Assembly: GCA_964645485.1 (NCBI GenBank)
Contig: CAZXZO010000003.1
Location: forward strand, 33,667 to 62,256
From: an uncultured Candidatus Poseidoniales archaeon
GTDB taxonomy: Archaea > Thermoplasmatota > Poseidoniia > Poseidoniales > Thalassarchaeaceae
Length of the DNA: 28,590 nt
Direction of reading: 5' to 3'
A model generated the notes under the pieces. The model saw only the letters and a program-made list of their open reading frames with translations, was not told the DNA's origin and did not search any database. The translations under genes and the position numbers were made by a program. Of the stretch, positions 1 to 28,590 are shown one piece after another. The stretch's first letter is position 1; each line of letters begins with the position of its first letter.

Positions 1-210
1 GATATCCATCAATGGGCAGGAGCTGAATCTTTAGAAAATCCAGACCCCGCCAACGATTTACGTTCCGGGATGGCAATTGTGGTTTCTGATTTACATGTAA
101 CAGAGAACCATTTGAGTTTCACTGCATTTTCGGAAAATACGATTCGTGGCGCAGCGGGTGGTTGCCTACTTCTAGCCGAACTAGCATTCAAACAAGGATT
201 ACTCGTTTAG
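1..210 (+). CDS. asd: Aspartate-semialdehyde dehydrogenase family, C-terminal fragment (5'-truncated by window)
   Basis: Frame +1 is open from base 1 to TAG at 208-210 (not in the ORF track). It translates to ...RSGMAIVVSDL...FTAFSENTIRGAAGGCLLLAELAFKQGLLV*, matching the archaeal-type Asd C-terminus (GMxVxV...NTIRGAAG...L.AEL). Confidence 0.8.
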   Translation, partial: DIHQWAGAESLENPDPANDLRSGMAIVVSDLHVTENHLSFTAFSENTIRGAAGGCLLLAELAFKQGLLV

Positions 211-255
211 GGAAAATCCTTCTAACCGGTGCGCTGACTCGCCGGCGTGAAAGGT

Positions 256-1341
256 ATGTCACAAGTTGAAATCTTAACAGGAGTTTCGCTGTCAAGCCTG
301 ACTGATTCTGTGCCCCAACAACTTGGAGCAAACTGGCAACAAGGGCACCAACGGACACAGATTTTGATACTCATCCAGCGCCATCATAGACAGAAATTTG
401 AGTCTCATGCCGCAACTTTGGCACTAAAACATCCTTGTTGGTCTTTGTTTTACCGCCCGAGAAAAGAGATTGAGGAGATTCAAAATAGTGGTCTAGACCC
501 AAAAACTGCTTCGTTCATGTTTCTTGACGTTGCCTTAGAAGACCTTGGCAAGTGGGTCGGGCCGCTCTCGAAAGATGACTGGCCGCGTGAAGAAGTAATC
601 ATCACACCATCAGAAGATGCTGACAATTATGACTCAACAAAATGGACTATGTTCAGAGACCCTTGGCTTGACCAAATCGAGGTTTTACCCCTCCAAGCCG
701 CACCATTAGAAATTGTGGCTAAAGCGTGGCTCACAATTCCAACAGCCTCCACTCCCCCAAGCCCTACACCCCCGAACCCAACCCCAGCACCAAGTAATAC
801 AGGAGGTGTTGAGGTGGCAAGTGATTCAGCCTTTGCAGGCAAATTAGCAGACTTAACTCATAGTTTTACTGTCAATAATCCTAATGCTCCGGCGGAGACA
901 CCATCTGTTGGCAGCCCCGCGCCAGCACCTGCCTCACCAACAGTGCCAGAATTTGTCATGCCATCAGGGCCTGTTTCAATTCCAAATTTTGGTGTTAACG
1001 CAACACCTGAATCGGAGCCGGTTAGCCAGCCTGTTGGAGCACCTTCAGCCTCGACTTTAGCACCAACCATTGTTGAAGCACCTACTATTGAATCGGCAAA
1101 AATTGAAGAAAAATCCGAGATTGTGCAACCTAATATTATAGAGACAGAGGCTGAAAATATCCCAGTTGATAATGAAGATGTTGACATCCATACCGAATTA
1201 ATTGACATCATCCAATTATTGAAAGTTGGAGGCTTAGAAACAGAACAAATTCTGGAGAGCCCAGCATTTGTAGAGGTTTCAGAACGAGCCACAGCCGCAG
1301 GGTTGGATGTGTGGACCATTTTGATTGAAAATTCAAGTTAA
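256..1341 (+). CDS. Hypothetical protein: N-terminal globular region, long Pro/Ser/Thr/Ala linker, acidic C-terminal region
   Basis: The 364-aa ORF starts at GTG 247; ATG 256 is preferred as the start. The centre is low-complexity (PSTPPSPTPPNPTPAPS...). No family recognised. Confidence 0.7.
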   Translation: MSQVEILTGVSLSSLTDSVPQQLGANWQQGHQRTQILILIQRHHRQKFESHAATLALKHPCWSLFYRPRKEIEEIQNSGLDPKTASFMFLDVALEDLGKWVGPLSKDDWPREEVIITPSEDADNYDSTKWTMFRDPWLDQIEVLPLQAAPLEIVAKAWLTIPTASTPPSPTPPNPTPAPSNTGGVEVASDSAFAGKLADLTHSFTVNNPNAPAETPSVGSPAPAPASPTVPEFVMPSGPVSIPNFGVNATPESEPVSQPVGAPSASTLAPTIVEAPTIESAKIEEKSEIVQPNIIETEAENIPVDNEDVDIHTELIDIIQLLKVGGLETEQILESPAFVEVSERATAAGLDVWTILIENSS

Positions 1342-1482
1342 ATTCACTTTGACTGAATTTGAAAATTTTACCATTGAATGCCCTGATAAATCTATACGGA
1401 GGCAAGTTAAATTCACTTTGACTGAATTTGAAAATTTTACCATTGAAGGCCCTGATAAATCTATACGGAGGCAAGTTAAATT
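1334..1482. repeat. 69-bp tandem duplication (2 copies plus an 11-bp third start)
   Basis: Units 1334-1402 and 1403-1471 differ at one base (gaatgccc vs gaaggccc). caagttaaatt occurs at 1334, 1403 and 1472. Confidence 0.97.
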
Positions 1483-1512
1483 ACAATCGGTTTGCGCAGC
1501 GGACTGATTCAC

Positions 1513-1815
1513 ATGGTCTACTGTCCGTCGTGTAGTGAACAGCAAGATGACACCAAGATGTTTTGTCGCTTTTGTGGAGGCTCCCTACCTGGCGAAAACA
1601 TGATGCTTAAACTACGAAATGAGGCTGTTGCTTTGGCGAATAATCGCAGTGGGAAAAGTGTATCACAGAGTCATTTGGAGACTCAGAAAACAATTGATGC
1701 CGTTCAAGAAAATGAGAACAACACCAACACCTACAAACCCGTGAATAATGGAGTTCACCTCAATTCTACAAAAGATGCAACAAACAGCCTAAAAGGACTA
1801 ATGCGTGACATTTAA
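1513..1815 (+). CDS. Small zinc-ribbon protein (N-terminal CPxC...CxxC)
   Basis: MVYCPSCSEQQDDTKMFCRFCGG matches zinc_ribbon_2/DZR-type motifs. ATG 1513 is in frame within ORF 1492..1815. Confidence 0.75.
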   Translation: MVYCPSCSEQQDDTKMFCRFCGGSLPGENMMLKLRNEAVALANNRSGKSVSQSHLETQKTIDAVQENENNTNTYKPVNNGVHLNSTKDATNSLKGLMRDI

Positions 1816-1921
1816 TTTTCACACAGTGAGCCTTTTCTAGGCCATTACTTGGTCTAAGTAATAGTTCACTTACGATTAATATGGGAGCGGTTTGATTTCA
1901 CATGACCACCTCGCGGTAAAC

Positions 1922-2548
1922 ATGGCAGGGGGGCTTCGCCGACTCGCAATGACGCTATCGCAACTGCCAAAGCACCCACAAAATTCAGTCGAACTAGAAC
2001 AGTATTCAACCGAGGGGGATTTCGCTGCCCGCTGGATTTCAGCAATTATTGAGGCTGGCGACCTTAATTCAGAATCTAATATTCTTGACCTTGGGGCAGG
2101 TAATGGAATACTCGGGATTGGCCTTCTTCTTGCTGGAGGCGCTCATGCAACCCTGATAGAAATTGATGCTGATGCGTCTAGCAAAGCGAGTGAAGGAGTG
2201 ACTAACCTGAATCTAAGTGAACGAGTAGAACTAATTGTGCAAGATTTGACTCGGTGGAAACACTGGCCCGAAGACCTAGAGTGTGATTTACTAATCATGA
2301 ATCCACCTTGGGGATTTCAAAAAACCAAGGCAGACCGCCCTTTTCTTGAACTTGCATTTTCTTCTCCCGCCAAATCAATTCATCTTCTCCATTCGGCAAA
2401 CGCCACCCACCCCCCAGCATTAGCAAAAGAACTCGGTTGGCAAGGTGAAGTCTTACTTGAGGGGACTTTTAGACTTCCAGCAAATTATGAACATCATAAG
2501 CAAGGTATGGCAGAAACTGCTGTAAAATGTTGGCGCTTTGTTAGATAG
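1922..2548 (+). CDS. METTL5-like (COG2263-type) SAM-dependent N6-adenine RNA methyltransferase
   Basis: LEQYST motif, SAM-binding LDLGAGNGILG and catalytic MNPPWG. It lies directly upstream of csl4, as is common in archaea. Confidence 0.88.
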   Translation: MAGGLRRLAMTLSQLPKHPQNSVELEQYSTEGDFAARWISAIIEAGDLNSESNILDLGAGNGILGIGLLLAGGAHATLIEIDADASSKASEGVTNLNLSERVELIVQDLTRWKHWPEDLECDLLIMNPPWGFQKTKADRPFLELAFSSPAKSIHLLHSANATHPPALAKELGWQGEVLLEGTFRLPANYEHHKQGMAETAVKCWRFVR

Positions 2549-2624
2549 GCGCCTTCAAAAACCCCAGTCGGGTCGGCAGGTTAGTAATCCATCTCGTAGA
2601 GATGCTATCAGGAGACCTATTACA

Positions 2625-3938
2625 ATGTCAACCACAGTTACTGATGGATATTTTATCACCCCAGGTGAAAAGATCGAACTATCTGGAGATGCAGGTACAG
2701 GCGTGACCGAAGTTGATGGCACACTTATCGCCACTCAAGTTGGAGTTGTGTCTCTGAAAGATGGCTCAGTTTCTGTTTCTTCTCAAACTGATGGACCACG
2801 TACCCCAGTTGTTGGTGATGTTGTGATTGGGCAAGTTAGTAGGTTACAAAACAAAACTGCTGAAATCAAAATATTGCACGTTGAAGGCACCTCTTTTAGA
2901 GACCTGCCTGCAGAACAATTGTTTGGAGATATATTCGTCTCTGAAGTAGTAAATCGATTTCTTCCGGCTCCAGGTGACGCAATGCGAATGAATGATGTGA
3001 TACGTGGTGAAGTACTGCAAGTCAATCCAATCATGAAACTCACAACCAAGCCAAAGCCACGCTATGGTGTTCTACATGCTGCTTGCCCTGCTTGTGGAGA
3101 AATTCTCTCTCCAAGCGATGAAAAAGATGATTTCAATGTCGCTTGTGGTCGTTGTGACTATACTGCTTTCCGAGCATTAGCTGATGATTACGGTCATGGT
3201 TTCTTTGAGGAAGGAAGTGGATTTGATTCCCTAAACCGTGGCGGTGAGAGGTGGGATTCTGATGCAGAAGCTCGTCTTTCCCATGACGGCTCCCGCCCCT
3301 ATTTATCTCCCCTAGCAGACTATCGCAGAGGCACTGTTCACGAAATACCAAAGAAATTCCTCGGCCGAGGAGGTGGCGGTGGTAGAGGACGCGGTGACAG
3401 ACCACGCCGTGAGATGCACAAAACCACGTGCACACTTTGTTCAGACAAGTGTGAAGTACCATTCAAACCAACACCTGGGAAGCCAATTCGTTGCCGACCA
3501 TGTATGGAAAAAATTGAGAATAGCGAGGCTACACCTGATGAGTTGGCAGCCGAAAGAAAAATCCTCCTCGCAGCAAGAGATGCAGCACAAGAAACAGCCG
3601 GATTCAAGATGTTCATCGGTGGTGTTCCTTACGAAGTGAACGAAGAGGAACTAACTGCTTTATTCGCTGAACATGGAGCATTGAAGGAAGTGCACATCGC
3701 TACCGACCGTGAAACCGGAAAGAGCAAAGGATTCGCATTTGTTACTTACGCAAGTCATGCTGACGGGAAGAAAGCCCTTCCCCATCTAAAAGGCCTCAAA
3801 CTTGGTGGCCGGAAGTTGACTGTTCAAGAAGCAAAATCAGGTGGCGGTCGCGGTGGCGGCGGTCGCGGTGGTGGACGCAGTGGTGGTGGCCGTGGGGGAA
3901 GAGGCGGCAACCGTGGTGGCCGAAACGACCGACGCTGA
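2625..3938 (+). CDS. csl4: Exosome cap subunit Csl4 fused to CxxC-x17-CxxC Zn finger, RRM and RGG tail
   Basis: NTD (FITPGEKI), S1 (PVVGDVVIGQV...DVIRGEV) and Zn ribbon (CPAC..CGRC) define Csl4. These are followed by CTLC-x17-CRPC, RNP2 MFIGGV, RNP1 KGFAFVTY and a Gly/Arg tail. ATG 2625 follows a GGAG SD-like motif. Confidence 0.88.
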   Translation: MSTTVTDGYFITPGEKIELSGDAGTGVTEVDGTLIATQVGVVSLKDGSVSVSSQTDGPRTPVVGDVVIGQVSRLQNKTAEIKILHVEGTSFRDLPAEQLFGDIFVSEVVNRFLPAPGDAMRMNDVIRGEVLQVNPIMKLTTKPKPRYGVLHAACPACGEILSPSDEKDDFNVACGRCDYTAFRALADDYGHGFFEEGSGFDSLNRGGERWDSDAEARLSHDGSRPYLSPLADYRRGTVHEIPKKFLGRGGGGGRGRGDRPRREMHKTTCTLCSDKCEVPFKPTPGKPIRCRPCMEKIENSEATPDELAAERKILLAARDAAQETAGFKMFIGGVPYEVNEEELTALFAEHGALKEVHIATDRETGKSKGFAFVTYASHADGKKALPHLKGLKLGGRKLTVQEAKSGGGRGGGGRGGGRSGGGRGGRGGNRGGRNDRR

Positions 3939-4013
3939 AATTTGAGAATGCCTACAAGTTAGGCCGAACCTATCACAACCAATGACCTATCCCGCACAAG
4001 TGGAGGGTTTCAT

Positions 4014-5759
4014 TTGGGTTGGTTAGTCATCGATGGTTATGAGGATGAACCTGCTGCTTTTGGTGTACCTCCTTACATTGGATTCCACATCCGTTATGTT
4101 TGCGGAGTTTTGGAATCAAGGAACATTGACTATGATTATGTGACAATTGATGATTGGCGACTTGGCAACCGACCAGACCTATCCAGTTGTGATGGAATAG
4201 TGCTTCTGGCAGGAGCAATTGTTCCCGGGAAATATCTACGCGGCACGCCTATTTCACTTCGAGAAACAGATGAATTACTGAGAACTGTTCCACGCCACGC
4301 CCCTCTAATCGCTGGTGGCTGGGCTATCAGAGGCTGGCGACAACAAGGTTGGACTCCCTTGAGAAGTAACCTATTTTTGTGTGTGCAAGATACTGATGCA
4401 ACTCTCAACCACTTTCTAGAAAAAGGAGAATTCAAGCACCAAAGAAGAACCACAGAACAATGGAATGAGTGGGCAAAACACGGCGCGTTGAGTAAGGCTG
4501 TTGGAGAACACCCAGACCTATTTAGTAAAAGAGGAGATGAAAATTACCCCGGTCCATTGACCTACGAAGTTGAGGTTTACCAAGGCTGTGTTCGATACAA
4601 AAGAGGTTGTAAATTTTGTATAGAGCCAAAGAAAGGAGTACCTATTTTCCGAACACCTGAAAAAGTGATTGAAGAAGTGAAAATTGCTGTTGAATCGGGC
4701 GTGACCAACGTCAGATTAGGTGGGATGACAGATGTTTACACTTACATGGCAGAGGGAGTTGTTGAACTAGAATATCCACAACCAAACCCTGAACCAATCG
4801 CCAAATTATTGCATGGCCTGAGAGACCTTGATGGCCTTGAAATTCTGCATACAGACAATGCAAATCCAAGTATCATCGCTGAAAATCTAGAGTTAGCCAG
4901 TGAAATTACCAATACACTTGTTGAAACTCTGAGTGATGGAAGCGTGTTGTCTTTTGGACTAGAATCAGCTGACCCAACTGTTCACGATGCAAATTGGTTA
5001 AATTGCGATACGAATCAATTAAAAATTGCAGTGAGGCATATCAACGAGCATGGGCGCAAACGTGGTGCAAGAGGGCTTCCTCAACTACTTCCCGGACTCA
5101 ATTTCATTGCCGGTTTGAATGGTGAAACCACTAATACTTACAATATGAATAAACAGCTACTCCAAGAAATGAAGAACGAGGGTTTGTGGCTTCGACGCAT
5201 CAATATCCGCCAAGTTGAAGGCGAGGGATTTCAAGAAATCCCAGAAGTTGAATTCCGAGAATTCAAACAATGGGTAAGGGACGAAATTGACGGCCCATTG
5301 TTAGAAGAATTGTTTCCATTAGGGCAACGACTGAATGCGGTAAGATGGGAGAGTCATGATGAACGCATTCGACTTCCTCACAACATAACTGATGAAAGTC
5401 ACAGAAGTGAGGAATGCCGCGGGAAATCTGGCATCACCTTTGGAAGACAGATTGGTGCCTATCCAATTTTAGTTGGAGTCCCGTACCACATTCCGTTAGA
5501 ATCCATCTCTGACGTTATTGTTACTGGTCATGGCAAACGATCTATCTCCGCAGTAGAAGCAAAACTCAATCTCAACACTGTTAGTCAGAAGCAACTTCAG
5601 GCAATCCCTGGAATAGGAGAAAAAACAGCGTGGAGTCTAATTAGTGAAAGAGTGAAGAGAAAACACAAAGGAGACTCTTTTTCATCCTTAGAAGATGCCT
5701 TTGAATCAATAAATTTGGTAGCATCAGAACTAGCAAAAAAAATATTGGAGGTAGAGTGA
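4014..5759 (+). CDS. Radical SAM protein with C-terminal helix-hairpin-helix (COG1031-like)
   Basis: N-terminal IDGYEDEPAAFGVPPY; Fe-S motif CVRYKRGCKFC (Cx6Cx2C, 4587-4619); C-terminal LNLNTVSQKQLQAIPGIGEKTA HhH. TTG start after GGAGG. Confidence 0.85.
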   Translation: MGWLVIDGYEDEPAAFGVPPYIGFHIRYVCGVLESRNIDYDYVTIDDWRLGNRPDLSSCDGIVLLAGAIVPGKYLRGTPISLRETDELLRTVPRHAPLIAGGWAIRGWRQQGWTPLRSNLFLCVQDTDATLNHFLEKGEFKHQRRTTEQWNEWAKHGALSKAVGEHPDLFSKRGDENYPGPLTYEVEVYQGCVRYKRGCKFCIEPKKGVPIFRTPEKVIEEVKIAVESGVTNVRLGGMTDVYTYMAEGVVELEYPQPNPEPIAKLLHGLRDLDGLEILHTDNANPSIIAENLELASEITNTLVETLSDGSVLSFGLESADPTVHDANWLNCDTNQLKIAVRHINEHGRKRGARGLPQLLPGLNFIAGLNGETTNTYNMNKQLLQEMKNEGLWLRRINIRQVEGEGFQEIPEVEFREFKQWVRDEIDGPLLEELFPLGQRLNAVRWESHDERIRLPHNITDESHRSEECRGKSGITFGRQIGAYPILVGVPYHIPLESISDVIVTGHGKRSISAVEAKLNLNTVSQKQLQAIPGIGEKTAWSLISERVKRKHKGDSFSSLEDAFESINLVASELAKKILEVE

Positions 5760-6478
5760 TGGAAACTCTTGAGGAAGCGGCAAAATCACTTTCCGATGCC
5801 TGCAACAATCTTACTCCTAAGTTGAGTAAAACAGTATCTTGGATTTACAATCCTCTTGATTACGCGTGGGAAGTACACCACCAATACCTAAGAAAATACG
5901 GTGACTTGGGTTGCAAGACTATCTTGCTAGGAATGAACCCCGGGCCTTGGGGAATGGGACAAACAGGTGTGCCATTTGGAGATGTAAACAAAGTAACAGA
6001 TTACCTTGGACTGACTGGAAATGTAAGTCAGCCAGAAAAATTGCACCCCAAACGACCAGTGATTGGCATGGAATCTACTAGAAACGAAGTCTCTGGAACA
6101 CGCTTATGGGGGATTCTGGAGGATACTTTTGGTTCTGCTGAAAAGGCCCATGCGAAATTGTTCGTGGTCAACCATTGTCCGCTATTGATGTTTGATGAAA
6201 ATGGAAGAAATCTCACGCCTGACAAAATAAGTGGGCCAAGTGCCAAGAAATTACTTGAGATTTGTAATTTGCATCTAAGGCAAGTGGTAGAAATTCTTGG
6301 GGCAACACGAGTGATTGGTGTCGGTGCTTATGCCGAAAAACAAGCAACCAAGGCTCTTGCCGGAATTGATATTGAAATCAAAAGGATTCCACATCCTTCG
6401 CCAGCCAGCCCATTTGCCAATAGAAATGGTGGGGCAGACTGGCGCCATGAAGTAAAGAACGTACTTTCTAAATTGTGA
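5759..6478 (+). CDS. smug1: SMUG1-type (UDG family 3) uracil-DNA glycosylase
   Basis: YNPLDYAW, GMNPGPWGMGQTGVPFG and HPSP motifs. The ATG overlaps the upstream stop (TGATG, 5757-5761). Confidence 0.92.
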   Translation: METLEEAAKSLSDACNNLTPKLSKTVSWIYNPLDYAWEVHHQYLRKYGDLGCKTILLGMNPGPWGMGQTGVPFGDVNKVTDYLGLTGNVSQPEKLHPKRPVIGMESTRNEVSGTRLWGILEDTFGSAEKAHAKLFVVNHCPLLMFDENGRNLTPDKISGPSAKKLLEICNLHLRQVVEILGATRVIGVGAYAEKQATKALAGIDIEIKRIPHPSPASPFANRNGGADWRHEVKNVLSKL

Positions 6479-6591
6479 TATTTTTATCCTTAAAAAATTA
6501 CGGAAAACAGTTTATTGAAGATGTTGAATTTAGCAATCTGCCGCCCTAATCCTCATGAGGGAGACCTTACCTTCGCAGAGACGGCGAGACG

Positions 6592-8493
6592 ATGAGTGAG
6601 AGTAGAGAACCAATAAAAATGCAAATACATGACATCGACAGAGATTGGAGTAATCCAATCGATGGAGACCCAAAAACATTGCATGAAATGATGATTGCAG
6701 CAGTTGCACGCAGTGGTGACGCACCATTGTTTGGATACATCCCTAGCCGTGGACAACCAAGAATCCATATTACATTCAATGAATTTGGAGGATTAGTTGA
6801 CTCTGTTTCACGCGGCTTGCGTGACCGAGGAGTGACTGAGGGTGGTAGAGTAGCAATTATTCTCAATAATTCTGTAGAATGGGCGGCAACATCCTATGCT
6901 ACAAATGCACTAGGTGCTGCCTATACGGCAATGTACACCCATCAACACGGTAGCGAATGGGCTTTCATCATCAACGATTCAGGCCCAACTGTTCTAATCG
7001 CAGCTGATAACGATGTACTTGACCGACTTTGTGAACATTTACCAGATGATGGTTGGCCATCAGGCGGTATTGTATTACTTGGTGAAGATGCACCTAATTC
7101 TACACCACCTGAAGGTGTCAGCGTTACAAACTGGAGCACATTTGTTGCTGAAGGTAGTAACTCGGAACCGGTCGGTGAGCCAGCAAATGACCCACACGCT
7201 TTAGCAACTTTACTGTACACTAGTGGTACAACTGGTAATCCAAAAGGAGTAATGCTAACTAACTGGAATATCCTACATAATATTTTGACAATGCAGGGAA
7301 GATTTGAGTTATACAAAGGCGATAAAACCGCATCATTCCTACCATGGGCACACTCCTTTGGACAAATGGGGGATCTACACTACATGTTACATCAAGGGGT
7401 TCATATTAACCTCATCTCAGATTTGTTGAAAATTGCTGAAGAGTGTACTGAAATCAAGCCACATGCGCTTTTCGCTGTACCTCGTGTATGGAACAAATTG
7501 TATGGGAAAGTTATGGCTGGCCTTAATGCATCACCTATCAAGAGACGATTAGGCGCACTGGCTTTCAAGAAAGCAGCAGCGAGAATTGCTGCAGATGGTA
7601 GAGACTGTGTCAAGATTCCACCGAAGGGATTCCTAGACAAAAAACTTGACAAAATTGTATTCAGTAAAATTCGAGGTAGATTCGGAGGGGAAATGCGATT
7701 CTGTATTTCTGGTGGAGCAGCACTCTCCCCAGAAGTTGCATCATTCATTCAATCCGTGGGATTCTCAATGTACGAGGGATATGGTCTAACAGAAACTGCA
7801 CCTCTAGTCTCAATTAATGGGTGGGAAAATGGACATCCGTGCAAATTAGGAACTGTTGGCCGAGCCATCCCAGGAGTACGTATCGTAATTGACCAAGATG
7901 CTTGGGATAACCCTGACAGTGACGATGGTGAAATTGTGGTTTACGGACCTAACATCATGAAGGGTTACTGGAATAATCCAGAAGCAACTGCAGAAGTGAT
8001 GACCGAGGATGGTGGATTCAGAACTGGCGATCTTGGAGTACTTGATGATGGCTTCTTGAAAATCACTGGAAGAGTGAAGGAACAATTCAAACTTGAGAAT
8101 GGGAAGTATGTCGCACCTTCACCTCTTGAAGAATCACTCAAACTTTCTGCTCTCGTAGAACAATGTTGTGTTGATGGGACCAACAAAATCAGAACTTTCA
8201 CAATACTTCACCCTAACGAAGACGCACTTCGAGACGGCTTAAAGGGTGCAAATATAGATGCTAGTGGTTCATTTGAAGAACTGTGTGCCTCACAAGAAGT
8301 TCGTGCATTTGTTCTTGCATCATTGAAAGAAGAAATCATGGCTCCAAATTGGAAAGGATTTGAGATTTCAGGCGGAGTTGTTCTTGACGCAGAAGAATGG
8401 ACTACCGATAATGAAATGATTACACCATCACTCAAAGTAAAGCGTCGAGCGTTATTTGCTAAACACCAAGCTGACATTGATGCTATGAGTTAA
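6592..8493 (+). CDS. Long-chain fatty acyl-CoA synthetase (AMP-binding family)
   Basis: YTSGTTGNPKG, YEGYGLTE, FRTGDLG and FKLENGKYVAP motifs. Confidence 0.92.
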   Translation: MSESREPIKMQIHDIDRDWSNPIDGDPKTLHEMMIAAVARSGDAPLFGYIPSRGQPRIHITFNEFGGLVDSVSRGLRDRGVTEGGRVAIILNNSVEWAATSYATNALGAAYTAMYTHQHGSEWAFIINDSGPTVLIAADNDVLDRLCEHLPDDGWPSGGIVLLGEDAPNSTPPEGVSVTNWSTFVAEGSNSEPVGEPANDPHALATLLYTSGTTGNPKGVMLTNWNILHNILTMQGRFELYKGDKTASFLPWAHSFGQMGDLHYMLHQGVHINLISDLLKIAEECTEIKPHALFAVPRVWNKLYGKVMAGLNASPIKRRLGALAFKKAAARIAADGRDCVKIPPKGFLDKKLDKIVFSKIRGRFGGEMRFCISGGAALSPEVASFIQSVGFSMYEGYGLTETAPLVSINGWENGHPCKLGTVGRAIPGVRIVIDQDAWDNPDSDDGEIVVYGPNIMKGYWNNPEATAEVMTEDGGFRTGDLGVLDDGFLKITGRVKEQFKLENGKYVAPSPLEESLKLSALVEQCCVDGTNKIRTFTILHPNEDALRDGLKGANIDASGSFEELCASQEVRAFVLASLKEEIMAPNWKGFEISGGVVLDAEEWTTDNEMITPSLKVKRRALFAKHQADIDAMS

Positions 8494-8522
8494 TCGTGCT
8501 GCAATAATTCGGACTGAATTAC

Positions 8523-9173
8523 TCAATCCAATTGGTCGCCATAACGCCATTGTTGGAACAATGAACCAATTATTATGCAGGCCACAATTATGATTGCACT
8601 GTAGCCAGATTTTGAGTCGAAATTTTCCATCCCCTGAATGCCAACCGAAGTGATGGTGACGCCAGCAGCAAGCACGATTCCACCTAGACTTGCCGAACCA
8701 ACAAAGGTGATTGGCTCTTTCATATTCTTTACTAATCTAGCACCAATAATGAAAGATAAATCTAAAGCGATTGCCGCAATAATCCAGTTAAAAGAATAAA
8801 ATTCAACAATAATTGAAAGGATTACTGCCATTACGCCCATACCGAGACAACCACCCAAAATGAAGTGGAAGTTCTTCCCAATTGAGGCACCTGATATACC
8901 TGCAATCATCCCGATTGCTACCCCAATCCAAATCGCTATTTTAGGGTCTAAACCTAAAAATGCGTAAACAATTGCCCCGGATGTTAATGAAAAGGGCACG
9001 AAGAGAGCCCATGCGGTTAGCAGTGGTAATAGCCTTGGACCTGCTAAAGTTAGAGACACCCCAAGAAACACAAGAATCATGCCAATGATAGGACCATATG
9101 TCGTGAGAATTGCATCGAGTTGCTGCTCTTGACTTAGCGGCACAAATTGTGCGAAGAAGTGACTTTGCTTCAA
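8523..9173 (-). CDS. Multi-pass membrane protein, DUF4203/TMEM198-like
   Basis: About 7 Gly-rich hydrophobic helices (GxxL.LAGPRLL...IG..IG...G...G.F.LGG). TTG start is uncertain; family assigned by pattern only. Confidence 0.6.
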   Translation of the reverse strand: MKQSHFFAQFVPLSQEQQLDAILTTYGPIIGMILVFLGVSLTLAGPRLLPLLTAWALFVPFSLTSGAIVYAFLGLDPKIAIWIGVAIGMIAGISGASIGKNFHFILGGCLGMGVMAVILSIIVEFYSFNWIIAAIALDLSFIIGARLVKNMKEPITFVGSASLGGIVLAAGVTITSVGIQGMENFDSKSGYSAIIIVACIIIGSLFQQWRYGDQLD

Positions 9174-9205
9174 TTATCGGGTCATGGAAATCTTGCAACA
9201 ATCGC

Positions 9206-9224
9206 TGGCGGCCGTAGGCCGCCA
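9206..9224. promoter_or_regulatory. Perfect 8-bp inverted repeat in the divergent DUF4203/icmF intergenic region
   Basis: tggcggcc-gta-ggccgcca. Confidence 0.45.
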
Positions 9225-9264
9225 TATAGGAGATATGATGAGTAGGGGCTGAATCGGGCTAAAT

Positions 9265-12200
9265 ATGGTGAGTGGCGCGGGGGAATCTGCTGAATCTGAT
9301 TCAGGCTCAACCAAGTCGGGGACTAAATCCCCCCGACGAGTCGTAACAGCAGCGTCATTATTCGATGGTCACGATGCTGCAATCAACGTCATGCGGCGAT
9401 TAATTCAGGCTGCTGGAGCCGAGGTAATCCATCTGGGACACGACCGCTCTGCTCAAGATGTTGCAAATGCTGTAATCCAAGAAGATGCCCACGCAGTTGC
9501 CCTTTCATCATATCAGGGTGGCCACGTAGAATACTTCACCTACATCCGCCAAATCTTAGATGAGGCGGGCCGTGATTATGTCAAAATCTTCGGCGGCGGA
9601 GGTGGCACGATAACACCAATTGAAATGCGAGATTTGCACGAGGCGGGTATCACGAAAATCTACTCTCCCGATGATGGTAGAACCCTTGGCTTAGTCGGTA
9701 TGATTGATGATATGATGGAGAAGACCAATGATCTTGACTTACTAGATGGAGGTAAACTCGACGAATTGTCTAACTCACTTACAGCCGCTGACCATGGGGG
9801 CATTGCAAGACTCATCACACTTGCAGAAAACGGAGATTCTGCATCATTCAAATCTGCACTGGATAAGTGCCGCTCTCAATCATCACAAACCGAGGCACCT
9901 GTGGTTGGGATTACTGGCACTGGCGGCGCTGGAAAATCATCTCTCCTTGATGAATTGATGCTGAGAATTATTCGCGACTGCCCTGATTTGAAGGTTGCAT
10001 TTCTTTGCACAGACCCAACTCGTAAACGGACTGGTGGGGCTTTGCTTGGTGACCGAATTCGAATGAATGCGCTGTCTCACAACAATTTTTTCATGCGAAG
10101 CCTTGCAAGTCGTGGTTCTGGCAAAGAAGTAAGTGACCGCCTTGAAGAAGCGATTTCAGTTTGTCAAGCAGTAGGATTTGACCTTATTTTCGCTGAAACA
10201 AGTGGCATCGGTCAAGCTGATGACGCTATCAGCAATTTAGTTGACCATACATTCTATGTCATGACAGCAGAATATGGTGCTCACACCCAACTAGAAAAAA
10301 TCGAGATGCTTGACGTAGCAGACTTGGTTGTAATCAACAAATTTGAGCGGCGAGGAGCCATTGATGCCCTGCGTGCTGTTCGCAAACAAGTCCGCAGAAA
10401 CCGTAATCTGTTTGGCATTGACGATAATGAACTCCCAGTGTGTGGAACCATTGCAAGTCAATTTTCCGACCCAGGAGTTGACGACCTCTGGTTCCGTCTT
10501 TCCTCAATGATTATCCTCGCTGATGGTAGTCACCCGAATTCTACCAAGCCTTCTATGCCTAAATCAGGGATGCCAGAGCCTAGGCACATTATTCCCCCCG
10601 AACGTGTGAATTATTTGGCGGAAGTTTCAGCAACGGTAAGAGAATACCATTCTAGAACACATGGTGAAGTTGGAAAGGCAAGACTAGCCCAACAACTGGC
10701 TGAATCTGCAAACCATCTCGAAACTATTGGCAGGTCAGATGCGGCAATTGAAATTCGCCAAGAGGCTACTGAAATCCTCCAAGATTTACACCCTTCTGCA
10801 CGAACTCTTCTTGAGGAATGGCCCGACAAAGTTGAAACATTTGATGCAGGCGAATATTCCTACGATGTAAGAGGAAAAACATTCTCAGTCCCCACTAAAT
10901 CTGAGTCACTTTCCGGATTAAAAATACCCCGAGTCGCTCTGCCAAGAACCGAAGATAAAGGAACACTCTTGAACTGGTTACGTAAGGAAAACCTCCCTGG
11001 TAGTTTCCCATTTACTGGCGGTGTGTTCCCCTTCAAAAGGGCTGATGAAGACCCAACTAGGATGTTTGCTGGAGAAGGACCTGCAAGCCGAACCAATTCT
11101 CGCTTCCACCTGCTGAGTGAATCCTCACCATATGCGCGTCTTTCTACTGCTTTTGATTCGGTAACACTGTATGGTAGAGACCCTGATATTCGCCCTGATA
11201 TCTATGGAAAAGTCGGCGAATCTGGGGTGTCTATTTTTACTGTAGATGAAATCTCTCAATTATATGATGGGTTTGATTTATGTGATAAAAACACAAGCGT
11301 TTCTATGACTATTAATGGCCCAGCCCCGATAATTCTAGCGATGTTCTTCAACGCTGCAATTCGCCAACAAGAGGTCAAATTCAAAGAAAAAGAGGGGCGT
11401 GAACCTACAGATGAAGAATCATCTGAACTTCGCAATATGACTCTATCAAGTGTTCGAGGAACTGTTCAAGCTGATATTCTCAAGGAGGACCAAGCGCAAA
11501 ATACCTGCATTTTTTCAACTGATTTCAGTCTCAAACTGATGGGAGATGTGCAACAATTTTACATTGATAATAATGTGCGGAATCATTACTCAGTTTCAAT
11601 TTCAGGATACCACATCGCTGAGGCAGGAGCAAATCCAATTTCACAACTTGCTTTCACCCTTGCAAATGGGCTCACCTATGTTGAGTACTATCGTTCACGC
11701 GGCATGGATGTGAATGAATTTGCACCCAATCTTTCCTTCTTCTTCTCAAATGGGATGGACCCGGAGTACACAGTAATTTCACGTGTCGCTAGAAGAATTT
11801 GGTCGATTGCAATGCGCGATTTATATGGCGGAAATGAGCGCTCTCAAAAATGCAAAATGCACATACAAACCTCAGGCCGTTCACTCCACGCCCAAGAGAT
11901 GGCTTTCAACGATATTCGCACGACTCTCCAAGCATTGTTAGCCATTCAAGATAATGCCAATTCACTACACACTAATGCCTACGATGAGGCAGTGACTACA
12001 CCGACATCTGAATCAGTTAGAAGAGCTCTAGCAATTCAGATGATAAACAACAAAGAATTTGGTTGGAATAAATGTGAAAATCCCATGCAAGGGTCACATC
12101 TTGTTGAGGAATTAACTGATATGGTTGAGGAGGCAGTTTTACGTGAGTTTGAGCGAATTAGTGAGCGAGGTGGTGTTTTAGGAGCCATGGAAATGATGTA

Positions 12201-12573
12201 TCAACGCTCGAAGATTCAAGATGAGTCAATGTATTATGAAGAATTGAAACATTCAGGCGAATTACCAATTGTTGGGGTAAATATGTTTGAAAACCCTGAG
12301 GCTGAAGCATTTGACGAATCCTCTGCTGACTCCTTTGACATGGAATTGAGCCGAGCAACCCCGGAGGAGAAGGAAGGATGCCTCAATCGCCTTGAAGAAT
12401 TCCATGCTGAACACGCTGATACCGCACCTGCCGCTTTAGCCAAACTTCAGGAAGTTGCTCGCTCTGGCGAAAATGTCTTTGCAGAATTAATGGAGACAGT
12501 AAAAGTCGCAAGTCTTGGCCAAATCACAGAAGCACTGTTTGAGGTTGGCGGCCAATATAGACGCAATATGTGA
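9265..12573 (+). CDS. icmF: Fused isobutyryl-CoA mutase IcmF (B12-binding + MeaB-like GTPase + mutase barrel)
   Basis: FDGHDAAINVMRR B12 motif; P-loop GITGTGGAGKSS; PTRMFAGEG with Phe at the specificity position (Tyr in methylmalonyl-CoA mutase); SGYHIAEAG; SLHTNAYDEA; 1102 aa. Confidence 0.95.
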   Translation: MVSGAGESAESDSGSTKSGTKSPRRVVTAASLFDGHDAAINVMRRLIQAAGAEVIHLGHDRSAQDVANAVIQEDAHAVALSSYQGGHVEYFTYIRQILDEAGRDYVKIFGGGGGTITPIEMRDLHEAGITKIYSPDDGRTLGLVGMIDDMMEKTNDLDLLDGGKLDELSNSLTAADHGGIARLITLAENGDSASFKSALDKCRSQSSQTEAPVVGITGTGGAGKSSLLDELMLRIIRDCPDLKVAFLCTDPTRKRTGGALLGDRIRMNALSHNNFFMRSLASRGSGKEVSDRLEEAISVCQAVGFDLIFAETSGIGQADDAISNLVDHTFYVMTAEYGAHTQLEKIEMLDVADLVVINKFERRGAIDALRAVRKQVRRNRNLFGIDDNELPVCGTIASQFSDPGVDDLWFRLSSMIILADGSHPNSTKPSMPKSGMPEPRHIIPPERVNYLAEVSATVREYHSRTHGEVGKARLAQQLAESANHLETIGRSDAAIEIRQEATEILQDLHPSARTLLEEWPDKVETFDAGEYSYDVRGKTFSVPTKSESLSGLKIPRVALPRTEDKGTLLNWLRKENLPGSFPFTGGVFPFKRADEDPTRMFAGEGPASRTNSRFHLLSESSPYARLSTAFDSVTLYGRDPDIRPDIYGKVGESGVSIFTVDEISQLYDGFDLCDKNTSVSMTINGPAPIILAMFFNAAIRQQEVKFKEKEGREPTDEESSELRNMTLSSVRGTVQADILKEDQAQNTCIFSTDFSLKLMGDVQQFYIDNNVRNHYSVSISGYHIAEAGANPISQLAFTLANGLTYVEYYRSRGMDVNEFAPNLSFFFSNGMDPEYTVISRVARRIWSIAMRDLYGGNERSQKCKMHIQTSGRSLHAQEMAFNDIRTTLQALLAIQDNANSLHTNAYDEAVTTPTSESVRRALAIQMINNKEFGWNKCENPMQGSHLVEELTDMVEEAVLREFERISERGGVLGAMEMMYQRSKIQDESMYYEELKHSGELPIVGVNMFENPEAEAFDESSADSFDMELSRATPEEKEGCLNRLEEFHAEHADTAPAALAKLQEVARSGENVFAELMETVKVASLGQITEALFEVGGQYRRNM

Positions 12574-12582
12574 GGTGCTGAG

Positions 12583-13302
12583 TTGAAATTATTGCTCGGC
12601 AGTGGTGGCATCAGAAACGAAGAACAAGTGAAACTCTATCATGACGAAATGGCAAACCATTTCGAAGGAGTTGATGAAGTTCTGTTCATCCCTTATGCAG
12701 GTGATGACCACGACTATTACCTAAAAAGAATGCAAGATTTCAGTTCACCCTCTGGAATAAAATTAGTTGGCATACACCATGCTGATGACCCGATAAAAGC
12801 GATAGAAGAGGCAAAAGGAATCTATGTTGGGGGAGGAAATACATTTCTTCTAACTCGTGACCTTCACGATACAGGAATAATTGCCCCAGTCAGGGCTCAA
12901 GTTGCTGCGGGAATCCCATACATGGGAGTGAGTGCGGGCTCCAATGTCGCTGCACCAACCATGCAGACAACGAATGATATGCCAATAGTCTCACCTGCCT
13001 CATTTGAAACGCTAAATCTTGTACCGTTTCAGATAAATCCACACTACTTCGGGGGACTCAGTTGGGTGAAAAAAGGTGAGGACTTTGTCCCACATAATGG
13101 AGAAACAAGACAAGACAGAATTAGGGAATTCCACCAACAAAATAACACCCCAGTGCTAGGCCTTTGGGAGGGGACATACCTTCGCTGGAATGGTGAAACA
13201 GGCAAATTGATCGGTGGGAACGCTACAGTTTTCCAAGCCGGTAAAGAATCAACATCTCATAAAGATGGCACGATATTCAATGGCTCATTAGAATCCAAAT
13301 AG
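12583..13302 (+). CDS. pepE: Dipeptidase E (peptidase S51)
   Basis: VGGGNTF, GVSAG (catalytic Ser), QINPHY and HNGETR. TTG start after a GAGGTG SD, 9 bp downstream of icmF. Confidence 0.92.
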   Translation: MKLLLGSGGIRNEEQVKLYHDEMANHFEGVDEVLFIPYAGDDHDYYLKRMQDFSSPSGIKLVGIHHADDPIKAIEEAKGIYVGGGNTFLLTRDLHDTGIIAPVRAQVAAGIPYMGVSAGSNVAAPTMQTTNDMPIVSPASFETLNLVPFQINPHYFGGLSWVKKGEDFVPHNGETRQDRIREFHQQNNTPVLGLWEGTYLRWNGETGKLIGGNATVFQAGKESTSHKDGTIFNGSLESK

Positions 13303-14799
13303 AATTAATCCAATAATCAAGACAGAGATAAATGACAGAATTACACCAGGAATGATTCCAACTAACATTCCTGTACCCTTATTTGTTGAACCCGCTTGGA
13401 AATTCCTAACAATTTGAACTATCCATACGATAAACAATACAAGACTGAATAAACTCCCAAAGCATGGTCCAAAATCTAGAATAAATGAATCATCACTTCT
13501 TATCTCATAATGAGCTGTGAGAAGGGTCCCATTATCCAAAGGTTCACTGATAAAAATTTCACCATATCCGCTATCATAGTCAATTGATCCAACATTCAAT
13601 TGAGAGTGGTCGCGATAAACCATGTCTGGGCAATTTGGAGGGGAACCCCATTCCTGGTAATCCGGATAAAACCATTCAGTTCCCCGATTGGTTACACTCA
13701 TTCGTATCTCTTGGGCACAATAATTCTGCCATTCATTTGTATAGACAGGGAAAACAAGTGGAGTGTTATTAGCATCAAAATTTTGGGAATCAAGATTACT
13801 AGATCGTTGTTCAGGCAGGAATAATGTAACCGAAGAAAAAGGTTTTTCATCAACTGTGGCATATACTGTGAATTCATAATGATAATCAGAATATGTCAAA
13901 TGACATTCTGAGTATGGGGATTGTGCTGTTGGAGTATATTCAACATGCTCTGAATCGGCACCATATTCGATAATCTTCAAATCCGTAAATGCCGGGCAAG
14001 ATTCATCCCAATTCGTTGTATTTACATTGAAAATCAAAGGTGTCATATTTGCATCAAATGATTGGCTTTCGAGGGATACTACATCTAGGATATGTATCTC
14101 AATGGAATCATTAGGCTGTTCGTATTCACGAGGGTACACAGTAAGCACTGCCTCCCCTTCGGTTAGATTGTCAAACGTTACTCTAGTCACTTTTCCTAGA
14201 CCTTCCCCAAATTCAACTCTAGTAATCTGCTTTTCTTGGTATAGATTACCCTCATCACCACATCCGTCATACACACGGAATGAATCTTCATCATAGTAAT
14301 AGTAGTAGTCTTCATCATTTATCTCATTGATTGCAAGTGAGCAATCGTAAATTGGCGTATCAGAAATTTGGAAAGTACCATTCAAACCCGATTCGTCCCA
14401 ATCAATAACTAGAGGTTCGCTACGCCAAGCCTCATCCCAAGAGTTTTCAGCCCAACCCATCATAAGCATTGGAACCATCATCATGAAGAATGAAAACAAA
14501 CAAGTAATACCGATTCCTTTCAGAATTGAATCTTTCTTTGGTCCCTGTAATTGCTCTGACCATAAACTTGAATCTATTGTTCCTACTTCGCCTGTAAGAG
14601 TAGTTCCCGAGGCAGGTGCAAGTTGGGTTGGCATCTGACCTTGCATCTGTGTATTGATAGAGAAGCCCTCAGAACCACTCAACATTATTGGTTGGGGAGG
14701 AGATGATGAACCGGTTGGTTGAGAATCTGATTCACCAGAATCACCGTTGTTTGAAGGGCTATCCCAAGGACTACTCGCCTCACGCCCCGATTCTGCCAT
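13288..14799 (-). CDS. Membrane protein with a large acidic extracellular region containing an internal repeat
   Basis: One TM near aa 100-120 and two C-terminal TMs; duplicated SQxFDANxTPL(I/V)F motif. The ORF extends to 14814; ATG 14799 is preferred. Confidence 0.75.
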   Translation of the reverse strand: MAESGREASSPWDSPSNNGDSGESDSQPTGSSSPPQPIMLSGSEGFSINTQMQGQMPTQLAPASGTTLTGEVGTIDSSLWSEQLQGPKKDSILKGIGITCLFSFFMMMVPMLMMGWAENSWDEAWRSEPLVIDWDESGLNGTFQISDTPIYDCSLAINEINDEDYYYYYDEDSFRVYDGCGDEGNLYQEKQITRVEFGEGLGKVTRVTFDNLTEGEAVLTVYPREYEQPNDSIEIHILDVVSLESQSFDANMTPLIFNVNTTNWDESCPAFTDLKIIEYGADSEHVEYTPTAQSPYSECHLTYSDYHYEFTVYATVDEKPFSSVTLFLPEQRSSNLDSQNFDANNTPLVFPVYTNEWQNYCAQEIRMSVTNRGTEWFYPDYQEWGSPPNCPDMVYRDHSQLNVGSIDYDSGYGEIFISEPLDNGTLLTAHYEIRSDDSFILDFGPCFGSLFSLVLFIVWIVQIVRNFQAGSTNKGTGMLVGIIPGVILSFISVLIIGLILFGF

Positions 14800-14910
14800 A
14801 TAGCGTTGTAACACAATGTAGGTTATGAGGCTTCATCCGGCACAAGTAAATACACTATCAATAATTATCAATGGAATTCTATCGTTAGCAATTACATCAT
14901 TTGATTTTAC

Positions 14911-14958
14911 AAAAAAAAAAGGGCCCGCTTGAGGGGAGAATACCCCCCCCAAACGGGC
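14911..14958 (-). terminator. Hairpin plus U10 intrinsic-type terminator after MIP-like gene 1
   Basis: 16-bp stem 14923-14938/14943-14958. Its three plus-strand mismatches all become G-U pairs on the minus-strand RNA. A10 at 14911-14920 gives a U10 tail. Confidence 0.8.
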
Positions 14959-14994
14959 TGTTCGCATTACGTGTGTTTTTTAACTCGAAGACTG

Positions 14995-15564
14995 CTATTC
15001 TTCTTCGTTTAGTAATTGCTCACCAAACATGATAGCAAGGTAGGCTCCGACTCCAGATGCAATCATTCCGCCAAAGACGCTCAGCATGTGAGTCATTTCC
15101 CAAGCAGAATCAACTAACATTCCACCAAAGTCTCCTGCACCAGTCAATGATACTCCTGCGAGTCCCACCATCCATGCAAGGATACCTACTTCCCAGCTGC
15201 CGCCACAGCGGTCGTAAACCATCATCATCAAGAATCCGCCAAACAGAGATGCTACTGCTGTGTATGCACCAAGTTCAGCAGGTGCTACCCATGTCATCGC
15301 ATCTGTTGCACTTGATTGCCACCAAACTAAGGCATATGCTGCAATTCCACCAAACATCTGAGCAATGAAATCATTCATTCCATCCTCAATTTCGTCTCTT
15401 CCTGAAGCCATCTTCGCCAAAGTAAACATTGGCAAAATGGTTCCACCCATCGCTATCATGAAGACTGCTAGGACTAGTCCTGTTGACATTGCATCGCCAC
15501 TCACGGCGAAGAATACAACTGCTAAACTGCCCACAAATTCAGTCATCGTTCTATTTCTATCCAT
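14995..15564 (-). CDS. Divergent MIP/aquaporin-like membrane protein lacking NPA motifs (copy 1)
   Basis: TEFVGS (AEFxGT-like), TILPMFTLA (HLNPAVT-like), IAQMFGG (AQxxG), SLTGAGDFG (MNPARDFG-like). SD AAGGAGTGA upstream. Confidence 0.7.
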   Translation of the reverse strand: MDRNRTMTEFVGSLAVVFFAVSGDAMSTGLVLAVFMIAMGGTILPMFTLAKMASGRDEIEDGMNDFIAQMFGGIAAYALVWWQSSATDAMTWVAPAELGAYTAVASLFGGFLMMMVYDRCGGSWEVGILAWMVGLAGVSLTGAGDFGGMLVDSAWEMTHMLSVFGGMIASGVGAYLAIMFGEQLLNEEE

Positions 15565-15586
15565 TTCATATCACTCCTTTTTTCAT

Positions 15587-15713
15587 ATCGCTCTTTGGCG
15601 ATTATTGTCGTGTTTCTTACCTCGCTTATAAACGGTGCCACGACAAATACCACAAATTACGTGATTTTAGGACATTTCAAAAAAAGCCGGTGCTGTTGAA
15701 TAAAGTAAGTGTT
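15587..15713 (-). promoter_or_regulatory. Promoter of MIP-like gene 1: upstream bipartite motif, TATA box and TSS palindrome
   Basis: Plus-strand aaaagccggtg (15682-15692)-N10-aagtaagtgtt (15703-15713); gcttataaac (15624-15633; TTTATAA on minus); atcgc-N6-gcgat (15587-15602). All are mirrored upstream of copy 2. Confidence 0.75.
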
Positions 15714-15739
15714 AGTAATCTCACCAACCTCAAAAATAG

Positions 15740-15782
15740 AAAAAAAATGGCAAGAAGGCCGAGGAGAATAATCCCCTCGGCC
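15740..15782 (-). terminator. Hairpin plus U8 tract after MIP-like gene 2
   Basis: ggccgagg (15757-15764)/cctcggcc (15775-15782), extendable to 11 bp with one G-U on the minus strand. A8 at 15740-15747. Confidence 0.7.
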
Positions 15783-15836
15783 CACCGCGTACAACGGCTT
15801 GAAGCCGACTTGTGTTTTCTGTTCAGAGTTAACTGC

Positions 15837-16493
15837 TCAGAGGTTCTCATCGATTTGGCCAGCTAATAGCGCACCAAGACCAACACAGATTCCATCAATG
15901 AGCCACGGCATAGCAACAGCCATTGCGTCCCCTGTTTCATTAAGAATCATGGAAGCCATGTCTGCAGCCGACTCGAAGTTGACAAGCCCCGCCATTGCCA
16001 TTACAGCAATAGGCATAGCCCAGTTATTGTCAACCTTTGAGTGGATATGTCCTAGAACCGCACCAGCAGCAACTAATCCAAGAGTTGCCCATAGATCAAA
16101 TGACCATGCAGCCTGGCCACCAGCGTGTGCCGTTGCATAAGTCACATAATCTGCAGTGATTTGTCCCATGAAGAACACCGCTAGAGCAGCACCAACAATT
16201 TGTGCGACCAATGTTATTACAGTGTTAATCCATGCATCAGCATCGGATAGGTTGTCCATGTTCGACAACATCTTCATCCAAGTCACTGGTGGTAGGATAT
16301 CAGCACCGCTGAAAGCCATCCACGCGATTCCAAGTGCCACCATACCACCAAGTGAGGCTAATCCTAAGCCTACCAAGGAGGTACCAGCAAGTGGATTCCC
16401 TGCATCGTTCCATACTACTATTCCAAACACCAACCAAGTAACGGCAAATGCGCCACCCAATTCGTTCATCGTTTTCTTTATGTCAAATTCCAT
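15837..16493 (-). CDS. Divergent MIP/aquaporin-like membrane protein lacking NPA motifs (copy 2)
   Basis: NELGGA, ADILPPVTW (HLNPAVT-like), VAQIVGA, NFESAADMA (NPARDF-like). ATG 16493 follows a GGTGA SD; the track's GTG 16502 lies within that SD. Confidence 0.7.
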   Translation of the reverse strand: MEFDIKKTMNELGGAFAVTWLVFGIVVWNDAGNPLAGTSLVGLGLASLGGMVALGIAWMAFSGADILPPVTWMKMLSNMDNLSDADAWINTVITLVAQIVGAALAVFFMGQITADYVTYATAHAGGQAAWSFDLWATLGLVAAGAVLGHIHSKVDNNWAMPIAVMAMAGLVNFESAADMASMILNETGDAMAVAMPWLIDGICVGLGALLAGQIDENL

Positions 16494-16514
16494 ATTTTTC
16501 ACCTTTAGTTTCCC

Positions 16515-16640
16515 ATCGCACTAGGCGATTAGGCCGATTTTTCACAGTTTGCTTATGAACTAATCCCCGGATGACCTTCGAAAATATGCAATTTCGAGAG
16601 TTATCCGGAAAAGCCGGTGTAGTGATTTGAAGTAAGTGTT
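16515..16640 (-). promoter_or_regulatory. Promoter of MIP-like gene 2: same architecture as copy 1 plus a long inverted repeat
   Basis: aaaagccggtg (16609-16619)-N10-aagtaagtgtt (16630-16640); gcttatgaac (16551-16560); atcgc-N5-gcgat (16515-16529); IR 16567-16583/16592-16608. Confidence 0.75.
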
Positions 16641-16803
16641 CGCAGCAACACCGCCCCCGGATTGTGGTAAAATACTCTACATTAACACCGTTTCAGCATA
16701 ATTTCAACCATTACCTCCCACAATCAGGGGAGTTGGGGCATTACCAGTGATTCAACATTTTGTTATAAAATGTGATAATTTGATAATTTGTGAGGTTTTT
16801 AAC

Positions 16804-17658
16804 TTACCTTTGGCATTTTGAGCAAAAGAAAGTTGAGCGTCCCCCTTGAACTATTCTCTTGACCTTTCCACTACAAGAATGAGTGAAACATGGTTCACCT
16901 TCACGCCCGTAAACTTTGAATGAATGGGCAAAATATCCTAAATCGCCATCAACAGCTGCGAAATCAGAAATTGTCGAACCACCTGCTGAGATTGCTTCTC
17001 CCAACACCTGTTTTGTTTGGTCCACTATTCTCTCACACCTAGAATCCACTCTGCCAACAGAACTTGCTACACTAGAAGCCATACGTCGCGGAGAAACACC
17101 TGCTCGATTGAGTATCTCGCAAACATAAATATTCCCAAGGCCAGCCACAATTCGCTGATCTAGTAAGGCAGTTTTTATTGGAGACTTCTTGTTTTTTATT
17201 GATTTTGAAAAAGATTCAGCATTGAAATTTTCAGATAGTGGCTCGCAACCAATCCCGGCTAGAAGTCGGTGATTCTGCTCGCCGCCAGCATCAATCAAAT
17301 CCATCAAACCAAAGCGGCGGGGATCATTGTAGACTGCGATTGCACCATTCTCCATTCGAATAATTACATGGTCATGTTTGGAGTTTTCCTCATATTCGCT
17401 TTCATCTCCAAATAATGTGAATTTCCCCGTCATCCCCAAGTGAACTAACCAAGTAGTATCATCATCTAAGCGAACTAGGAGGTATTTTGCCCGCCTATCT
17501 ATCCTCTCAATACGACGGTTTTCCATCCTATTCTCCATATCTTTTGGAAAAGGAAATCTCAATCCATTCCGACGTAAATCGACCGAACTAATTGTCTCAC
17601 CTTGCAAATGTCGAACCAGTCCTTTCCGCACAGTCTCTACTTCTGGAAGTTCAGGCAC
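16804..17658 (-). CDS. mutM: Formamidopyrimidine-DNA glycosylase Fpg/MutM
   Basis: (M)PELPEVETV, HLGMTG, NDPRRFG, H2TH LLDQRIVAGLGNIY and a C-terminal Zn finger. GTG start. Confidence 0.97.
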   Translation of the reverse strand: MPELPEVETVRKGLVRHLQGETISSVDLRRNGLRFPFPKDMENRMENRRIERIDRRAKYLLVRLDDDTTWLVHLGMTGKFTLFGDESEYEENSKHDHVIIRMENGAIAVYNDPRRFGLMDLIDAGGEQNHRLLAGIGCEPLSENFNAESFSKSIKNKKSPIKTALLDQRIVAGLGNIYVCEILNRAGVSPRRMASSVASSVGRVDSRCERIVDQTKQVLGEAISAGGSTISDFAAVDGDLGYFAHSFKVYGREGEPCFTHSCSGKVKRIVQGGRSTFFCSKCQR

Positions 17659-17718
17659 GACCTCACGTGGGCGGCATTAGCAAAAGCAGTTTGGATGCTA
17701 TGTGAACTATGCGCTCTC

Positions 17719-17960
17719 AATCAAAGCCAAACTGAAAGCGATGAGCCTCCATTCAAGGCCACTTCGATGGTGATTCAGGTTCTAAAAGTCATTTTGGGGC
17801 CGATTCAGGCCATAAAACCCAATTAGATGGTGATTTCAGGTTCGGAAACCAAACTGAAAGCGATGAGCCTCCATTCAGGACCACGTCGAAGGTTATTTCA
17901 GGTTCGGAAACCACATTGAAAGCAATATGCATTCTAACAAGGCCAATTCGGAGGTGATTT
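17719..17960. repeat. Degenerate ~61-62-bp tandem array (4 units); last unit overlaps the fibrillarin 3' end
   Basis: Units at about 17719-17779, 17780-17840, 17841-17902 and 17903-17964. An exact 29-mer, ccaaactgaaagcgatgagcctccattca, occurs at 17727 and 17849. Units 3 and 4 match at 42/58 ungapped positions. Confidence 0.85.
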
Positions 17961-18665
17961 GCCCACTATCAATGCATGCTGGTCTTCCCAGCCCTTCAGA
18001 CGAATGACTTCTAGTACCTCCAAACCAGAAGCAACCATTGCATCAACCGCAGCAGAATAATGCTGCTCTGACCCGCCTTCCACATTTGGCTCGGATGCTG
18101 ACTTCAATGACAAAAGAGCAACGCCATTAGGCGCAAGAAAATTAACTACTGCTGAAAGAAAAAAATCTACTTGACCTGTTTGAGAAACATCTTGAAACAG
18201 CCAATCAACCCTACCATTCAACCACGGCCTCAATGTGTCGGGTTGTCTTGCATCTGCTAACACCGGTAAAATCCCTGGCCGTTTTTTTGCTAATGACACT
18301 AGGTCACGAATACACCGAGGTGCTACATCAACCGAAATTATTGAACCGCCCAAATAATTGCTCTCACCGCACATATGGTCGTGAAGATGGGAAATCGTAG
18401 TTCCATGACCTGCTCCCAAGTAAAGTACCTGACTACCCATTTTTGGTAAAAGTGAGGAGCGCTCGGATTTAGTACGCAGAATCCCTGCTCCCAATTTAGA
18501 ATGACGCGGTGACCAACTTCGGCATTCCGCCCCTCCTATTCTTCTCAATCCTTCACCACGCACACGGACTCCTGGGACTGCATTCCTAGTCCAAAGACCG
18601 CGGCCTTGAGTGAGTACATTTTCAGCCAAATAATCGGTTTTGCCATGACTTTTACGACCCAACAA
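17934..18665 (-). CDS. flpA: Fibrillarin-like rRNA/tRNA 2'-O-methyltransferase
   Basis: WSPRHSKLGAGI, VLYLGAGHGTTISHL, PVLADAR, FQDVSQ and SLKS motifs. TTG start after a GAGGTGA SD, 6 bp downstream of nop5. Confidence 0.9.
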   Translation of the reverse strand: MLGRKSHGKTDYLAENVLTQGRGLWTRNAVPGVRVRGEGLRRIGGAECRSWSPRHSKLGAGILRTKSERSSLLPKMGSQVLYLGAGHGTTISHLHDHMCGESNYLGGSIISVDVAPRCIRDLVSLAKKRPGILPVLADARQPDTLRPWLNGRVDWLFQDVSQTGQVDFFLSAVVNFLAPNGVALLSLKSASEPNVEGGSEQHYSAAVDAMVASGLEVLEVIRLKGWEDQHALIVGKSPPNWPC

Positions 18666-18671
18666 ATCACC

Positions 18672-19673
18672 TCATCTACGCGTTGGTTTAGGGTGCCTTT
18701 GGCGAATTTCTGTAACCTTTTGATCTATTTCTGCAACTTCGGACTCACCCCAAGGTTGTCCATTAAAAGCATCTAGACGTGCAGCAATAGAAACCTTTCC
18801 AGAAAGCATTCTAGCAACTTTTCCACGTGTCCAACGTGGTGAACGTGATACCCATGGATGCTGGAATAGATGTCCGTGTTTAGGAACCGGAATACCATCT
18901 CTGAGATGTAGAAAGAAACTTGTTTCTGCGCCGAGAACTTGTACTGTTCCTGATGGTAAACGAGCCAATCTCTCTCTGCCATTTGCTGTTGTTGACATTC
19001 TTGCTGCCAGTAATGGCCCAAGCACCGCTGATGTTGAAGGAAGGTGTTCAAGAGCAACTTCCCTTATCGCTGATTCAATCGTTTTCAAACGGTCTTCAAC
19101 CTCGACTACACCCCTTGCCCATTGTGAAAGAGCATTCCATTCCGCACTACTAATTCCAGTTGGGCTAGATATTGTTTGGAGATTATCTGCGGCATTTTCA
19201 AGTGAATCCGCCTTTGCAATTTCTATCGGAATTACATCTCGCTGGCTATCCAAATCGATTTCAGGAAGAAATAGACCTGCCCACTCAATTACTCTTGCTT
19301 CCAAGGTTGTCAGGGATGCTCGCATCTCATCACCAGCCCTAACCAGATGCTCGAGACGCCGGTCGGGGTCACTAGATGCAGCGGCTACCCCGGCCTTGGC
19401 AATTACCAACGTTGCTTCTTGTAGAAGTTCAGCCTCCTCATCTGAAAGATTAGGCCACCAACTTGGTGATAATTCATGCACGGGAGTTTCAACAGCCTCG
19501 GGAAATCGCTCCACCAAGCGCCTAGCCTCATCCGTTTTCCTACCTTTACTCAAAAGAGAAAGCCTGGATGCTACTGTTGCAGGATTGCGACCAGCATTCC
19601 AAATCGACTCATCAACAACTTCTCCCGCATCATCAAAGACACGGGCAAGGCGCCAATCCCAAGCAAGATGCAT
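18672..19673 (-). CDS. nop5: C/D box RNP subunit Nop5 (Nop56/58)
   Basis: LARLPSGTVQVLGAE, PKHGHLFQHP and RGKVARMLSGKVSIAARLD (Nop domain). ATG 19673 is preferred; the open frame extends to 19787, so the start is uncertain. Confidence 0.9.
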   Translation of the reverse strand: MHLAWDWRLARVFDDAGEVVDESIWNAGRNPATVASRLSLLSKGRKTDEARRLVERFPEAVETPVHELSPSWWPNLSDEEAELLQEATLVIAKAGVAAASSDPDRRLEHLVRAGDEMRASLTTLEARVIEWAGLFLPEIDLDSQRDVIPIEIAKADSLENAADNLQTISSPTGISSAEWNALSQWARGVVEVEDRLKTIESAIREVALEHLPSTSAVLGPLLAARMSTTANGRERLARLPSGTVQVLGAETSFFLHLRDGIPVPKHGHLFQHPWVSRSPRWTRGKVARMLSGKVSIAARLDAFNGQPWGESEVAEIDQKVTEIRQRHPKPTRR

Positions 19674-19806
19674 AGGTAGCCCAACAGGTCCCCCTTCAAA
19701 AGGAGAATCCCCTTTCCATACAAGAAATATTACATGACCGAAATAGGCCCTGAGATAACCATAGGGCGAATTATTCAGATTATTCAAAGAACCCTAGAGC
19801 GTGTTG

Positions 19807-19814
19807 CTTAAAAG
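19807..19814 (+). promoter_or_regulatory. Probable TATA box for tfs
   Basis: CTTAAAAG about 40 bp upstream of the inferred start, in the divergent nop5/tfs gap. Confidence 0.45.
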
Positions 19815-19852
19815 CGAATGAGCGTCCGCTACATCTATCGGAGTGTGATATC

Positions 19853-20212
19853 ATCTTCTGCCCAGATTGTGGAACCTTAGCCTTCCCCGGACCTGATGGA
19901 AATATCAAATGTCCAAATGGACGATGCAACTATGTTGGCCCTACTAAAGGTAAAGTGAAATTACAATCTGGTGTAGAGGTAGACACCTTAGATTCGGTCA
20001 CTTCCTCAGAAGTTAAAGATCTCAAACATCTTACAGAAGTAATAGATGATGCAGAGCAGCATCGGGGCGTCCTCACTCATGGGATGTATGTTTGTCCAAA
20101 ATGTGAGGAAATGGATATCTTTGCGGAACTAAAACAAACCCGTGCATCTGATGAACCAGAAACTAGAATCCTCACCTGTAAAGGATGTAGTCACGGCTGG
20201 CGTGAATATTGA
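19853..20212 (+). CDS. tfs: Transcription factor S (TFS/RpoM), probable non-AUG (ATC) start
   Basis: In-frame N-terminal Zn ribbon FCPDCG...CPNGRC lies upstream of the track's GTG 19955. C-terminal CPKC...QTRASDEPETRILTCKGC...WREY retains the acidic DE pair. Confidence 0.88.
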   Translation: MFCPDCGTLAFPGPDGNIKCPNGRCNYVGPTKGKVKLQSGVEVDTLDSVTSSEVKDLKHLTEVIDDAEQHRGVLTHGMYVCPKCEEMDIFAELKQTRASDEPETRILTCKGCSHGWREY

Positions 20213-20266
20213 TTTAGCCACCTTGCATACCGAGGCTTGAAAGAGGAGAGGCGAGAGGTGAAAGGG

Positions 20267-22123
20267 ATGATGCCGGCACCAAAGGGTGGGTCCCCTGCTG
20301 ATTTTTCCGATGGGACTTCGGAATCTGGTGACAAACAAATGCTTGGTCGCCAATTATGGCGCATATTCCCTTACATCAAGCCATATTGGAAACGATTTAC
20401 GCTTGGTATTGTTTCCAACATGGGGGCACGAATTTGTGACTTATTGCCTTTTGTTGCAATGGGATTATTGACCGATGCTGTGCTTTCGGGTGAAATCAAT
20501 CAACTTGAAGAATTTGCATTTTATGGAATACTAATTTTAGCCTCGTTCACAGGCCTTGCAATCTTCCAAGGAGTCTCAAATTATTCATGGGAAACATTAG
20601 CCCAATATCTCCAACATGATATCAGGATGGCAGCATTTAACTCTCTAATAAAGATGGAAATAAGATATTTTGAAGACCGGCAAACCGGGGATATTATGTC
20701 TATAATTTCCGCCGATGTCAATCAACTTGAGAACTTCCTTTCAGATGCATCCACCTCTATGATTAGAATTGTAATCACATTCTCAACTGCTTTGGCAATC
20801 CTTGTGTGGATGTCATGGAAACTTGCATTGATTCTATTCGTGCCAATTTTATTCATTCTGCCATTAATCTATTTCTTCTCAACACGTGTGCAAAAGAAGT
20901 ACAGAGAATCACGTCAATCTTTTGGAGACATAAATGCAGTTCTCTCAAACAATATTTCCGGAATGGGAGTAGTTCAGGCATACAATGCAGAATCTTACGA
21001 GTCTGACCGTGTAGGTAGAGAGTCGTCATCATACAAAGACCATGCAATTGGTGCTACAGTTCAGCGAACTAAATTCCTACCAGGGATTTACGTAATTGCT
21101 GGAGTCGCTTTTGGGCTCCTTGCAACTGCTGGTGGATACCTAATGCTTGAAGGGCCTTCACAAGGAGGAATTACCCCCGGCCAGTTTGTTACTTTCCTAT
21201 TGATGAGTACTAGAATGTCGATGCCATTATTTATCCTAGGAATGCTTGTTAATCAGATTCAGAAATCCGAAGCGAGTGCGCGCAGAGTGTTCGCCATGAT
21301 TGACCTAGAGCCATCAATTATTGACAAAGAAGGAGCCAAATCTTTGCAAGAACCTGCAAACTCAATCACGTTTGATGATGTTCACTTTGCCTATCCAAAT
21401 GGAAACAAAGTATTGAATGGCGTTTCATTTGAATTACATCGCAATCAAAGTGTAGGAATCGTTGGGCCTACGGGCGCTGGAAAATCAACGATTGTGAAGT
21501 TACTGCTCAGGTATTACGAAACCGATGGAGGGGCTATCTCAATGAATGGTTCAGACATTAATGAGTTAACACTTGGCTCAATCCGTGATCAAATAGGGTA
21601 TGTTAGTCAAGACGTGTACCTATTCCACGGCACTATCAAAGAAAACATCGCATATGCAGACCAAAATGCCAGTGATGCGGCAATTGAAGAGGCCGCCACG
21701 CTTGCGGGGGCTGACGAATTTATCCAAGAAGCACCGAATGGTTACGATACAATTGTTGGTGATAGAGGAGTGAAATTATCTGGCGGTCAGCGCCAACGAA
21801 TCTCGTTGGCACGGGCTATTCTTCGCCGCCCTCCCCTTTTGATTCTTGATGAAGCAACAAGTGCAGTTGATACACGTACCGAAGAAATCATTCAACGTAA
21901 TCTCAATCAATTCAAAGATGGTAGAATGACTGTTGCTGTTGCCCACCGACTCTCAACAATTCGAGATGCTGACCAAATTCTAGTATTGGTTGAAGGTGTA
22001 GTTGTGGAAAACGGTGCTCACGACGAACTTATCGCTCAAGACGGAGTTTATGCAGATTTGTGGGCTGTTCAAACCGGCGAACTTGACAAAACAACAGGTG
22101 AGGCTACTCGTCATGACGGCTGA
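20267..22123 (+). CDS. ABC exporter half-transporter (TMD+NBD, MsbA/MdlB-like)
   Basis: Six-TM region, Walker A GPTGAGKS, LSGGQRQR signature, ILDEATS and AHRL. ATG 20267 follows GAGGTGA. Confidence 0.93.
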   Translation: MMPAPKGGSPADFSDGTSESGDKQMLGRQLWRIFPYIKPYWKRFTLGIVSNMGARICDLLPFVAMGLLTDAVLSGEINQLEEFAFYGILILASFTGLAIFQGVSNYSWETLAQYLQHDIRMAAFNSLIKMEIRYFEDRQTGDIMSIISADVNQLENFLSDASTSMIRIVITFSTALAILVWMSWKLALILFVPILFILPLIYFFSTRVQKKYRESRQSFGDINAVLSNNISGMGVVQAYNAESYESDRVGRESSSYKDHAIGATVQRTKFLPGIYVIAGVAFGLLATAGGYLMLEGPSQGGITPGQFVTFLLMSTRMSMPLFILGMLVNQIQKSEASARRVFAMIDLEPSIIDKEGAKSLQEPANSITFDDVHFAYPNGNKVLNGVSFELHRNQSVGIVGPTGAGKSTIVKLLLRYYETDGGAISMNGSDINELTLGSIRDQIGYVSQDVYLFHGTIKENIAYADQNASDAAIEEAATLAGADEFIQEAPNGYDTIVGDRGVKLSGGQRQRISLARAILRRPPLLILDEATSAVDTRTEEIIQRNLNQFKDGRMTVAVAHRLSTIRDADQILVLVEGVVVENGAHDELIAQDGVYADLWAVQTGELDKTTGEATRHDG

Positions 22124-22862
22124 AAATAATGTTGAGTGGCTTACTGTTGAACCGGGTTCTGTTTGGCTTGGTAGTGATGATGGGCGCCTTTCTTTACACC
22201 CTGTAAAATACCACCCACGTCATGAAATCAAAATTGATTATACATTTGAAATTTCTAAAGACGCTTATCCTCTCAATGACTTGCTCAAACAAAGCGGCAT
22301 TGATAGAGAACAGTTTGAGCAACAAGGCCTGAGGCCGCCATCCGAAGGTGAATGGCTTCTTGCACACACGAAAGGATTAGTTGAACAGGGTGATGTACTA
22401 TGGGAAAAGTTAGCCGATGAGCGACCACGGTCAGGATTCTGGGGCCAGAGGTGTGATGGACAACCCCGAAAAACGAATTACAAAGTAAAACTAAAATTAA
22501 TGAAAAAGTGGGACGAACATGGCCACCATACAAGTTACCCCGCTGAAATACCCGAGCCTATGAGAGGCAAGGAAGCCACTCGACTTGTGCGAGCCCCCCA
22601 AGTAACGGACAAACCTCCAAGATTACCACTAGAGGATAAACTACCTTTCTTTATCCGTGAAATTCTGTTCACTCTTTTTGTTGGAATTATTCCTTCGATT
22701 TTGTGGGCCTACAATTTCGCATCCTCTGAATATTTATCCGGAAATTGGACCAACATCATTGGTGGTGGAATTTTCATCAGCCTTGCAAGTGGATTTATTT
22801 GGCGGCCAAAATCCAAATCTTATCGAGTTTCAAGTGACGGCACTTCAATGGAAAAAGTTTGA
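22113..22862 (+). CDS. Degenerate FGE/SUMF1-like domain protein with two C-terminal TM helices
   Basis: TVEPGSVWLGS...PRHEIKI...FEISK, GLRPPSEGEWLLA (cf. GxRLPTEAEWEYA) and VLWEKLAD (cf. NVWEW..D). ATG 22113 follows AGGTGAGG and overlaps the ABC gene end by 11 nt. Confidence 0.6.
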   Translation: MTAENNVEWLTVEPGSVWLGSDDGRLSLHPVKYHPRHEIKIDYTFEISKDAYPLNDLLKQSGIDREQFEQQGLRPPSEGEWLLAHTKGLVEQGDVLWEKLADERPRSGFWGQRCDGQPRKTNYKVKLKLMKKWDEHGHHTSYPAEIPEPMRGKEATRLVRAPQVTDKPPRLPLEDKLPFFIREILFTLFVGIIPSILWAYNFASSEYLSGNWTNIIGGGIFISLASGFIWRPKSKSYRVSSDGTSMEKV

Positions 22863-22863
22863 T

Positions 22864-23997
22864 TCAAGAACGGTCTTTGTCATCGACTTGCAGACCTGGT
22901 TTCTTAGAAACATAGATTCTCCACCACGCCTTGAGAACCCCTGTCCCGTAAGACCAGTGAAGTAGGAATGTCATCAGTGGAGCAACGAGAACTGTTGCAA
23001 AAGTTCTGCTTGGTGAGTTACCCTTTGCAGCCCCCGCCCAACAAAGCAACACATAGAGTGCCCCAAGACTAACCGGTAAGTGAACTGCAGTTCTAGGACA
23101 ACCAAAAGGAACAACTGATGGGGAAATATTCCAAAACTCTGGCCACGCTAACCCGCCACTCATAGCACCACAAACGAAGGCCCCAATACCAATGAGTGCG
23201 AGGATAGGGAATAATCCGACAGCTGTATGTGACCACGCCTTCATGCTAGGATGTACTTCACTTGCAAGAATTCTGACTAGGCCATAATTCTGAATTTGCT
23301 TTCGGACACGGGCTGGATTGCGTCGGCGGTGCCACATGATGGCTGAGCCATCAGTCCACAATTTGTATCCCGCTTGTTCAATGCGGTGATCGAGCATAGC
23401 ATCTTCGCAACCAATTGCTCCTTCATCAAAGCCGCCTACGGCGTCTAAAACCGACTTGCGATATGCGGCGTTGACGCCTGGAAGTTGCTCGGCTGACTCT
23501 AAGTCAGCCGTGCCTCTTTTGCCATAATTGGTACCAGCAGTCACCCATTTTGAACAAAATGTGACATCAATAACACGCTGCCAAAATGTTGAGCGCTCAT
23601 CAGCAGGAGCGAAGTTGGGGCCACCTACGCCTGCAACTTCTTCGCGCTCAAACCAGCGCACTAACTTCTCGACCCAATCAGATTCGACCCAGACGTCATC
23701 ATCAGTGAACATCACAATGTCGCAATCAACAGCAGCCAATGCCACATTGCACGCGTCCGCACGCGTGCGTGAACCCTCATCATCAATGAAACGGGCACCT
23801 TGTGACTCAGCAACTGCTTGGCCGGGGTCGCCACTTGGACCAACAACTACCACCTCGAAAGTTGCGCCAGAACTTCTCGCCTCATCACTTGGCCAAGTTT
23901 GATTTGCCAATCCATCAAGAGCAATACCCAATTCCTCAGCATTGCGTAAACTGGGGATAATAACGCATACACGCGAACCACCCACCTCACTGGCCAT
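22864..23997 (-). CDS. Family 2 glycosyltransferase with C-terminal membrane helices
   Basis: VIIPSLRN, VMFTDDD (DxD), GVNAAYRK, GGFDE, CEDAMLD and QIQNYG motifs. Confidence 0.9.
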   Translation of the reverse strand: MASEVGGSRVCVIIPSLRNAEELGIALDGLANQTWPSDEARSSGATFEVVVVGPSGDPGQAVAESQGARFIDDEGSRTRADACNVALAAVDCDIVMFTDDDVWVESDWVEKLVRWFEREEVAGVGGPNFAPADERSTFWQRVIDVTFCSKWVTAGTNYGKRGTADLESAEQLPGVNAAYRKSVLDAVGGFDEGAIGCEDAMLDHRIEQAGYKLWTDGSAIMWHRRRNPARVRKQIQNYGLVRILASEVHPSMKAWSHTAVGLFPILALIGIGAFVCGAMSGGLAWPEFWNISPSVVPFGCPRTAVHLPVSLGALYVLLCWAGAAKGNSPSRTFATVLVAPLMTFLLHWSYGTGVLKAWWRIYVSKKPGLQVDDKDRS

Positions 23998-24088
23998 GTC
24001 TGTCCGACCGGCACCCCCATTTCAAGGCTAATGTGCCAAAGTTCCACATAGCGAGAGATTGATATGGGAAGTATCTGTGGCCAAGAGT

Positions 24089-26476
24089 ATGAAATTGGCC
24101 CAAATCATAGTATTTCTAATGCTGCCACTGGCTGCTCTAAGCCCCCTACTAGAATCAATTGATGTTGAACTTGAGAATGAAAATACAGTAAACCCAGTAG
24201 GAAAAAACCCTATTGTCATTCACAACCCATATGTTAATTGGCAGTTTACTGCTGGAGATTTTGGCTCATTCAATGGCTCCCCCATGGCTGAAGAAATGCG
24301 TTCAGGTTGGGAAAATTCAAGTGAGGTAGACCGAGCAGAAGTGAATTGGGTCTCAGAGTTCCGGGCTGATTTACCCAGTGATGTCTACTGTTCATTCCCT
24401 GCTTATTCTGGGCTATGTCATCAAAATAGGCTGACATTTTGGATGAATGTCACTGCATACAATGACACCGATAATTCGGAAATGATTATGAATTATTCAA
24501 TGAATAATTTGGAGTTAATTCCAACCACCTACACTGGCTGGCATAAAGAAGAGAGAATTTCTCATTCGCGGATATGGATGAAGGAACAAGGCGGAAGTGA
24601 AGATATGTATCGCGGGACTAGTTGGGGGAATGAAACTATAGAAATCCTCCAAACTGGCTACCAAGACAACTTTACTGTTGGAGACATTTGGACTATTAAC
24701 TACAAAGAATGGAATAATTGGACGAGTGAGGAAAGTGGGGAATTTAATGCAGGAGGTGGTAACTGGGCCCCTAATCCTCCGTCCTCAGATTCTGGTAGTG
24801 AACACAATGAATTAAATGAAACCAGCAATGCTACAAGAGAAGTAACTATTCAGAGCCCTGGCTATAATTTAGCGGATAGTAGTGGAAGTGGGCCAACTTC
24901 AATTACCGGTATTGAGGTTGAATATTGGAATGAGGCAGGCGATATGGACGAGAGCGTAGTACTTGGTGAATGGGGGTATCCTATCTCTGTAAATAATATG
25001 GCACTCATGTCTTGGAAATTCTCAAATGGTGTATGGGTTGATGCAGATAATGATGGAGTTCGTGATTCAGATGATCTATGTCCTAACACACCTGCAGTAC
25101 ATACCGGATTAGATTCTGATGGGTGCTCTTGGGAACAGAGAGATGATGATAATGACGGGGTTTTGAACCCTGATGATAATTGCGCTGATACCGATGTTCT
25201 AACGATGACTGACCTTGATGCATATGGTTGTGCTTGGGAACAGAGAGATGATGACGGGGATTCAGTCCTCAATCCTGCAGACCGTTGTCCAGCAACACCT
25301 GCTAACGAAACCGCTGATACAGAACCACCATGGCAAGGCTGTTCTGCAAGTCAGAAAGATACTGACAATGACGGTGTTTCAGATGCGATGGACCAATGCC
25401 CTGGTCATAATGACAGCATTGACGTTGATGCTGATGGAATCCCAGATGGCTGCGACTCAATGATTGACAATGATGGAGATGGAGTCAACAATACTGCTGA
25501 CCTCTGCCCAGGCTTTGATGATGCTATTGATGTAGACCAAGATGGAGTTCCTGATGGTTGTGATGACATTGTTGATAGTGACTTTGATGGCGTCGCTGAT
25601 GCTAATGATGAATGCATGGGTTACGATGACGCAATTGATGTAGATCAAGATGGAATTGTTGATGGTTGTGATGCAATTATTGATTCAGATGGTGATGGAG
25701 TTGCCGATTCGTTCGAAGTTTGCCCTGGCCATGATGACAATGTTGATGTCGACGGCGATGGAATACCAGACGGCTGTGATGAATTAATTGATTCAGATGA
25801 TGACGGCGTTTCAGATGCAGATGATGCATGTGAAGGTCACGATGACAGCGTTGATGTTGATAGTGACGGGGTTGCTGATGGGTGTGATTCCCTCTTAGAT
25901 TCTGATGCCGATGGAATTGCAGATGCCGATGACAAATGTGAAGGCTATGATGACAATATTGATATTGATAATGACCAAATATCTGATGGCTGTGATACAC
26001 TTCTTGACAATGATGCAGACGGTATTGGCAATGAAAACGATGAGTGTGCCAACACACCAAGTGGAACTGAAATTGGTAGCAATGGTTGCGAAGTTCCTGC
26101 AGCTGGACTGGGCGGTGTTGCCCTTGCTTCTCCAATAATGATTGGTGGAATCCTAGGACTAGTAGGAGTTGTTGTGTTAGTAGTTGCTATTACAATCATG
26201 CGCAAAGGAAAAGACGAAGATGAACCGAGTGAATCCTATTTTGAAGAACCCCGAAGTAACTTACAATTTAGAGGAGCAGGAATGCCAACTAGAATGGAAT
26301 CATCACTTGATTCCCTGCCAACATCTGGCGCACCTGCATTAGAGTCCACACCACACCCATCACAAGTTGGGCAAATACAACCGGATGGGTACGAATATCT
26401 CGAACATCCACCTAACTCAGAAACTTGGTGGTTTCGAGACCAGCACACCAACCATTGGAAGAAATACCAGGGTTGA
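24089..26476 (+). CDS. Membrane-anchored surface protein with thrombospondin type-3 Ca-binding repeats
   Basis: Signal peptide; DxDxDG repeats at about 25040-26090, including six 36-aa units (25397-26044); C-terminal TM; cytoplasmic DGYEYLEHP...WWFRD tail. Confidence 0.9.
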   Translation: MKLAQIIVFLMLPLAALSPLLESIDVELENENTVNPVGKNPIVIHNPYVNWQFTAGDFGSFNGSPMAEEMRSGWENSSEVDRAEVNWVSEFRADLPSDVYCSFPAYSGLCHQNRLTFWMNVTAYNDTDNSEMIMNYSMNNLELIPTTYTGWHKEERISHSRIWMKEQGGSEDMYRGTSWGNETIEILQTGYQDNFTVGDIWTINYKEWNNWTSEESGEFNAGGGNWAPNPPSSDSGSEHNELNETSNATREVTIQSPGYNLADSSGSGPTSITGIEVEYWNEAGDMDESVVLGEWGYPISVNNMALMSWKFSNGVWVDADNDGVRDSDDLCPNTPAVHTGLDSDGCSWEQRDDDNDGVLNPDDNCADTDVLTMTDLDAYGCAWEQRDDDGDSVLNPADRCPATPANETADTEPPWQGCSASQKDTDNDGVSDAMDQCPGHNDSIDVDADGIPDGCDSMIDNDGDGVNNTADLCPGFDDAIDVDQDGVPDGCDDIVDSDFDGVADANDECMGYDDAIDVDQDGIVDGCDAIIDSDGDGVADSFEVCPGHDDNVDVDGDGIPDGCDELIDSDDDGVSDADDACEGHDDSVDVDSDGVADGCDSLLDSDADGIADADDKCEGYDDNIDIDNDQISDGCDTLLDNDADGIGNENDECANTPSGTEIGSNGCEVPAAGLGGVALASPIMIGGILGLVGVVVLVVAITIMRKGKDEDEPSESYFEEPRSNLQFRGAGMPTRMESSLDSLPTSGAPALESTPHPSQVGQIQPDGYEYLEHPPNSETWWFRDQHTNHWKKYQG

Positions 26477-26501
26477 GAAATTAATCCTAATCATCATAAT
26501 T

Positions 26502-26519
26502 TGACCCCCTTAGGGGTCA
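26502..26519. promoter_or_regulatory. 7-bp inverted repeat between the TSP3 gene and the next gene
   Basis: tgacccc-ctta-ggggtca; no U-tract follows. Confidence 0.4.
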
Positions 26520-26573
26520 GAACCCTATGCGCAAAGTTTTGAAGGGGGCTCCACATCTCAGCAATTGGTCAAT

Positions 26574-27515
26574 ATGGCTTCAGGAACAGGAATTCGATTA
26601 AACGGCGCACTAAGCATCCTTCTGGTGATGCTACTGGTTTTAGGCGGCATGGCATCAATGTCATCGCTTGAGATGAATGATGCTGCAGCTGCTGGTGATA
26701 GCGGTAATGACGCCGCAAAGAGCGATGAAAAGAAGGATGCTTCAACTCTTGAAAAGAGTGAATCTGCTTGGTTAGAGCGTTGTAAAGAAATGAAGAGCAA
26801 CATGCCTGACCGAGGTGACTGGGATAAGGATGAAGAAAAACCACTTAGAGAACGTGATGCTGCAGGAAGGCAAGCAGATACTAATGAAAATAACGATTCA
26901 ACAGACAATAACTCAGACAATACAGATGCTGATGTAGACTGGCATCTGCCAGACAACATTGAGGTATCTAGAACTGCACTTGGTGAATATGTAATCAGAA
27001 TTGTTAACGCAAATGGCACAGTTTCTGAGGAAATCGTAACTGAGGAAGGATTTGCTCTATTTCTAAGAAACCATGGTTGGGCCGCAACTGATGAGGTTGA
27101 AGAAAACCAAACCGACCGTGTTGAACATGAAAGAGATAGAGATGAAATGGCAGCGCTAGATCTTGAAATTCTTGATGATGGAACAATCATCATCACTCGT
27201 ACCCGCGGTGAATGGGTTGAGTACGAGATTATTCGAACTAGTGAAGATGGCTCAACTACTGTGATCCGAGTTAATCCACGAGGTACCGAGGTAGTACATC
27301 CACAACCACCACGTGAGCACCACCAAAGAGAAAACATGGGAGAACGTGACAGAGGTGAGGAAGGTTTCGCTCCTCTCTTTTCATTCGCTGGTGAAATGAA
27401 TGAGGATGTTATGAATCGATGTAAAGAACTCATGCAAAATGATAAGCCAACAATAGATGTTGATGTTTTGCGACTTGACCGACCAGTTGCAGAGCGAGAT
27501 GAACAACGAAAGTAG
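26574..27515 (+). CDS. Secreted or N-terminally anchored acidic hypothetical protein
   Basis: Hydrophobic N-terminus (ALSILLVMLLVLGG), D/E/N/R-rich body, and repeated RCKE and EEGFA motifs. Confidence 0.75.
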   Translation: MASGTGIRLNGALSILLVMLLVLGGMASMSSLEMNDAAAAGDSGNDAAKSDEKKDASTLEKSESAWLERCKEMKSNMPDRGDWDKDEEKPLRERDAAGRQADTNENNDSTDNNSDNTDADVDWHLPDNIEVSRTALGEYVIRIVNANGTVSEEIVTEEGFALFLRNHGWAATDEVEENQTDRVEHERDRDEMAALDLEILDDGTIIITRTRGEWVEYEIIRTSEDGSTTVIRVNPRGTEVVHPQPPREHHQRENMGERDRGEEGFAPLFSFAGEMNEDVMNRCKELMQNDKPTIDVDVLRLDRPVAERDEQRK

Positions 27516-27621
27516 AGTTGTTTTAGAGTCTTAATTGAGCGAAAATAGAGAGCCATCGCATAGCGAAGCCTTTAGTGCCCCCTTTGAAAGACACGATTTA
27601 CCGCAGGGGTATGGGACCGAC

Positions 27622-28365
27622 ATGATGAACATAACAGCCCGTCAAGAAACCTTCAGAATGGTGGTTGACATTTTGTCAACTTTGGTAGAGGAAGCTCGCT
27701 TCAATTTTGAAGATGATAAACTCGTGGTGAGGGTCGTAGACCCGAGCCATGTAGCAATGATTCAGATGGAAGTTGACTCTGCTGCCTTTGAATCGTATGA
27801 AGTAACAGATTCAGTCCTAGGATTGGAATTGTCAAAAATTTCCAAACTTGTGCAACTTGCAGGAGCAGGTGATTTGATTGTTATCGACTATAATGACAGT
27901 GTTGGTAAAGTTGAATTTAGAGTCGGTGAAATTGAGCGTACTATTCGACCACTTGACCGGCAGAATATGCAGGAGCCAAAAGTTCCCGAACTTGATACAG
28001 ATATCTCTGTCAGCCTTTCAGGGGCTAAATTTGCTCGCGCTTTGAAAGCGGCGGAACAAGTTGGCGACTTGGTCACATTTTCAATTGACCAAACACGATT
28101 CAGTGTTAATGTAACAGGTGAATCAGATGCAGTCAATGTGAGTTATGATGCTGGAGAATTACAGGAATTAAATTGTGATAACCCAGTCAAGAGCCAATAC
28201 AGTTTGCAATATCTACTTCCATTAGCCAAGCGAATAGAATCTACTGTGGATAAGGTGACTGCTAAGTTTGGTGAAAACTATCCACTTCGTTTAGAATTTG
28301 AATTCGCCGATGGTGGTGCTAATGTTGTTTATTTCCTTGCACCTCGTGTTGAAGGCGACGCTTGA
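27622..28365 (+). CDS. pcn: DNA polymerase sliding clamp PCNA
   Basis: VDPSHVAMI, SQYSLQYL and C-terminal YFLAPRVE. ATG 27622 gives a normal clamp length (247 aa). Confidence 0.96.
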   Translation: MMNITARQETFRMVVDILSTLVEEARFNFEDDKLVVRVVDPSHVAMIQMEVDSAAFESYEVTDSVLGLELSKISKLVQLAGAGDLIVIDYNDSVGKVEFRVGEIERTIRPLDRQNMQEPKVPELDTDISVSLSGAKFARALKAAEQVGDLVTFSIDQTRFSVNVTGESDAVNVSYDAGELQELNCDNPVKSQYSLQYLLPLAKRIESTVDKVTAKFGENYPLRLEFEFADGGANVVYFLAPRVEGDA

Positions 28366-28416
28366 GCAAATCCTTGAGGATTGTTCGCAACTAAAGTAAT
28401 AATATTGCTATAATTG

Positions 28417-28590
28417 AAGTGAGCTGGCAGGGATCTTCAAACTGGACCGAACAAAGTGAGGGAAGTTTGAATTTTCGTACCCGAAAACGCTCACCTAATG
28501 AAATTGAATTTTTGGTGAGCGGGTTAGGTGAGCGCACCGATTAAAATCTGCTAAAACCAAAGTGCGCTCGCAGGGATCTTCAAACTGGAC
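28417..28590. repeat. Direct repeat (31 bp visible, 143-bp period) enclosing several inverted repeats; runs off the window end
   Basis: aagtgagctggcagggatcttcaaactggac (28417-28447) vs aagtgcgctcgcagggatcttcaaactggac (28560-28590): 29/31 identical. Confidence 0.88.

Follow-up and report, generated by a model that had tools for sequence, protein, structure and literature searches.

A gene of an uncultured Candidatus Poseidoniales archaeon (Marine Group II, family Ca. Thalassarchaeaceae; contig CAZXZO010000003.1) joins the exosome cap subunit Csl4, within one frame, to a CxxC-x17-CxxC zinc finger, an RRM, and an RGG tail, and this gene fusion is real and conserved. The window (the whole stretch of DNA analyzed, 28,590 nt) carries the gene on the forward strand, with an ATG at 2625 and a TGA at 3936–3938. 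A GGAG is located at 2611–2614, 10 nt 5′ of the ATG, and the N-termini of aligned homologues coincide with this start codon. We consider it probable (about 0.7) that the product is a functional, sole Csl4 cap subunit equipped with a flexible RNA-binding arm that works alongside DnaG. What is new here is that the finger segment appears, judging from alignment, to be an entire free-standing microprotein that was captured. The anatomy and coordinates proposed in an earlier note on this DNA are all confirmed by the frame, the motif positions, and the profile matches. From N- to C-terminus, the protein consists of Csl4, a linker, a Gly/Arg patch with the CxxC-x17-CxxC finger, a helical spacer, the RRM, and the RGG tail, encoded as follows:

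2625–3938, + strand: Csl4 fusion coding sequence; 437 aa plus stop, a single open frame
2652–3194, + strand: Csl4 core (N-terminal domain, S1 domain, Zn ribbon); aa 10–190, NF034126
3195–3362, + strand: linker specific to the order; aa 191–246, common to both Poseidoniales families
3363–3515, + strand: zinc-finger microprotein module, probably captured; aa 247–297, from TIGR04272, PF23477, and end-to-end alignment
3363–3410, + strand: Gly/Arg patch at the start of the finger module
3402–3419, + strand: P-R-R-E-M-H motif within the finger module
3429–3503, + strand: CxxC-x17-CxxC finger (CTLC-x17-CRPC), from motif and profiles
3516–3605, + strand: helical spacer; aa 298–327, from the AF2 model
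3606–3833, + strand: RRM domain; aa 328–403, from the RRM_1 profile and AF2 fold
3609–3626, + strand: RNP2, RRM motif MFIGGV
3726–3749, + strand: RNP1, RRM motif KGFAFVTY
3834–3935, + strand: disordered Arg/Gly (RGG) tail of 34 aa, from composition and AF2 pLDDT

The N-terminal part is a complete Csl4. NCBIfam profile NF034126 matches aa 10–190 with 99.1 bits (cut-off 90) and is covered from position 2 to 179 of its 180. The AF2 model of this core, with pLDDT mostly 83–93, retrieves the archaeal exosome Csl4 2ba1_A as its top Foldseek match (E 6.7e-16, TM 0.63 on the target); next in rank are eukaryotic Csl4 chains, from yeast and human. The four Cys of the Zn ribbon (CPAC...CGRC, 3084–3155), namely C154, C157, C174, and C177, are invariant in the homologue alignment. 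Neither a second Csl4 nor a second RRM was found in the host genome, a draft of 55 contigs that is 82% complete. In databases, the fusion gene is variously named "Csl4", "CxxC-x17-CxxC domain-containing protein", or "hypothetical protein", so that a survey of exosome genes can overlook or misname it.

The core runs on into a linker that contains an invariant L-N-x-x-G-x-R-W motif (3231–3254) as well as D232 and R234, as seen in the homologue alignment. In the second Poseidoniales family, homology to the linker extends to aa 254–270, while the Csl4 of the sister order stops just past the residues matching aa 183–190. The model is confident at aa 200–220 (pLDDT 78–86) and falls below 50 from about aa 227. 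Searches of Pfam, PDB sequences, and the Atlas gave no match to the linker, which evolves with a dN/dS of 0.02–0.09.

The zinc-finger module scores 40.8 bits with TIGR04272 (cut-off 36) and 39.9 bits with PF23477 (cut-off 27) over aa 262–296, and the CxxC-x17-CxxC motif is present in all 80 orthologous loci. The Gly/Arg patch and the finger had been described in the earlier note as separate features, a division that the end-to-end alignment overturns: together they correspond to one whole microprotein. Residues 247–297 match the entire length of 48–65-aa zinc-finger proteins that are free in most other Thermoplasmatota (35–44% identity over the compared region), with a Met, the four Cys, P-F-x-P, a Pro, and a Lys invariant between fused and free forms. 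Because these residues align end to end with whole free microproteins, the arm appears to have been built by the capture of whole small genes. Among close relatives, the module has the lowest dN/dS of all segments (0–0.03). Examined for a treble-clef fold, its AF2 model is a hairpin plus a helix with pLDDT around 80; compared with solved structures, this fold gave only noise (Foldseek best E 4, VIA best Z 3.6), and a PDB sequence search with the linker plus finger returned no match. By analogy with homologues from M. mazei, the finger is putatively zinc-binding. The spacer that follows is modeled as a single helix (aa 304–325, pLDDT 81–86), has no counterpart in the free microproteins, and is the least constrained segment: its dN/dS is 0.03–0.15 between close relatives and reaches 0.49 between distant ones.

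The RRM is canonical. RRM_1 (PF00076) matches aa 330–398 with 67.9 bits (cut-off 20.7), the AF2 model adopts the beta-alpha-beta-beta-alpha-beta fold (pLDDT 81–86), and this model superimposes on the hnRNP A18 RRM (5tbx_A) with a TM of 0.90 and an rmsd of 1.0 Å. The RNP1 aromatics F370 and F372 are conserved in the homologue alignment and dN/dS is 0.04–0.09; from the conserved RNP aromatic residues, we infer that the domain binds RNA. NF058537, the profile of a bacterial-type Rbp regulator (cut-off 100 bits), gives 75.2 bits for the fused RRM, below the cut-off, compared with 113.9 for the free RRM of the sister order and 102.6 for the two-RRM protein of the sister family; the fused RRM thus looks related to this type in sequence but diverged. 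A phylogeny of 84 alignment columns leaves most forks open; in it, all fused RRMs but one long-branch copy share one side, and free Thermoplasmatota RRMs group together with SH-aLRT values of 80–91. The earlier characterization of such RRM proteins as typical of bacteria and eukaryotes needs qualification, in that they are not foreign to Thermoplasmatota: the sister order and several further families of the phylum have free RRM open frames of 80–160 aa. The RGG tail comprises 19 Gly and 9 Arg in the final 34 residues, has pLDDT below 50, contains a 15-nt tandem repeat at 3843–3871, and differs widely in length between orthologues.

A domain-architecture search established that the fusion is family-wide and not peculiar to one genome. 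It is full-length in 35 of 36 Ca. Thalassarchaeaceae genomes and present in all 80 species loci of the family (one each from different GTDB species), 78 of which display the same single frame, finger, and RNP1; the remaining two are interrupted by a contig end, with both motifs still there. In every segment, dN/dS among close relatives is 0–0.15, indicative of purifying selection on all parts. In the sister family, 57 of 58 genomes encode Csl4 with the same linker and two RRMs but without the finger, and PF23477 matches in one of the 58, weakly. In the sister order, Csl4 is plain (about 185 aa) and a separate gene encodes an RRM protein of about 85 aa that exceeds the NF058537 cut-off. Elsewhere in the phylum, the Csl4 frames among the matches listed are about 200 aa. 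A methyltransferase gene upstream of csl4 is likewise kept in the sister family and sister order. The earlier note had allowed that the fusion might already be a well-characterized norm of its lineage. It is indeed the norm in the order Poseidoniales, in two family versions; as to characterization, our literature search found no paper on a natural Csl4–finger–RRM fusion. In a whole-library search with aa 255–405, which was swamped by multi-RRM proteins, no ready-made module of finger plus RRM was encountered among the best 150 matches; these showed only fused homologues, fragments, and one tandem-finger protein. Two sets of longer frames were discounted. Frames of 1020 aa in one genus are two same-frame ORFs split by a single stop codon rather than a longer fusion, and the large frames around some free fingers run from stop to stop and enclose either a small finger gene of the usual kind or a tandem form with two copies.

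The other exosome subunits are encoded in the same genome, in a proteasome-alpha/SBDS/rrp4/rrp41/rrp42 operon on contig 7. Profile matches to Rrp4, Rrp41, and Rrp42 are full-length (E 8e-43, 4e-92, and 2e-71, respectively) but do not reach the strict equivalog cut-offs. This genome (NF003108, 332 bits, above cut-off) and the order also have an archaeal DnaG, complete with C-terminal domain. DnaG was found in 119 of 121 Thermoplasmatota genomes, and its C-terminal domain can be aligned across the order as well as with that of some families without the fusion. The idea that the arm replaces DnaG was rejected, given that DnaG is present and exceeds its cut-off.

As we infer from these data, the best explanation is the one advanced in the earlier note, an exosome cap endowed with an RNA-recruiting module of its own. 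The C-terminus of Csl4, which is peripheral on the cap in solved Csl4 exosomes, would run on into a flexible RNA-binding arm formed by the conserved linker, the Gly/Arg patch with its zinc finger, the helical spacer, the RRM, and the RGG tail. This arm would have arisen when two small genes, free in related archaea, were captured in frame, one for a 48–65-aa CxxC-x17-CxxC microprotein and the other for an RRM protein of about 85–100 aa. Once the protein has assembled into the cap, as we expect it does, up to three arms per exosome could bind single-stranded RNA and concentrate it locally at the S1 pore, which would alter both the choice of RNAs for degradation or tailing and the speed of these reactions. 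In this model, the arm would act with DnaG, not instead of it.

That an assembly chimera or a frameshift joined two genes is hardly credible: beyond the 55-contig draft state of the genome, nothing was found in its favor, and the same frame recurs in the 80 species-level loci, three of them from isolates whose names resemble those of single-cell genomes, and, across independent projects, in hundreds of protein clusters, with dN/dS far below 1 across the junctions. The intact frame might still yield separate Csl4 and RRM polypeptides, through post-translational processing or an internal start. Two long disordered stretches (aa 227–258 and 406–437) are possible protease sites, and Met329 lies at the position where free RRM proteins begin; however, this Met is not conserved, being Leu in most orthologues, the family keeps no separate RRM or finger gene, and spacer and linker are under purifying selection, all of which makes separate products very improbable.

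Two further readings accept the full-length protein and give it another job. The arm may be a docking or regulatory module that binds a protein partner or the ribosome, or that folds onto the S1 pore to gate the exosome. RRMs and treble-clef-type fingers also serve as protein-interaction modules, and the linker (aa 195–246), which is conserved in both families, is as constrained as the core, and displays no sign of an RNA-binding fold, could equally be a protein-docking site. What speaks against docking, and leaves it unlikely as an account of the arm, is the canonical nature of RNP1 and RNP2 with their conserved aromatics, the Gly/Arg- or Lys/Arg-rich segments flanking the modules in both family versions, the Gly/Arg-rich ends that the free finger homologues also carry, and one tandem finger form with an Ala/Lys-repeat tail typical of nucleic-acid binders. 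Alternatively, the protein could reside mostly off the exosome and act there as a general RNA chaperone, in the manner of cold-inducible Rbp proteins, with the fusion securing no more than co-expression with Csl4. By NF058537, the RRM belongs with the small Rbp proteins of prokaryotes (about 75 bits here, with the free RRM of the sister order passing the cut-off), and its closest free look-alikes are proteins of about 105–115 aa that their sources name "cold-inducible RNA-binding protein". This proposal is quite unlikely in view of the fully conserved Csl4 core, Zn ribbon included, and of two family-specific architectures that both keep the arm on Csl4. Moreover, with no other Csl4 found in the genome, a cap that uses Csl4 must draw on the fusion protein. 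A cap-bound Csl4 with an RNA-binding arm remains our preferred reading.

Marine Group II, with no cultured member that we know of, counts among the most abundant archaeal groups of the surface ocean, and its RNA decay machinery is accordingly known from sequence only. The fusion provides a testable lead on two orphan groups, the zinc-binding CxxC-x17-CxxC microproteins and the free archaeal RRM proteins. Since it joins both whole small proteins to Csl4, one proposal is that the free microproteins and small RRM proteins are unrecognized cofactors of the exosome cap or of its RNA substrates, and that these cofactors became permanent subunits in Marine Group II; this is speculative and on balance doubtful. 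Co-occurrence of the free finger with Csl4 is loose, several Csl4-bearing families having no finger match. The microproteins occur widely in Thermoplasmatota, are abundant in Methanosarcina, and have been seen at the protein level in M. mazei, without a known role.

Among known systems, the eukaryotic adaptors NEXT (RBM7, ZCCHC8, and MTR4) and TRAMP (Air1/2, Trf4, and Mtr4) in principle use RRM and zinc-finger modules to deliver RNA to the exosome cap. The analogy to such adaptors drawn in the earlier note holds at the level of function and fails at the level of homology: NEXT and TRAMP are separate complexes built around the Mtr4 helicase, whereas profile searches of the Csl4 fusion protein revealed no helicase part, and its finger belongs to a family other than their zinc knuckles. 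Canonical archaeal Csl4 (A. fulgidus in PDB 2BA1; S. solfataricus; NF034126/COG1096) shares the N-terminal domain, S1 domain, four-Cys Zn ribbon, and fold, but ends at about 185–200 aa in Thermoplasmatota, so that the fusion has about 245 additional C-terminal residues. The natural counterpart in the sister family (inferred to be Ca. Poseidoniaceae, MGIIa), has the same Csl4, linker, neighboring genes, and RRM type; it differs by a second RRM in place of finger and spacer, a Lys/Arg tail, and a different conserved C-terminal end.

The free CxxC-x17-CxxC microproteins display the same Gly/Arg-rich start, P-R-E-M-H, Cys spacing, and V-P-F-x-P-t-x-G-x-P core as the fused module, and two of them from M. 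mazei, A00184 and A01980, bind zinc as measured by ICP-MS (PMC12704099). They are encoded by separate 48–65-aa genes, while the module here is embedded in Csl4 and has diverged, scoring 40–45 bits compared with 75–80 bits for the free copies. The closest functional test of the design is the engineered Csl4-NT of Hou et al. (2014), in which S. solfataricus Csl4 carries the N-terminal RNA-binding domain of DnaG at its C-terminus. This construct still assembled on the ring in vitro, passed on a preference for poly(A), and sped up RNA degradation (PMC4227792). Natural fusion and construct both place an RNA-binding domain on the C-terminus of Csl4; the construct is artificial, derives from a thermophile, uses another RNA-binding domain, and is devoid of zinc finger, linker, and RGG tail. 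If the preferred reading is true, the Poseidoniales fusion would be a natural archaeal parallel both to the separate adaptor complexes of eukaryotes and to this artificial construct.

The fusion gene is a single open frame of 437 residues in the window translation, running from ATG 2625 to a stop codon at 3936-3938. A GGAG lies 10 nt upstream of this ATG, with which the N-termini of homologues line up in the alignment, rather than with the upstream TTG at 2538. The zinc ribbon, Gly/Arg patch, finger, RNP motifs and RGG tail named in the earlier note were all confirmed on the window sequence, at the positions it gives.

Features located on the window sequence, and profile matches of the fusion protein
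3084-3155, + strand: zinc ribbon of Csl4
3363-3410, + strand: Gly/Arg patch
3429-3503, + strand: CTLC-x17-CRPC finger
3609-3626, + strand: RNP2 of the RRM
3726-3749, + strand: RNP1 of the RRM
3837-3935, + strand: RGG tail
aa 10-190: Csl4 (NF034126, 99.1 bits; curated cut-off 90)
aa 262-296: finger (TIGR04272, 40.8 bits; PF23477, 39.9 bits; both above curated cut-offs)
aa 330-398: RRM (RRM_1, 67.9 bits; above curated cut-off)

The RGG tail contains a 15-nt tandem repeat (window 3843-3871). Orthologues differ in the length of this tail, which spans about 10 residues in some and over 60 in others (columns 520-580 of alignment A1); this suggests slippage.

Public data contain hundreds of clusters of 420-450-aa proteins that share this architecture, under names as inconsistent as "Csl4", "CxxC-x17-CxxC domain-containing protein" and "hypothetical protein". 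A scan using one genome per species retrieved 205 relatives; locus-level counts rest on the best 80 of the 205. Each of these 80 aligns without a break over residues 1 to about 405; their titles are Ca. Thalassarchaeaceae, Ca. Thalassarchaeum, Ca. Poseidoniales or MGII, and they include three isolates with names resembling single-cell genomes. The finger and RNP1 share a single frame in 78 of the 80 loci, and the other two are interrupted by a contig end with both motifs still present. A 1020-aa frame reported in one genus of the window's family was rejected as two ORFs parted by a single stop codon: at locus L148, a radical-SAM ORF (4129-5850) follows the stop of the Csl4 fusion (2788-4128) in the same frame and with no spacer, hence the search result.

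Among 400 evenly sampled Thermoplasmatota genomes, the full-length fusion was present in 35 of 36 genomes of the window's family. The sister family, presumably Ca. Poseidoniaceae (MGIIa) in GTDB taxonomy, gave matches in 57 of 58 genomes, but there Csl4 and the same linker lead into two RRMs and a Lys/Arg-rich tail, without the finger. In the sister order, which we likewise take to be MGIII and which one family represents in the sample, Csl4 is plain and terminates just past the residues aligned to aa 183-190 of the fusion, and the linker is missing. There the RRM has a separate open frame, about 100 codons long and giving about 85 aa when read from the first Met, whose score exceeds the cut-off for NF058537, an Rbp-type model. 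In the remaining phylum, among the matches listed, Csl4 is held in frames of about 200 aa. The earlier note had asked whether the fusion is already the well-characterized norm of its lineage. It is the norm, but no publication describing a natural fusion of Csl4 with an RRM or with the finger, or any RRM in Marine Group II, turned up in full-text literature searches.

Gene order around csl4 is conserved (window 247-2548; loci L018 4-1887 and L012/L013). A 218-aa class-I methyltransferase gene immediately upstream is retained in the sister family and sister order, both families of the order have a radical-SAM/HhH gene downstream, and upstream, in the window and the sister family, lies the gene for an acidic Pro-rich protein that matches no family. 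The space separating ORF 247-1341 from ORF 1492-1815 is taken up by a 69-bp unit in 2.2 copies (98% identical; window 1334-1482), through which both strands are open. The second of these ORFs, flanked by the repeat on one side and the methyltransferase gene on the other, encodes 107 aa with a zinc-ribbon-like CxxC...CxxC N-terminus and gave no NCBIfam match.

Pairwise comparison of the window with 13 orthologues gave dN/dS far below 1 in every segment with non-saturated dS: 0.08-0.12 in the Csl4 core, 0.02-0.09 in the linker, 0-0.03 in the finger (close relatives), 0.03-0.15 in the helical spacer (up to 0.4-0.5 at larger distance) and 0.04-0.09 in the RRM. From these ratios, the C-terminal extension is translated and constrained, most strongly in the finger. 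An AlphaFold2 model based on 38 homologues has pLDDT values mostly of 83-93 for Csl4, about 80 for the finger and 81-86 for the RRM, with a confident single helix at aa 304-325 and disordered stretches at aa 227-258 and 406-437. The top Foldseek match was 2ba1_A, the Csl4 chain of an archaeal exosome (E 6.7e-16), followed by yeast and human Csl4 chains; the modeled RRM resembles hnRNP A18 (5tbx_A; TM 0.90, rmsd 1.0 Å).

The finger and the RRM have free counterparts. The PF23477 finger family occurs in 242 of 401 genomes, nearly always as tiny free genes; in the window's class, one weak match aside, the search found it solely inside Csl4 of the window's family. The products of twenty such genes are 48-65 aa long and combine a Gly/Arg-rich start, a P-R-E-M-H motif and the finger. 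In an alignment with the fused segment from 19 orthologues, their similarity spans aa 247-297, from Gly/Arg patch through finger end, at 35-44% identity over the compared region, with a Met, four Cys, a P-F-x-P core, one Pro and one Lys invariant. The patch and finger, treated as separate features in the earlier note, are both present; given this end-to-end match, they form one unit, a whole captured microprotein. Free fingers also occur as a two-copy tandem with a Gly/Arg spacer (L144 518-1084, - strand) and, in protein P0388, as three copies ahead of a long tail of Ala/Lys repeats. The only paper found on the family in full-text searches reports that M. mazei members bind zinc and speculates on a transcriptional role (PMC12704099).

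Free RRM frames of 80-160 aa were found in 140 of 401 Thermoplasmatota genomes, in the sister order and several other families, most families having none. RRM genes are thus at home in this phylum; the earlier note described RRM-Gly-rich proteins as typical of bacteria and eukaryotes. In the RRM tree, the fused domains keep to one side and free RRMs of Thermoplasmatota group together, with weak support and too few columns to order events. Many small Rbp-type RRM proteins have Gly/Arg-rich tails, so the RGG tail may have been acquired together with a captured RRM protein; the free RRM genes examined stop soon past the domain. Nothing in the free proteins corresponds to the helical spacer, and the linker is common to both families of the order.

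In the 1.94-Mb, 82%-complete draft genome of the window, profile searches identified the fusion gene as the sole above-cut-off Csl4 match, the sole RRM and the sole CxxC-x17-CxxC finger. A cluster of proteasome alpha, SBDS, rrp4, rrp41 and rrp42 lies on another contig, and archaeal DnaG, the known exosome cofactor, is encoded (332 bits; cut-off 300). With core exosome genes and DnaG found and no other above-cut-off Csl4 match, a cap that uses Csl4 would have to draw on the fused protein. DnaG is kept, and its C-terminal domain is conserved within the order, which suggests that the arm supplements DnaG rather than replacing it. In addition to Rrp41 and Rrp42, the genome encodes a bacterial-type RNase PH (TIGR01966, 243 bits, cut-off 141.5; contig 19, L006 1108-1932, - strand).

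By its domains, the fusion protein is classed as a Csl4 cap subunit to which predicted RNA-binding modules have been added. In archaeal exosome structures, Csl4 is anchored to the Rrp41/Rrp42 ring through its N-terminal domain, with S1 lining the pore and the zinc ribbon on the outside (PMC3672285, PMC4227792); a C-terminal extension would thus be directed away from the ring. By analogy with the engineered chimera described below, fused Csl4 would assemble into the cap, with up to three arms per cap, each comprising two folded modules of nucleic-acid-binding type and disordered Arg/Gly segments preceding the finger and following the RRM. Such arms would probably tether RNA close to the pore and influence which RNAs are degraded or tailed.

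A docking or gating function of the arm is an unlikely alternative reading of the same architecture, and a chaperone function mostly independent of the exosome is somewhat less plausible again. Processing into separate polypeptides appears quite improbable. An assembly artefact, the least credible explanation by far, is excluded so far as sequence permits.

The proposed RNA-tethering cap subunit has an engineered parallel. Hou et al. used the C-terminus of S. solfataricus Csl4 as the attachment site for the N-terminal, RNA-binding domain of DnaG, because extensions there face away from the ring; the chimera assembled and acquired both the ability to bind poly(A) and a preference for it, and with it poly(A) and an A-rich native tail were degraded fastest (PMC4227792). 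The fusion protein likewise extends the Csl4 C-terminus, but does so naturally.
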